A stretch of DNA of 64,000 nucleotides, taken from the NCBI GenBank assembly GCA_963676875.1, contig OY781436.1:2803281-2867280 (forward strand), read 5' to 3'. Numbering within the stretch: the first letter of the stretch is position 1; every line of letters starts with the position of its first letter. Both the position numbers and the translations under genes were made by a program. Below are positions 1-64,000 of this stretch, one piece after another. Origin of the DNA: Bacteroidales bacterium. GTDB taxonomy: Bacteria > Bacteroidota > Bacteroidia > Bacteroidales > F082. A model generated the notes under the pieces. That model was not told where the DNA came from and made no database searches. It saw only the letters and a list, made by a program, of their open reading frames with translations.

Positions 1-172
1 GTTATTTGCAGGTTAAGTCGCATAACTCGAGGTTTGATCACCTTTCCCCTTGGGGAAAAACAGGGGATAGGGGTTGACCGGGCGACACTTCCTCTCGGGA
101 AAATCCCAATAAATAAGAAGGTACAGGAGCGCTGAATAAAAATCAGACATTTTCTAAGTGTGAGAAAATTCC

Positions 173-1840
<1,668 letters not shown>

Positions 1841-1941
1841 TTAAGCAGGAGAAGTTAACATATCGATCAAATACGCCAGCAGATAACAGTAAATGGAGAA
1901 ATCTTTTACAAAGTCAGTGTTTTAGGCCAAAGGATTTCGCA

Positions 1942-2418
1942 CTAAGTCTTTTCCGGCCAATTTCCACTTTCTTTAAATTTCATTTCGTTGATGGTGATAC
2001 ACATCACCACAGCATGCTCGAAATGATTTTCATCGTAAGTAAATTTGCGATCGCCGGCATATTTTTTCATGATGGCATCAAATCCGATGGTTTTCTCAGA
2101 AATGTCGGTGAGCATTTTTACTGTTCCATATCCTACCACCGACCTGAAACGAGTATTCCATTTGCATGCTTCATCAGCAGGCATGAGCTCTACGCCATAA
2201 TCGAGTTGAAAGCAAACAGAGGGATTTTTCTCCATGATTTCCAGTTTCTTACCTTTCATCTTCGAGTGAAAGTAAAGGTGTTTTTCGTCATAACCAAAGT
2301 TCACGGGAACCACGTACGGACTATTGTTATCAGCCATGCCAATGCGCATGATTAGGGCATTTTTTAGCACATCGCTAATACCTTCTTCTTGTTTTTTTTG
2401 AAGTTGATCGGGGGTCAT
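1942..2418 (-). CDS. Pyridoxamine 5'-phosphate oxidase-like (split-barrel flavin-binding) family protein
   Basis: ORF 1942..2499 trimmed to the internal ATG at 2418 (MTPDQLQKK...). The SPYVVPVNFGYDEKHLYFHS segment is typical of the PNPOx-like family, recognised from memory. Confidence 0.65.
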   Translation of the reverse strand: MTPDQLQKKQEEGISDVLKNALIMRIGMADNNSPYVVPVNFGYDEKHLYFHSKMKGKKLEIMEKNPSVCFQLDYGVELMPADEACKWNTRFRSVVGYGTVKMLTDISEKTIGFDAIMKKYAGDRKFTYDENHFEHAVVMCITINEMKFKESGNWPEKT

Positions 2419-2605
2419 GAGCTCATGTTTTGGTAAATAGTAAAGGTATAAAAATATCACCAACTCTTGAAAAAAAGGGTTCGAATGTATCCAAAGCAAC
2501 CTTTACCCTCCAAATCCGTTTTGATAACAGGCAAAGAAGTGTCTTCAGGGGATATTTGAGGTGGTTTGGCCGTCGATTCTTTCCTTACTGCACCCCAAAA
2601 AATAC

Positions 2606-2613
2606 TATTTTTG
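2606..2613 (+). promoter_or_regulatory. Bacteroidota -7 box TATTTTTG (TAnnTTTG) upstream of gldF
   Basis: Exact TAnnTTTG match 15 nt before the ATG at 2628. Confidence 0.35.
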
Positions 2614-2627
2614 CGTTTCAAATAAAA

Positions 2628-3371
2628 ATGCCTTTCATGATGTTAGCATTGTATTTAAAAGAAATCCGAAGTTTTTTGAGCTCCCTGATGGGTTATGTGA
2701 TTATCCTCGTTTTTCTGGGAACCATCGGCTTGTTTCTTTGGGTATTCCCCACCGATTTCAATATTTTCGACTACGGTTATGCCAACCTCGACGGGCTTTT
2801 TATTCTGGCACCTTTCGTTTTTCTGTTTCTCGTTCCGGCGCTCACCATGCGCTCCTTTTCCGACGAAAAGAAAAGCGGCACCATCGAACTGCTTTATACC
2901 CGTCCGCTCACCGACATGCAAATTATTCTGGCCAAATTTCTGGCCTCCTTTACCCTGGTCATTCTGGCCTTGATTCCCACCCTTATTTATTACCTCACGG
3001 TTTATTTGTTGGGATTGCCACAGGGAAACCTCGACTCGGGGAGCATTTGGGGAAGTTATATCGGCTTGTTGTTTTTGGGAGGAGCCTTTACTTCGGTGGG
3101 AATTTTTACCTCTTCCATCAGCGAAAATCAGGTGACTTCCTTTGTGTTGGCGGTTATTCTGAGTGCTTTTCTCTACATGGGTTTCGACATGATTTACAAC
3201 TTCTCGCTGTTTGGTCCTGTAGATTTACTGATTCGCTCGCTGGGCATCAACGCGCATTATGGCTCCATCAGCCGTGGGGTAATCGATACGCGTGATGTGG
3301 TTTATTTTCTCAGCCTCATCGCACTGTTTATATTTCTCACAAAATTTTCGCTTGCGCGAAGAAAATGGTAA
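2628..3371 (+). CDS. gldF: ABC-2 type permease, gliding-motility GldF-like
   Basis: ORF 2430..3371 trimmed to the ATG at 2628 (MPFMMLALYLKEIRSF...). Polytopic membrane protein lying directly upstream of a GldG-like gene. Confidence 0.8.
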   Translation: MPFMMLALYLKEIRSFLSSLMGYVIILVFLGTIGLFLWVFPTDFNIFDYGYANLDGLFILAPFVFLFLVPALTMRSFSDEKKSGTIELLYTRPLTDMQIILAKFLASFTLVILALIPTLIYYLTVYLLGLPQGNLDSGSIWGSYIGLLFLGGAFTSVGIFTSSISENQVTSFVLAVILSAFLYMGFDMIYNFSLFGPVDLLIRSLGINAHYGSISRGVIDTRDVVYFLSLIALFIFLTKFSLARRKW

Positions 3372-3388
3372 TCAATCGTTTGTAAAAA

Positions 3389-5131
3389 ATGAAAGAAAAA
3401 AAATCTTCATCGGCAAGTCAATCATGGTGGCAATTATTGATCGTTATCGCCATCATCATCGTGATCAACATCATCAGCTCGTTTCTTTTCACACGCTTTG
3501 ATCTGACCAACGAAAAACGTTATACCCTTTCCAAAGAAACCCGCCAACTGATTGAAAACACTCAGGATATCGTCTATTTCCGTGTTTTTCTGGAAGGAGA
3601 TTTTCCGGCAGGATTTAAACGCCTGCGCCGCGAAACCCAGGAACTTCTGGACGAATTTCGGGCTTACAACAAAAACATCGCCTACGAATTTATCAATCCT
3701 TCGGCCAGCGAGGACCCCAAGGAACGCAACGCCACCTACCAATTGCTGGTGCAACAGGGCTTGCAGCCCACCAACCTTCAGGTAAAAACAAAAAACGGCA
3801 TGGAGCAACAGGTGATTTTCCCCGGTGTACTGGTGTCGTATCGCAACAGGGATGTGGCGGTGGAATTGCTTGATGCACAAATGAATGTGCCACCCGAGGC
3901 CGTATTGAATAATTCGATTAACAACCTGGAATTTAAATTGGCCAGTGCCATTCGCAAAATTACTCGGGTAAGAAAACCTACAGTTGCCTTTATTGAAGGT
4001 CATGGCGAACTCGACGATCAGGATACCTACGACCTCACACAAGCGTTGAAAGAAGATTACGTGGTAGATCGCGTGACCATCAACAATCAACTGAATGCAT
4101 TGGTAAACAGATCTTTGATTGACTCTACCACCAACCATTGGGAAATTACACCCAAATACGCGGCCATCATTATTGCACAACCCGATTCTTCCTTCGACGG
4201 AAAAGACCGGTTCATCATCGATCAATACCTGATGTATGGTGGAAAAATCCTTTGGTTTGTAGATCCTGTGCTGGCGAGCATGGACAGCACCCAAAATTCA
4301 GGATCCACCGTGGCCATCGACAAAGGTCTGGATTTACAGGCACAACTTTTCACTTACGGAGTGAGGCTCAACAGCAACCTGATCATGGATTTAAGTGCCA
4401 ATTCCATTCCGGTTCGAACGGGTCAGATGGGCAATCAGCCGCAAATAGAGTTTTTTCCGTGGTATTATTTCCCTGTTATAACACCCACCAGTACCCACCC
4501 CATTGCCAAAAACCTGAATGCCATCAAAACACAGTTTGTGAGCAGCATCGATACCCTTTCCACAAAAAATGTGAAGAAGACCGTTCTGTTAAGCACCTCA
4601 CCCTACTCACGAATTGAAGATGTTCCGGCCATCATCAGCTTGTCCATTCTGAGCAAACAGCCCGACCCACGGCAATATACCACCCCTCCACAAGCCGTTG
4701 CCGTACTACTCGAAGGTACCTTTCTGTCGGATTTCAGAAACCGCATACCTCCTGAAATCATGAACGATAAGGGCATTGGTTTTCGTGAAGAAAGCGTTCC
4801 AACTGCCATGTTGGTGGTATCGGATGGCGACCTGATTCGAAACCAGTTTAAAATACCTGATGGATATCCCCTTCCGTTGGGATACGACCAATATACACGC
4901 GAAACCTTTGGTAACAAAGATTTTGTGCTCAATGCCATCAACTACCTCACCGAAGGCCCCGGGTTGATTTCGGTGCGATCGCGCGAAACCAAACTCAGGT
5001 TGCTCGACCGGGCCAAAATAAACGACCATCGCATGAGATGGCAATTGCTGAATGTGTTGGCTCCATTGCTGTTGGTTATTGTGGTTGGATTGCTGATTAT
5101 ATTCCTACGTAAAAGAAAATATGCCAGATAG
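3389..5131 (+). CDS. gldG: Gliding-associated ABC transporter auxiliary/substrate-binding component GldG-like
   Basis: 580 aa with an N-terminal and a C-terminal TM anchor around a large extracytoplasmic domain. Its size and its position after gldF fit GldG. Confidence 0.8.
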   Translation: MKEKKSSSASQSWWQLLIVIAIIIVINIISSFLFTRFDLTNEKRYTLSKETRQLIENTQDIVYFRVFLEGDFPAGFKRLRRETQELLDEFRAYNKNIAYEFINPSASEDPKERNATYQLLVQQGLQPTNLQVKTKNGMEQQVIFPGVLVSYRNRDVAVELLDAQMNVPPEAVLNNSINNLEFKLASAIRKITRVRKPTVAFIEGHGELDDQDTYDLTQALKEDYVVDRVTINNQLNALVNRSLIDSTTNHWEITPKYAAIIIAQPDSSFDGKDRFIIDQYLMYGGKILWFVDPVLASMDSTQNSGSTVAIDKGLDLQAQLFTYGVRLNSNLIMDLSANSIPVRTGQMGNQPQIEFFPWYYFPVITPTSTHPIAKNLNAIKTQFVSSIDTLSTKNVKKTVLLSTSPYSRIEDVPAIISLSILSKQPDPRQYTTPPQAVAVLLEGTFLSDFRNRIPPEIMNDKGIGFREESVPTAMLVVSDGDLIRNQFKIPDGYPLPLGYDQYTRETFGNKDFVLNAINYLTEGPGLISVRSRETKLRLLDRAKINDHRMRWQLLNVLAPLLLVIVVGLLIIFLRKRKYAR

Positions 5132-5139
5132 TTACAGAT

Positions 5140-6198
5140 ATGAATAAAAACAGAAGATATATCGTAGTATTGTTGTTGCTCGTGGTTGCAGCCATTTTTA
5201 TGTATACCCAGCAACGAAATTCCACCCTTAAAAAACAGGAGTCTGACTTTTCAGTGGAAGACACCTCTACCGTAAACAAGATATTCATTGCCGACAAGCG
5301 TATGAATCAGATTACACTTGAACGCACACCCAAAGGATGGATACTTGATGGCAACCAGAAGGTAAATCAGCAATTGGTACATAAACTTTTGGGAACCATG
5401 CACCGTATAAAGGTGCAAGCTCCGGTATCTAAAGTTAGCTTCGAAAATGTCGTGAAACGTATGGCCTCCATTGCCATCAAGGTGGAAGTATATCAGGAGG
5501 TGTACCGTATCGATTGGTTCGACAAAATCAAACTTTTTAAACACCAAAAATTGACCAAGGTTTTTTACATTGGCGACGCTACTGCTAATAACCTGGGTAC
5601 CTACATGCTAATGGAGGGTGCCTCGCAACCTTATATCACGTATATTCCCGGATTCAGAGGCTTTTTAACTCCCCGGTTCTCGCCCCTACCCGATGACTGG
5701 AAGAGCCACGAAGTATTTAGATATCAACTTTCTGACATTAAAAGTGTTCAATTTAATGTGCCCGAGCAACCCGAAGAGAGTTTTAAAATAGAAGTGAAAG
5801 ATGATGCAGGTAACTACCAGCTAACACAAATAAGTACCCAACAAACCATTGATAATTTCGATACGTTAAAGGTATTGAATTTGCTTACTTCCTTTTCCGA
5901 TGTGCGTTACGAAACACGACTGAACAACCTGATGGCCAAAGTACGCATCGATTCTGTTTTGAACTCACCTCCCCGGTTTGAACTCACTCTGGTAGATCAG
6001 CAGAACGACACCAACTACGTTAAAATGTTCCGCAAAGGTGCTCTCCCCGATCAAGTGGCACAGGCAGGCTACAATCCGGAAGTACCTGTTGATAACGACC
6101 GATTTTACGGATTGGTAAACAATGGTGAAGATTTTGTGTTGCTACAATATTTTGTGTTCGACAAACTGCTTAAACCACTGAGTTACTACGAGAAGTAA
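5140..6198 (+). CDS. DUF4340-like protein (usual partner of gldG)
   Basis: 352 aa with an N-terminal TM anchor (IVVLLLLVVAAIFMY). Follows gldG by 9 nt. Confidence 0.6.
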   Translation: MNKNRRYIVVLLLLVVAAIFMYTQQRNSTLKKQESDFSVEDTSTVNKIFIADKRMNQITLERTPKGWILDGNQKVNQQLVHKLLGTMHRIKVQAPVSKVSFENVVKRMASIAIKVEVYQEVYRIDWFDKIKLFKHQKLTKVFYIGDATANNLGTYMLMEGASQPYITYIPGFRGFLTPRFSPLPDDWKSHEVFRYQLSDIKSVQFNVPEQPEESFKIEVKDDAGNYQLTQISTQQTIDNFDTLKVLNLLTSFSDVRYETRLNNLMAKVRIDSVLNSPPRFELTLVDQQNDTNYVKMFRKGALPDQVAQAGYNPEVPVDNDRFYGLVNNGEDFVLLQYFVFDKLLKPLSYYEK

Positions 6199-6323
6199 TA
6201 CCGATTATGAATTGAAATGAGCTTTAAGTTCCCTTCGCTCCTGAAACCTCCTCAATTCTATATTGGCATTATACATAAACAGCGTAGTGCTAACTTCAAT
6301 TTATAGTTGGTATAATTCCAATA

Positions 6324-9300
6324 TTACTGAATCCCGGGTTCGGCTTCTATAAAGGGTTTCTCAATAATTCCCAGATTATGTTTCCCGTCGATGCGAATAA
6401 TAAGAGGTTTCTCAAAATGCACTTGCCTGATAAATTCGTTTTCAAAGGCTGCAGGTGCCGTGTTTAAAAATTCCAAATCATAATAACCATCACGAATAAA
6501 GGGGTTGATGGTGAAATATCCCACACGGAAAGAAGTGAGGTTCTGAAAAAAGTGAGTTCCCTGACTTGGGTCAATCCGGTAATTGTCCAACCCCGATTCC
6601 ACAATCAGGCGGGCAGCTGAAATCTGGGGCCATTTCACAGGAATTCCCAACCATGGATCGCTTGATCCCCAGCGTCCGGGGCCTATGAGGATGTAGTTCC
6701 GTCCTGATTTTAAATACGTATCGTTAATTTTTTCAACCATGTCCACCAAATCTGTGTTGTTGGCCGCCTTGAAGGATTCCGGTCTTACGTAAACAACATC
6801 GCAAATATCGTCGATGGTGCCATTGCCCAATGCCGATTTAGAAACAATCAGGCATTTCTCCTGTTGGATGGTTTCCAAGTCCAGGTGAACACTTTCCTCT
6901 TTCACCGCAATTGGTCTGATTTGCAACAAATTAAATGATGCACGTTCACCCTTTTGTGTGTGTAAATCCACCGCAAATTCAATTTCTACCGGGTTTCCCA
7001 TTTCGCGCTCGCCCAGCTTCAATACTTTCTGCAATATTTCTGCAATGGGATAACTGTTGTGTTTCAGAATATTGGAGAACGTAATGAGCTTTTTACCACC
7101 ATCGCTGTATCCATCTCGAATGATGTGATTATGCAAATCATAGGTGGATGAAATGTCGCGAATGGCATTATCCCGGTCGGCTACTTTTACCTTTAGCTTC
7201 AGCAGGTTTGTGCTGTCGTTTGGTGTAGGCATAAAAGTATCCACATTGAGGTCGAGGGCAAAAAACTCCTTTTGGGTTTCGCGCAAGGTCATGTCCGGTG
7301 TGGAAGTCTGGAGGATATTTTGGGGATAGTTGGGACTAAACCTCAACGAAAGCCCCCCATCCACAATGTATTTGCCCAGACCCAGTGCCAGGCTAACGGT
7401 TCCGTCGGCAGGTTTGCAAGGTGCAATTGGATAATAGTCGATGGATCGGGCCACACCTGAGAAGGTGGGATAAAACCGGTTTTCGTGGGCCGTCCCACAT
7501 ACTTCCTGGATCACAATGGCCATTTTTTCCTCATCAATTACGTTGGAAGTGGCAGTCATGTAAGCTTTGCTGTCGTGGTAATAGGCCGAAGCATATACTG
7601 CCTTTATGGCCGTACACATCATTTCAAACATTTTGTTTCGATCGTTCTCAATCAGTGGCAACATGTAGGTATTGTATATCCCTGCAAAAGGTTGATAGTG
7701 TGAATCTTCGAGCAAACTGCTTGAGCGAATGGCCACAGGTTTCGACAGCGCCACCGAGATGGTAAACAAATCGCCATACACATGCTGCGGTAAAGAAGCT
7801 TTTAGAAATTGAGCCAGAATTTCCTCGTCGCTCAACTCGTTGGAAAAGGCTATGTTATAAAGCTTGTTCATCTCCATAAACTCATCAAAAACATCGGTTC
7901 CCAGCACCACCGTTTTGGGAATGGCAATTTCGATTTTTTCAAAATGTTCGTAGAGCTTATTTCGGTTGATGAGCGAATCCAGAAAAGCCAGTCCGCGCGC
8001 CTTACCGCCTATGGAGCCCTGTCCGATACGTGAAATACTGAAATAGTTGTCGAAACTATCGCGGTTGAATGATGAAATAACTCCCCTGGCCTTGGCCATC
8101 CGGAATTCGGCAATGCTGTCGTAAATAAACTTTTTGGTCTCTTCGCAATCCTTAAAATCGTCGGATTTAAAAGCCCTGAACAGCTCGGCCAATGGAAACA
8201 ATGCCCTGGCGCGCAACCATTTGGAAAAGTGATCGCGTTCGATGTGGTAACGCAATGAAGCCGTGGGAATTTTGTACACCTTCTCCTGCAAATCTTTCAG
8301 GTCGTGGGCACGACCCACCACAATACCCATATGGGGATCTTTAAACACAAAATCGCCGAAGGCAAAATATTCTTTGATAAACTCACGCAGATCGAAGGTG
8401 AGGCTTTTGGAATTTTTATCCAGAAAACCCACCCTGATTTCCTTGGCTTTCCAACGGTTTTCCGGATCTGACGACTGAAGCAGAACAGGGGTGTATTTGT
8501 TGTCTTTTTTAATCTTGCGGCTTAGTTTTATCCCGGCCTCCTTGTCCATTTCTCCGGTTTGATCTTTTGGATAGGAAATATCCGACACTACTCCAAGCAA
8601 ATTGTGCTTGTACTTTTCGTAAAGCGCCATAGCTTCGGCATAGTTGGTGGCCAATAAAATTTTGGGTCGCCCGCGCATGCGCAACATCCGTTGATGTTCA
8701 TTAAGTGCCTCGGATACAAAAGATTGCGACTGCTTGAAAATAATCTTATACATGATGGGAAGATAACTCGAATAGAATCTGATGTTATCTTCTACAAGGA
8801 TGATAGTTTGAACACCTATGTCCATTACATCATGCTCCACATTCATCTTATCTTCTATCAGTTTGATGATGGCCAAAAGAATATCCGCATTGCCCAACCA
8901 ACTAAAAATATGATCGATGGATTCGTGTTGGAGTTTGGTAATCTTTAGCGAAGCTTCTCTGGAAAAGGGAGTTAGCATCACAATGGGAACATCAGGGTAT
9001 TTCAGCTTGATATCCTGAGCCATCACTATTGTATCTTGTTTTTCGACACTCAACATGGTGATTACCAAATCGATGTTCTCATCCTCCATCACCTGCATGG
9101 CTTCGGCGCGGGAGGTGGCTTTGAAAAATTGGGGTGGATAACGAAGGCTAAGTGAAGTGTATTCCTGAAAAATCTGTTCATCAATGCGACCATCCTCTTC
9201 CAGCATAAATGCATCATAAATACTGGAAATAAGCAACACATGATAGATGCGCTTTTTCATTAGATTTGTAAAAGAAGCATCGCTGTCGTAAAAACTTTGC

Positions 9301-9329
9301 TTAAGTAATTCAGCCTTTTTATCGATCAT
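6324..9329 (-). CDS. Receiver-like domains + PEP/pyruvate-binding (PPDK_N ATP-grasp) domain protein, no phosphohistidine swivel motif (paralog A)
   Basis: ORF 6324..9503 trimmed to the ATG at 9329, which has a TATCTTTG box 24 nt upstream. Motifs seen: ILLVEDN receiver-like, GGKARGLAFL, and IAIRSSSLLEDS..FAGIYNTY (PPDK_N-like). No GG(M/R)T(S/C)HAA motif is present. Confidence 0.75.
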   Translation of the reverse strand: MIDKKAELLKQSFYDSDASFTNLMKKRIYHVLLISSIYDAFMLEEDGRIDEQIFQEYTSLSLRYPPQFFKATSRAEAMQVMEDENIDLVITMLSVEKQDTIVMAQDIKLKYPDVPIVMLTPFSREASLKITKLQHESIDHIFSWLGNADILLAIIKLIEDKMNVEHDVMDIGVQTIILVEDNIRFYSSYLPIMYKIIFKQSQSFVSEALNEHQRMLRMRGRPKILLATNYAEAMALYEKYKHNLLGVVSDISYPKDQTGEMDKEAGIKLSRKIKKDNKYTPVLLQSSDPENRWKAKEIRVGFLDKNSKSLTFDLREFIKEYFAFGDFVFKDPHMGIVVGRAHDLKDLQEKVYKIPTASLRYHIERDHFSKWLRARALFPLAELFRAFKSDDFKDCEETKKFIYDSIAEFRMAKARGVISSFNRDSFDNYFSISRIGQGSIGGKARGLAFLDSLINRNKLYEHFEKIEIAIPKTVVLGTDVFDEFMEMNKLYNIAFSNELSDEEILAQFLKASLPQHVYGDLFTISVALSKPVAIRSSSLLEDSHYQPFAGIYNTYMLPLIENDRNKMFEMMCTAIKAVYASAYYHDSKAYMTATSNVIDEEKMAIVIQEVCGTAHENRFYPTFSGVARSIDYYPIAPCKPADGTVSLALGLGKYIVDGGLSLRFSPNYPQNILQTSTPDMTLRETQKEFFALDLNVDTFMPTPNDSTNLLKLKVKVADRDNAIRDISSTYDLHNHIIRDGYSDGGKKLITFSNILKHNSYPIAEILQKVLKLGEREMGNPVEIEFAVDLHTQKGERASFNLLQIRPIAVKEESVHLDLETIQQEKCLIVSKSALGNGTIDDICDVVYVRPESFKAANNTDLVDMVEKINDTYLKSGRNYILIGPGRWGSSDPWLGIPVKWPQISAARLIVESGLDNYRIDPSQGTHFFQNLTSFRVGYFTINPFIRDGYYDLEFLNTAPAAFENEFIRQVHFEKPLIIRIDGKHNLGIIEKPFIEAEPGIQ

Positions 9330-9352
9330 CCCTTGGGGTTTTTGAATAAGCA

Positions 9353-9360
9353 CAAAGATA
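9353..9360 (-). promoter_or_regulatory. -7 box TATCTTTG for the 6324..9329 gene
   Basis: Exact TAnnTTTG on the minus strand, inside the longer ORF-track version of the gene. Confidence 0.35.
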
Positions 9361-9535
9361 GACAATCTGGCAGTTTGGGTTAGAAGTTGGGAGGGTAAAA
9401 ATACCCAATGAAAATTTACCGGAATTGCTAAAAATGCCCGACAAAAAAGATGCGCCCCGGTTTTCAGGTTGATCACCAACCAAGAAAACCAGGACGCATC
9501 CAAACGTTCTATCTAACTAAAATCCGTGAAGATAC

Positions 9536-10231
9536 CTATCCGCACTGGCAATCACCATGGCCTTTGCCACGCAATTCGGCAGGATTGCCGCAGGCAGGGC
9601 AATCTTCGGTATATTCTTTGTCGTGACCGTGATCGTGGTGTCCTTCGTCGGAGCTGCAACAACCGCCTCCGCCATGCGATTGGCCCCCTCCGCCACAGCA
9701 TGAATCTTCGGATTTGGTTTCCTTGCTGCCACATCCACAACCTGAACCACAACCCCCTTTGGGAGCCAGGTCAGCTTCGGTAATTTCACGTACACTCAAA
9801 ACGGTTCCGGCCACATAGAGGTTTCTACCGGCCAACTCATGGTTGAAATCCATGCGCACGTTGTCGTCATTGATCTCATATACTTTTCCGTTGAGGGGGT
9901 TTCCCTGGCTGTCCATCATGGCGATTCGGTTGCCCAGATACAGCAAATCCTCTTTCACCACGCCATTAACCATGAAGGCAGATTTGGGAACATTCACCAA
10001 TAAATTTTCGGTGTACACCCCAAAAGCTTCTTCGGGAGTAAGCGAAAACTCAAACGACTGACCCGCTTCCATGCCATCCATGTGGGTTTCGAAGCCGGGA
10101 ATCATTTTTTTGAAACCAAACATCATGGAACGTGGGTTTTGCTCATCGGCAAACTCAATCATTTCACCCTGTTGGTCGTCTAATTTTATTTTATAGGCCA
10201 CAGTGGCCAAGGTATTCGCAGAAATTTTCAT
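9536..10231 (-). CDS. slyD: FKBP-type peptidyl-prolyl isomerase SlyD with Cys/His/Gly-rich metal-binding tail
   Basis: Trimmed to the ATG at 10231 (MKISANTLATVAYKI...). FKBP domain with an insert-in-flap layout. The C-terminal ~75 aa is GGCGSGCGCG...CCGGGG..HGGGGCC..GHHDHGHD...CPACG...DCQCG. Confidence 0.85.
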   Translation of the reverse strand: MKISANTLATVAYKIKLDDQQGEMIEFADEQNPRSMMFGFKKMIPGFETHMDGMEAGQSFEFSLTPEEAFGVYTENLLVNVPKSAFMVNGVVKEDLLYLGNRIAMMDSQGNPLNGKVYEINDDNVRMDFNHELAGRNLYVAGTVLSVREITEADLAPKGGCGSGCGCGSKETKSEDSCCGGGGQSHGGGGCCSSDEGHHDHGHDKEYTEDCPACGNPAELRGKGHGDCQCG

Positions 10232-10262
10232 AAAAATCGATGGTTTATCATGAATCAACGTG

Positions 10263-10270
10263 CAAAACTA
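10263..10270 (-). promoter_or_regulatory. -7 box TAGTTTTG for slyD
   Basis: Exact TAnnTTTG on the minus strand, 32 nt upstream of the ATG at 10231. Confidence 0.35.
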
Positions 10271-10349
10271 CACAAACAAATTTGTTTAGATTGATTTTAA
10301 ATTGTTAAAATGTTGTGAAAATCCGCTTCGTGAACATGCAGCCCAATGG

Positions 10350-11930
10350 TCATCGACTTAAAATAATTTTCCCGGAAGATATCTTTTTATCAACATCCGT
10401 AAAGCGATACAGATAAATGCCATCGGGATAACCGGACAAATCAAGTGCCGTTTCTTTTTCAGATATCATCTGTTTAACAACCACTTGTCCCAACCCATTG
10501 ACAATTTCAAGTGTTCCGGCAGATTCGTTAAGCAGGTGAATCGTCAGCTTATCCTGACAAGGATTGGGGAAAACCTTCACACTAGATTCGAGTGATTCAC
10601 TGACACTTCCGACGAAATCGATACAGCCTTCGCGGGTTTCCATGGTGGTGGGCGTAATAGTTAACGGAAGTGTGGATACCACTCCCGTGGCGGTAGTGAA
10701 AATGGGTGCGGATAAAAATTCAGATTGAATGGTATCAGTTGATGGAGACATCCCATCCTGCCCCACACAATCCAATCCATTGCCCATATCATCCATCTGA
10801 ATCAGGCCAATATTGTATATCGAATATGCTGCCTGACCTTTCACTCCCATGATGGGGCCATTGCCAAATGCCAGAAATTCGTTGTTTGGCGAAATGCAAA
10901 GGTCGATGGTGAGCAGAAATAAATTCTTGGCAAATTGATACTCGCCCAGTTCATTAAATTTGACCAACTTACTATAATAATCTCCACCGAATACGCCGAC
11001 AAAACCATCCGGTGTGGCGTGAAGTCTGGGTTCGATATCATACATATTACCCCATGGAATTTCGTTATAAGAATGAGCAGACAAAATACCGCCCAGGGTG
11101 TCAGTCGTTAGAAAAGACAGGGTTGATCCCGAATTTATACAGATATAATTTCGGTTTTGTGTGGCCAGGAAATTAATCGCATGGGTAGTGATACTGCTTC
11201 CTGTAGTGGAATAGCTGCGGCCAATATGAAACCCACCCGAAGGTGACAGCTTTAGTAAAATCGCTCTTTCAGTGGTATAAGAACCTTCAGATTTTGCGTT
11301 TCCCAGAACCAAATAGCCACCTCCCGGCGTTTGCTGAATGGAAACGGCATAAGTACCGTATTCACCCACCTGTATCACCTTGGTCCATTCCGGATTGCAG
11401 GATGTGTCGAGTTTGGACACCACTATTTTTGAATAGGGAGCGCTTGAGAAAGACGCACTTCCCAATACAACAAAACCCGAATCCATTGTTTGGAGGATGT
11501 CAACAGGGTAAATATCCAAACCATAGTCCACGGTTTTTGACCAAAGGGTATCACCCAAGGCATCCATTTTTACAAAAAAGGACAACACATCCCCACTCTC
11601 GGTGTAGGTATTACCTGAAATGAGAATGCATGAATCGTAGGTGGAGATGACTCTATTCATATTTAATGGGCGACCCCCGGTAGCTCTGGACAACACGCTG
11701 CTCCACAGCGGGTTGCCATCCAAATCGATGGCGCCAACCATAAACCCTGTCTGCGACCAATTATCACCTACAAAAAAGTAACTGTCGTGGTGTGTTGGTA
11801 ACATATCGTAAACCTGAATATCCTCCAGGTTTGCTCCCAAAAGAACCCGTGAAAATAATTCCGGTTGAGCTTGGAGTACCTGAAACAGACCAAAAATTGA
11901 TAACAAAGAAAGGAGCGCTAATTTTTTCAT
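10350..11930 (-). CDS. Secreted beta-propeller-repeat protein with T9SS C-terminal sorting domain
   Basis: Signal peptide MKKLALLSLLSIFGLFQVLQA. The C-terminus (VKVFPNPCQDKLTIHL...GIYLYRF...GKIILSR) is a typical T9SS CTD. Confidence 0.8.
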   Translation of the reverse strand: MKKLALLSLLSIFGLFQVLQAQPELFSRVLLGANLEDIQVYDMLPTHHDSYFFVGDNWSQTGFMVGAIDLDGNPLWSSVLSRATGGRPLNMNRVISTYDSCILISGNTYTESGDVLSFFVKMDALGDTLWSKTVDYGLDIYPVDILQTMDSGFVVLGSASFSSAPYSKIVVSKLDTSCNPEWTKVIQVGEYGTYAVSIQQTPGGGYLVLGNAKSEGSYTTERAILLKLSPSGGFHIGRSYSTTGSSITTHAINFLATQNRNYICINSGSTLSFLTTDTLGGILSAHSYNEIPWGNMYDIEPRLHATPDGFVGVFGGDYYSKLVKFNELGEYQFAKNLFLLTIDLCISPNNEFLAFGNGPIMGVKGQAAYSIYNIGLIQMDDMGNGLDCVGQDGMSPSTDTIQSEFLSAPIFTTATGVVSTLPLTITPTTMETREGCIDFVGSVSESLESSVKVFPNPCQDKLTIHLLNESAGTLEIVNGLGQVVVKQMISEKETALDLSGYPDGIYLYRFTDVDKKISSGKIILSR

Positions 11931-11976
11931 GACGATTGTTTTTGTTTTGTGCGACTGATATTTTGGGAAACCGATT

Positions 11977-11984
11977 CAAATGTA
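11977..11984 (-). promoter_or_regulatory. -7 box TACATTTG for the T9SS cargo gene
   Basis: Exact TAnnTTTG on the minus strand, 47 nt upstream of the ATG at 11930. It lies between that gene and the tandem array. Confidence 0.35.
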
Positions 11985-12080
11985 AAAAAAATTGGGGTAC
12001 AAGGGGTTGAAAATGATCGTTTTTAAAGGATTTTTGATGTTTCATCCACAGAATGATGGAGGGATAACAGACTATTGTGT

Positions 12081-14147
12081 TTACGACGGAATTACGACGG
12101 AATAAATTCCATCAATACTATTCAAGCGTGCCAATGGCACTGGCAAAAAAACTTTCAAAACACAAACCCACCGATCCCGGAACAAAACCCCAAAATGCCG
12201 GAGGCATGACCGACAATTATCCCCGGATTTTATCCCGGGACAGAGAAAGCCGACAGTTCTTTGTTACGACGGAATAAATTCCATCGATACTGTTCGAGCG
12301 TGCCAATGGCACTGGCAAAAAAACTTTCAAAACACAAACCCACCGATCCCGGAACAAAACCCCAAAATGCCGGAGGCATGACCGACAATTATCCCCGGAT
12401 TTTATCCCGGGACAGAGAAAGCCGACAGTTCTTTGTTACGACGGAATAAATTCCATCGATACTGTTCGAGCGTGCCAATGGCACTAGAAAAAAAACTTTC
12501 AAAACACAAAATCCACCAAACCCGTAACACCCCCCCAATGCCAGAGGCATGACCGACAATTATCCCCGGATTTTAATCCCGGGGATAGAAAAATCCAACA
12601 GTTCTTTTTTACGACGGAATAAATACCATCGATACTGTTCAAGCGTGCCAATGGCACTAGAAAAAAAACTTTCAAAACACAAAATCCACCGATCCCGGAA
12701 CAAAAACCCCAAATGCCGGAGGCATGACCGAATATTATCCCCGGATTTTAATCCCGGGGATAGAAAAATCCAACAGTTCTTTTTTACGACGGAATAAATT
12801 CCATCGATACTGTTCGAGCGTGCCAATGGCACTGGCAAAAAAAACTTTCAAAACACAAATCCACCGAACCCGGAACAAAAACCCCAAATGCCGGAGGCAT
12901 GACCGAATATTATCCCCGGATTTTAATCCCGGGACAGAGAAAGCCGACAGTTCTTTGTTACGACGGAATAAATTCCATCGATACCATTCTAGCGTGCCAT
13001 GGACACTGGCAAAAAACTTTCAAAACACAAACCCACCGATCCCGGAACAAAACCCCCCAATGCCGGAGGCATGACCGAATATTATCCCCGGATTTTAATC
13101 CCGGGGATAGAAAAATCCAACAGTTCTTTTTTACGACGGAATAAATTCCATCGATACTGTTCAATCGTGCCTATGGCACTGGCAAAAAACTTTCAAAACA
13201 CAAAATCCACTGATCCCGGAACAAAACCCCAAAATGCCGGAGGCATGACCGAATATTATCCCCGGATTTTAATCCCGGGACAGAGAAAGCCGACAGTTCT
13301 TTGTTACGACGGAATAAATTCCATCGATACCATTCTAGCGTGCCATGGAAACTGGCAAAAAAATTTCAAAACACAAACCCACCGATCCCGGAACAAAACC
13401 CCCCAATGCCGGAGGCATGACCGAATATTATCCCCGGATTTTAATCCCGGGACAGAGAAAGCCGACAGTTCTTTGTTACGACGGAATAAATTCCATCGAT
13501 ACCATTCTAGCGTGCCATGGAAACTGGCAAAAAAATTTCAAAACACAAAATCCACCGATCCCGGAACAAAAACCCCAAATGCCGGAGGCATGACCGAATA
13601 TTATCCCCGGATTTTAATCCCGGGGATAGAAAAATCCAACAGTTTTTTGTTACGACGGAATAAATTCCATCGATACTGTTCGAGCGTGCCAATGGCACTG
13701 GCAAAAAAAACTTTCAAAACACAAATCCACCGAACCCGGAACAAAAACCCCAAATGCCGGAGGCATGACCGAATATTATCCCCGGATTTTAATCCCGGGA
13801 CAGAGAAAGCCGACAGTTCTTTGTTACGACGGAATAAATTCCATCGATACTGTTCGAGCGTGCCATGGACACTGGCAAAAAAATTTCAAAACACAAACCC
13901 ACCGATCCCGGAACAAAACCCCCCAATGCCGGAGGCGTGACCGACAATTATCCCCGGATTTTAATCCCGGGACAGAAAAATCCAACAGTTCTTTTTTACG
14001 ACGGAATAAATACCATCGATACTGTTCAAGCGTGCCAATGGCACTGGCAAAAAAAACTTTCAAAACACAAAATCCACTGATCCCGGAACAAAACCCCCAA
14101 ATGCCGGAGGCATGACCGACAATTATCCCCGGATTTTAATCCCGGGG
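12081..14147. repeat. Tandem array of 12 units of ~173 bp (172-175 bp), non-coding and hairpin-bearing
   Basis: TTACGACGGAATAAAT recurs at 12092, 12264, 12436, 12609, 12784, 12958, 13131, 13304, 13476, 13650, 13824 and 13996. An 11-bp stutter sits at 12081 and the last unit is truncated at ~14147. Every unit carries the palindromes GTGCC-AAT-GGCAC and CCCCGG-ATTTTAATC-CCGGGG (e.g. 12739-12759). Confidence 0.95.
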
Positions 14148-14160
14148 CTCCTCCGGGCTT

Positions 14161-14197
14161 AAAAACAAAAAAAGCACCCGAACCAAGTCCGGATGCT
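14161..14197 (-). terminator. Intrinsic terminator of the flavoprotein operon
   Basis: Minus strand reads AGCATCCG-GACTTGGTT-CGGGTGCT followed by TTTTTTTGTTTTT. It lies 28 nt after the stop at 14225. Confidence 0.65.
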
Positions 14198-14224
14198 TTT
14201 GTGTTCTTATCGAAAAACCATTTG

Positions 14225-15223
14225 TTACTTGTAATCGCCGAAATACTTCATAAACTGCAATCGTTCGTACACCTCCGGATTTACGCTTTTGGCCTGACTG
14301 AGTCGTCCGCGAAACTGGTGGATGGTTTCAAAACCTTTTCCTTCCATCCAACGACGGACAAACGACAACACCTCAGCAATATGGGCCGGTCCATGCTGGT
14401 AGAGGGCAGATGCCATTTGAACCACGGTAGCGCCGGCAAGCAGTTGTTTCACCACAGCTTCGCCATCGTGGATACCGGTGGTGGCAGCTAAATCCATATT
14501 CACGCGCTTGGCCATCATAGCTATCCAACGAAGTGAGTTGGCCATCTCCACCGGGGAGCTCATCACGTCGGCCACGGTGGTTTTCATGTTATAAATATCA
14601 ATATCGGGACTGCTAAAACGGTTGAAGAGCACCACCCCATCGGCCTTATTTTCTTCCAGCCCTTTGATTACACTTCCCAGGTTGCTGAAGTAGGGACTTA
14701 TTTTAACCGACACCGGAATACGCACGGCGGCCTTTACCTTTTTCAACACGTTGTAATACACTTTCTCATTGCCATCGCAGGTATTGTTTAAGTTGAAAGG
14801 CATCACAAAAATGTTGAGCTCCAGCGCATCGGCTCCGGCTTTTTCCATTTGTTTGGCAAAGTTGGTCCACTCCAACGACGACATGCAGTTGATGCTCGCG
14901 ATGATGGGTATTTTCACTTCATTTTTGGCCTGTTCAATCATCTTGAGGGCTTTGCCCAATTCTTCCTCTTTGATATGAACATCCACGTAATCAAATGTTT
15001 CGCTATAATCCACAAAGAGTTCACCATGTTCTTCGGCTTTGCGCACGCGGTAGTCGCCTTCCATCAAAATTTGCTCTTCAAACAAGGATTTCAAAACCAC
15101 GGCTCCGGCTCCATGTTTTTCCAGTTCCACAATTTTTTTTACTGAGTCGGTAAGTCCTGAACTGGCTACCACCAGTGGATTGCGTAGGTTTAGTCCAAGA
15201 TATCTTGTATTCAAATCTGCCAT
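14225..15223 (-). CDS. Dihydroorotate dehydrogenase-like (class-1 DHOD/PreA-like TIM-barrel flavoprotein)
   Basis: 332 aa. The N-terminus (YLGLNLRNPLVVASSGLT...HGAGAVVLKSLFEEQ) is typical of the DHOD-like family. Last gene of the operon. Confidence 0.75.
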   Translation of the reverse strand: MADLNTRYLGLNLRNPLVVASSGLTDSVKKIVELEKHGAGAVVLKSLFEEQILMEGDYRVRKAEEHGELFVDYSETFDYVDVHIKEEELGKALKMIEQAKNEVKIPIIASINCMSSLEWTNFAKQMEKAGADALELNIFVMPFNLNNTCDGNEKVYYNVLKKVKAAVRIPVSVKISPYFSNLGSVIKGLEENKADGVVLFNRFSSPDIDIYNMKTTVADVMSSPVEMANSLRWIAMMAKRVNMDLAATTGIHDGEAVVKQLLAGATVVQMASALYQHGPAHIAEVLSFVRRWMEGKGFETIHQFRGRLSQAKSVNPEVYERLQFMKYFGDYK

Positions 15224-15240
15224 TTTCTTCGTGTTTTGAA

Positions 15241-18200
15241 TTAATAACGTTTAAAAGCTTCCTCAAATTCCACGTCGAAACGCTTCATCAAGTAGTCGCA
15301 ACCATGATCGAACATCCGTTGAGGAGAGTCGCCATCGGTAATTAAAAAGGCCATGGGCTTATCTTCGGTAACGGGCAAATGACCAATAATTTCAGTAAAT
15401 ACGCTGTCGGTATTGGCTTCTCCATCCATATTGAACTCCTTTCCCAAAGCCACCAATTGATGGAGGTTGGTCTGTTCAATTTTCGGTTCTATCTGCTGAC
15501 CAAACTGCTGCAACACTTTTTGGGTATTGGTGAAGCTTCCGGCAGATTCCATGGGAAACGATGCGGGCAACACCAGCGAGGCCATTTTAGCGGTTTCGGT
15601 CATAAAATAATCCTGAACCACCACAAACGGAACGCCTTCAAACCAAGAGCGGATTTCTTGCTGGTCGATGGCGGTTCCCACAGGATCTTCTCCAAATACC
15701 AACATGTTTTTAATGGCTTTGGATTGGAACAATTCCTTCATTTTGGGTCGGTCGCCGCGAGGTTTCTCAATCCCTCCGGTCTCAATGCAGCCAAAGGCGC
15801 CCATGTCGAACAATCCCTGGGCATTGTTTTTCTCCTTCAGGGGCATGAGTCCGCTGGCGGTTTTGCCCAGTTTTCCGGTAATCATGGCCAGGTTATACAA
15901 CTCTCTGGAAGTGTTTACACTGATGTATTTTTCAGAAAATATCAGCACGGCATTCAATTCGAGGTTGTAGGCATGAGCCCATTGTGCGATGTGATCTTCC
16001 GAAACTCCTGCTTGTTCGCACAAAGCCTCCATCGACAAACCGCTGACCGCTTCTGCATAGGCATCGAATCCGGTGGTGTTGTCGTCGATAAAGAGTTGGT
16101 TTTGCAAACCGTTGGTAATCAAATATCTGTTGGCAGCCATCACAAAAGCATAATAGTCCTTTATGGGTAAGAAAGTATCGATTTTGTGCATGGCTGAGGG
16201 GAATTCATTGGTAGAGAGTTGCTCTACTTCGATGCCCTTTTTGGCTCTGGCCTGATTGACCAGGAAACCTACATAGTCGTGATCTTCCTGAAGCTCGGCA
16301 CCAAAGAGATAAATTTTGGAGGCCTCCTCAAGTTGATCGAAGGGAACATTTTTCAATGAATTGATGGCATAACCTTTTCCCCTGCCCATGTAATGGAAGT
16401 TGGCGATATTCGGTGTTTTAATTCCCTGACGCGTCCATTTTTGAATGAGGTAGATTTCTTCGTTGGTCAAACGGGCACCTGCAAATACCGCAGATTCCTC
16501 GGGCTTGGCTGACTTCACCTTATCGGCAATCAGTTGATAAGCTTCTTCAAAGGTGATGGCTTCCCATTGAGATCCCTTTTTAAGCAGCGGCGTTTTTATC
16601 CTCGAAGAGTCGTTAAGGTAGCGATAGCCAAACTTGGCACGACGGCCAATACTGCCTTTTTGGTTTACCAAACCCTGACGGCCTTCCACGCGCATGACAA
16701 AATTATTTTTGTACGACATGAGGTGCATGGCCACACCTTCGGAACCATAATTGTCGATGGCTTCCAGGGGATTTTCAACCACCGGACCCGGTTTAAACAG
16801 GAAGTTTTCGGAAATGGCTCCCGTGGGACAGGTGTCGATACACAAGCCACACGACTGGCAGTTGGTATCGGTAAGTTTATCGCCCAAACTCGGTGCCACG
16901 TAGGTTTTAAAACCTCTGTTAACAAGACCGAGGGCATTGTCGCCGGCTATTTCAGAACATATGCGGATACAGCGCGAACAAAGAATACATTTGTTGTTGT
17001 CGATTTCGATGTAAGGATGAGAAAAATCCACGCGATATTCGTTGTAATCGCCGGCAAATTTTTCTTGCTCCACACCATATTCATCCGAATATTTTTGCAA
17101 ATCGCAGTGATAAAACTCCTGACAGCCACATTCCAAACAACGTTGGGCTTCGTTTCGGGCCACACTTTCGTTGGCATAACCCAATTCCACTTCCATAAAG
17201 TTGATGCGGTTGTCGGGGTCGAGGGTGGGCATTTCTTCGCGGGTTTGATGCACAAAACTGTCCACATAATCGGCAGGAACCTGCTTTTTGAAATGGTCTT
17301 TTTTGCTGAGGAATGGACGTTTTTCGGGTTTCAATGCTTGACCGCTCAAAAACTGATGACACGACAACGAAGCTTTTTTGGCCTGCGCAATGGCTTCGAT
17401 GATGGTGGCGGGTCCGGTAACGCCGTCTCCGGCTGCAAACACCGATGGAATACCTGTTTGAAGGGTATGTTTGTCGGCGTCCACATCACCCCAGCGGGTT
17501 AGTTTAAGTTGACCACCCTGTGCCGACGCGTTGATGTCATCAATAAAATTCACGTCTGTTTTTTGTCCGATGGCTGCCAGGATATAATCCACTTCCAGCT
17601 CATATTCAGAACCTTCCACCGGCACGGGACGTCTTCTGCCTGAAGCGTCGGGCTCACCCAATTCCATTTTGATCAGGGTAACTGATTTCAGTTTTCCTTG
17701 GGCGTCTTTGTTTACCTGAACAGGATTATTCAAAAACAGGTACTCCACTCCTTCGAGTTTCGATTCGTGGATTTCGATGGGGTTGGCGGGCATCTCTTTT
17801 TCGGTACGGCGATACACCACCTTAACGTCGGTACTTCCACAACGAATGGAGGTACGGCAGCAGTCCATGGCTGTGTTTCCACCTCCGACCACCATAATTT
17901 TTTTACCGGTGAAGTCGGCAGGTTTTCCGGTCATTTCCATGTTTTTCAGAAAATCGATACCCGAATATACATTTTCGGCATCGTCGCCGGGAGTTCCGAT
18001 CAGGGTACCCTTTTGCGAACCGATGGTGAGGATGGTGGCGTCATATTCCTTTTGGAGGTCGGCATAGGAGACATTTTCTCCCAGTTTTTTACCACAAAAA
18101 ATACGGGTGCCCAATTCGGTAATGGTTTCTATTTCTTTGTCGAGCAAATCGTTGGGTAATCTGTATTCGGGAATTCCATAACGCAGCCAACCTCCGGGTT

Positions 18201-18888
18201 TGGGGGCAGCTTCAAAGATATCGCATTGATGACCTTTTTGTTGCAGGAAATAGGCTGCCGATAATCCTCCGGGACCGGCGCCGATGATGGCAATTTTTTT
18301 ACCTGTAGAAGGAGCCACTTCGGGTTTGAAGTGGTTTCCGCTTTCCAAATCCCAGTCGCTGGCAAAGCGTTTCATGTAGTCGATGCCCACGGGAGCGCCT
18401 TCATCCATGAGGTTGCGTCGGCAAGCGGCTTCGCAGGGGCGCACACACACACGACCACAAATGGCCGGCAAAGGGTTAACCTCCTTGATCAGGGCCACGG
18501 CTTCGTGGTACATACCCTTATCAATCAACGAGATATAGCCCTGAACATCCACATTGGCCGGACATGTTTGGATACATGGTGCCTGGCAATCGGCATAGTG
18601 ATTACTCATGATCAGGTCGAGGGCCGACTTACGTGACTTGTGCACCTTTTCGCTGTCGGTAATCACCTTCATGTCGGGGGTAATACGTGTGGAGCAACTG
18701 GGTTGCAGTCCGCGCATGCCTTCCACCTCCACTACACACACAAAACACGATGAATAGGGGTCGAGACGTGGGTCGTTGCAGAGGGTTGGAATTTCAATAT
18801 GGTTTCGTCGGGCCACATCCAGGATATATTCACCTTTGGTTCCCGTTACCGTTTTTCCGTTTAGCGTGATATTTATTTTTTCGCTCAT
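15241..18888 (-). CDS. Fusion protein: N-terminal [2Fe-2S] ferredoxin + GltD-like FAD/NAD(P) oxidoreductase + 2x[4Fe-4S] + NuoG/formate-dehydrogenase-like molybdopterin-fold domain
   Basis: 1215 aa. The modules in order are: CNDPRLDPYSSCFVCVVEV (NuoG-type 2Fe-2S); CPANVDV..ICGRVCVRPCEAAC and IAIIGAGPGGLSAAYFL (GltD-like); CILCSRCIRIC and CQSCGLCIDTCPTGA (4Fe-4S). The C-terminal ~500 aa is molybdopterin-oxidoreductase-like and I saw no N-terminal Cys cluster in it. Confidence 0.75.
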   Translation of the reverse strand: MSEKINITLNGKTVTGTKGEYILDVARRNHIEIPTLCNDPRLDPYSSCFVCVVEVEGMRGLQPSCSTRITPDMKVITDSEKVHKSRKSALDLIMSNHYADCQAPCIQTCPANVDVQGYISLIDKGMYHEAVALIKEVNPLPAICGRVCVRPCEAACRRNLMDEGAPVGIDYMKRFASDWDLESGNHFKPEVAPSTGKKIAIIGAGPGGLSAAYFLQQKGHQCDIFEAAPKPGGWLRYGIPEYRLPNDLLDKEIETITELGTRIFCGKKLGENVSYADLQKEYDATILTIGSQKGTLIGTPGDDAENVYSGIDFLKNMEMTGKPADFTGKKIMVVGGGNTAMDCCRTSIRCGSTDVKVVYRRTEKEMPANPIEIHESKLEGVEYLFLNNPVQVNKDAQGKLKSVTLIKMELGEPDASGRRRPVPVEGSEYELEVDYILAAIGQKTDVNFIDDINASAQGGQLKLTRWGDVDADKHTLQTGIPSVFAAGDGVTGPATIIEAIAQAKKASLSCHQFLSGQALKPEKRPFLSKKDHFKKQVPADYVDSFVHQTREEMPTLDPDNRINFMEVELGYANESVARNEAQRCLECGCQEFYHCDLQKYSDEYGVEQEKFAGDYNEYRVDFSHPYIEIDNNKCILCSRCIRICSEIAGDNALGLVNRGFKTYVAPSLGDKLTDTNCQSCGLCIDTCPTGAISENFLFKPGPVVENPLEAIDNYGSEGVAMHLMSYKNNFVMRVEGRQGLVNQKGSIGRRAKFGYRYLNDSSRIKTPLLKKGSQWEAITFEEAYQLIADKVKSAKPEESAVFAGARLTNEEIYLIQKWTRQGIKTPNIANFHYMGRGKGYAINSLKNVPFDQLEEASKIYLFGAELQEDHDYVGFLVNQARAKKGIEVEQLSTNEFPSAMHKIDTFLPIKDYYAFVMAANRYLITNGLQNQLFIDDNTTGFDAYAEAVSGLSMEALCEQAGVSEDHIAQWAHAYNLELNAVLIFSEKYISVNTSRELYNLAMITGKLGKTASGLMPLKEKNNAQGLFDMGAFGCIETGGIEKPRGDRPKMKELFQSKAIKNMLVFGEDPVGTAIDQQEIRSWFEGVPFVVVQDYFMTETAKMASLVLPASFPMESAGSFTNTQKVLQQFGQQIEPKIEQTNLHQLVALGKEFNMDGEANTDSVFTEIIGHLPVTEDKPMAFLITDGDSPQRMFDHGCDYLMKRFDVEFEEAFKRY

Positions 18889-18911
18889 GATTCAACTCAA
18901 TTTTTTCTTAA

Positions 18912-20687
18912 CTAATACACCCTGATGGCATCGAAATTACAACCGGCAAAACATTCACCGCAGCGGATACACGAATCCTGGTTGATGAAGTGAACCTCCT
19001 TGCGGGAACCATCGATACAACTTACCGGACATTTTACGGCACAAACCGTACATCCGGTGCACAAGTCAGGAATTACTTCGTAAGTCAGGAGTGCTTTACA
19101 ATTTTTGGCCGGACATCTTTTATCGTTGATGTGTGCTTCATATTCATCACGGAAATATTTGATGGTGGTAAGCACCGGATTGGGAGCCGTTTGTCCCAAA
19201 CCGCAAAGAGAACCATCTTTAATTTGCTGAGAAAGTTCTTCAAGCAGTTCGATATCGCCTTCCTTACCTTGTCCTTCGGTAATGCGGGTGAGAATTTCGA
19301 GCATGCGTTTGGTTCCAATGCGGCAGAAGGTACATTTTCCACAGGATTCTTCCTGAGTAAAATTCAGGAAAAAGCGTGCCATATCCACCATACAAGTGGT
19401 TTCGTCCATCACCACCATACCGCCCGATCCCATGATGGCGCCCGTGGCATTCACCGAATCGTAATCCACTTTGGTGTCGATGAGTGATTCGGGAATACAA
19501 CCTCCCGAAGGGCCTCCCAACTGTACGGCTTTAAATTTTTTATCTTCCTGAATACCTCCGCCCAGGTCGTAGATAATCTCGCGAATGGTCACGCCCATGG
19601 GCACTTCCACGAGTCCACCATGTTTGATTTTTCCCGTAAGGGCAAAAACCTTGGTTCCTTTGCTTTTTTCGGTTCCGTATTTATTGTAGGCATCGGCACC
19701 ATTAAGCAAGATGTAAGGGATATTGGCAAAGGTTTCCACGTTGTTGATGTTGGTGGGCTTGTTCCACAGTCCGCGTTCGGCCGGGAAAGGAGGACGTTTG
19801 CGGGGCATACCACGTTCGCCTTCCACCGAGGCAATAAGGGCCGTTTCTTCACCACAAACAAAAGCCCCGGCACCTTCTTTTACATAGATGTCGAGATCGA
19901 ATCCTTTGATACCCAGAATATTTTTGCCCAGATACCCTTTTTCGCGGGCTTGCTTCAAGGCGATGTTGAGGCGTTTGATGGCCAGGGGATATTCGGCACG
20001 GCAGTAAATGACGCCTCCTGTGGCTTTCATGGCATAAGCACCGATAATCATCCCTTCGATGACGGCATGTGGGTCGCCTTCGAGGAGTGAACGGTCCATG
20101 AATGCGCCCGGGTCACCTTCGTCGGCATTGCAGATGATGTATTTTTCGTCGCTTTGACTGTTGTTGGCAAACTTCCATTTGAGTCCGGTGGGAAAACCTC
20201 CGCCGCCACGTCCGCGAATGCCTGAATCGAGCACCGTTTTGATGACCTCGTCCTGACTAATTTTTTCGGTGGCAATTTTGCGGATGGCTTGGTAGGCTTT
20301 GCGTGCTTCGGCCTCCTCGATGGATTCGGGATCCATGTATCCACAATTGCGCAGGGCTATTTTCACCTGTCCGGCAAAATATTTTTCTTCATGGCCGTGC
20401 ATCACGTCCGACTCCATCACATAATCTTCGATTACCTGACCGTTTTTGATGTGTTTTTCGATGAGTTCTTCCATTTTTTTCTCATCGATATCACCATAAA
20501 TGTAGTGACCTTTTTCGTCCACCACTTCCACGAGCGGCTCCCTGTAGCACATGCCTATACAACTGGTTTGCTTTAGCTCGGCGTTCAGGTTTTCTGTTTG
20601 GAGGAGCGATTGGGCTTTGGCATACACCTTACCTGCACCGGCGGCAATACCACAACTTCCCAATCCCACTATAATCTGTTTTTTCAT
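18912..20687 (-). CDS. NuoF/HydB-like NADH-binding FMN flavoprotein subunit
   Basis: 591 aa with an N-terminal thioredoxin-like Cys pair region, the GRGGGGFPTGLKWKF FMN/NADH site, the SCGKCTFCR N3 cluster, and a C-terminal 2x[4Fe-4S] (CTGCTVCAVKCP, CIRCGECFAGC). Confidence 0.9.
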   Translation of the reverse strand: MKKQIIVGLGSCGIAAGAGKVYAKAQSLLQTENLNAELKQTSCIGMCYREPLVEVVDEKGHYIYGDIDEKKMEELIEKHIKNGQVIEDYVMESDVMHGHEEKYFAGQVKIALRNCGYMDPESIEEAEARKAYQAIRKIATEKISQDEVIKTVLDSGIRGRGGGGFPTGLKWKFANNSQSDEKYIICNADEGDPGAFMDRSLLEGDPHAVIEGMIIGAYAMKATGGVIYCRAEYPLAIKRLNIALKQAREKGYLGKNILGIKGFDLDIYVKEGAGAFVCGEETALIASVEGERGMPRKRPPFPAERGLWNKPTNINNVETFANIPYILLNGADAYNKYGTEKSKGTKVFALTGKIKHGGLVEVPMGVTIREIIYDLGGGIQEDKKFKAVQLGGPSGGCIPESLIDTKVDYDSVNATGAIMGSGGMVVMDETTCMVDMARFFLNFTQEESCGKCTFCRIGTKRMLEILTRITEGQGKEGDIELLEELSQQIKDGSLCGLGQTAPNPVLTTIKYFRDEYEAHINDKRCPAKNCKALLTYEVIPDLCTGCTVCAVKCPVSCIDGSRKEVHFINQDSCIRCGECFAGCNFDAIRVY

Positions 20688-20743
20688 CTGATACTATTTA
20701 ACATGATCTTCTGATTTGTCATCCTCATTTTGGGTGTTTCCCG

Positions 20744-21262
20744 TTACATGGTTTCCTTGCGGCGTATGTCCTTTATTACCCGAGCGGCTTTTTTGCCGTT
20801 TAGGCTACCGAAAGTTTCGTCGCCAATCATCATCACCGGAGCGAGTGAGCAGCAACCCAGACAGGCCACCGATTCCAGGGTAAACAGGTTGTCTTCGGTG
20901 GTATGGCCATCTTTCACACCCAATTCTTTTTCGAGTGCTTCGGTAATTTTGGTGGCACTCTGCACATGACAGGCTGTTCCGTGGCACACCTTGATGATGT
21001 GTTTTCCCACCGGGTTCAGCCTGAACTGAGCATAAAAAGTAGCCACGCCATACATGTCGTTTAGCTTTAGTCCCATCTCCTCGTTGAGTTTGATAAATGC
21101 CTCACGCGGAACGTATCCGAATATGGTTTGAACTCCTTGTAATACGGGGATCAAATTACCTTTTTTGCCTCGGTATTTTTCGATGAGGGGATTTATGAGA
21201 GAAAGGTTAACTTCAGGTGTTTCAGTTGTTTGCAAACTGACTTTTTTCCTGGCAATTCTCAT
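20744..21262 (-). CDS. NuoE/HydC-like [2Fe-2S] thioredoxin-fold subunit
   Basis: 172 aa. The CHGTAC...CLGCCSLAP motif is typical of NuoE. Confidence 0.9.
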   Translation of the reverse strand: MRIARKKVSLQTTETPEVNLSLINPLIEKYRGKKGNLIPVLQGVQTIFGYVPREAFIKLNEEMGLKLNDMYGVATFYAQFRLNPVGKHIIKVCHGTACHVQSATKITEALEKELGVKDGHTTEDNLFTLESVACLGCCSLAPVMMIGDETFGSLNGKKAARVIKDIRRKETM

Positions 21263-21440
21263 AGGTTTGCGAATTTTAATTTTAGAAGTGGGAAAATTAC
21301 GAAATGTACTTCAACTGACGTTGGAGGGTGGGAAATTTATACTAAGTCTGAATAATGATTGGAGATTCAACCTCCCATTATTGGGATGAAAGGGTGATTG
21401 AAAAAAATTTAGTGTCAGGTGAAATGGCATTTTGGCTATT

Positions 21441-21711
21441 TCACGAAGTTCCACGGAGAGGTCACGAAGTTTAACGGAGTGGTTAGCAACGTTTTATCAT
21501 GCATTTGTAAAGAAAAACATTGTTGTCCGGTAAAATTAAACAGAAAACGCTACAATGCTTGCTATATATTGCGTCCCTACGGGACTTCACTACAGTGGGG
21601 GTTGTTTCATATTCTACCCATATTTAGCCCCTGACGGGGCTGTCCCGTAGGGACAAGGTGTTGGTAGAATGCAAATTAAGGTCTCCAAAAAGTCCCGTAG
21701 GGACGATATAT
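21441..21711. repeat. REP/MITE-like palindromic element in the operon upstream region
   Basis: Direct repeat TCACGAAGTTnnACGGAG x2 (21441-21458, 21462-21479). Palindrome GTCCCTACGGGAC at 21573-21585, with its reverse complement at 21642-21654 and 21692-21704. AGCCCC-TGAC-GGGGCT at 21626-21641. The outer arms TATATATTGCGTCCCTACGGGAC and GTCCCGTAGGGACGATATAT are inverted copies. Confidence 0.7.
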
Positions 21712-21775
21712 TTTTTTACCGGACATCATTGAAAGAGAAATACAAACTCAACACCAACAACGAAATCCGGGAAAA

Positions 21776-24700
21776 CTAATCTTTGCTAATCAAATAAATT
21801 CGTTTTCGTCCGTCCATTTTGATTTTTACCGGTGACTCGAAACGCACATGGTTAAAGTATTCTCCTTGCGACACCAACGGTTGTTGTTCGAGCATCTCGT
21901 ATCGGATATAACTATTGGAAAGCTCCGGTTGAACGCTGAAGTATCCCACATTCATGCTCGTAACATTATGAAAAAAGTGGGAGCCCGATGAAGCATCGAG
22001 GGGGAAATCATCAAAGCTGGTTTCTACAATCACTTTGGCATTGGAAATCATGTGCCATTTCACGGGAATGCCAATCCACCGGTCGCGGGTGCCCCATCGT
22101 CCGGGACCTATCAGGATGTATTTGCGTTTTTGGGTAATCATCTCTTCGTTCATCCGCTCAATCTCCAAGGCCATTTCTTGTGTTTTTGATTTGTTGAAAC
22201 GATTGACATCTGCATAAATAACATCCGTAACATCTTCCACGGAGCCATTACCCATTCCTTGTTCCGAGTATAATAAAATTGATTCCGGGTCTTCAGCTTC
22301 CATATCGATATGACATTCCATACTGCTCGAAATCAATGGCTTAATTTGTAGAATATAAAAAGAAGCCCTGCCGTTTTTATCCTTTTTCAAATCCACTGCA
22401 AACTCAATTTCCACGGCAGTACCCATGGCATCTTTTCCGAGAGCCAGTACCACTTCGATGGTTTTTGCCAAAGGAATGTAGTTGTATTTTAATATGTTGG
22501 CAAAATTAATAATACGTGGTCCCGATTTGGAAATGCCGGGATACATGGTATCGCTGTCGGGGTTATATACCGAAGCGCTGTGGGTGAGTGTACCGTGCTG
22601 TTCGGCCACATCGATGTCGAGTTCGGCCAGTCCTGCCATTTCGCCTTCCAGCAGGTCGGGATTTTTTTTCTGCAAATCCACGGCATAAAAACTAACCTGC
22701 GAATTCCGGAATTGGTCTTTGGTAGAATTAATTTCGGTACCCGGATACTGAGGCGAAAAACGGTATGCCTTTTGGCCATCCACCACATAACGTCCAAGAC
22801 CAACGGCTGCCACCGCGAAACCTTCGTCGGGTTTCATGTGGGCGAAGGGGTAAAAATTATAGGATTGAGCCACACCACTCAGGTGGGGATAGAAATATTG
22901 TTCAAAGTGATTTCCCACCACTTCCTGTATGACCACGGCCATTTTTTCTTCCTCAATTTTGTAATCGATGGCCTTAACATAACCACGTGCATTATTGCTG
23001 TAAACAGAAGCATAAACCAACTTAATGGCATCGGCCACTTGCTTCAATCGAACCTTGATGTTTGGATGGTTGTTTGGAAGCAAGTATGTTTCGAAAACTC
23101 CCGCAAAGGGCTGTGTAAGTGAATCTTCGAACAATCCGGAAGAACGTACCGCAATGGGTTTTGAAATTTGGGTGAGGATGGCGTCCAGTTTTTGCAAAAG
23201 AGGTTTGGATAATTGCCCTTGCACAAATTTGCGGCGAAGCAGTGCGAAATCTTCCTGAGCCAACACCTGCGTTTCCAGGTGGTTATGTTTGATAAAAAGT
23301 TCAAATTCACGGGTTCCTACCACAAATGTTTTTGGTGTACGAACACGGATATCGGGCACAAAGCGGTTAAAATCGTATTTGTGTATGAGTGCATCAATAA
23401 AGGCCAGTCCACGTCCTTTCCCTCCAAGAGAACCTTCGGCTAATGTGTAAACATTTTCTTCGGACACCTCCATACCCGATTCGTACGGGATCACATTTCC
23501 TGCGGATTGCTCGTTTCGGTATTCTTTGAGCATTTTCAGCAAATCCTGTCTTAGTTCGGTGGCATTTTTAAAGTCGGCCACTTTTTTCAGGTTGATGACG
23601 CTGGCAGCTCGTATTTCGCCACGTGCCATGATCCACATGGAGAAATGATCACGACTGGCGTGGTATATGAGCGATTCATCAGGGATTTGTTTTAAGTATT
23701 TCTCAAATTCACGCATGTTGGAAGCCCGTGCAATTACCTGATCGTTGGTATCTTTAAATTCAAAATCACCAAAACCGAGATAGTAGGTGATAAAACGTTC
23801 GAAATCCTGATAAAGGGTATCCGACTGCTTGTGTACAAAAAGTGAATTGTGTTGTTTGGCCACCTGCTCATACGACGGATCGGACGACTGCAAAATGGCC
23901 GGAAGATTGCGGAGTTTGGTCCGGGTATAATCCAACAGTTTAATGCCTGCATTTTCATCGAAATGCCCTTCTTTTTCAAATTTTACATCCGTAATCAAAC
24001 ACAACATAAAATCCTGATACTGATCAATTACCTGTAATGCTTCTTCATAGTTTGAGGCCAAAAGAATTTTAGGTCGAGCCCTCATTCTCAACACCTTATA
24101 AAGCTCATCTGTACTTACATCATCAATAATGCGCTTGGTTTGCTCCATGAGTACCCGGTACAAAAAGCTGAGATATCGTGAGTAATATTCAGGAGAATCT
24201 TCTACCAACAATATCACCCTTACCTGCCCAAGCTGGGTATCGTTTTCCACATTCATTTTATCTTCCAGCATTTTTATCATGGCAAAGAAGATATTGGCAT
24301 CACCATTCCAGGTAAACAAACGTTCAATAAACGGAATTTCTTGAAGCATTTTTCCGTAATAGGCTGCATCGGTGCTGTTATTGAGCAATAAAAAGATGGG
24401 AATAAACGGATAGCTTTCCTTAATTTTTTCGCTTACAATCAGTGGTTGGTTTTTGTCAGCACCCACCATATAGATGATCAGGTCGAAATGCTTGAATTTT
24501 AACAGATTTAATGCCTGATCGAGGGAAGTGGCACCGGTTATACGGGGAAACGATGTAAGATTCAAATGCCCGTATTGTCCCAACATATGTTCGCTAAAAC
24601 GACCTTCACGCTCAATGGCATAGGCATCGTACAAGCTGGAAATCAACAAAATTTCGCCCACCTTAAAGGGCATTAAATCGTGGTAGATATCGCGATTGAA

Positions 24701-25177
24701 TGTGTTGGCATTTAAAAATTGTTGAAGAAAGCTGTTGGTCAATTTACCATTGGTTTCAAGTTTGTTTTTAAGGTTATTTTTTGGTGACACTTTATTATTG
24801 GTTTCGGTGGAGTTTAAAAATTGTAGAATATTTCTCAGGAGGCTGTCGAGCAAAAAATTTTGCTCCAAAGGCATCAGTTCCTTCCCGTTTTCTTTGCCGG
24901 TTCCGGTGCAGAGTTGTATATATCCTTGATTTCCGGCATGTGTTGTAAAATGATGTTGTTGGCAAATTACCTTATTATCAAAAGAGGGCGAGTTATACTC
25001 CTGATCTTCGTACACCAACTTAAGATGAATGGGCACCTCAAGTACCTGTCCAAAAGGAATTGTAGTAACTATTTCGTGAAAGGTAAGTCCGATGGACTTT
25101 TTTTGCCGGAGTATCCGATCGACTTTATTGATAATTTCAAGCAGGTTGATATACCGAAAGTTCTGACTTTTTGACAT
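21776..25177 (-). CDS. Receiver-like domains + PEP/pyruvate-binding (PPDK_N) domain protein (paralog B, with an extra ~150-aa N-terminal region)
   Basis: 1133 aa, collinear with the 6324..9329 product: ILLISSLYDAYAIEREGRFSE vs LLISSIYDAFMLEEDGRIDE, GGKGRGLAFI, IAVRSSGLFEDS, LIGPGRWGTRDRWIGIPVKW. Confidence 0.8.
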   Translation of the reverse strand: MSKSQNFRYINLLEIINKVDRILRQKKSIGLTFHEIVTTIPFGQVLEVPIHLKLVYEDQEYNSPSFDNKVICQQHHFTTHAGNQGYIQLCTGTGKENGKELMPLEQNFLLDSLLRNILQFLNSTETNNKVSPKNNLKNKLETNGKLTNSFLQQFLNANTFNRDIYHDLMPFKVGEILLISSLYDAYAIEREGRFSEHMLGQYGHLNLTSFPRITGATSLDQALNLLKFKHFDLIIYMVGADKNQPLIVSEKIKESYPFIPIFLLLNNSTDAAYYGKMLQEIPFIERLFTWNGDANIFFAMIKMLEDKMNVENDTQLGQVRVILLVEDSPEYYSRYLSFLYRVLMEQTKRIIDDVSTDELYKVLRMRARPKILLASNYEEALQVIDQYQDFMLCLITDVKFEKEGHFDENAGIKLLDYTRTKLRNLPAILQSSDPSYEQVAKQHNSLFVHKQSDTLYQDFERFITYYLGFGDFEFKDTNDQVIARASNMREFEKYLKQIPDESLIYHASRDHFSMWIMARGEIRAASVINLKKVADFKNATELRQDLLKMLKEYRNEQSAGNVIPYESGMEVSEENVYTLAEGSLGGKGRGLAFIDALIHKYDFNRFVPDIRVRTPKTFVVGTREFELFIKHNHLETQVLAQEDFALLRRKFVQGQLSKPLLQKLDAILTQISKPIAVRSSGLFEDSLTQPFAGVFETYLLPNNHPNIKVRLKQVADAIKLVYASVYSNNARGYVKAIDYKIEEEKMAVVIQEVVGNHFEQYFYPHLSGVAQSYNFYPFAHMKPDEGFAVAAVGLGRYVVDGQKAYRFSPQYPGTEINSTKDQFRNSQVSFYAVDLQKKNPDLLEGEMAGLAELDIDVAEQHGTLTHSASVYNPDSDTMYPGISKSGPRIINFANILKYNYIPLAKTIEVVLALGKDAMGTAVEIEFAVDLKKDKNGRASFYILQIKPLISSSMECHIDMEAEDPESILLYSEQGMGNGSVEDVTDVIYADVNRFNKSKTQEMALEIERMNEEMITQKRKYILIGPGRWGTRDRWIGIPVKWHMISNAKVIVETSFDDFPLDASSGSHFFHNVTSMNVGYFSVQPELSNSYIRYEMLEQQPLVSQGEYFNHVRFESPVKIKMDGRKRIYLISKD

Positions 25178-25198
25178 CTACATCTGGATTAATTCCCA

Positions 25199-25206
25199 CA
25201 AATGTA
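25199..25206 (-). promoter_or_regulatory. -7 box TACATTTG for paralog B
   Basis: Exact TAnnTTTG on the minus strand, 22 nt upstream of the ATG at 25177. Confidence 0.35.
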
Positions 25207-25328
25207 AGGCGATTTAATGAATTCAAAAATGGGTGATGATATATTGTCGAAATTTTTCGGGCAAACCATTCACCACCTGAAGTTTGAAAATGTGTATTTT
25301 TATCCCTTGTTGCCATGAATTCGGGGTT

Positions 25329-26264
25329 ATGAAAAAACGCTTCGCCATTTTTGCTTTCCTGCTGTGGGGCTTGGTTTCCGCGGGGCAAGACACCCTGCGT
25401 TATCATGCTTTTGGTTTGCGTCACGACAACGACATTAATTTTTTTACCGATTGTTATTATACCTCCGGGGTTGAACTTATATGGTATTGGCCTCAGCTGA
25501 GCAAATCACCACTGAGATACGTTATGTTACCGGCCTCCAACGATGCAATTACTGTTTATGGTCTGACGCTCACCCACCACATGTACACTCCCAAACAAAT
25601 TTTCACTCCCAATCTGGTTCCGTTCGATCACCCTTACTCTGCCTATATACTTTTGGGACAAATTCAGGAATCGTATCAACCGGATAAAAAACTCAAGACC
25701 ACCTCCTGGTTTCAAATGGGGGTGATAGGTCCGGCGGCAGGTGGAGAAGCCATACAAACCACACTTCACCGCAACATCTCCATTGCTGACCCCGCCGAAG
25801 GATGGGACAACCAAATACAAAATGATGTCTGCTTGCAGTACACCGCCGGAATTGAAAACGCCCTATGGATGCTGCGACATCTGGAATTGATATCGAAAGT
25901 GCAATTTGATTTGGGGGTTCCCCAAACGCAGGCCATTTTGGGAATAATGCTCCTAGCAGGCGAGATGGTGCCCTATTTTCGTGGACCGGAGACCCTTGGG
26001 CTGAAGCAATGGCAATTTTATGGTTTTACTGAGTTGAATTTGCATTTGGTAAATTACAATGCCGTGCTCCAGGGAGGATTATTCAATCATCACAACGTGC
26101 ATGTGCTTTATAATGTTAATAGGTATTTCTGGCATTTTAGGTATGGAGCTACGGCGGTTTACAAAAAATTCAGTGTTCGCTACGCGGTGGATGTCAACTC
26201 CCCGACTTTTGCCACGGGCCGATGGCATCATTGGTCGGAATTGACATTGGTGCTGGCGTACTAG
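25329..26264 (+). CDS. Outer-membrane lipid A deacylase LpxR-family-like protein
   Basis: Trimmed to the ATG at 25329 (MKKRFAIFAFLLWGLVSAGQ signal peptide). HDNDINFFTDCYYTSG resembles the LpxR/DUF2219 N-terminal motif. Assignment is from memory only. Confidence 0.5.
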   Translation: MKKRFAIFAFLLWGLVSAGQDTLRYHAFGLRHDNDINFFTDCYYTSGVELIWYWPQLSKSPLRYVMLPASNDAITVYGLTLTHHMYTPKQIFTPNLVPFDHPYSAYILLGQIQESYQPDKKLKTTSWFQMGVIGPAAGGEAIQTTLHRNISIADPAEGWDNQIQNDVCLQYTAGIENALWMLRHLELISKVQFDLGVPQTQAILGIMLLAGEMVPYFRGPETLGLKQWQFYGFTELNLHLVNYNAVLQGGLFNHHNVHVLYNVNRYFWHFRYGATAVYKKFSVRYAVDVNSPTFATGRWHHWSELTLVLAY

Positions 26265-26626
26265 CCATGAATTCTATTTTTTTTAGTACATGTACTTCGA
26301 CATTCGGTGTTCGGTGTTCAGAACCCGACATGCTGCTGATATGCTGATTAATAACATAAGCTGTTGTTGGGTGTTCCATGGAAAATCTCCGGCCGAATAC
26401 AAAACAAATACGGGGCACAAGCGGACGCTTGCGCCAGGTTGGGGTTATGCCATTTTTACCTGAAAAATATTCTGTTACAAGTTTATAACAACTTATTAAT
26501 CAACCTTCCCGGACAGAAACAAGAGAAATCAAACCCTTTGTTTATAATCATTTTATATTATAGGAAACGAAGGCAGAAAGGCCACAATTTCTTAATTTCG
26601 CCTCGTTCGACAGAAAAGAGAACACC

Positions 26627-27283
26627 ATGATCAGAGTAGCCTTGGTTGATGAACATCCGGTGGTAGGTGATGCCATTAAGAGCCTGTTGGCAGGTGCCGA
26701 CGATATTGAGGTAACCTACACGGCCACATCTTTAGCAGAAATGATACGCAAAAACAGCGAGCAACATGTGCATGTGGTATTGCTGGTATACTACAACCCT
26801 GACGTGAAAGACGCTGAAGATGTGAAATTTTTGACCCGTCGGTTTCCCAAGCTCAAGGTGCTGATTCTTTCGATGTACAATGACGAAACCTTTATCCTCA
26901 AGATGATTAAGGCAGGAGCCAAGGGGCATTTAGCTCGCGACACCAACCGATCGGAAATGTTGGAGGCTATTTATACCCTCAGAAACGGATTTGAATTTTA
27001 TGCCAAGACAATCACAAATATATTGCTTTCCAGTTATTTGAGCGATAAAGATATAGATAATACCGAAAAGGAAAACCGACAAAAAGACCTTTCTGCCCGG
27101 GAAATGGAAGTGCTGAAACTTTTTGCCGAAGGCATGTCGAACCGGTGCATTGCCGAAAAATTATTCATCAGTGTACGCACAGTTGAAACCCACAAAAACA
27201 ACATCATGAAAAAAATCAACCTGAAAACCACGGTTGACCTGGTGAAGTTTGCCATTAAGAATAATATTATTGAGTTGGACTAG
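26627..27283 (+). CDS. NarL/FixJ (LuxR-type HTH) response-regulator-like protein with atypical receiver
   Basis: 218 aa. The receiver starts IRVALVDEHP. The C-terminal LSAREMEVLKLFAEGMSNRCIAEKLFISVRTVETHKNNIMKK is a LuxR HTH. Confidence 0.85.
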   Translation: MIRVALVDEHPVVGDAIKSLLAGADDIEVTYTATSLAEMIRKNSEQHVHVVLLVYYNPDVKDAEDVKFLTRRFPKLKVLILSMYNDETFILKMIKAGAKGHLARDTNRSEMLEAIYTLRNGFEFYAKTITNILLSSYLSDKDIDNTEKENRQKDLSAREMEVLKLFAEGMSNRCIAEKLFISVRTVETHKNNIMKKINLKTTVDLVKFAIKNNIIELD

Positions 27284-27359
27284 GGAGTGGGGAGACGGGA
27301 GTCGGAAGTGGGAAGTCGGGAGTCGGAAGACGGAAGACCCTTGAACATTTGAACATTGA
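27283..27359. repeat. Purine-rich 6-8-bp repeats (GGRAGWC-like) followed by 3 copies of the ACMYTTGA 8-mer
   Basis: GGGAGTGGGGAGACGGGAGTCGGAAGTGGGAAGTCGGGAGTCGGAAGACGGAAGAC is followed by ACCCTTGAACATTTGAACATTGA. The block starts at the regulator stop codon. Confidence 0.85.
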
Positions 27360-27377
27360 TTCCACTCCGATTAGTAT

Positions 27378-27893
27378 CAAAACAAATTTTTAACCGCAAA
27401 GCCCGCCAAGTTTTTCGCCAAGTTCCTCAGAAGAATCCGAAGGATTCCAATGTTTATAGCAATGGAGGCGTATATTGTTCGACCCCGACGGGGTCGTATG
27501 GTTTGTTTTGGCAATTGTTTCTATAAACATGTCATCCCTTCGGGATTTCAACATCAACCATGCCACAGAACGGATTAAAACAGACACATCGAACCCAACC
27601 CGAAAAATAACAAAACAATTTATTAATCGCAAAGCCCGCGAAGTTTTTCGCCAAGTTCCTCAGAAGAATCCGAAGGATTCCAATGTTTATAGCAATGGAG
27701 GCGTATATTGTTCGACCCCGACGGGGTCGTATGGTTTGTTTTGGCAATTGTTTCTATAAACATGTCATCCCTTCGGGATTTCAACATCAACCATGCCACA
27801 GAACGGATTAAAACAGACACATCGAACCCAACCCGAGAAATAACAAAACAATTTATTAATCGCAAAGCCCGCGAAGTTTTTCGCCAAGTTCCG
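27378..27893. repeat. 233-bp structured unit in 2.2 near-identical tandem copies
   Basis: CGCAAAGCCCGC starts at 27395, 27628 and 27861. I saw 2 mismatches between copies 1 and 2. Each copy has hairpins GAATCC-GAA-GGATTC, CGACCCC-GAC-GGGGTCG and ATCCC-TTC-GGGAT, plus a 10-bp long-range pair ATGTTTATAG/CTATAAACAT (27450-27459 with 27521-27530). Confidence 0.9.
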
Positions 27894-28017
27894 CAGAGTC
27901 TTTTTCATACAAAATTCAGTTTATCAACATTATACATTTTATGTACCATGTGAGAAAATATTAACCGAAATGATTTTATCAGCCATTTCATGCATGAACG
28001 ACTTTTCGGAGTGGACT

Positions 28018-28143
28018 CAACATTTGAACATTTGAACACTTGAACATTTGAACCCTTGAACATTTGAGCCCTTGAACCCTTGAACATTTGAGCCCTTGAA
28101 CCCTTGAACCCTTGAACCCTTGAACATTTGATCCTCTGAACCC
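28018..28143. repeat. 8-bp microsatellite (ACATTTGA / ACCCTTGA variants), ~15 copies
   Basis: Read directly. The array ends at the obg stop codon (28144-28146). Confidence 0.9.
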
Positions 28144-29133
28144 CTAAACTAATTCCCTCCAAATCATATCCTTCAGCTCCATGAGTTTGCTGTTGGTGAT
28201 GGAGGAAATAAAAATATGCGGAATGTTTCGGGGCAAGGTGGGTGTAATTTCTTTGATAAGTTCCTCGTCGAGCATATCCGATTTAGAGATGGCCAGAATG
28301 CGCTTTTTGTCGAGCAGTTCGGGATTGAATTGTCCCAATTCGTTAAGCAGTATCCGGTATTCCGCAGCAATGTCGTCGGCATCTGCCGGCACCAAGAACA
28401 AGAGAATTGAATTTCGTTCGATATGTCTTAAAAATCTTAATCCAAGCCCTTTACCTTCGTGTGCACCTTCGATGATGCCAGGAATGTCGGCCATCACAAA
28501 CGATTGGCTGTCGCGGTAAGCAACCATACCCAGGTTGGGCACCAAGGTAGTAAAGGGATAGTCGGCTATTTCGGGTTTGGCCGCCGACAACACCGACAAA
28601 AGGGTTGATTTTCCGGCATTTGGAAACCCCACCAAACCCACGTCAGCCAGAATTTTCAGCTCAAACACAATGGCCGCCTCCTTACCTTCTTCACCCGGCT
28701 GTGCATATTTAGGTGCCTGATTAGTGGCTGTTTTAAAATGTTCGTTTCCTTGTCCTCCGCGTCCCCCTTTTAAAAGCACCACCCGCTGACCGTCTTCAAT
28801 AATTTCGCCAAGTATTTCTCCTGTTTCGTTGTTTCGGGCAATAGTACCTAAAGGAACTTGAATGAGCACTTCAGGTGCACTTGCCCCGGTTCTCTGCTGC
28901 GCGGCTCCGTGTCCACCATGTTCAGCACGCAAATGTCTGGTATATCGCAAATGCAGCAAGGTCCACATCTGTGCATTACCCACCATAATAATATCGCCAC
29001 CGTTACCACCATCGCCGCCATCAGGTCCGCCGTTGGGAATGTATTTCTCGCGTCTGAAATGCACCGAACCTGCACCTCCATCACCTGAACGGCAGAAAAT
29101 ACGTACGTAATCGACAAAATTGGATGTGGCCAT
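28144..29133 (-). CDS. obg: GTPase ObgE/CgtA
   Basis: 329 aa. The Gly-rich Obg fold ([22 protein letters not shown]) is followed by a G domain ([22 protein letters not shown]). Confidence 0.95.
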
Positions 29134-29289
29134 GACCGTTTATTTTACTGGTTTTCTCTTCTTGAGAATATTTTGCAAAAGTGTTAAATATACTAATAGG
29201 GCGGGCATAAAAGTGAAATAAGGTGGAGGATTATTACATTTCTGTGCAAGGATATGGCTAAATTACCGGGCAACTGAGGACAAAAAGCT

Positions 29290-29297
29290 TATTTTTG
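29290..29297 (+). promoter_or_regulatory. -7 box TATTTTTG for pdxA
   Basis: Exact TAnnTTTG 37 nt before the ATG at 29334. It overlaps the TTG start used by the ORF track (29295). Confidence 0.35.
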
Positions 29298-29333
29298 CCT
29301 GATATATCTTGTAAGAAAATAAATTTAGGCACC

Positions 29334-30449
29334 ATGCAAAAAGCTAGTCAATTGGTTGAGAAAGAAAGAAAAATACGGGTGGGAATAACTCATGGCGACA
29401 TGAATGGTATTGGCTATGAAGTTATTATCAAAGCATTGGCAGACAACCGCATACTCGATATGTTTACTCCTGTTATTTATGGCCTTTCGAGGGTATTGTC
29501 GTACAACCGAAAAAACCTGAACGCTGGTGATTTCAACTACAACATTGTTCGCGATGCCTCCTTTTCCAAAAGCAATAAAGTAAATCTGGTCAACCTGAAC
29601 GACGGTGAAATAAAGATTGAATTTGGTAAATCGGTTAAATTATCCGGAGAATTGGCTCATACAGCCCTTAAAAATGCTGTTAGCGACCTGAAATCAAATA
29701 AAATAAATGTGGTGGTCACAGCGCCCATCACCAAAGAAAATACCACCTCTGAGGCTTTTGCTTTTCCCGGTCACACCGAATTTTTTGCAAGCGAATTTGA
29801 ATCGACCAACTATCTGATGCTGATGGTGTCAGGAGATCTACGTATTGGAACAGTAACCGGACATGTTCCCCTGATCAACGTGCCTACACTACTTAGTCAG
29901 GAATTGATTGCAGACAAAATCAACGTATTGCACGATTCGCTGGTGCGCGATTTTGGTATTAATAAACCCAAAATTGCCATTCTTGGACTTAATCCCCACG
30001 CCGGCGAAAAAGGAACCATTGGTACCGAAGAAGAGCAAATTATCCGTCCGGCCATCGTGGAAGCCAAAAAGAATGGAAAACTTGTTTTTGGTCCATTTGC
30101 CGCAGATGGTTTTTTTGCAGGAGATTATCTTAAATATGACGGTATTCTGGCTATGTATCACGATCAGGGATTGATTCCTTTCAAAACGCTGGCCTTCGAA
30201 AAAGGAGTGAATTTTACTGCCGGACTTCCCATTGTTCGCACATCTCCGGCTCACGGATCGGCCTACGACATTGCCGGCAAAGGGATTGCTTCGGGTGAGC
30301 CCATGCGCAATGCGATATACCTGGCTGTAGAAGTTTACAACAACCGCTTGAAATATGATGAAATGACAGCCAACCCCCTGGGTTTTGGATTGCTGCGCGA
30401 CAATAGCAGAAACAAGGACGACGACGAAATCGCTCACTTGCAAGATTAA
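29334..30449 (+). CDS. pdxA: 4-hydroxythreonine-4-phosphate dehydrogenase
   Basis: Trimmed to the ATG at 29334. GITHGDMNGIGYEVI, FPGHTEFF, LNPHAGE and VRTSPAHGSAYDIAGKG are PdxA signatures. Confidence 0.9.
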   Translation: MQKASQLVEKERKIRVGITHGDMNGIGYEVIIKALADNRILDMFTPVIYGLSRVLSYNRKNLNAGDFNYNIVRDASFSKSNKVNLVNLNDGEIKIEFGKSVKLSGELAHTALKNAVSDLKSNKINVVVTAPITKENTTSEAFAFPGHTEFFASEFESTNYLMLMVSGDLRIGTVTGHVPLINVPTLLSQELIADKINVLHDSLVRDFGINKPKIAILGLNPHAGEKGTIGTEEEQIIRPAIVEAKKNGKLVFGPFAADGFFAGDYLKYDGILAMYHDQGLIPFKTLAFEKGVNFTAGLPIVRTSPAHGSAYDIAGKGIASGEPMRNAIYLAVEVYNNRLKYDEMTANPLGFGLLRDNSRNKDDDEIAHLQD

Positions 30450-30505
30450 ACACCGCACGGGTTGCCACTGCCAGTTTCCGGCGAATATATTTCATTTAAT
30501 ACCCT

Positions 30506-32995
30506 ATGAGCATGTTACATAAACATTATAACGGAGCTCAACTTGCCTCCATCATGCAAGCGCAACTGATAAGTCCCAATCCGGAAGGCATTTTGGTTGA
30601 CGATATCCTCATCGACAGCCGCCGATTGATTTCACCAACTGGAGCCTTGTTTTTCGCGCTGGCCAGTAAACGCAACAACGGACATCACTATATCGGGAGT
30701 TTGTATAAAAAAGGTGTCAGGTATTTTGTGGTGAGCCAACTGTCCAACGAATCCGAAACTTTTCCTGAAGCTTCCTTTTTTGTGGTTTCTTCCACCCTGC
30801 AAGCTTTGCAGCGATTGGCTGCTGAGCACCGCAAGAATTTTTCCATTCCCGTAATCGGTATCACAGGAAGCAATGGGAAAACCATTATCAAAGAATGGCT
30901 GTATCAATTGATGCAACCCGACAAAAGCATTATCAGAAGCCCGAAAAGCTACAACTCGCAAATTGGTGTACCTCTGTCTGTTTGGCAAATGAACGAATTT
31001 CATGAGCTGGCAATTTTCGAAGCCGGCATTTCGGAATTGGAAGAAATGTACAAACTACAACCCATCATTCAACCTACCATTGGTATTTTTACCAATATCG
31101 GGCAGGCTCACGACGAAAACTTTATTAATCACACCCAAAAAGCAGGTGAAAAACTTAATCTTTTCACGAAAGTAGGCACCTTAGTATATTGCACCGATCA
31201 CAAAGAAATCCACGGAGCAGTCATCCGTTCAGGCATTCTCAACAATATCCAAACCTTTTCCTGGGGCAAGGAAGAAACCTGCGATCTTAAAATTTGGGAA
31301 GTATTAAAGCAGGGCAATACAACCCGGATTTCAGGCAATTTCCTCTCCATTCCACAAAGCATCACCATCCCCTTTGTGGACAATGCTTCCATCGAAAATG
31401 CCATCCATTGCTGGGCTACCATGCTGTTGCTAGGCTATGAAAATGCGCTAATCAACGAACGAATGCAGCGATTGGCGCCCATTGCCATGCGTCTGGAGCT
31501 GAAGGAGGGTATCAACAATTGCACCATCATTAACGATGCGTATAATTCGGATTACAATTCACTGGTTATTGCCCTCGACTTTTTGAATCAGCAAAACCAA
31601 CACAAAAAGAAAACAGTCATCCTCTCCGACATCCTTCAAAGCGGACTGAGCGAAGTGGATTTGTATGACAATGTGGCCAACCTGCTGAAAGAGAAGAAGA
31701 TTGACCAACTTATTGGTATTGGAAAGTCCATCCGACATCAGTCGGAGAAATTCAGTGCCAACTCGTTATTTTTCGATAGTACGGAAGACTTCATGCGCAA
31801 TTTTTCGTTCGCGGGATTGTCGGGACAAAGCATCCTGCTGAAAGGTGCTCGTGTGTTTGAATTTGAACGACTGAGCCGCATTTTACAACAGAAAGCACAT
31901 GAAACCGTTCTCGAAATCAACCTCAACGGACTGATAAACAACCTGAATAAATTCAGGGCAGTGCTTCGTCCCGGAACCCGTGTGATGGCCATGGTAAAAG
32001 CCTTTTCGTACGGAGGAGGCAGCTTTGAAATTGCCAATGTACTGCAATACCACCAAGTGGACTATCTGGCTGTGGCTTATGCCGACGAAGGAGTGGAGTT
32101 GCGTAAAGCCGGTATTGAATTGCCCATCATGGTGATGAGTCCGGAAGAACACGCCATGGACACCATGATCAGGCACCAACTAGAGCCGGAAGTTTTTAGT
32201 TTTAGAACCCTGGAATTGTTGGAAAAGGCCATTAAGCGCAACGCATTGCCCCAAAACAAACCTGTAAAAATTCATTTGAAAATCGATACAGGAATGAACC
32301 GTTTGGGTTTTGGTACAGAAGAAGTTCCTGCGTTAATTTCACGCATCCAAAAAAATCCACACCTTTATTTACAGTCGGTATTTTCGCACCTGGCCGCCAG
32401 CGACAAGCCTGAATTTGACGACTTCACACGTGAACAGATACGGAAACTGCAACAAGTGAAAAGCGACATCCGGGGCATATTTGATCATGAGGTGTTGTTT
32501 CATCTGGCTAATTCCTCGGGTGTGGCACGTTTTCCTGAGGCACACATGGACATGGTACGCATGGGGATCGGCATGTATGGCATTGGCGAACCATCCTTGC
32601 AACTGGAACCCGCCATTCGTTTAAAATCGGTTTTAGTGCAGATACGTCAGGTAAAAAAGGGCGAAAGTGTGGGTTACAACAGGCGTTGGGTAGCACGGGC
32701 AGATACCCCTGTGGGCGTGGTGAGCATTGGTTATGCAGATGGACTCTTGCGCGCCTTGGGGAATGAAGTGTCGGGACTTTATATCAATGGTAAAGTGGCA
32801 CCAATTATTGGGGATGTGTGTATGGACATGTGCATGGTTGACCTAACGGGTATCAATGCCATCGAAAACGACGAGGTGGTTGTTTTCGACAAAAACCATC
32901 CCATTGAAGAGATGGCCAAAAAAGCCCAAACCATTCCATACGAAATACTTAGCCGCATCTCGCGGAGGGTAAAAAGAATTTATTACCACGAATAA
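30506..32995 (+). CDS. Bifunctional UDP-MurNAc-pentapeptide synthetase (MurF) / alanine racemase (Alr) fusion
   Basis: 829 aa. The N-terminal Mur ligase carries GITGSNGKTIIKEW. The C-terminal half carries AMVKAFSYGGG (PLP lysine region) and VGYNRRW...SIGYADG, typical of Alr. Confidence 0.9.
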   Translation: MSMLHKHYNGAQLASIMQAQLISPNPEGILVDDILIDSRRLISPTGALFFALASKRNNGHHYIGSLYKKGVRYFVVSQLSNESETFPEASFFVVSSTLQALQRLAAEHRKNFSIPVIGITGSNGKTIIKEWLYQLMQPDKSIIRSPKSYNSQIGVPLSVWQMNEFHELAIFEAGISELEEMYKLQPIIQPTIGIFTNIGQAHDENFINHTQKAGEKLNLFTKVGTLVYCTDHKEIHGAVIRSGILNNIQTFSWGKEETCDLKIWEVLKQGNTTRISGNFLSIPQSITIPFVDNASIENAIHCWATMLLLGYENALINERMQRLAPIAMRLELKEGINNCTIINDAYNSDYNSLVIALDFLNQQNQHKKKTVILSDILQSGLSEVDLYDNVANLLKEKKIDQLIGIGKSIRHQSEKFSANSLFFDSTEDFMRNFSFAGLSGQSILLKGARVFEFERLSRILQQKAHETVLEINLNGLINNLNKFRAVLRPGTRVMAMVKAFSYGGGSFEIANVLQYHQVDYLAVAYADEGVELRKAGIELPIMVMSPEEHAMDTMIRHQLEPEVFSFRTLELLEKAIKRNALPQNKPVKIHLKIDTGMNRLGFGTEEVPALISRIQKNPHLYLQSVFSHLAASDKPEFDDFTREQIRKLQQVKSDIRGIFDHEVLFHLANSSGVARFPEAHMDMVRMGIGMYGIGEPSLQLEPAIRLKSVLVQIRQVKKGESVGYNRRWVARADTPVGVVSIGYADGLLRALGNEVSGLYINGKVAPIIGDVCMDMCMVDLTGINAIENDEVVVFDKNHPIEEMAKKAQTIPYEILSRISRRVKRIYYHE

Positions 32996-33050
32996 AAAAA
33001 CCCGGTTTGCTTTATACAACCCGGATTTTTAAGTGGAGATTTAAAATAAG

Positions 33051-33593
33051 TTAGAGGGGATTGGCCGTTACAAAAGCCCTGATGGTAACACTCATAGTAA
33101 AGGTCATGTCGTCTTGATCCGTTTGACCTACCACATCCACTGTAAATACATTTTTGGCGCTCAGGATGTCGCTCAGTTTTTCCAGCTGTCCGTTCTCGTT
33201 GCTGAGGGTAATCACGGTACCTTCTTCGATGGGTTGGTCTGTAAACACCCAGGAAGCTGCCGGTAGATTTCCGGAAGTAATATCCACATCAGCCGACATT
33301 ACGGCATTGGTACTTACGCTTATAATGGTAGCCGTGGCTTCAATAATTTCAATGGATTGAATATTATTGGCATAAGTAGCCAGGTCGCTGTTCGACATGG
33401 GATCAATGGTAGTGGTTGATTCAAATACCCCATTGGTGGCCTTCAATGTTGAGGGAGAAACTACTATGGGTAAATCGGTAGTGTAATCAGCTTCGAAAGT
33501 AACATCAAGCAGTTCTTTTGTTTCGTTACAACCGGAGAATACCAATCCTGACAATAAGAGCGAGGCAAATAAAAATCGGGCTAAATTTTTCAT
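33051..33593 (-). CDS. Hypothetical lipoprotein
   Basis: 180 aa with a lipobox LVFSGC after a signal peptide. No family recognised. Confidence 0.55.
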   Translation of the reverse strand: MKNLARFLFASLLLSGLVFSGCNETKELLDVTFEADYTTDLPIVVSPSTLKATNGVFESTTTIDPMSNSDLATYANNIQSIEIIEATATIISVSTNAVMSADVDITSGNLPAASWVFTDQPIEEGTVITLSNENGQLEKLSDILSAKNVFTVDVVGQTDQDDMTFTMSVTIRAFVTANPL

Positions 33594-33694
33594 GATTTTA
33601 GAGTTAATGAATAATTGTATTGTTGCAAAAGTAATAAATATGGTTGTAATGTCAAGATAATTTGGAATAAATTTAAATAGTGTCAGGTCGTTAA

Positions 33695-34396
33695 TTATAC
33701 CAACATGGGATGCAGCAACTCGATGCCATTTACATATTTTGAGCTTTTGGTCAGCCTGAAAGGGAGGTTGTTTGAGACCATGGGGGCCAAATCGTCATCT
33801 TTTTTATCATACTTCAGTTCCACAATAATGTCCTCGCTGCGATGTTTTTCAAGAAAATTATTGTTGTTGATACCTATACCAAAATATTGAAGTTCATTAT
33901 CGATGGTGAGCCGGAATTTGGAATTGAAAGTCATGAAGTATTTGCGGCGGTAGCGATTGAGCAATGAAGGCCTCAACTGAACCAACACATCAAAAACCCA
34001 GTCGGGTAGATTGGAGTCGTGAAATACCTGATTTAACTTTTCGATGTCAAGATGCTGATCCACTACAAAAGGAACTAAAGGAAATGAAAGCTTGTTACCC
34101 AACATTCCCTCCCTTATTTTAAACTCAACAATGGGTTTCTCTACACGTCCGGTAATGTCACCATACCAACGGATACGTACTTTTTTCCGGCTTCCTTTTC
34201 CAAAAACGTTGTCGTAAAACGACTCAAAGACAGGCGTGTCAAAATAAATATTATTAATGTACCTGGGATAGTATATGGGTGAAAATGCCGAACGATGCAG
34301 TCGAATCTGCTGCTCCACGGCAGGGTAACTCATATCCGTAACCAGAAACTTCCGTTCGTACCTGCTAATATCTTCGTTGAAAGGAGGAAAAAACAT
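33695..34396 (-). CDS. VTC-domain (triphosphate-tunnel, polyphosphate-polymerase-like) protein
   Basis: 233 aa. YERKFLV...YFDT...IRIRWYG...VELKYD is a strand pattern typical of bacterial VTC/CYTH-like tunnel proteins. Confidence 0.7.
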   Translation of the reverse strand: MFFPPFNEDISRYERKFLVTDMSYPAVEQQIRLHRSAFSPIYYPRYINNIYFDTPVFESFYDNVFGKGSRKKVRIRWYGDITGRVEKPIVEFKIREGMLGNKLSFPLVPFVVDQHLDIEKLNQVFHDSNLPDWVFDVLVQLRPSLLNRYRRKYFMTFNSKFRLTIDNELQYFGIGINNNNFLEKHRSEDIIVELKYDKKDDDLAPMVSNNLPFRLTKSSKYVNGIELLHPMLV

Positions 34397-34441
34397 GTGT
34401 TTCTGTTATATGGGAAATAAAAAATGGGATTTTATTAATAA

Positions 34442-35125
34442 TTAAAAGGTTTTGCTTTCAACAAACGAAACCCGAACACTGTCGCCATATTTAGCTACGT
34501 TTCTTTTAAATTCGGCCAACTTGTTCTGATTGGGAACATCCACCAAAAAAGAAGCTTCTATCAGTTGGTTGTTTTCGTCGTAACGGCGCAGACTGCTTTT
34601 ACCAAATGCCATCTTAACAGCATCAATAATTTCATCCAATTGCACGTCGCCGGCTTTGGCCGAAAAGCTCAGATATAGGTTTTGATCCTGTGCATGTTTG
34701 CCTTTCAGGAAGAAGCGACCCCACAATATCACCATCCCCACCACGAAAGCAGCGATGATGATTAAGGTTTGATTGGCACCCAAACCCAATCCCAACGCAA
34801 TGGCAAAAAAGATATAAGCCAACTCTTCCGGCTCTTTAATGGCAGCCCTGAAACGTACAATCGACAACGCACCAACCAAACCCAAAGAAAGGGCCAGTGA
34901 AGATTTTACGATAGTGATAATCAACATGGTAGTGAACGCAATAAGCAGAAAAATACCCGCGAACTGGCGTCGATTGGAAATGGTTCTTGAACACTTGATG
35001 TAGGTAAATTCCAGAATTATCGATAATATGATCACTACACCGGCATTAACCAAAAAATCGGTTAACGATATTTGTTGCTCCTGGGTAATTAAAAACTTTT
35101 GAAACAGATTCCACTTATCGTTCAT
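34442..35125 (-). CDS. DUF4956-family integral membrane protein
   Basis: 227 aa with about 4 TM helices. SLGLVGALSIVRFRAAIKEPEELAYIFFAIALGLGLGA matches my memory of the DUF4956 core. There is a 45-nt gap to the VTC gene. Confidence 0.7.
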   Translation of the reverse strand: MNDKWNLFQKFLITQEQQISLTDFLVNAGVVIILSIILEFTYIKCSRTISNRRQFAGIFLLIAFTTMLIITIVKSSLALSLGLVGALSIVRFRAAIKEPEELAYIFFAIALGLGLGANQTLIIIAAFVVGMVILWGRFFLKGKHAQDQNLYLSFSAKAGDVQLDEIIDAVKMAFGKSSLRRYDENNQLIEASFLVDVPNQNKLAEFKRNVAKYGDSVRVSFVESKTF

Positions 35126-35156
35126 GATATGAATAGTATTTTAAAAATTAAGGTTG

Positions 35157-35164
35157 CAAATGTA
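35157..35164 (-). promoter_or_regulatory. -7 box TACATTTG for the DUF4956-VTC pair
   Basis: Exact TAnnTTTG on the minus strand, 32 nt upstream of the ATG at 35125. Confidence 0.35.
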
Positions 35165-35273
35165 TGAAAAAACGCTAATGACTAGGTGTTGATTTATATT
35201 TGTAAGGAACGGGATTTCCTCCTGAATATTACTCTGAAAAGCGCCGGTTTGCTTCATGATCATGTTTGAGCGG

Positions 35274-38200
35274 TTAATAGAATAATTTAGCAGCCTCGGA
35301 TATATCACCTTTTATTAACTGACCATTATAATTGACTAAAGAACCTATTTCAATCAGCATTTTTATTTCCGAATCAGTTATTTTTGAGTTTTTCAACACC
35401 ATACTTGCAGGTCCATACTCTGGTTTCTTTTGCAAAAGTACCAACCCATATTTACAACCATTAACCGTGGAGTTCTCCACTTCGAGAATGGAAAGATCCT
35501 TGGATGCAAGCCCAATGTTGCAATCGGTAATGTCCACCTGATCGAGGGTTAAATGCGAATCTTCTCCTCCACTTACTCCTTTGTCGTTAGCTTGGGAGAT
35601 ATTCACCCGGCTAATCAATATTTGACTTCCGGAGAAATCAATGGCGTCATTACCAATTAGGTTAAAGTCAGTGTTCAGCACTTGCCCCTTACTGAAATCA
35701 GAGTCGAAGGCATCTCCAAAAATTCGTGAAAATGATGAATGATTTAAAACAAACTCCGATCGTACCACATTTAGGGCATCTTCGCAATGATTGTCGATGA
35801 ATGTCACCTGATCCATTTCCACATCCGATTCATAAAAAGTTACGGCTCCGGTCAAAGTCCAACCCTTGTAATTGAGTGTGTTCAGGTTTCGGAACGTGGT
35901 GTTTTTAACAATTGACTTTCCCTTGGCCTGAAGGATTGTAAATCCATTGGCAGAAGAATCGGAAGAAGTAATGGTGATGGGCTGTTCGGGAGTTCCTTCC
36001 ATGAAAATGGGCGAACAGGAAATAAACATGGCCTGATTAATCAGGTTTATCACTGTTCCGGGTTGAAAATATACCTTGAATCCCTCAGGAATGATTATGG
36101 GACTATCGACCGACAAGCTGTCTTTTCTGATGAAGATGTTTGTTCCGTCAACATGATCAACATAAGGGCTTTCCGTCAGATTCACGTGTTGAAACAATTC
36201 TTGACGTGGTGTAATCCCGTTGGGATATGGCCATCGATAAATGGGAACATTAAATACTTCGTCACTATTTTCTCGTTTAAAAAACAAAAAGTTGGCCAAC
36301 GTATCCACTTTCAGGTTCAGAAGCGTGCCATCCAAACCCTGCTTATAGGCATCAATCATCAAGGTCTGTGAAAAATAATTATAAATAAAATTGCTTTTTT
36401 CACTGGTGCCCAACAAAATGATATTCTCAGGATAATAGTTATGAACACTGATAAACAGACTATCCGTCATTGTTTTTTCTATATAGGCATGCACGAAGTA
36501 AGCGGGAGAAATAAATCTCAGGTTACTGTCGGCTACATACATTTTTTCAGAAGGGCGAAGTTGATTGGACGATTCGAGATAAGCCGCCAGCTCTTTTCTG
36601 ATTTGAGGGAGATAGTTTTGAATGGATTTGGCGCTTTTTTTGAAAAAACTACTATCGAAACGGTAATACGGGAATTCGAGCCGGAGGAGCGAGTCGTATA
36701 ACTTTGTTTCACCTGAAAGAGCAGCCATTTGTTCATCAATGGTATTTTCCTGACTAATTTTATCCAGATAAAATAAATATTTGCTCACAAAAGCTGAATC
36801 ACTAAACAAGTCGTAATACAGAAATTCATCCGGTTTGGATTCATTGGCATGTATGATATTGTGCGCCAGGTTATCGTTGATGCTTACATCCAGATGTTCA
36901 TGTGCCGTGTAACCATCAAAGGCAATGGGCTCCAGTTTGCTGATAACCGGGTTGTAATAAAACCGCTGATTGTGCCAAGCCATGCCATGTCGCGCATGGG
37001 TTAGGTCGAGCATGGCATAGTAGGCAGCCAACCTGTCTAAATCAAAAATGTCCGTAGGGCTCTGGGTATGCGATTTGTACTGATACATGAGTTGCTGAGC
37101 ATGAAGAAACTCATTGTACAATGTGGGATTTTCTAAGATCGATCCTTCTCCGAAGGGTAATATGTTAGCCGACTCGAAAAAAGGCACATCCGACCATCGT
37201 TTTTCTTTGGCATAAAGTTTTTGCACCTGCCAGAAGGCGTCTTCCGAGAATTTCAGAATGGGGCCTTCACGCCTGTTTCGCCACTCCAGCAGTTGCTTCT
37301 TAAAGTGCTCCTCCCAGGCATATAGTCCTTTTGGTTGTCGGTTGAATATCACCGGAACAAATCCATACCGGGTGGTAAGCACATCCTGACTTTGGTATAA
37401 TTTATGGGCGATCCACTCCATAATATAATCGCGAGCTTCAGGGGTTTGAATGGAGAATGTCCTCAGTCGGTTCCAGGCACCGCCCTTTCGCATTTTTATC
37501 CTATACGACCATTTGTCGCCGGCGAGGTGGTCGAGCCAATCGCCTTTCAAGCGGAGCTTAATCTTCATCATTTCATCGTTTTGAAACATGAAGCCTTTCA
37601 CCCAATCGTTGTCGGCAGATTCTAATATCCCGCTCTCGAAAGCTTTTTTCCTTTTTTTGTAGATTTTCCGGTAAGCCGTGGTATCCATCTCAATCACGAT
37701 GGGCTTTTCTTTGTAATTGGGATATTCCGGCGCAGATAACCTCTCGATGGTAAGGTCGTCAAAATACACTGTATCACTTCCGTTATTCCACACGTAAAAA
37801 GACAGCTTCTCATTTTCGAAAGTAGGAGGGGTCCTTAGGTTTATTTCCAATTTCTCCCATCCATTGTTTGCAGTATCAATAGGTTTATTTTCAGCTAAAT
37901 AAAGCAATTTCGGATCAGATGCGGCTACGATCAAGGGCCCTGCACCATCAGCGGATTTGCGCCAAACGCTCACCTTGTAAAACTGATCTGCACCCACCTG
38001 GTCGATGGTATATGCCATCCCATAAGCTTTCGTTTTGGGGATGGTAAGCACACTATATTTACCTGAATACACTTGCAAATCAGACTGTTGATTACCGCTG
38101 TTAAACAGTTGAGTGGAATCACCAACAGCCACAAACTTGTTACCATCAGCAGTTTTGGTTTCTGCATCGCAAATAATTTTTTTGCCTGGGGGGAAATGGT

Positions 38201-38288
38201 CCGATGGGACACATGCTGTTAGAAAAAAAAAGGTAGCCCACAGAAAAACAAACCCATTAAAACAGTTACTTTTGCTAAACCAATGCAT
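35274..38288 (-). CDS. CotH-family (atypical kinase fold) lipoprotein with C-terminal right-handed beta-helix repeats
   Basis: ORF 35274..38375. I prefer the ATG at 38288 (MHWFSKSNCFNGFVFLWATFFFLTAC lipobox) because a TATCTTTG box lies at 38317-38324. The CotH-like core is WSYRIKMRKGGAWNRLRTFSIQTPEARDYIMEWIAHKLY...GLYAWEEHF. The last ~300 aa contain parallel-beta-helix-like repeats. Confidence 0.75.
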   Translation of the reverse strand: MHWFSKSNCFNGFVFLWATFFFLTACVPSDHFPPGKKIICDAETKTADGNKFVAVGDSTQLFNSGNQQSDLQVYSGKYSVLTIPKTKAYGMAYTIDQVGADQFYKVSVWRKSADGAGPLIVAASDPKLLYLAENKPIDTANNGWEKLEINLRTPPTFENEKLSFYVWNNGSDTVYFDDLTIERLSAPEYPNYKEKPIVIEMDTTAYRKIYKKRKKAFESGILESADNDWVKGFMFQNDEMMKIKLRLKGDWLDHLAGDKWSYRIKMRKGGAWNRLRTFSIQTPEARDYIMEWIAHKLYQSQDVLTTRYGFVPVIFNRQPKGLYAWEEHFKKQLLEWRNRREGPILKFSEDAFWQVQKLYAKEKRWSDVPFFESANILPFGEGSILENPTLYNEFLHAQQLMYQYKSHTQSPTDIFDLDRLAAYYAMLDLTHARHGMAWHNQRFYYNPVISKLEPIAFDGYTAHEHLDVSINDNLAHNIIHANESKPDEFLYYDLFSDSAFVSKYLFYLDKISQENTIDEQMAALSGETKLYDSLLRLEFPYYRFDSSFFKKSAKSIQNYLPQIRKELAAYLESSNQLRPSEKMYVADSNLRFISPAYFVHAYIEKTMTDSLFISVHNYYPENIILLGTSEKSNFIYNYFSQTLMIDAYKQGLDGTLLNLKVDTLANFLFFKRENSDEVFNVPIYRWPYPNGITPRQELFQHVNLTESPYVDHVDGTNIFIRKDSLSVDSPIIIPEGFKVYFQPGTVINLINQAMFISCSPIFMEGTPEQPITITSSDSSANGFTILQAKGKSIVKNTTFRNLNTLNYKGWTLTGAVTFYESDVEMDQVTFIDNHCEDALNVVRSEFVLNHSSFSRIFGDAFDSDFSKGQVLNTDFNLIGNDAIDFSGSQILISRVNISQANDKGVSGGEDSHLTLDQVDITDCNIGLASKDLSILEVENSTVNGCKYGLVLLQKKPEYGPASMVLKNSKITDSEIKMLIEIGSLVNYNGQLIKGDISEAAKLFY

Positions 38289-38307
38289 AGAAAATAAATT
38301 ACCTGTA

Positions 38308-38324
38308 TAACTTTGGCAAAGATA
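38308..38324. promoter_or_regulatory. Back-to-back divergent -7 boxes TAACTTTG (+) / TATCTTTG (-)
   Basis: The sequence is TAACTTTGGCAAAGATA. The plus box serves the 38362 gene and the minus box serves the CotH gene. Confidence 0.4.
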
Positions 38325-38361
38325 GATGAAAAGAAAGAACAATAAAGGACTGATAGTTTTT

Positions 38362-39816
38362 ATGATGCGGTTCATTTGGATATTAATGCTTTTACCTCAA
38401 ATGTTATTCAGTCAATCAGAACATGGTATCACATTTGGAAGCATAAACAATGATAACGGGATGTCATTGGCTTTAACAACAGATGGTGGATACATAATAT
38501 CCGGTACAACCAGGAACTTAAGTGTAAGCAGCGAAGATATTTATGTGATACGGATAAATGCTCAAGGGCAGCTTGTTTGGTCTAAAACATTTGGAGGAAT
38601 CCATCAGGATTTCGGACGAACCATTATTTCAGTTGCTGATGGATACATTTTGGGGGGAGACACATGGGACGGAGGTGACCCAAGAACAGCCATGTACATG
38701 TGCATGATTGATAATCAGGGAAACAAAGTATGGGACAAGCAATACGGTGGTGATTTCGATGAAAAAGGATTTAAAATTATCCAAACTAATGATGGCGGAT
38801 TTGCATTTGTTGGATATTCCAGAAGTTACGATTTGATTGGAAACATTTTTCTTGTAAAAACCGATGCTCAGGGTAATGAGATATGGAGAAACGACTACGG
38901 TTTTAATGGCGATGATTATGCAATGGGCATTGTTGAAAATGAGGACGGAAGTTTTATCATTGCCGGCACAAAGGATGGGTTTTTTAATGATGTTCATGCT
39001 AATTTTGGAGCTCATGATGCAGACATACAATTGATTAAAGTTGATTCGAATGGCCAGGAAATATGGAAGAAATTGATTGGACTTTCGGGACACGATTTTG
39101 GATATGCCATTAAAAAAGCCCAATCCGGTGGATATTACATCTTCGGCTCAACTCAATCTTATGGTGCCGGAAGCTTTGATATGTTTTTAAGTAAAGTGGA
39201 CAATGAAGGGAATGAAGAATGGCATCGCACATTTGGAGGAGCCAAATACGAATATGGTGTTTCTATGGACATCAATGAACAAGATGAGTTGTTTTTGTTT
39301 GGAACTACTAAAAGTTTGAGTGAGGATGGAAGTGCCGACATGTATCTTGTCAAGGCCGATAACTCCGGCGAACCTATTTGGGAATTAACACTTGGCGGGG
39401 ATTTATCTGATTTTGGCAATTCAGTTGTGGCCACGGCAGATAGCGGATGTGCCATTGTAGGCAGTTCGCAAAGTTTTGGGGCAGGAGGGTTTGATGTTTT
39501 GTTTGCCAAAGTAAATAAAAACGGACAACTTGAACAGCTCCTCAACGGACTCGACACCATAGATGAAAACCAATTGGTTGTTGCTCCAAACCCGGTTAAT
39601 CAAATGGGTAAAATAATAGTTAAAGACAATAATTTAGCAACTTCCCTGGAGATGGAAGTAATATCTGTGGATGGAACATCAGTTAGAAAATATTTGTTGA
39701 ATCCTCCTGAATACCTTTTCAATGTATCCGATTTAGCAGCCGGTATTTATATTTACAAAATTATCAGGCACAATAGTCCTGATGTCATTTACAGAGGCAA
39801 ATTGATTATCTACTGA
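38362..39816 (+). CDS. Secreted beta-propeller-repeat protein with T9SS C-terminal sorting domain
   Basis: Trimmed to the ATG at 38362 (MMRFIWILMLLPQMLFSQ). About 7 repeats of GG..D.G..I..T.DGGY.I.G.T.S.G.G..D....K.D..G...W. The CTD is VVAPNPVNQ...GIYIYKI...GKLIIY. Confidence 0.8.
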   Translation: MMRFIWILMLLPQMLFSQSEHGITFGSINNDNGMSLALTTDGGYIISGTTRNLSVSSEDIYVIRINAQGQLVWSKTFGGIHQDFGRTIISVADGYILGGDTWDGGDPRTAMYMCMIDNQGNKVWDKQYGGDFDEKGFKIIQTNDGGFAFVGYSRSYDLIGNIFLVKTDAQGNEIWRNDYGFNGDDYAMGIVENEDGSFIIAGTKDGFFNDVHANFGAHDADIQLIKVDSNGQEIWKKLIGLSGHDFGYAIKKAQSGGYYIFGSTQSYGAGSFDMFLSKVDNEGNEEWHRTFGGAKYEYGVSMDINEQDELFLFGTTKSLSEDGSADMYLVKADNSGEPIWELTLGGDLSDFGNSVVATADSGCAIVGSSQSFGAGGFDVLFAKVNKNGQLEQLLNGLDTIDENQLVVAPNPVNQMGKIIVKDNNLATSLEMEVISVDGTSVRKYLLNPPEYLFNVSDLAAGIYIYKIIRHNSPDVIYRGKLIIY

Positions 39817-39817
39817 G

Positions 39818-40663
39818 TTAGTTGATCAATAGCGAATCAAGATTATGAAACCTGTAATTCAGTTGTTTTAGCCCTTTGTCGTAATCAAAAATAAGTACGT
39901 TGTCCTCGGGATCGTTATGATAAAGTCCACAACCCAAAAAATGAATCCCATCGTCTGAATCCATCTGAAACTTTTTGGGACCAGACCCCATATCACCAAC
40001 AATGCAAATAACTTCGATTCCCCGCTCTTTTACCTCCAATAATTTGGGATAAACCACTTGGACAAAGTTGGTGTTGATTGAATCACAATTGGCATTCCAG
40101 AATTTCAAATCGCTTTGCGCATAAGTTGGCGGAGGTGGTAATCCGGGAACGTCACGCCAAAGTCCATGATGCATGATTAATATGAAGTATGACGATTGCT
40201 CGATGGTATCGCAAACGTTGGTAATGATATTAAATTCCTCATCAATTGCCTCGCAATTGGTGGGCACTAAATTGGTATTCAAAACAATTCGTGTTATCCC
40301 ATTAGAACTATATGCATAATAAGTTTTTTTACCAGTAAATTGTTCATACCATTCCCAATTCCCATTTCGGGCATCATGATTTCCCAGTGCCCAATGAGTT
40401 TCCGGGTTTCCTAAATTAAACACCCCATCGATGTATTCCATGGTAGCATAATCCAACATGGCCTCTGAGCTTACATCGCCACCAAGCCATATTCCCAAAT
40501 AGGGTGTTTTATCCAATTGTTCAAGACGATAATCAACATGATACGCTGTTGAACCATTTTGGTAACAATGTCCGGCAAACAAATACTTGATGTTGTTTTG
40601 GGCCTCTGTTGAAGTGCCCAAAACAACAAGCAAAAGAGCGAAAAAGGAGCCTAATATTCTCAT
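39818..40663 (-). CDS. Secreted calcineurin-like metallophosphoesterase
   Basis: 281 aa with a signal peptide. GNHD, MHHG and GDMG motifs are present. Confidence 0.7.
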   Translation of the reverse strand: MRILGSFFALLLVVLGTSTEAQNNIKYLFAGHCYQNGSTAYHVDYRLEQLDKTPYLGIWLGGDVSSEAMLDYATMEYIDGVFNLGNPETHWALGNHDARNGNWEWYEQFTGKKTYYAYSSNGITRIVLNTNLVPTNCEAIDEEFNIITNVCDTIEQSSYFILIMHHGLWRDVPGLPPPPTYAQSDLKFWNANCDSINTNFVQVVYPKLLEVKERGIEVICIVGDMGSGPKKFQMDSDDGIHFLGCGLYHNDPEDNVLIFDYDKGLKQLNYRFHNLDSLLIN

Positions 40664-40755
40664 TCGATTAAACTGCTGTTGGTTTTACTTTTTATAATGT
40701 TTACAAAAATAGCTTTAAAAATAACACGCAGTTGACTTGCTAATCGCCATGGCAA

Positions 40756-41964
40756 TTATTGCAAGACAACTCGTTGACTTTCAACAATAACACCCTTTGA
40801 TTGAAAAACAAAAAAATAGACTCCGGGGATGTAATCTGTAATATCCAATGGGGTTTCCAAGTCGACAATTTCAAAATTCTCAACTAAGACACCACTTGAA
40901 TTTATAATCTTGACCGAAAGATTACTCAACAAATCCGGAACCACTGCTTTTAAATTTACTTGGCCTGAAGCCGGGTTGGGATAGATAGCAAATTTATTAT
41001 CAGGCACATAGTCCTTTTGAACTCCCACTGTTCCAGTGCTGTCATAATGTAAAATAGCCACCCCTGTTACCAGTTCCGACAGAAGGATTAAGCTATCCTG
41101 CAGGCATACACTAAAAGTTTGACCACCTTGCCCCTGAAAATGAGCCATTTCTATTGCCACATTATTCTCCATTTTGTAAATACTCATTCCTTCGTAATCG
41201 GATGCCAGATAAATGAGGTTGTCACTGCTTCTGATATCCCAGCACATTCCTCCGCCCATCGGTATAGAGAATGCAGGAATAGGATTTAACGGATCTGAAA
41301 TATCAAATACATCAGCTCCACCTGCCCGCTTACCCAGGAAAATATAATTTTGGTTGACATCGATTGCATTATATCCTGAACCAACGCTTCCAACGATCTG
41401 TAAGTTCTCGGGGTCAGAAAAATCAATAATTTTCAACCCTTGTACGTGCGCCACATAGGCATAATGGTCGGTAACAAACACGTCTCTGGAATCCCCATCC
41501 GGAATAAAAAGCGTGTCGAGCATGATAGGATTTGTCTTATCCGTAATATCAATACTGCAAACAGAAGAACCAAGAGCCACAAATAAAAGAGAATCATTTT
41601 TCCCCATCCCAAAAACACCACCTCCAATATCTGATCCAAAATCAATAAAGCCCTTTTGTATGGGGAAATTGATGTTCGAGATATCACCTATGGACAAATC
41701 ACACGACATCTCTGTACCAAAGTAAACGTAATCTTCTTCCATAATAATGGAAAAAGCATAGCCCGCACTGTAGTTGCTATGTAAGACGGGTTGCGATGGA
41801 TTAGAAATATCAATGATGGAGCCATTGCTAATCATCATATATCCAGGAATAGATCCTATTGCCACTGTCCCATTTACATTATAATACCCAATTTGGTCGA
41901 TACACTGACTGAATAACAGTGTATTGGCAACAAATAAAATCAATAAAAGAGTTATTTTTTTCAT
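40756..41964 (-). CDS. Beta-propeller (LVIVD-repeat-like) protein with T9SS C-terminal sorting domain
   Basis: 402 aa with a signal peptide. Repeats resemble AYVAHVQGLKIIDFSDPENLQIVG. The CTD is FAIYPNPASGQVNL...GVYFFVFQ...QRVVLQ. Confidence 0.7.
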   Translation of the reverse strand: MKKITLLLILFVANTLLFSQCIDQIGYYNVNGTVAIGSIPGYMMISNGSIIDISNPSQPVLHSNYSAGYAFSIIMEEDYVYFGTEMSCDLSIGDISNINFPIQKGFIDFGSDIGGGVFGMGKNDSLLFVALGSSVCSIDITDKTNPIMLDTLFIPDGDSRDVFVTDHYAYVAHVQGLKIIDFSDPENLQIVGSVGSGYNAIDVNQNYIFLGKRAGGADVFDISDPLNPIPAFSIPMGGGMCWDIRSSDNLIYLASDYEGMSIYKMENNVAIEMAHFQGQGGQTFSVCLQDSLILLSELVTGVAILHYDSTGTVGVQKDYVPDNKFAIYPNPASGQVNLKAVVPDLLSNLSVKIINSSGVLVENFEIVDLETPLDITDYIPGVYFFVFQSKGVIVESQRVVLQ

Positions 41965-41980
41965 ATCTATAATTTAGGTT

Positions 41981-44125
41981 TTATTGCACAATGAATCTCT
42001 TCGACTCAATTATCTTCCCTTTTTGCTGAAATACCAACAAATAAATACCGGAAGGGTATTTCTTGATATCTCTTTGCAAAGTGGCTCCGGAAAATGTAAA
42101 TTCGCCAACAACAATGCCCTGACTATTGACCATTGACACTAAATAATCTTCATTTAATGCCTCATTAGCACGCTTTTGTATCTGAAGAAATTCGGAGGTC
42201 GGATTTGGAAATATTTCAAATTGGTTTTCAGTTGAATTCGTGTCAACTGCACTATTTATATCTTGAAATCCATATTCGATAAAATATCCATTTTGCATCT
42301 TCAGCCAGGCGTATTGAGGCACATCGTTATCCATCAAAACAAAACCAAGATACTTATTGTACGGAAATTGGCCATGCCCGTAATAATAGAAGACATTAGG
42401 TATTGGAGACCATCCATAATCCTCTAGCAAAGATTCGGAGTTACTTCGATTGTAGCCTTCACCAATAAGTTCATATTTGTTTAATACATCTACCCAATTG
42501 TCATGTTCCGGGTGATCACAAACCAAAATGGCATTACTCCTGTATGGCATGATATAGGCCTCATAATATGTGCCCCCCGTGCTTTCGCAACCTTTTGAGA
42601 TGAGCTTGAAGTCGTTAAGTCCATCCCGATTTAAATCAACATCAACAGTATCATTGCCAATATAATATAACCAATTATCACTTGAACAGAATAAACTATC
42701 ACAAACAAAATGCCTCACTTTATCTCCTTCTTCTTGTCCTGCATAAAGCAAATCAGGTTCTGTTAAAATAAACTTTCTGGAAGATTCAGAAATGGCACTA
42801 ATTATGGAATAAATGCTGTCTGCAACTGACAATATGTATATTTTGTAAAAAATATCATCGTGAATAAAATTCCCGTCAACATCCATTTGGTTTGGATTTA
42901 GCTTCAAATTAATGTTGGAATTAGAAGACAATACCGTTGTATAGTGATTATTGGAAAGAGAAAGAGCTGTATCAACTAGCAGCGAGCTGGTGTTTGATGC
43001 CGGACTAACATAAATCCTGTATTCCTTGATAAATTGACTTTCGTCGGCTTTTGTGAAATAGACTTCAATATCCCCGGCATCATGGTTATCGCCGCTATCG
43101 AATGCTGCTAGAGTTTTTATCTCATTACAAAATGCTTGCAGAAAAAACTCCGGTGATGGTGTTGATAATTTATTATCAGATGGATTTCCTGAAGCCGCCA
43201 CATTTAATAAATGAATCCGGTATTTAGTAAGCGGAAACAGAGAATCTCCATCCTTGTCCAAAGTAGTTTCTGAAAATGTTAATTCAAGAAAAGGCTCATG
43301 GTCAGTTGTATCGACTTCGATTGCCGTGTATTGTCCTACTTGTAATTGATTCATAACTTCAAGATCATTAACGGTGCTATCAGAAGCTTTCGCAAGTACG
43401 ATTCGATATTCGCTATAATCAAGCTCATCCCTGGCTTTGGTAAATGAGTACTGAATATCACGACCATCAAAATAATTGCTAATATCCTGTCCAAAAACAG
43501 ATGTAGCTTCCGCAGGCATACCCTGACCTGCTTCGATTGCCAAACCGGAAGATGACTTATAAGCATAGTCGACAACCATCTCCGACCTAAAATATGCTTC
43601 TAGATCATAAAAATAATATGCATTAAAAATTCTAATCCACGAATAATAAAAGACCTGATCAATTTTAATTCTAACACCTAAATAACCCTTTTCAACACCA
43701 ATCCAATTACCTATTTTTTCAAATGGATTTTCACTAAACATGAGCACCTCGTCTTCACTGCTCCAATTCAAATTTTCATCAATCAGTTCATCATCACTGA
43801 AAACAGAGGCGCTCTCATTTGAAACGGCAACCTGATTCAATCCTTTGGCAATAATCTTAATGATATGATTTTTTCTTTCCCATTGATAAATATATTCGTA
43901 ATCAATCTCAAAATCAATTATTCCATCATTGTTGATATCAATATCGTAATTGGAGTTTTCGGGAATTTCATAATCAGGAACCACATCAGTATAAACCACT
44001 TGTGCTGTTAAAGGGATAAAAACGGAAAGAAAAACGGCGGTAGTAAAAAGCCGGATTAAATGAGTAGGGCGCTTGATAGTAACATCATTAAAAAACCTGC
44101 TGATTGATTGGGAGACATTTTTCAT
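41981..44125 (-). CDS. Large secreted protein with T9SS C-terminal sorting domain
   Basis: ORF 41981..44176, probably starting at the internal Met (MKNVSQ...). Ca-binding-like DINNDGIIDFE and DLNRDGLNDF motifs. The CTD is FEIFPNPTSEFLQI...GIYLLVFQ...KRFIVQ. Confidence 0.75.
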   Translation of the reverse strand: MKNVSQSISRFFNDVTIKRPTHLIRLFTTAVFLSVFIPLTAQVVYTDVVPDYEIPENSNYDIDINNDGIIDFEIDYEYIYQWERKNHIIKIIAKGLNQVAVSNESASVFSDDELIDENLNWSSEDEVLMFSENPFEKIGNWIGVEKGYLGVRIKIDQVFYYSWIRIFNAYYFYDLEAYFRSEMVVDYAYKSSSGLAIEAGQGMPAEATSVFGQDISNYFDGRDIQYSFTKARDELDYSEYRIVLAKASDSTVNDLEVMNQLQVGQYTAIEVDTTDHEPFLELTFSETTLDKDGDSLFPLTKYRIHLLNVAASGNPSDNKLSTPSPEFFLQAFCNEIKTLAAFDSGDNHDAGDIEVYFTKADESQFIKEYRIYVSPASNTSSLLVDTALSLSNNHYTTVLSSNSNINLKLNPNQMDVDGNFIHDDIFYKIYILSVADSIYSIISAISESSRKFILTEPDLLYAGQEEGDKVRHFVCDSLFCSSDNWLYYIGNDTVDVDLNRDGLNDFKLISKGCESTGGTYYEAYIMPYRSNAILVCDHPEHDNWVDVLNKYELIGEGYNRSNSESLLEDYGWSPIPNVFYYYGHGQFPYNKYLGFVLMDNDVPQYAWLKMQNGYFIEYGFQDINSAVDTNSTENQFEIFPNPTSEFLQIQKRANEALNEDYLVSMVNSQGIVVGEFTFSGATLQRDIKKYPSGIYLLVFQQKGKIIESKRFIVQ

Positions 44126-44835
44126 GATAATTATTATAATAAAATATCGGCTATTTTTAAACATAAATAAGGACATTGATGCATATGGTGCAGTAAATGG
44201 AAAATGAATCTATTTATACAGAACAAGAAGAACAAAGAAAAACTTACGGTTTAATAGTTGAAACCTACAACGTAAAAATTACAACAAAGTTAATTCAAAA
44301 TCTTAAACGATCGGAAATGTGCACTGGACAAGATAAAGAGTAGAACTGGCTTCGGTTGGGTCATTTCTAAGAGCTTAATGAACAAAAAACAGGTAAGTAT
44401 TGTTAGATTCTCCATGATTGTGCCATTTATCGATTGAGGTTAGCACTACGCTTAGTTATCACAATGCAAATATAACTGAAATTGTTTTCCGGAACAAAGT
44501 GAATTTAAAGATCCATTCATAATCGCTACAGCATACCCGCTGAAGACTTTATTCTTCAGTTATGAGTCATGCCATCCAACTTTTTCTAAGTTTTAATCAA
44601 ATTCCAAAGGATAAACGGAAAAAGGATTTGTATGGCTCGGTATTTCTGTGTGGATGTAACCTGAGCGTCTAAATAAAATGTTGTGAACCTTTATACAACT
44701 ATGTATATTTGCCGTCAAATTTCTGTTTCTATACTTAACTTACACTTTTTGGTTATTGAATGTTGTAACCCTTAGCATCCGCCAATCAAAATTTAAACAG
44801 ATGGTTCAGGAAATTGTTTGTAACAAGATAATGTG

Positions 44836-45945
44836 ATGAAGAATAATTATATTATACAATTAGACGGACTAAGGTTTTTTGCTGTATTGATGGTAATGAT
44901 TGCACACTGGTTACAATGGCAGTGGACTAACCCAATCTTGACCAAAATTCCATTTGTTCATGGCGTAACTTTATTTTTTGTGCTAAGTGGATTTTTAATA
45001 ACCAGAATATTATTAACAAACAGGGACAAGTATAACAAAGAGAAGCTGAACAAGCTATTTCTATTTAGAAATTTTTATATCAGAAGATTTTTTCGGATAT
45101 TTCCAATATATTATCTTCTTATTGCATTTTTATTTGTTATCAACTATCAGAATACCAGAGAATTACTACCATGGCTGGTTACCTACACCTCAAATATTTA
45201 CCAATCGATTAACAACATTTATATTGGCGACTTCAATCATTTTTGGTCTTTGGCTGTTGAAGAGCAGTTTTATCTTTTTTGGCCTTTCGTAATTCTATTT
45301 ATTAAGCCTAAAAACACGCTTTCTGCGATAATTATTACCATTGTTTTAGCAATGGGTGTCCGCACCTACCTTTTTTTCTACATAGGTAATTGGATGGCCA
45401 CATCCTATTTTACACTGAGTTGCATGCACGCTTTGGGTCTCGGAGCACTTTTAGCATATATTAAAACTTACAAGCCTAAAACAGGAAATCAGTTATCGAA
45501 TCCCATATGGCTTTATTCAGTACTTGTATTATATATTGTTTCACTAGTAATCCAAAACAAACTAAATCAAGGCTGGTACAAAGAAATATTAGACGATTTT
45601 TTCTTTGCCATTTTAGCTTTGTTTATCATCTTGAGAGCGTCGAACAACGGTTTTAAAGGTGTCGCTAAATTTATTTTAGAAAACAAATTTGTTACCTATT
45701 CGGGAAAAATTTCATATGGATTGTATGTGTATCATTTATTTATGCCTGCCTTGTTCTATTTTATAGCGCCAAAAATAGGGCTGTCGATAAGCAATAAGTA
45801 CACTTTTTTTGTGGCACTCTATTTTTTAACTTTTGTTTTATCACATTTTTCGTGGATTTTAATAGAATCTCCTATAAACGGCTTAAAGAACAAGGTTCCT
45901 TATATAAAATCCATATCCACAGAAAAAGCAGAAAAAAAACAATAA
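44836..45945 (+). CDS. Acyltransferase family 3 (OafA/YrhL-like) membrane O-acyltransferase
   Basis: ATG at 44836. LDGLRFFAVLMVMIAHW and FWSLAVEEQFYLFWP are AT3 signatures. Polytopic membrane protein. Confidence 0.85.
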   Translation: MKNNYIIQLDGLRFFAVLMVMIAHWLQWQWTNPILTKIPFVHGVTLFFVLSGFLITRILLTNRDKYNKEKLNKLFLFRNFYIRRFFRIFPIYYLLIAFLFVINYQNTRELLPWLVTYTSNIYQSINNIYIGDFNHFWSLAVEEQFYLFWPFVILFIKPKNTLSAIIITIVLAMGVRTYLFFYIGNWMATSYFTLSCMHALGLGALLAYIKTYKPKTGNQLSNPIWLYSVLVLYIVSLVIQNKLNQGWYKEILDDFFFAILALFIILRASNNGFKGVAKFILENKFVTYSGKISYGLYVYHLFMPALFYFIAPKIGLSISNKYTFFVALYFLTFVLSHFSWILIESPINGLKNKVPYIKSISTEKAEKKQ

Positions 45946-46232
45946 CGGTAAAACGAAGAAAAAGTACCTTTCTTTGTTTATTGAACTAGATGCTTGTAAT
46001 TTACAGGTATAGCATACTCTATAAAACTCTTTGGGTATTGTTGCTACTTTTTGTTAAGATAAAGTGCGGAGCAAATCGAAAATAAAGATATCCTAATAAT
46101 TCGGAATATATGGTTGACCGTTTCAGAAGACCTGGGTAAAAAATTTATTTAACCCGAGCCTTGCTATTTTGGTATTATTATCAACGGTTTTCAAAAAATA
46201 CCCTAAATTCGCCCCCTCAAAATAAAAACAGC

Positions 46233-47675
46233 ATGGTATTCAGTTCCGCATTTTTTATGTTTGTGTTTCTGCCGATCGTACTTTTATTGATCGGCATCAC
46301 CAAGCAAAAATTGCACAACACCATTCTACTGATTGCCAGTATCTTTTTCTATAGCTGGGGAAGCGCCTCCCACACCCTTATCCTCCTGGCATCCATAGTC
46401 ATCAACTATGTTGCCGGAATTCTGCTGAATAAGGCTGAAGCAGGTAAGGCTAAACTGATTGTGGGAATAGCCATTGCCATCAACCTGGGGTTATTGGGTT
46501 ATCTGAAATATTACAATTTTTTGCTTGACAACATCAACTCTGGCCTGGAGCTTTTTGGGAAAGATTTAATTGTATATCAACATGTTGTCCTTCCCATTGG
46601 CATTTCATTTTTTACTTTTCAAGCCATGTCGTATGTTATCGATGTGTACCGCAAAACAACACCCGTACAGCGGAATATTTTCGATTTGGCCCTCTACATA
46701 TCGCTGTTCCCACAACTGATTGCAGGCCCCATTGTCAGGTATTTTGACATTGCCGATCAGCTAAAAAACAGAACTTTAAGTGTAGGAAAGGCTGCCTCGG
46801 GCATTCAACGTTTTATTTTTGGGTTGGCCAAAAAAATTATTGTTGCCAACTCCATGGCAGTTATTGCTGATGAAATATTTGCCATGCCTGTTGGAGAAAT
46901 TACCCCGGGAGTAGCCTGGCTTGGACTGGTAGCCTATACCTTACAAATTTATTTTGATTTTTCGGGCTATTCCGACATGGCCATTGGCCTGGGGAAAATC
47001 TTTGGATTCAACTTCCCCGAAAACTTCAACTACCCGTATATTGCTAAATCCATTAAGGAATTCTGGCGTAGGTGGCATATTTCGCTTTCATCATGGTTTC
47101 GTGATTATTTATACATCCCTTTGGGGGGAAGCCGTAAAGGCGAACTACGCACCTACGTTAATTTAACCATTGTATTTTTTGCCACCGGTATTTGGCACGG
47201 AGCCAGCTGGAATTTCGTTATCTGGGGCATGTTTCATGGGATATTTTTGGTCATAGAACGGGTCGGCCTCGACAAAAAACTGGCCAAGCTTTGGAGCCCG
47301 TTACAAATTGGCTATACGCTGCTGATCGTCATGGTGGGCTGGGTGTTTTTCAAAATCGAAACCTTCCATCATGCCATCTTGTTTTTAGAGAAAATGAGTT
47401 TTATATCCGATGGCGATTCGCCCAAAATGTTCCTGGTTGAATACATGAATTATAAAACTATATTCTTACTTGTATTGGGCATTCTCTATTCGTTCAGGGT
47501 ATTTCGATGGATGATGGAATCCTTTCAACGATATTTTGAAAAGAGAAATTTGCAAAAGACCTACGAGCTGATTTTTCATTCAAGTAAATTCGTCATCAGT
47601 CTGTTTTTATTTGTTATTACGATGCTCTATCTATCAGCAAGTACGTACAATCCTTTTATATATTTTCGGTTTTAA
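46233..47675 (+). CDS. MBOAT-family O-acyltransferase (AlgI/DltB-like)
   Basis: Trimmed to the ATG at 46233. FWRRWHISLSSWFRDYLYIPLGGSR carries the conserved MBOAT His. Confidence 0.9.
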   Translation: MVFSSAFFMFVFLPIVLLLIGITKQKLHNTILLIASIFFYSWGSASHTLILLASIVINYVAGILLNKAEAGKAKLIVGIAIAINLGLLGYLKYYNFLLDNINSGLELFGKDLIVYQHVVLPIGISFFTFQAMSYVIDVYRKTTPVQRNIFDLALYISLFPQLIAGPIVRYFDIADQLKNRTLSVGKAASGIQRFIFGLAKKIIVANSMAVIADEIFAMPVGEITPGVAWLGLVAYTLQIYFDFSGYSDMAIGLGKIFGFNFPENFNYPYIAKSIKEFWRRWHISLSSWFRDYLYIPLGGSRKGELRTYVNLTIVFFATGIWHGASWNFVIWGMFHGIFLVIERVGLDKKLAKLWSPLQIGYTLLIVMVGWVFFKIETFHHAILFLEKMSFISDGDSPKMFLVEYMNYKTIFLLVLGILYSFRVFRWMMESFQRYFEKRNLQKTYELIFHSSKFVISLFLFVITMLYLSASTYNPFIYFRF

Positions 47676-49126
47676 TGAAACGGTATATTCACATATTGCA
47701 GGTATTGACCATCGTTCTCTTTATGGGGGTAATGCTCACTCCGATGTTGAATAGCCAATTGGGGTTGATAAATGAAATTTCAGGAAATGAGAATAGGGCT
47801 AAAGCTACCAAACCCATATTCGACCTCAATAATCTTGATGATTTTACCAAAGACTACGACACCTACTACACTGACAACTTTAATTTACGTCAGAATTTCA
47901 TATCACTTATCAATCGATTTGATTACACGTTTTTTAAAATCTCTCCCGTTCCTCATCGTGTAACGGTGGGTAAAGATGGTTGGTTTTATGCCACCAAATC
48001 AGCAAAAAATTATAAAGGGGACAATTTGTTCAGTCGGGCGCAAATGTCCAAATTAAAAGAGGAACTGGAGAACAGAACCAAATGGGCAAAAGCCAATGGA
48101 GCAGACTATTATCTGGTGATAGTTCCCAACAAAATGAACATGTATCCCGAGCATTTGCCCGGCCATATCATTCGCATTTCCGACTCCACCAGATATGATC
48201 AGGTTGTCAATCTGGATCACGATTCCGCCATCAACGTAATCGATCTGAGACAGAACCTCCTTTTACACAAAAATGATGGGTACGACATATACCAGCATAC
48301 AGACGATCACTGGAATGACCTAGGTGCCTATTATGGTTATCAGGCTATTATGAACCGGTTGTCGCAGAAATATCCCCAACTCCGGCCACAACCGCTAAGC
48401 AATTTTGAAATAGGGATAAGAAAGAAATCGGGAAATATGGCGCAAATAATTAATGCGGACCTCGAAAATCCTGAATATTTTGTTGAACTTAAAAGACATA
48501 CACCAAAATTTGCCATCGATGGTGAAAAACATGGTTATGGCAAAAATATCGATGCCGAAATACAAGACGAAAAAGAAATTGTCAAGGTCAACGACCATGG
48601 AGGAGCGCTTAAGTGTTTGATAATAAGGGATTCTTTTACAAAATATTTAATAGATTTTATTCCGGAGCATTTTAAAGAAACTGTTTTCATTCATGATGGA
48701 TGGACTTATCAAATGCATGAAGATATTATTAAAACAATGAAACCCAATGTCGTGTTAAATATCGTGCTTGAAACGGAGGTCTATAAACTTTTGGAACATC
48801 CTTTCCTGAAAACAGTTGACATGTACTATTATGATTTAAAAAGCAATCCTTCAAGTATAGAACGCATGACCCGTTTGGCCAACGAACGTCATTATTCAGT
48901 TGAAGATATGACCAAACTTACTGCATTGTGGCTTTTCAACGACCAAAAATCGAAAGGTGAAAAAGTGGTGGTTACACCTATGTATTTTGAGTTTCTATAC
49001 CAGGTTGATGACAAATACACGAAGCTTTCACAAAAGTACGCCAACGAAAAAAAGTTGACGTTTGAAGAAGCGGCTTCTGTTTTGGCGAAAAAAGCCTATG
49101 AAGAAAACCGGAATGATAAAGAATAG
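47675..49126 (+). CDS. AlgX/AlgJ-like SGNH-fold O-acetyltransferase partner protein
   Basis: Start overlaps the MBOAT stop (TAATG). N-terminal TM anchor. QHTDDHWNDLGAYYGY matches the AlgJ/AlgX D-x-H-W region, recognised from memory. Confidence 0.6.
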   Translation: MKRYIHILQVLTIVLFMGVMLTPMLNSQLGLINEISGNENRAKATKPIFDLNNLDDFTKDYDTYYTDNFNLRQNFISLINRFDYTFFKISPVPHRVTVGKDGWFYATKSAKNYKGDNLFSRAQMSKLKEELENRTKWAKANGADYYLVIVPNKMNMYPEHLPGHIIRISDSTRYDQVVNLDHDSAINVIDLRQNLLLHKNDGYDIYQHTDDHWNDLGAYYGYQAIMNRLSQKYPQLRPQPLSNFEIGIRKKSGNMAQIINADLENPEYFVELKRHTPKFAIDGEKHGYGKNIDAEIQDEKEIVKVNDHGGALKCLIIRDSFTKYLIDFIPEHFKETVFIHDGWTYQMHEDIIKTMKPNVVLNIVLETEVYKLLEHPFLKTVDMYYYDLKSNPSSIERMTRLANERHYSVEDMTKLTALWLFNDQKSKGEKVVVTPMYFEFLYQVDDKYTKLSQKYANEKKLTFEEAASVLAKKAYEENRNDKE

Positions 49127-49266
49127 AAATTTTGTAGTGTGCTGATGTACAGCACAACAACAACTCAAGTAAAACAACCCTCTTCGAAATAACAAGGAGG
49201 TTTTTATTACGTTGATTAGCGATTAAAAAATTATTCTTACTACATTCGCACCCTAAAATAAAATTC

Positions 49267-49986
49267 ATGTCACAGAAACTTTCTATCCTGATTCCGGCAT
49301 ATAACGAAGCCAAAACCATCCACAAGATTCTCGACAAGGTACGGGTGGTTTCGTTGATAGCAGGCATGGACAAAGAATTGGTGATAGTGAACGATTGTTC
49401 CTCCGATAACACCGTTGAGGTGGTAAAAAATTATATTCAAGCACATCAGGAAACAGACATTCGCTTGTTCGAGCAACCCGTCAACATGGGAAAAGGTGCC
49501 GCCATTCATCGCGGGATAAAAGAAGCAACCGGCGATTTTATCGTTATTCAGGATGCCGATTTGGAATACGACCCCAACGAGTACAACCTGTTGCTAAAAC
49601 CCATTGTTGATGGATTTGCTGATGTGGTATATGGTTCACGGTTTATGGGAGGTAATCCCCACCGGATATTGTTTTTCTGGCATTCCATTGGCAATAAGTT
49701 TCTGACTACCCTGTCCAATATTTTCACCAACCTGAACCTTACGGACATGGAAACCTGTTACAAACTTTTTCGTGCCGACATCATCAAGTCGTTGGATTTA
49801 AAAGAGCCCCGATTTGGCTTCGAACCGGAAGTAACTGCCAAAATAGCACGTATCCCAAGAATACGCATATACGAAGTGGGCATTTCCTACTACGGACGCA
49901 CCTATCAGGATGGAAAAAAAATTGGTTGGCAAGATGGAGTTAGGGCCATTTATAGCATATTGAAATACAATTTGTTTGTGCGTTAA
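49267..49986 (+). CDS. Family 2 glycosyltransferase (polyprenol-phosphate glycosyltransferase-like)
   Basis: 239 aa with [21 protein letters not shown] and [10 protein letters not shown]. Confidence 0.85.
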
Positions 49987-50010
49987 TCATTGCACCGTTT
50001 AATTTATTTT

Positions 50011-51918
50011 ATGGATCAGCGAACTTCCTCACGCATTGCCTATCTTATATTAGCTATCGGTTTTATTGCCGGAATAGTCGTTATTCTGTCAACGCAAAAC
50101 AGCTTTGGAGGAGGGGATCATTTCGAGCATTATAAACTTGCCCATTGGGGATGGAAGTACCCCAAGCTACTTTTTAATCATTGGGGAAAACCTGTTTTTA
50201 CACTACTCATTTCGCCAATGGCTCAATTTGGTATCAATGGGGCCCGCATGTACAACCTGCTCATGGGATTGCTTACCGCATTGACTGTGTACAGATTAGC
50301 TGTTTTATTAAAAATAAAAAACAGCCTGTTGAGCTTATTTTTGGTGGTCTTCACTCCGGTATATTTTATCCTCATGTTTACGGCATTGACCGAGGTGAGC
50401 TTCAGCTTTTTTCTGGCCTTGACCACCTTGCTTTTTTTCAAGGAAAAATATCTATGGTCGGCAGTGGTGCTTTCTTTTTTACCCCTGGTACGTACCGAAG
50501 GTATTGTATTGTTCCCATTATTTATACTGGCCTATGGTTTGAAAAAGAAATTCCTGACTATTCCTTTATTAACCGTTGGGTTTTGGGTCATCAGCCTATT
50601 GGGCTATCCTTTCTACAACAACTTTTTGTGGTTAATCACCGAGATGCCCTATTCAGGGAGTGCCAAGGATATTTACGGGAGTGGATCGTTATGGCATTTT
50701 GTGAACTATCAGGATCAAATTCTGGGCTCCATTATATCTGCTCTGTTTATTTTGGGGGTTGTACTGTCAGTTGCCGATTGGGGAATGAAAAACAAATTCA
50801 AATTGGGCAATTCCTTTTATTTTCTACTGCTTGTTCCCGGTTCTTTTTTGGTCTTTTTTGCCGCCCATTCTTATGTTTGGTGGCAAGGGATGGGAAATTC
50901 ATTGGGGTTAATTCGTGTGATCGGCTCTGTATTACCTTTTGCATCATTGACGGCATTAATCGGGTTTAATTTTGTTTACTATTGGATTCAAAGGGTTAAT
51001 AAATACATTGCATGGTTAGCAATGCTTATTTCAGTATTTTTTATTGTCAAAATAGGAATTAAGACTCACGAGTATGGATTCTCAATATCTAAACCACAAG
51101 CCTTGCTTAATGAAGCTGCAAACTATATTAAAGCGAACCAACTTGATTTACACAAGGTCTATTATTTTAATGCCTATGTAATTGTCGAATTAGGACTTAA
51201 TCCTTTTGACCAATCTATAGCCGGCTTGGGCATCCCAAATCAACTTCAGCCATCGATATCAATGCCCGATAGCAGTATCATCGTGTGGGATGCGCATTTT
51301 GGGCCCAATGAGGGCCGTACACCTTTGGAAAGGTTGAAAAACGATGATGGGCTGGTGCTTGTAAAATCATTTCATCCGATTCAGCCATTCAAAGTGTTGG
51401 GAGGTTATGATTACGGTGTCTACATTTTTCAAAAAAGACTGAACCAAAAAAAATCGAAATCAAATGTTGAGGGATTGATCGAGGAATATCATTTGGATTT
51501 TGAAGAGTCGGATAATGATACTTCAGTTATAGCTCATTCAGGAGAAAAAAGCCTGTCTGTTTTATCCGGGCAAGCTTATATCAATCTGATCGAAATGCCG
51601 GTTATACAATTAGCACCTCAACGTCAGCCAATAAAAATAGAAGTTACGGGAGCCGTCTATGCTGCCACCAACATAAAAAATAGCAGCCCTGCTTTGGTTT
51701 GCTCAATGGACGACTCAGGAGATAACCTTATGTACGAAGCTTTTAAACCTGCACCGGAAAAAGTAGGTGCCTGGGATATGTTTAGTCATATATTTAACAT
51801 ATACGTAATCCCCTCAAATACTGCACATTTAAAGCTTTATCTCTGGAACAAGGACCAGGCCACATTCAACCTGGATGATGTTTATATTAAGATTTCAGAA
51901 TTGGATCCGGGCAAATAA
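50011..51918 (+). CDS. Polytopic membrane protein, putative GT-C (ArnT/PMT-like) glycosyltransferase
   Basis: ORF 49990..51918 begins with TTG, so the ATG at 50011 is preferred. It has about 11-12 TM helices followed by a ~250-aa soluble C-terminal domain, and lies directly after the GT2 gene. The family call is inferred from architecture and context. Confidence 0.45.
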   Translation: MDQRTSSRIAYLILAIGFIAGIVVILSTQNSFGGGDHFEHYKLAHWGWKYPKLLFNHWGKPVFTLLISPMAQFGINGARMYNLLMGLLTALTVYRLAVLLKIKNSLLSLFLVVFTPVYFILMFTALTEVSFSFFLALTTLLFFKEKYLWSAVVLSFLPLVRTEGIVLFPLFILAYGLKKKFLTIPLLTVGFWVISLLGYPFYNNFLWLITEMPYSGSAKDIYGSGSLWHFVNYQDQILGSIISALFILGVVLSVADWGMKNKFKLGNSFYFLLLVPGSFLVFFAAHSYVWWQGMGNSLGLIRVIGSVLPFASLTALIGFNFVYYWIQRVNKYIAWLAMLISVFFIVKIGIKTHEYGFSISKPQALLNEAANYIKANQLDLHKVYYFNAYVIVELGLNPFDQSIAGLGIPNQLQPSISMPDSSIIVWDAHFGPNEGRTPLERLKNDDGLVLVKSFHPIQPFKVLGGYDYGVYIFQKRLNQKKSKSNVEGLIEEYHLDFEESDNDTSVIAHSGEKSLSVLSGQAYINLIEMPVIQLAPQRQPIKIEVTGAVYAATNIKNSSPALVCSMDDSGDNLMYEAFKPAPEKVGAWDMFSHIFNIYVIPSNTAHLKLYLWNKDQATFNLDDVYIKISELDPGK

Positions 51919-52039
51919 TTCTCCCCCCTACGTAAAACACGTAATCTCCTAAGCAATCCCCGTAAATACAGCCCAAAAGGAAAAAACCACCCTTTTTTCT
52001 TGCTAAATTTACGGCATCAAATCTGATTGTTTAATCTAA

Positions 52040-53404
<1,365 letters not shown>

Positions 53405-53435
53405 GTATAGAAATCAGTTGTTTTTTTTAACAGGA

Positions 53436-53466
53436 AGAGGCTGCCTTTTGGGTGGCCTCTTTTTTA
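53436..53466 (+). terminator. Intrinsic terminator after gdhA
   Basis: AGAGGCTGCC-TTTTG-GGTGGCCTCT followed by TTTTT. Confidence 0.65.
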
Positions 53467-53648
53467 TGATGGTAAAGCGAAAGGTAGAATTGATCTGTAT
53501 TTATTACAAAAAGCGTGGGTATCTGAGATAGGCACTACAAGCGTGGACGCATAAAGCGGCTGAGCGTCACCAGAGTTCGATAAATCACGCATCAGCCAAT
53601 TTTCAAATCGATTAATCCTCCATTCCGATCTACGGGATCGAGTTAACC

Positions 53649-54527
53649 TCACATTGCTGCAATGCGATCCAGCATTTCGCCAATCAAGCGCCGCATACTT
53701 TGCTTGTAATTGGGGTTAAATTCACTGTTTACGCGGTTGGCAATGATGTCGCACACCGTCAGGGCTTTGTGTCCCAACATGGCCGAAAGCACATACAAGG
53801 CGGAGGTTTCCATCTCAAAATTCGACACTTTATGACCGTTCCAACTGAAATTGCTGGCTCTTTCGATAAAGGTTTTATCCAGTACCTCCAAGCGTAACTC
53901 CCTGCCTTGAGGCGCGTAAAACCCGGGAGCTGTGAGTGTAACCCCCTGCCGCCATCCATAACCCAGTTTAAGCAAGAGTTCCGGTGAAGCTTCAATTCCG
54001 TAGGGCTGGGGCAGGCTGGGGTCGGTTTTTACCTGATTGGTAAATCGATCGGTCATTTTTTGATTGATGGCGCTTTTTCCTGCTGCATAAAAATAGGCCA
54101 GTCCGTCGAGCCCGATGGCTGAGGCAGAAACCAAAAACGAATCTACCACCGGAATGTCTTTTTGCAACGCCCCCGATGTCCCCAAACGAATGAGGTTCAA
54201 CGATACTTTTTGGTCACGGGGTTGCAGTTTTTCCAGGTCTATGTTAAACAACGCATCTATTTCATTGATTACGATTTCGATGTTGTCGGGACCCATGCCC
54301 GTGGACATCACGCTGATCCGTTTTCCTTTGTAAGTTCCTGTATAGGTGACAATTTCGCGGTTTTGTTTGTGTAATTCCACGTGGTCGAAAAATTCTGAAA
54401 TAATGGCTGCCCTTCCCGGATCGCCCACCAACAATACGGTTTCGGCCAGTTCGCCCGGATGCAGATTGATATGATAAATGGAACCGTCCACGTTTCGCAC
54501 CAGCTCCGATTGATTAATTTTTCCCAT
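53649..54527 (-). CDS. Nucleoside phosphorylase (PNP/UDP family)
   Basis: 292 aa with VLLVGDPGRA, SVMSTGMGPDN and FEMETSALY. Confidence 0.8.
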   Translation of the reverse strand: MGKINQSELVRNVDGSIYHINLHPGELAETVLLVGDPGRAAIISEFFDHVELHKQNREIVTYTGTYKGKRISVMSTGMGPDNIEIVINEIDALFNIDLEKLQPRDQKVSLNLIRLGTSGALQKDIPVVDSFLVSASAIGLDGLAYFYAAGKSAINQKMTDRFTNQVKTDPSLPQPYGIEASPELLLKLGYGWRQGVTLTAPGFYAPQGRELRLEVLDKTFIERASNFSWNGHKVSNFEMETSALYVLSAMLGHKALTVCDIIANRVNSEFNPNYKQSMRRLIGEMLDRIAAM

Positions 54528-54553
54528 ATGATGTTGATCAAAAAAGATTTAAC

Positions 54554-54569
54554 TAAATTTGCAAAGATA
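54554..54569. promoter_or_regulatory. Back-to-back divergent -7 boxes TAAATTTG (+) / TATCTTTG (-)
   Basis: The sequence is TAAATTTGCAAAGATA. It lies 29 nt before the usp ATG (54590) and 35 nt before the phosphorylase ATG (54527). Confidence 0.4.
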
Positions 54570-54589
54570 ACGTTAAACCTCCACATGAT

Positions 54590-55468
54590 ATGCGAACCAG
54601 CCCAGAAACCATACTAGTCCCCATCGATTTTAACGAACAATCGATGTATGCTTTAAAAAGATCATACGATTTTGCCCGTTTTTTGGGGTTGGAAATTGTA
54701 TTGCTTTACGTGTTTGAAAACCAGGATTTTGCCGAAGCTTTTTTTACCAAAGAAGAGCTCGTGCAAAAAGTAAGTGCCCGCATGGATCTTACCGCGGCGG
54801 AGGTGCACAAAAAAACTGGTTTAAAGGTTGCTACCCAAATTAAACAAGGGAAAGTATATAGCGAAATACTCAAAACGGCCAAAGAAATGAACGCCCGCTA
54901 TATTCTGATGGGTACCAACGATGCTTCGGAAAATGTGCGCCTCGACAAAAATCAGATCGGCAGCAATACTTCCAAAATTATTCGTCAATCGCCCATTCCG
55001 GTCATTACCATCAACGGAAAAGAATCATTTGGCTTGTGTCACAACATTTTGTTGCCCTTGGATTTGACCAAAGAAACACGCCAAAAAGTAACCTACGCCA
55101 TTGAGGTGGCCCGTAGGTTTGGCGCCGGAATCAAGGTGGTATCCGTGTTGTGGTCGAAACACGACAAGGAAATAAAACAGGAACTGATGACTCAACTGAA
55201 TCAGGTAAAACATTTTATTGAAGGCGAAAACATTCGTTGTACCACCCAGTTGCTCGAGTCGGAAGGCGGTGAAAAAATGATGGTGCCCACCTTGTTGCAA
55301 TATGTTGACGAACAAGGCGATGTGGATTTAATCATCATCATGACACAACAGGAAAACAAACTGGTAGAGTTTTTCCTCGGGTCGGCAGCCCAGTCCATCA
55401 TCCGCATGTCGAAGGTGGCAGTGATGTCTATTACACCTTTTGATCTGGGTTCGTTTTCGTTGAAATAA
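54590..55468 (+). CDS. Tandem universal stress protein (UspA) domain protein
   Basis: 292 aa with two Usp-like halves (ILVPIDFNEQS...; ILLPLDLTKET...). Confidence 0.8.
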   Translation: MRTSPETILVPIDFNEQSMYALKRSYDFARFLGLEIVLLYVFENQDFAEAFFTKEELVQKVSARMDLTAAEVHKKTGLKVATQIKQGKVYSEILKTAKEMNARYILMGTNDASENVRLDKNQIGSNTSKIIRQSPIPVITINGKESFGLCHNILLPLDLTKETRQKVTYAIEVARRFGAGIKVVSVLWSKHDKEIKQELMTQLNQVKHFIEGENIRCTTQLLESEGGEKMMVPTLLQYVDEQGDVDLIIIMTQQENKLVEFFLGSAAQSIIRMSKVAVMSITPFDLGSFSLK

Positions 55469-55682
55469 ACCTCAGCGACAAACCATGTCAGGCTAAACGA
55501 ATTCACAAAAAGGTGGCATTTGGGTCATTTTCAATTAGATAAGACTGAATCAATAAGGTGGCTATGCGCAAATTTGTTTTTGAAATGTTGTCTTTATTTT
55601 TGTATTTTGCCATATACCCTTTTCCGACAGATTTTTATCCCTTTGATAAATCAACGTCTTTTAATTATACAACAATTGATCA

Positions 55683-55703
55683 CTCCTCCCCTTGGGGGAG
55701 GAG
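55683..55703. other. Perfect 9-bp-stem palindrome CTCCTCCCC-TTG-GGGGAGGAG in a 385-bp ORF-free spacer
   Basis: Read directly. No T-run follows on either strand. Confidence 0.8.
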
Positions 55704-55853
55704 CAGTGAGGAGGGGTATCGTAGTCAATTTTCATCTCATTCGTATTTTTTCGCCACAATTTTGATCATAATAAAACAATATTTCATATGTCTCGGAAAC
55801 CGAATTTCAATTGATAGACACTTGTCACTTTAATCACAAAAACAAAAATTTCT

Positions 55854-57128
55854 ATGTTATTTGCCGAAATTATCAGCATTGGCGATGAGTTGCTCATTGG
55901 TCAGGTGGTGAATACCAATGCCTCCTGGATGGCAGCCGAGCTAAATAAAAACGGAATCAATGTCATTCAGATTTCATCGGTAAGCGATGATGGAATGCAT
56001 ATTCGCACGGCCCTGGACGAAGCCTTTCAACGGGCTCAGATTGTGTTGATGACGGGCGGACTGGGTCCCACCAAAGACGACATCACCAAACATGTGCTGG
56101 CTGATTATTTTCAGTCGGGCATGGTGTTTCACCAACCCACTTTCGAACACATTCAGGCGCTTTTCGGCATCAGAAATTACCCGCTTACGGATGTCAATCG
56201 CCTTCAGGCAGAAATACCTGAGAAATGTATTCCCCTGAAAAATCTGCACGGAACCGCTCCCGGCATGTGGTTTGAACGCGATGGCAAGGTGGCCGTTTCC
56301 ATGCCCGGTGTTCCTTTTGAGATGAAAACCCTGATGACTGAGGAGGTTATCCCCCGATTGAAAGAGAAGTTTCAGTTAGGCCATATTTACCATAAAACCA
56401 TCATGACCCATGGCACGGGCGAGTCGGCTTTGGCTGCCCGCATCGAGTCGTGGGAGTCGGCACTGCCAGCCACCATGAAACTGGCCTATCTGCCACAACC
56501 CGGCATTGTCAGGTTGCGGCTCTCCGTTTCCGGAGAGCGGGGCGAAGAACTGAAAGAGGCTGTTCATCACCAATGTAGGCAGCTCGCCCAATTAATTCCG
56601 GAGTTAATATTCGGGTATGACGACATTTTGATGGAAGAGGTCGTGGGCAATTATTTGAAAGCCAACGGTAAAACCCTGTCTGCCGCCGAAAGTTGTACAG
56701 GAGGTTACCTGTCGCATCTGGTCACCGCCATTCCCGGTAGTTCGGCCTATTTCAATGGCTCGGTGGTGAGTTATTCCAATGCCGCCAAACACCAACTGTT
56801 GGGAGTTCCGGAGGAGGTGATTGAACAATTTGGCGCAGTAAGCCAACAGGTGGTGGAGCTGATGGCCACAGGCGCACGTCAACGCTTTTCAACTGATTAT
56901 GCCATGGCAGTAAGCGGCATTGCCGGTCCCGATGGCGGCACCCCCGAAAAGCCCGTGGGCACCGTTTGGATAGCCCTGGCCACACCGGAAGGTGTTCAAT
57001 CACAGCTATTTCATTTTGGTGAGCATCGGGGAAGAAACATACGCAGGTCGGCACTGGCGGCATTAAATATGTTGCGGGTGGAGTTGAAACGGGAATTTCA
57101 GATAGCGGAAAATACCTGTTGCAGCTAA
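55854..57128 (+). CDS. cinA: CinA-family protein (MoCF-like domain + nicotinamide-nucleotide amidohydrolase PncC domain)
   Basis: 424 aa with IISIGDELLIGQVVNTNASW, TGGLGPTKDD, and the C-terminal AESCTGG...VSGIAGPDGG. Confidence 0.9.
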   Translation: MLFAEIISIGDELLIGQVVNTNASWMAAELNKNGINVIQISSVSDDGMHIRTALDEAFQRAQIVLMTGGLGPTKDDITKHVLADYFQSGMVFHQPTFEHIQALFGIRNYPLTDVNRLQAEIPEKCIPLKNLHGTAPGMWFERDGKVAVSMPGVPFEMKTLMTEEVIPRLKEKFQLGHIYHKTIMTHGTGESALAARIESWESALPATMKLAYLPQPGIVRLRLSVSGERGEELKEAVHHQCRQLAQLIPELIFGYDDILMEEVVGNYLKANGKTLSAAESCTGGYLSHLVTAIPGSSAYFNGSVVSYSNAAKHQLLGVPEEVIEQFGAVSQQVVELMATGARQRFSTDYAMAVSGIAGPDGGTPEKPVGTVWIALATPEGVQSQLFHFGEHRGRNIRRSALAALNMLRVELKREFQIAENTCCS

Positions 57129-57166
57129 TGCAAAAAAAAACCGGAATCAACCGGCTTTTCTACATT

Positions 57167-58048
57167 TTAAATTTCTGCACTTATCGTAACCAGCTTTCGG
57201 TCGATTTTTTTGAACAATCCCTGCAGCACTGTTCCCGGTCCTACTTCAATGATTTTGGTGGCTCCGTCGGCAATGATGTTTTGCATGGTTTTGGTCCAAC
57301 GTACGGGTGAGGTCAACTGAGCGATGAGGTTGTTTTTGATAATCTCAGGATCGTTAACCGATTGTCCGGTAACGTTTTGATAAATGGGGCATATGCCCTT
57401 GTTGAATTTGGTGGCGTTGATGGCGGTACCCAGTTCAATGCGTGCGGGCTCCATCAGGGGTGAGTGAAATGCACCTCCCACCTTGAGCATAAGGGCTCTT
57501 TTGGCACCGGCAGCAGTACATTTTTCGATGGCTTTTTCCACTCCGGCTATCGATCCAGATATGACCAATTGTCCGGGACTGTTATAGTTGGCAGGAACAA
57601 CAATTTCAGGAATACCTGAGCAAATTTGCTCCACTTTCTCGTCATCCAATCCCAAAATGGCAGCCATGGTGGAAGGCTCCACTTCGCAGGCTTTTTGCAT
57701 GGCAGCAGCACGTTTGGAAACCAGTTTTAATCCGTCTTCAAACGTCAAAACTCCGTTGGCTACCAGCGCGCTGAACTCGCCAAGCGAATGGCCGGCCACC
57801 ACATCAGGTTTGAAATCGGCTCCCATAACAGAGGCCAGAATAACCGAGTGCAGGAAAATGGCCGGCTGGGTAACATTGGTTTGCTTCAGGTCATCTTCGG
57901 TGCCTTCAAACATGATGTCGGTTATCTTGAATTTCAAAATGGTGTTGGCCTTCTGAAACATTTCTTTGGCCTTGGGCGATTTGTCAAACAAATCTTTCCC
58001 CATTCCGACATATTGAGCTCCCTGTCCGGGAAAAACGTACACATTCAT
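57167..58048 (-). CDS. fabD: Malonyl-CoA:ACP transacylase
   Basis: Trimmed to the ATG at 58048 (MNVYVFPGQGAQYVGMG). The GHSLGEFSAL active site is present. Confidence 0.95.
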   Translation of the reverse strand: MNVYVFPGQGAQYVGMGKDLFDKSPKAKEMFQKANTILKFKITDIMFEGTEDDLKQTNVTQPAIFLHSVILASVMGADFKPDVVAGHSLGEFSALVANGVLTFEDGLKLVSKRAAAMQKACEVEPSTMAAILGLDDEKVEQICSGIPEIVVPANYNSPGQLVISGSIAGVEKAIEKCTAAGAKRALMLKVGGAFHSPLMEPARIELGTAINATKFNKGICPIYQNVTGQSVNDPEIIKNNLIAQLTSPVRWTKTMQNIIADGATKIIEVGPGTVLQGLFKKIDRKLVTISAEI

Positions 58049-58170
58049 AAAAAAGTGGTTTATGATTTGGCTGTCATCATGGGTCTGCAAATGCGCGCCA
58101 TGAAAACAGGGATATGGTTTTCGTTGGTTGTTGTACTCATGTAGCTATCCTTTTTACGGACTGTTTCCGG

Positions 58171-58893
58171 CTATTTTCTGTTTCCGAAAAAGCGCAGCAA
58201 AAATAGAAATAAATTGATAAAGTCCAGATATAATGTCAATGCCCCAAAAATGGTCATCTTGCGCATGGCTTCTCCGTCATCAGAAGCATTCTGCCCGATA
58301 CGTTTTAGTTTCTGTACATCATAGGCGGTGAGCCCTGTAAAAATAAGGACGCCAATAAAACTGATAATGTAATCCATTTGAGGACTTCTCATAAACATAT
58401 TGACCACCGAAGCGATAATGATGCCTACCAAACCCATCAGCATGATGCTGCCAAATTTGGTAAGGTCGGTTTTGGTGGTGTAGCCCAAAACGGCCATAAA
58501 GCCAAACATGCCAGTGGTTATCAGGAAGGTTTTGGCAATGGAGCCCAGGGTATAAACATAGAAAATAAAGCTTAAGCTCATGCCCATCAGGATGGAGTAA
58601 GCCACAAAAACCAGCAGCATGGTGGAAGCCGACATGCGGTTAAAACCTGCCGACATCCAAAGTACTAACCCAAAAGGAGCGAGCATGACAATCCATCCTA
58701 AAATGGTCATGCCTCCGGTTTCAGAATTGTACAAAGCGCTCATAAGTTGCTGGTCGCCGGCAAAAAGCCAGGAAGTAAGGGCGGTAATGGCCAGGGCAAT
58801 GCCCATCCACATAAAAACCCCTGAGAGAAAAGTGCGGGAAACGGCGATGGTTCCCTGCTGTTGTGTGAAATTTATTTGATTAAACTGGTTCAT
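58171..58893 (-). CDS. Bax inhibitor-1/YccA family membrane protein
   Basis: 240 aa, 7 TM, with the family-typical C-terminal FGALTLYLDFINLFLFLLRFFG. Confidence 0.85.
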   Translation of the reverse strand: MNQFNQINFTQQQGTIAVSRTFLSGVFMWMGIALAITALTSWLFAGDQQLMSALYNSETGGMTILGWIVMLAPFGLVLWMSAGFNRMSASTMLLVFVAYSILMGMSLSFIFYVYTLGSIAKTFLITTGMFGFMAVLGYTTKTDLTKFGSIMLMGLVGIIIASVVNMFMRSPQMDYIISFIGVLIFTGLTAYDVQKLKRIGQNASDDGEAMRKMTIFGALTLYLDFINLFLFLLRFFGNRK

Positions 58894-58978
58894 TTTCGAT
58901 CATTTTAAACTGTTAAACGAAGGTTTTCAGAAAATAGTCTAAAGTTATTGGTTGCAAATTATGTTAAAATTTGAAAAA

Positions 58979-59599
58979 TTAAGATAGCTTAGTTGAAATC
59001 AGGCTGATAAACTCGGCCCGGGTTTCGGCTCTTTTAAAGGCTCCTGTAAAATCGCTGGTGGTGGTCACGGAGTTTTGCTTTTGAACGCCACGCATGGCCA
59101 TACACAGGTGTTTGGCTTCGATAACCACGGCCACGCCAAGTGGATTCAGGGTGTTCTGGATGGCTTCCTTAATTTGTGAAGTCAACCGTTCCTGTACCTG
59201 CAATCGGCGCGAATAGGCTTCTACCACACGGGCAATCTTGCTCAGTCCGGTTATGTAGCCATTGGGAATATAGGCCACATGCGCTCTTCCGATAAAGGGT
59301 ATCATGTGGTGCTCGCACATGCTGAATATTTCGATGTCTTTCACAATCACCATCTCGCGGTAGTCTTCCTTAAATTTAGCCGAAAGCAGGATCTCTTCCG
59401 GATTGTGGTCGTAACCCTGGGTTAAAAACTGAATGGACTTGGCTACACGCATCGGGGTGTCAAGCAGTCCCTCACGGGTGGCGTCTTCTCCAATCAGGTT
59501 AAGTATTTCCTGGTAGTGATATTGTAGTTTTTTCAGATTTTCCGGATTGTAAGATTCGATTTTCTCATAACCTAACAATTCTTTTACTTTTTTTTCCAT
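58979..59599 (-). CDS. folE: GTP cyclohydrolase I
   Basis: 206 aa with [11 protein letters not shown] and HLCMAMRGV. Confidence 0.95.
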
Positions 59600-59628
59600 G
59601 AGAATGTTGTTGTTGCCAAAGTGTACTC

Positions 59629-59654
59629 AAAAAAGATGCCAGAGCCTTTTGGCA
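59629..59654 (-). terminator. Weak terminator-like hairpin after the PTPS gene
   Basis: Minus strand reads TGCCA-AAAGGCTC-TGGCA followed by TCTTTTTT. The stem is only 5 bp. Confidence 0.35.
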
Positions 59655-59676
59655 GAATGATTGATGATGGTTTGGA

Positions 59677-60090
59677 CTAGTTGCCGTAATATTCTACGGA
59701 GTTATTTTCCGATTCGGTTACCTTAACACAGTGAAGCTCTGAATGTAACAGCTTGATGTGTGGGGCAAGTTCGTTCCATATGCCCACTGCCAGATTTTCC
59801 GTTGAAGCCAGCTTACCTTGCATAAAGTCAACCTCGAGGTTGATGTTTTTATGGTCGACCTTGCTGATTATTTTATCTCTGATAAGGGCGCTCAACTGTT
59901 TCAGGTTGATCAGAAAACCAGTTTCGGGGTCAATTTCACCTTTCACGGTGACAAAAACTTCGTAATTGTGCCCATGCCAATTGGGATTGGAGCATTTTCC
60001 GAACACCTCCAGATTTTTTTCATCGGAAAATTCCTCTCTGAATAAGCGATGGGCTGCATTAAAACGTTCGCGACGTGTGATGTAAATCAT
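59677..60090 (-). CDS. 6-pyruvoyl-tetrahydropterin synthase / QueD family protein (eukaryote-like PTPS sequence)
   Basis: Trimmed to the ATG at 60090, with a TACTTTTG box at 60108-60115. FNAAHRL...GKCSNPNWHGHNYEV...DHKNINLEV closely resembles the animal PTPS motif set. Confidence 0.85.
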   Translation of the reverse strand: MIYITRRERFNAAHRLFREEFSDEKNLEVFGKCSNPNWHGHNYEVFVTVKGEIDPETGFLINLKQLSALIRDKIISKVDHKNINLEVDFMQGKLASTENLAVGIWNELAPHIKLLHSELHCVKVTESENNSVEYYGN

Positions 60091-60107
60091 GCCGATTAAT
60101 TTGATTG

Positions 60108-60115
60108 CAAAAGTA
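60108..60115 (-). promoter_or_regulatory. -7 box TACTTTTG for the PTPS-folE pair
   Basis: Exact TAnnTTTG on the minus strand, 18 nt upstream of the ATG at 60090. Confidence 0.35.
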
Positions 60116-60397
60116 CAAAATTCGTGGGCTCTTGGGTGAAAATCATTAAAACCTTCTGCGATGGCTAACCAAAAACGCAATCAAGAGCTGACATGCTTGT
60201 CGCGTGAAGGGGTGAGGTTTTGGGAAGGGTGGGATTTTGAAGGCAGGATGAACCCCACCAATCCCGATATTATTCGGCAGGGGGTAGGGTTTCTAAATTT
60301 CATGTTTCGCAGACAATAATTGGCAATTTTTATCCCACCCAAATCTCCATGTTGCCAATAAATATTCAAATTCCCCTTCCTTTCTCACATTTTACTC

Positions 60398-60405
60398 TAA
60401 ATTTG
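60398..60405 (+). promoter_or_regulatory. -7 box TAAATTTG for the 60431 gene
   Basis: Exact TAnnTTTG 26 nt before the ATG. Confidence 0.35.
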
Positions 60406-60430
60406 CTGTATAAACTAAAACAAAATTGTC

Positions 60431-60970
60431 ATGAAGAGACTTATTCTGTTTTTTGTGGTGGTCATGGGTGTGCAAGGGTATGCACAGGAGACCGACCTGT
60501 TTATACCCGTTGATGAAGAAACCCAACTGATTAAATTCCAGAATGTGGTGGAGGAAAAGGGTGAGCAAAATGACCTGTTCAATCGGGTGGTTTATTGGCT
60601 AAATGATTATTATAAAGACCCGGTTCGAGTGACATCCGTGCGCGATGTACCCAGTGGTAAAATCATTGGTCATCACCGCTTTCGCATTTATTACTGGGAT
60701 AAAGACAGTATTAAACATACAGGAGGGATGATTAATTACACCTTCACCATCGAAGTAAAAGACAATAGATACAGATATACCATCAATGAATTGGTATTGA
60801 AGTCGCAAACTAACATACCCGTTGAAAAATGGCTCGATAAAAACGATCCGGCCTACGATCCCCGTTGGGACAGTTATTTGAAACAAATTGCTGATTATGT
60901 TAATAATTGGAGTGCCTCCCTGGAAGAGAAAATGAAGCCGGAGCCTGAAAAGGTAGAGGATGACTGGTGA
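60431..60970 (+). CDS. Secreted DUF4468-like protein
   Basis: 179 aa with a signal peptide. The N-terminal region resembles DUF4468; the assignment is from memory and weak. Confidence 0.5.
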   Translation: MKRLILFFVVVMGVQGYAQETDLFIPVDEETQLIKFQNVVEEKGEQNDLFNRVVYWLNDYYKDPVRVTSVRDVPSGKIIGHHRFRIYYWDKDSIKHTGGMINYTFTIEVKDNRYRYTINELVLKSQTNIPVEKWLDKNDPAYDPRWDSYLKQIADYVNNWSASLEEKMKPEPEKVEDDW

Positions 60971-61006
60971 TCTGCCTGAATTAGTAAGATATTTTGAACT
61001 TTAAAT

Positions 61007-62344
61007 ATGCCCAGAAGAAGAAAACGTGATCTGATTATCAGGGGGTTCTCTAAGCTCCTGAAAGAAGACAAACTGAAAATTGTAGCCGAACTGATGGATA
61101 ATCAGGTGGAAACCATTGAGCTACTAAAAAGCTTTTGGCACAGCGATCAAAATAAACAGAAAATCTTTGATGAGTTCAGTGAAAATACCATTTCCAATTT
61201 TTATATTCCCTATGGTGTAGCCCCCAATGTTATTGTTAACGATATCAATTACCTGGTACCGCTCGTCATTGAAGAGAGTTCTGTGGTAGCAGCAGCTTCT
61301 TCAAGTGCTCGTTTTTGGAGCGATCATGGCGGTTTTCATGCCGAAGTGGTGGATGTGGAAAAAATTGGTCAGGTACACTTTTTATGGAAGGGAAAGCGCA
61401 AACGCCTTTGGCAGGTTCAGGAGAGTTTGTTCAATCACCTGCGTGAAGCCACCGGACATATTACGGCCAACATGGAATCCAGAGGAGGCGGTATCGTGCG
61501 TTTCGAGCTGGTTGACAAAACGTCTGAAATCGATCATTATTACCAACTCAAGGTGTCTTTTGATACGGTGGATTCCATGGGAGCTAATTTTATTAACTCC
61601 TGTCTGGAAGAATTCGCTCAGGAAATGCAACATTTTTTCAAAAATGAGGAGTCTTTCAAACAAAACGAACGGGAATGTGAAATTGTGATGTCTATTCTTT
61701 CCAACTATACGCCAAACTGTCTGGTAAAGGCGTGGGTGGAATGTCCTTTTTCTGAATTGGAAGGTTTGGACGAAAGCCTTACCGGTGAGCAGTTTGCTCA
61801 CAAGTTTCAATTGGCTGTTCGTATCGCCGAAATCGACGTTTTTAGAGCTACTACCCACAACAAAGGGGTATTTAATGGCATCGACGCGGTGGCCATCGCC
61901 ACGGGAAACGACTTTCGTGCCATCGAAGCCGCCGGTCATGCCTACGCTTCCAAGGACGGAAAATACAGAAGCCTCACTTCCGTTGACTTGTCGAAGGGGT
62001 ATTTCAGGTACGAGCTTTTGTTGCCCATGGCTCTGGGTACGGTGGGCGGACTTACCTCACTGCATCCTCTCGCCAAACACTCATTAAAGATGCTAGGCAA
62101 TCCCACTGCCAAAGAGTTGATGATGATTGCTGCTTCGGTTGGGTTGGCCAACAATTTTGCGGCTGTGCGTTCGTTGGTTACAAAAGGCATCCAAATTGGC
62201 CACATGAAAATGCATTTGCTCAACATACTAAATCATTTTGAAGCCACCACGGAGGAAAAAGAAAAGGCAGTGGCACATTTTGTGGATAATAAAGTCTCCT
62301 TTTCCAATGTCAGCCAGTTTTTAGCCAACCTTCGCAACACCTGA
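61007..62344 (+). CDS. Hydroxymethylglutaryl-CoA reductase (class II-like)
   Basis: 445 aa with EESSVVAAAS, DSMGANFINS, ATGNDFRAIEAAGHAYAS and GIQIGHMKMH. Confidence 0.9.
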   Translation: MPRRRKRDLIIRGFSKLLKEDKLKIVAELMDNQVETIELLKSFWHSDQNKQKIFDEFSENTISNFYIPYGVAPNVIVNDINYLVPLVIEESSVVAAASSSARFWSDHGGFHAEVVDVEKIGQVHFLWKGKRKRLWQVQESLFNHLREATGHITANMESRGGGIVRFELVDKTSEIDHYYQLKVSFDTVDSMGANFINSCLEEFAQEMQHFFKNEESFKQNERECEIVMSILSNYTPNCLVKAWVECPFSELEGLDESLTGEQFAHKFQLAVRIAEIDVFRATTHNKGVFNGIDAVAIATGNDFRAIEAAGHAYASKDGKYRSLTSVDLSKGYFRYELLLPMALGTVGGLTSLHPLAKHSLKMLGNPTAKELMMIAASVGLANNFAAVRSLVTKGIQIGHMKMHLLNILNHFEATTEEKEKAVAHFVDNKVSFSNVSQFLANLRNT

Positions 62345-63264
62345 TGAATCGATTCTCCGACTTTCGCGCCCATGGCAAGCTGCTTATTACCGGCGAATAC
62401 CTTGTGCTTGAAGGCGCTCAGGCATTGGCTGTTCCATTGAAGTTGGGTCAGTCGTTGCGGGCCAGACCCTTGGACGACAAGGTGTTGACTTGGGAAGCAC
62501 GATCTCCGGAGGGTTTATGGTTTCAGGCCAGCTTTCAATTGCCTACCCTTGCACTGTTATCCACTTCCAACAAACTACTTGCCAATAAACTTAGGGAAAT
62601 CCTGAACGAAGCCTTTTTGGAAACCAGGAAATCAGTAAATCTGGGCGTTCAAGTGATTACCACTCTGGATTTCCATCCGGAATATGGTTTTGGCTCAAGT
62701 GCCACACTCATTTCTTTGTTGTCGCAATGGCTCGAACTCAATGCCCATGGTCTGCATCATGCCTTGTTTGGTGGATCGGGGTACGACATCGCCTGCGCCA
62801 TGGCTACCGGCCCTATTTTGTACTCATTGAAAAACAACCAACCTCAGGAGCTGCCTGTTCATTTTTATCCGGATTTCCATCAACAGCTTTATTTTGTTTA
62901 CCTGGGTCAGAAACAGCGTTCATCAGCCGAGGTGGCTCGTTTTAAGAAAAAGAGAGGCTTCGATCATACCCATATCGACAAAATTACTGCCCTTACCCAT
63001 GAAATACTTCATGCGGACAACCTGACTATCATGGAAAACGCATTGAAGGCTCATGAACACTTGATGTCACAAATCCTTCAACGACCAACCATTCAGTCGG
63101 AACGCTTTGTAAATTATGATGGAGTGGTGAAATCGTTGGGCGCTTGGGGCGGCGATTTTGTGCTGGTGACCACACAAGATGATGAATTATCTTTCAGAAA
63201 GCAAATGCAATCCCTTGGATTTTCGGTGGTTTATGCCTTTGAAGAATTGGTTGTGGCTCGTTAG
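62344..63264 (+). CDS. GHMP kinase of the GYDIA type (mevalonate-pathway kinase)
   Basis: 306 aa with GEYLVLEGA, the GFGSSATL phosphate-binding loop, and the literal GSGYDIA motif. The start overlaps the HMGR stop. Confidence 0.8.
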   Translation: MNRFSDFRAHGKLLITGEYLVLEGAQALAVPLKLGQSLRARPLDDKVLTWEARSPEGLWFQASFQLPTLALLSTSNKLLANKLREILNEAFLETRKSVNLGVQVITTLDFHPEYGFGSSATLISLLSQWLELNAHGLHHALFGGSGYDIACAMATGPILYSLKNNQPQELPVHFYPDFHQQLYFVYLGQKQRSSAEVARFKKKRGFDHTHIDKITALTHEILHADNLTIMENALKAHEHLMSQILQRPTIQSERFVNYDGVVKSLGAWGGDFVLVTTQDDELSFRKQMQSLGFSVVYAFEELVVAR

Positions 63265-63288
63265 GTCTATTTGTATTATTTTTGCCCC

Positions 63289-64000
63289 ATGCATGGAAAA
63301 ATAACCTGGGAGAGTCCTTCCAACATCGCGTTAATCAAATATTGGGGAAAATTTGGAGATCAATTGCCTCAAAACCCATCCTTTAGCATGACTTTAAAGC
63401 ATGCGCTAACACGAACCACCATAGAATATCAACAGGTGGCTAACACAGATAAAACCGCTGTTTCATTTCTTTTTCAAGGAAAGCCTCATCCTGCTTTTGA
63501 ACAACGGATTTTGAAATATGTGCATCGTTTTTCCGAAAGATATCCCTTGCTATCGACTTTACAATTGAACATTTCATCGCACAACACATTCCCGCATTCT
63601 TCAGGAATAGCATCCTCTGCTTCAGCTTTTAGTGCACTTGCTTTAGGACTATTGTCGATTGTGGAGGAAGTTTATGAGCAGGAGTTTACTTCGTCCGAGT
63701 TTTTTGCCGAAGCATCACAATGGGCTCGTCTGGGTTCAGGTAGTGCCTCACGTTCCGTATACGGAGGATATGTGATTTGGGGTGTTACCAAAGAATATCC
63801 GGATTATAGTAATATGTACGCTGTTCCGTTCAGTTTTCCCATTCATCCTGTTTTTCAACAATTGGGCGATGCTATATTAATTGTGAACGAAGGAACCAAA
63901 AAAGTGGGCAGCAGCGCTGGGCATGGCTTGATGGAAACGAATCCTTTCGCGGAAGCAAGATACGTGCAGGCACACAACCATGTGGTTGAAATGCATGATG
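63289..64000 (+). CDS. Diphosphomevalonate (or phosphomevalonate) decarboxylase, 5' part (runs off the window)
   Basis: This ORF is absent from the ORF track because it has no stop in the window. My own translation from the ATG at 63289 reads MHGKITWESPSNIALIKYWGK...SSGIASSASAFSALA...ARLGSGSASRSVYGG. Confidence 0.85.
   Translation, partial: MHGKITWESPSNIALIKYWGKFGDQLPQNPSFSMTLKHALTRTTIEYQQVANTDKTAVSFLFQGKPHPAFEQRILKYVHRFSERYPLLSTLQLNISSHNTFPHSSGIASSASAFSALALGLLSIVEEVYEQEFTSSEFFAEASQWARLGSGSASRSVYGGYVIWGVTKEYPDYSNMYAVPFSFPIHPVFQQLGDAILIVNEGTKKVGSSAGHGLMETNPFAEARYVQAHNHVVEMHD

Follow-up and report, generated by a model that had tools for sequence, protein, structure and literature searches.

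Twelve head-to-tail non-coding units occupy part of a 64,000-nt stretch of Bacteroidales DNA (hereafter, the window), and they most likely form a selfish DNA repeat cluster of the REP/BIME type rather than a set of sRNA genes or a centromere. Judging from sequence and predicted fold, the modules that compose them belong to a widespread, catalogued repeat family with the architecture of Acido-Lenti-1 (Rfam RF01687). The balance tips modestly toward a fuller reading, which sees in the array a BIME-like cluster built from a REP-like family, possibly acted on by a Y1 (HUH) enzyme and enlarged through unequal recombination.

Organization of the array and its modules

The units are 172–175 bp long, span 12092–14146 and share 88–100% mutual identity. 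The original prediction of 12 tandem units of ~173 bp was confirmed by Tandem Repeats Finder (TRF; period 172, 11.9 copies, 92% matches) and by the count of the 16-mer TTACGACGGAATAAAT, which occurs in 12 plus-strand copies at spacings of 172–175 (chance expectation, 0.05) and nowhere else in the window. The base count given for 12264–12435 (A58 C48 G34 T32) was exact. The final unit ends early, just past the CCCGGG hairpin. Units 5 and 10 do not differ in the 150 nt compared from their starts, and the array matches itself best at an offset of 866 bp, or five units; this segmental duplication suggests growth by unequal recombination or slippage. As had been noted, the array fills an intergenic gap without unique spacers, and the flanking genes examined (about 5–21 kb) included none for cas, RT, integrase or transposase. 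The entire 172-bp period repeats, so the array does not have the layout of a CRISPR array.

Each unit consists of two ~49-nt two-hairpin modules, alpha and beta, on opposite strands, which form a convergent (3'-to-3') inverted pair, plus a ~24-nt linker. Both modules follow one plan: an 8-bp GC-rich hairpin, a conserved linker of 13–14 nt, a 5-bp RUGCC-NNN-GGCAY hairpin and then U/T. Alpha, on the minus strand, has the CCCGGG hairpin, the linker and AUGCC-UCC-GGCAU; beta, on the plus strand, has the GACGGAAU hairpin, the linker and GUGCC-AAU-GGCAC. The earlier description as hairpin-bearing non-coding units was thus correct, and all three palindromes that it listed are in every unit; a fourth (ATGCC-GGA-GGCAT), the inverted pairing of modules and the known repeat family had escaped it.

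The covariance model R2, built solely from beta modules of locus L032, the Loclat MAG and locus L017 with window sequences excluded, recovered 24 alternating modules in the 64-kb window, 12 alpha (minus) and 12 beta (plus). Beta modules scored 24–38.7 bits (E 3e-8 to 2e-4), and alpha modules scored 28.6–41.6 bits with R2 and 57–67 bits with R1. The R2 match covers 49 nt in ten of the betas and 32 nt at 13306–13337 and 13478–13509. Apart from two weak R2 matches at 21.6–21.7 kb (E 0.03–0.1), no further module copies were found in the window. The hairpins are intact in nearly all of the 12 units. The part that varies between strains and genomes is the beta-alpha spacer, which is 50 nt in the window versus 16–19 nt in L032, Loclat and L017; in L013, other sequence stands in place of its central ~32 nt. 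The inverted module linkers form a helix with 3–5 mismatches in the window. A long-range helix, P1, was considered as a sign of one compact RNA and dropped, since it is made of these two inverted linkers; a whole-unit RNAalifold fold pairing hairpin D with hairpin A had no compensatory support and was not adopted.

Table 1. Coordinates of the array, its modules and the flanking features in the window.
Feature	Position	Strand	Remarks
Whole array	12092..14146	.	TRF, repeat families, unit alignment, identity matrix
Unit starts	12092, 12264, 12436, 12609, 12784, 12958, 13131, 13304, 13476, 13650, 13824, 13996		
Partial copy TTACGACGGAA of unit start	12081..12091	+	Promoter-proximal array edge; junction kept in L013 and L014
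Beta of unit 1	12094..12142	+	GACGGAAU-AAA-UUCCAUC hairpin, 13-nt linker, GUGCC-AAU-GGCAC, U; model R2
Other beta starts	12266, 12438, 12611, 12786, 12960, 13133, 13306, 13478, 13652, 13826, 13998	+	R2
Alpha of unit 1	12193..12241	-	CCCGGGAU-loop-AUCCGGGG hairpin, 13-nt linker AUAAUUGUCGGUC, AUGCC-UCC-GGCAU, U; R1, R2, RF01687
Alphas of units 2–7	12365-12413, 12536-12584, 12711-12759, 12886-12934, 13058-13106, 13232-13280	-	
Alphas of units 8–12	13404-13452, 13577-13625, 13752-13800, 13924-13972, 14099-14147	-	
Beta-alpha spacer (example)	13182..13231	.	50 nt between 3' ends; minus-strand reading GGGGUUUUGUUCCGGGAUC..UUUUGAAAGUUUUUUGCCA
Alpha-to-next-beta linker (example)	13281..13303	.	~23–25 nt; two sequence types, GACAGAGAAAGCCGACAGTTCTTTG and GATAGAAAAATCCAACAGTTCTTTT; counting begins at the final base of the alpha match
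T9SS-cargo gene, 526 aa	10350..11930	-	Por_Secre_tail C-terminal sorting domain (Pfam PF18962, E 5.5e-12); downstream
-7 box TACATTTG of T9SS-cargo gene	11977..11984	-	Sole TAnnTTTG in 11900–14260, both strands
Intrinsic terminator of upstream oxidoreductase operon	14170..14200	-	14-bp stem and T run; directly before first alpha
Dihydroorotate-dehydrogenase-like gene	14225..15223	-	Pfam; last of NuoF-like/GltD-like/molybdopterin oxidoreductase operon; synteny in L001–L011

Kinship with Acido-Lenti-1 and distribution of the family

Alpha aligned with RF01687 over the full length (1–46) at 19.5 bits (E 0.028 in a 361-nt search). The curated gathering cut-off is 37 bits, of which the window alphas fall short, and Rfam at the gathering threshold returned no match in the window. 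Three loci that share the exact 20-mer of alpha (L019, L026 and L017) score 37.0–37.4 bits, at the cut-off. This 20-mer had 18 genome matches, versus ~1 expected by a rough estimate, and is identical across orders of Bacteroidota. Covariation, a check proposed with the original prediction, was evident in both hairpins: among 50 Bacteroidota modules, 96.7% of cells were paired and 10 of the 13 pairs showed compensatory changes, while none of 500 shuffles did as well and slid controls were 25–51% paired.

The window modules and RF01687 have in common an 8-bp hairpin, a linker of ~12 nt, a 5-bp hairpin (3-nt loop) with U on its 3' side, and covariation. In both, copies are multiple, intergenic, without fixed relation to genes and frequently in tandem (seed coordinates; loci L016–L032), those of the seed genome being often tandem or alternating, and the second hairpin is of the AUGCC and GUGCC/GUGCU types. 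They differ in hosts, which are Acidobacteria and Lentisphaerae for Acido-Lenti-1 and Bacteroidota here, and in the sub-threshold score of the window modules. Acido-Lenti-1 was judged a likely RNA and rated not cis-regulatory (Weinberg 2010, PMC2864571), and Rfam describes a single 46-nt module labelled 'sRNA', whereas the recurring unit in the window is an inverted doublet, which indicates a DNA-level element. Modules of the Acido-Lenti-1 type would reach into Bacteroidota, below the Rfam threshold.

The search for homologous units that had been suggested found them in L013 and L014, and related modules in several phyla. The family is multi-copy and intergenic and occurs as single copies, inverted doublets, and tandem or alternating arrays. 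Convergent doublets were found in four other genomes; those with a 16–19-nt gap are in L032, seven Loclat contigs and Dyadobacter. The L032 array (139 bp x 5) is antisense to its neighbouring genes, in contrast to the window array, which is sense. In Algoriphagus (L019), TRF detected a 417-bp repeat with weak cmsearch matches inside, and two full modules 411 nt apart lie just beyond it. Spacings in the Lentisphaera Rfam seed are 69–240 nt, and one seed region (NZ_ABCK01000016.1, 15912–16336) shows alternating orientation with AUGCC-type and GUGCU-type hairpins. The view that such arrays are uncommon is weakened, because the same family forms arrays with spacings of 69–435 nt in Lentisphaera, Algoriphagus and another Bacteroidales MAG. 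At least seven loci were counted in the Loclat MAG and at least two in Algoriphagus sp. 4150. L032, Loclat and L017 have well-kept modules on either strand, and in other genomes most copies of the family follow genes, in gaps between genes of the same or of convergent direction. This usual layout, with inverted doublets on opposite strands and alternating arrays, fits a REP/BIME-like DNA element better than an sRNA.

Three units searched by blastn against 72,556 plasmids and against phages gave no match. Exact-pattern scans for the boundary motif TTACGACGGAATAAATNCCATC in genome, viral and metagenome collections gave none, nor did a second metagenome scan for the hairpin-C motif; L014, a JGI contig, carries the scanned motifs, so the metagenome collection does not include it and absence there means little. 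Contig ends fall inside such arrays in L013 and in several Loclat contigs.

The intergenic site and a Y1 transposase gene in an orthologous array

The array lies among oxidoreductase, T9SS-cargo and FKBP genes, and the terminator and promoter box predicted on its two sides were both recovered (Table 1). Non-repeat sequence of ~107 bp separates it from the promoter box, which is kept in L011, L013, L014 and L015. A tRNA/tmRNA scan found none, and the proteins of the window, looked up by exact sequence, were not on record. The array occupies a hypervariable intergenic site. L013 and L014, from two other metagenomes, carry it with the same edge junction. In L011, with flanks 95–97% identical, the array is absent and a PhdYeFM/YoeB toxin-antitoxin pair is present instead, homology stopping at window position 14165; L001 has two genes at the site. 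L015 has a different 272-bp repeat there, which was rejected as a homologue of the window unit (score 43 versus 28 +/- 5 for shuffles, maximum 51; not significant).

In the orthologous array of L014, an IS200-like Y1_Tnp gene (114–535; Pfam, 54 bits) lies between hairpins B and C, that is, between beta and alpha, at the position of the alpha-to-next-beta linker. It has taken the place of ~27 nt, among them the 3' arm of hairpin B; this truncation means that it could be an IS that merely landed in the array. In L025, the C-terminus of a second Y1 protein is encoded about 560 nt upstream of the Loclat doublet; these were the only two Y1 genes seen near modules. Both proteins have the C-terminal tail of TnpA_Y1 subclass 1.2, and that of L014 has the Y---Q--HH and WQ motifs (PMC6006769). 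No REPs were reported for this subclass (PMC6006769), and the modules at these two loci suggest a partner for it. By tblastn with a Y1 transposase fragment, the whole window contained no Y1 gene, and no relative of the L014 protein was found in viral contigs.

As in IS200/IS605 elements and PATEs, the L014 gene sits between two subterminal hairpin modules, and the array linker could be a remnant after gene loss. Unlike in IS200/IS605, the flanking modules are mutually inverted (compare REPtron/TIRtron) instead of distinct left- and right-end hairpins, and multiple identical IS copies are not in evidence. High-copy atypical hairpins have been described flanking Y1 genes of class 3 (Acidobacteria, Planctomycetes) and subclass 2.6 (Bacteroidetes) (Quentin et al. 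2018, PMC6006769). Compared by description only, these overlap Acido-Lenti-1 in taxa; class 3 structures are described as having a CnGA foot, of which the window modules show no evident sign.

Nature of the array

BIMEs of E. coli consist of inverted doublets and of tandem clusters of alternating orientation, and the same arrangement is found here, with 12 betas on the plus strand and 12 alphas on the minus strand. Like the REP/REPIN/BIME sequences of Proteobacteria with their RAYT (TnpA_REP), the family is made up of short extragenic palindromes, paired as inverted doublets and grouped in alternating clusters, which are found mainly downstream of genes and differ from strain to strain; it may likewise be associated with a low-copy HUH/Y1 gene flanked by repeats. 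Unlike them, each window module has two hairpins, the 172-bp unit is much longer, and the nearby Y1s look like subclass 1.2 and not RAYT class 2, the link to an enzyme being confined to the two loci above. The foot of REP palindromes bears a conserved GTAG (or CGTC) tetranucleotide (PMC3733652), and no such unpaired tag was found in the window modules. Membership of the CGTC-tagged REPs was considered for hairpin B, which ends in CCGTCG, and rejected, as CGTC lies paired inside the stem. The BrickBuilt MITE minisatellites of Porphyromonas gingivalis (PMC4596501) are likewise intergenic Bacteroidales elements that combine tandem repeats in their interior with small inverted repeats at their ends, but their tandem repeats are of 23 nt and unrelated in sequence to the window units.

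The modules may act as ssDNA hairpins recognised by a HUH/Y1 enzyme of the IS200/RAYT superfamily, a proposal that comes from the TnpA_Y1 gene with subclass-1.2 motifs between beta and alpha in L014. This enzyme would have seeded the doublets, and the array would then have grown by unequal recombination or slippage; it would have no dedicated cellular role, and at most its hairpins might incidentally affect transcription or DNA topology. A bolder extension, which we offer tentatively and regard as rather improbable, is that Acido-Lenti-1 is not an RNA gene but the cognate ssDNA-hairpin substrate of HUH/Y1 enzymes that hitherto lacked a function, namely TnpA_Y1 subclass 1.2 in Bacteroidota and, in Acidobacteria and Planctomycetes, perhaps class 3, and that repeated Y1-mediated side-by-side insertion of doublets built the long arrays, the present one of 12 units included.

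A structured ncRNA locus, transcribed from the minus strand by read-through or weak internal promoters and processed into trans-acting RNAs of ~140–170 nt, is the best surviving alternative, though an unlikely one. NsiR1 of Anabaena is a series of about 12 tandem non-coding units that precede a gene, and the original prediction drew this analogy, along with that to sopC, labelling both as inference. The number of units ahead of a gene is similar, but each NsiR1 unit has its own promoter and terminator, whereas the window units are promoterless and have a weak terminator-like hairpin only. Indeed, neither strand of any window unit nor any L032 unit contains the -7 box (TAnnTTTG), a sigma-70 promoter scan gave one site versus 3.7 expected, and a strong terminator lies directly upstream of the array, although the L013 units bear a canonical TATTTTTG box just upstream of hairpin A. 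The alpha second hairpin with its U run is weakly terminator-like in every unit (19 sites versus 4.7 expected), and both genes that flank the array in the window have the alpha strand as their sense strand; in L032, however, the motif is antisense to its neighbours, and the well-kept modules on both strands there, in Loclat and in L017 would not be explained by a single transcribed strand. The analogy to NsiR1 thus finds no support. The covariation of both hairpins, the likely-RNA rating and the 'sRNA' label, which implies trans-acting RNAs, speak for an RNA, yet ssDNA hairpins would covary equally. Imperfect pairs of hairpins A and B in the window lineage, read on the alpha strand, comprise 24 G.U versus 5 A.C cells; we downgraded this asymmetry as evidence of a minus-strand RNA, since most counts are inherited and few are independent. 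Absence of the array from L011 despite near-identical flanks also speaks against an RNA gene.

Slightly less plausible still is a neutral satellite, in which one decayed doublet, no longer recognised by an enzyme and functionless, was locally amplified by slippage or unequal crossing-over. It overlaps the REP/BIME-like reading, and the sole difference is whether recognition is still active. Beta is degraded relative to L032 (24–39 bits by R2, versus 57–67 for alpha by R1), the helix of inverted linkers carries its mismatches, and the five-unit duplication, the lack of other copies in the 64-kb window and the strain polymorphism of the locus are as expected of a satellite. On the other hand, the alpha 20-mer is identical across orders of Bacteroidota, the hairpins have stayed largely intact, and three sources retain the array with an identical junction at its edge.

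A protein-binding or regulatory DNA array, either a sopC-like centromere or an insulator or enhancer upstream of the T9SS-cargo gene, is very improbable. Perfect short palindromes are indeed repeated at regular intervals directly ahead of a promoter, but no partition or regulator gene accompanies them, L011 and L015 keep the T9SS gene and a near-identical promoter region without the array, and the family is mostly downstream of genes elsewhere. The proposed resemblance to sopC fared no better: the array is chromosomal and strain-variable, the flanking genes examined include no ParA/ParB-like partition genes, the context is not that of a plasmid or origin, and none of the 72,556 plasmids holds similar DNA.

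That the array is an assembly artefact or a cryptic repeat-protein gene is scarcely credible: long tandem repeats are error-prone in assembly and a 313-aa ORF (12999–13940) crosses 5.5 units, but the structured differences between units and the same units at the same site in the independent metagenome contigs L013 and L014 make an artefact unlikely, and the ORF changes frame between units, matches only itself among 5.8 billion proteins and owes its Pfam match to a spurious sum of fragments, so that the coding hypothesis was rejected. This agrees with the earlier observation that no reading frame is conserved; most of the unit lengths are not divisible by 3, and the ORF drifts through frames.

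Such arrays have practical consequences: they break short-read assembly and yield spurious ORF calls, and the 313-aa 'protein' sits in public databases. As a REP/BIME-like cluster, the seemingly exotic array is explained as the local amplification of a catalogued, functionally orphan repeat family. If Acido-Lenti-1 were indeed a Y1 substrate, it would represent a new REP-RAYT-like system outside Proteobacteria.

The array and its site

Tandem Repeats Finder called 11.9 copies of period 172 with 92% matches at window 12092-14146, and a boundary 16-mer occurred 12 times at spacings of 172-175 nt and nowhere else in the window (chance expectation, 0.05). The tandem array of the original prediction is thus real, and its base count for one unit was exact. 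The genes flanking the array are all on the minus strand. As originally proposed, the array is non-coding. Most units have lengths not divisible by three, and the 313-aa ORF across the array drifts through frames. This ORF was its own only match among 5.8 billion proteins, and its Pfam match was a sum of sub-threshold fragments; KDM6_C-hel, the precomputed Pfam label on its public record, is spurious. Units 5 and 10 did not differ in their first 150 nt, the stretch compared, and the best self-offset was 866 bp (five units); both results indicate that the array probably expanded via unequal recombination.

Features of the array region, the second cluster and syntenic contigs (window coordinates unless a contig is named)
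Feature	Position	Strand	Remarks
526-aa protein gene, T9SS sorting domain		-	beyond TAnnTTTG box
TAnnTTTG box (Bacteroidota -7 promoter box)	11984-11977	-	sole such box in region
Unique sequence			~107 bp, between array and TAnnTTTG box
Frame-drifting 313-aa ORF	12999-13940	+	in public protein collections as P0144 (4,837,155-bp contig)
Strong terminator	14200-14170	-	between DHO_dh-like gene and array
Dihydroorotate-dehydrogenase-like (DHO_dh-like) gene	14225-15223	-	final gene of oxidoreductase operon
Cluster of three GTCCC-NNN-GGGAC hairpins and GCCCCTGACGGGGC	21552-21723		hairpins 21573-21585, 21642-21654, 21692-21704
DDE transposase (DUF4372/DDE_Tnp_1)	L011:6429-7613		between 1215-aa oxidoreductase gene and DHO_dh-like gene
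PhdYeFM/YoeB toxin-antitoxin pair	L011:9152-9666		at array site
Tandem repeat of ~272 bp (1.7 copies or more)	L015:1-470		exact site of window array; contig begins inside repeat

Syntenic loci were reached through neighbouring proteins. In L011, a 4.62-Mb contig with flanks 95-97% identical in DNA to those of the window, the toxin-antitoxin pair replaces window 12018-14164, and a more distant Bacteroidales UBA6244 MAG (L001) has two genes at the site. L013 and L014, two metagenome contigs from one protein cluster, have the window's repeat with an identical promoter-proximal junction; one inter-module spacer of L013 has its middle ~32 nt replaced, and L014 has an IS200-like Y1 (HUH class) transposase gene within the array. 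The site in L015 holds an unrelated-looking 272-bp tandem repeat with no significant overall similarity to the window unit. These contents establish the site as an insertion hotspot at which the array varies by strain, and the presence of the array in L013 and L014 makes an assembly artefact unlikely.

Inverted doublets and the Acido-Lenti-1 family

We searched one genome per species with the minus-strand 20-mer TCGGTCATGCCTCCGGCATT and found 18 loci against ~1 expected by a rough estimate. The carriers included a second Bacteroidales MAG (L032), whose 139-bp x 5 tandem array has the same four hairpins, seven contigs of Bacteroidetes MAG Loclat_bin-03441, several Algoriphagus species, Dyadobacter luticola, and Aquiflexum. 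Two exact patterns had no match in a metagenome collection, which evidently excludes L014, a JGI contig obtained via protein look-up that has both.

According to Rfam, the piece consisting of the GC hairpin, a linker and AUGCC-UCC-GGCAU is Acido-Lenti-1 (RF01687). The Algoriphagus and Dyadobacter copies score at the gathering cut-off, and the window copy aligns over the full length at 19.5 bits (cut-off, 37). Weinberg et al. (2010) reported Acido-Lenti-1 from Acidobacteria and Lentisphaerae and rated it a likely RNA, not cis-regulatory, with no known function. By the seed coordinates of that study, Lentisphaera araneosa has ~55 copies, many in tandem at 69-240 nt spacings, including at least one run in which the orientation alternates and the second hairpins are of the AUGCC and GUGCU types.

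A covariance model from Bacteroidota modules (R1) detected 12 minus-strand modules in the window at 57-67 bits. In L032, 7/7 Loclat contigs and Dyadobacter, it also detected a second module on the other strand, separated from the first by 16-19 nt. Another model (R2), built from opposite-strand modules only and containing zero window sequence, found 12 minus-strand modules (alpha) and 12 plus-strand counterparts (beta) across the 64-kb window. Each 172-bp unit thus comprises, in order, beta on the plus strand, 50 nt of spacer, alpha on the minus strand and a linker of ~24 nt. Among the hairpins originally listed, CGACGGAAT.. and GTGCC-AAT-GGCAC both belong to beta and CCCCGG..CCGGGG is the first of alpha; the second of alpha, ATGCC-GGA-GGCAT, had been missed. 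Across 50 modules, both hairpins were 96.7% paired in a model-fitted alignment that somewhat favours structure, and they covary, with compensatory changes at 10/13 pairs, greatly exceeding the shuffled and slid controls. We hold this anatomy and the Acido-Lenti-1 relationship, jointly, with high confidence. A long-range helix in L032 was discarded as a separate feature, being two inverted linkers that match at 13/14 positions.

The window spacer (e.g. 13182-13231, minus-strand UUCCGGGAUCGGUGG) has an extra ~33 nt, giving the 50-nt gap instead of 16-19; this stretch includes CCGGGAU-CGGU and by eye resembles what is left of another, collapsed alpha module (hairpin arm and linker end). Segment UCACUCCGCCGGAGCUGAUGGGCUUUUGUUCC of the L015 repeat resembles the second hairpin and tail of alpha. 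Algoriphagus sp. 4150 (L019:5013-6782) has a 417-bp tandem repeat; its TRF interval (5293-6235) holds weak module matches only, two full-scoring modules with a spacing of 411 nt follow shortly after the interval (6322 and 6733), a third is at 5013, and two more copies lie at 187 and 622. In most Loclat contigs (L016, L018, L020, L021, L025, L029, L031), G+C-rich minisatellites with periods of 32-51 nt and up to 9 copies flank the doublet on one or both sides, and several contigs terminate there; TRF reported none in L020, and those on the two sides of L029 are by eye roughly reverse complements. This arrangement recalls the P. gingivalis BrickBuilt MITE minisatellite.

Elsewhere in the window, R2 gave just two weak matches, on opposite strands at 21.6-21.7 kb (E 0.03-0.1). 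The three-hairpin cluster there (chance expectation, 0.11) sits in a 513-nt gap between a PPDK_N-type gene and a NuoE-like gene, and resembles the 3' half of Acido-Lenti-1 (UAUAUUGC-GUCCCUACGGGAC-U). Among relatives, L011 has one such hairpin (L011:32), and L001, L003 and L005 have none.

Y1 enzymes and level of action

The Y1_Tnp gene of L014 (Pfam, 54 bits) lies exactly between beta (left) and alpha (right), and in L025 another Y1 gene has its C-terminus ~560 nt upstream of the doublet. Both encoded proteins end in the tail of TnpA_Y1 subclass 1.2, and the L014 protein also has Y---Q--HH and WQ motifs. Subclass 1.2 is largely from Bacteroidetes and Cyanobacteria, low-copy and not IS-like, with no known repeats; class 3 genes of Acidobacteria and Planctomycetes are surrounded by high-copy atypical hairpins (PMC6006769). 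The latter phyla also carry Acido-Lenti-1, and this possible link is a lead. Involvement of a Y1 enzyme with the modules is a tentative suggestion.

The modules resemble REP/REPIN/BIME elements and not RNA genes: they are conserved on both strands, form convergent doublets and tandem clusters with alternating modules, lie between genes and mostly downstream of them in no fixed orientation, have no TAnnTTTG box in the units, and turn over between near-identical strains. The main rival, that the array is RNA, draws on how Rfam classifies the motif, an excess of G.U over A.C cells on the alpha strand within the window lineage (24 vs 5, of which few are independent), a weak terminator-like tail past the second hairpin of alpha, and an L013 spacer with a canonical -7 box; it is unlikely, since conservation on both strands, convergent doublets, strain turnover and the lack of a promoter box per unit fit REP/REPIN/BIME instead. 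The promoterless units and two-strand conservation likewise do not support the originally drawn analogy to tandem sRNA genes. The analogy to centromeres was not supported either. We conclude that the array belongs to the Acido-Lenti-1 repeat family as a divergent representative from Bacteroidales, is arranged as a REPIN/BIME-like cluster, and probably acts at the DNA level.
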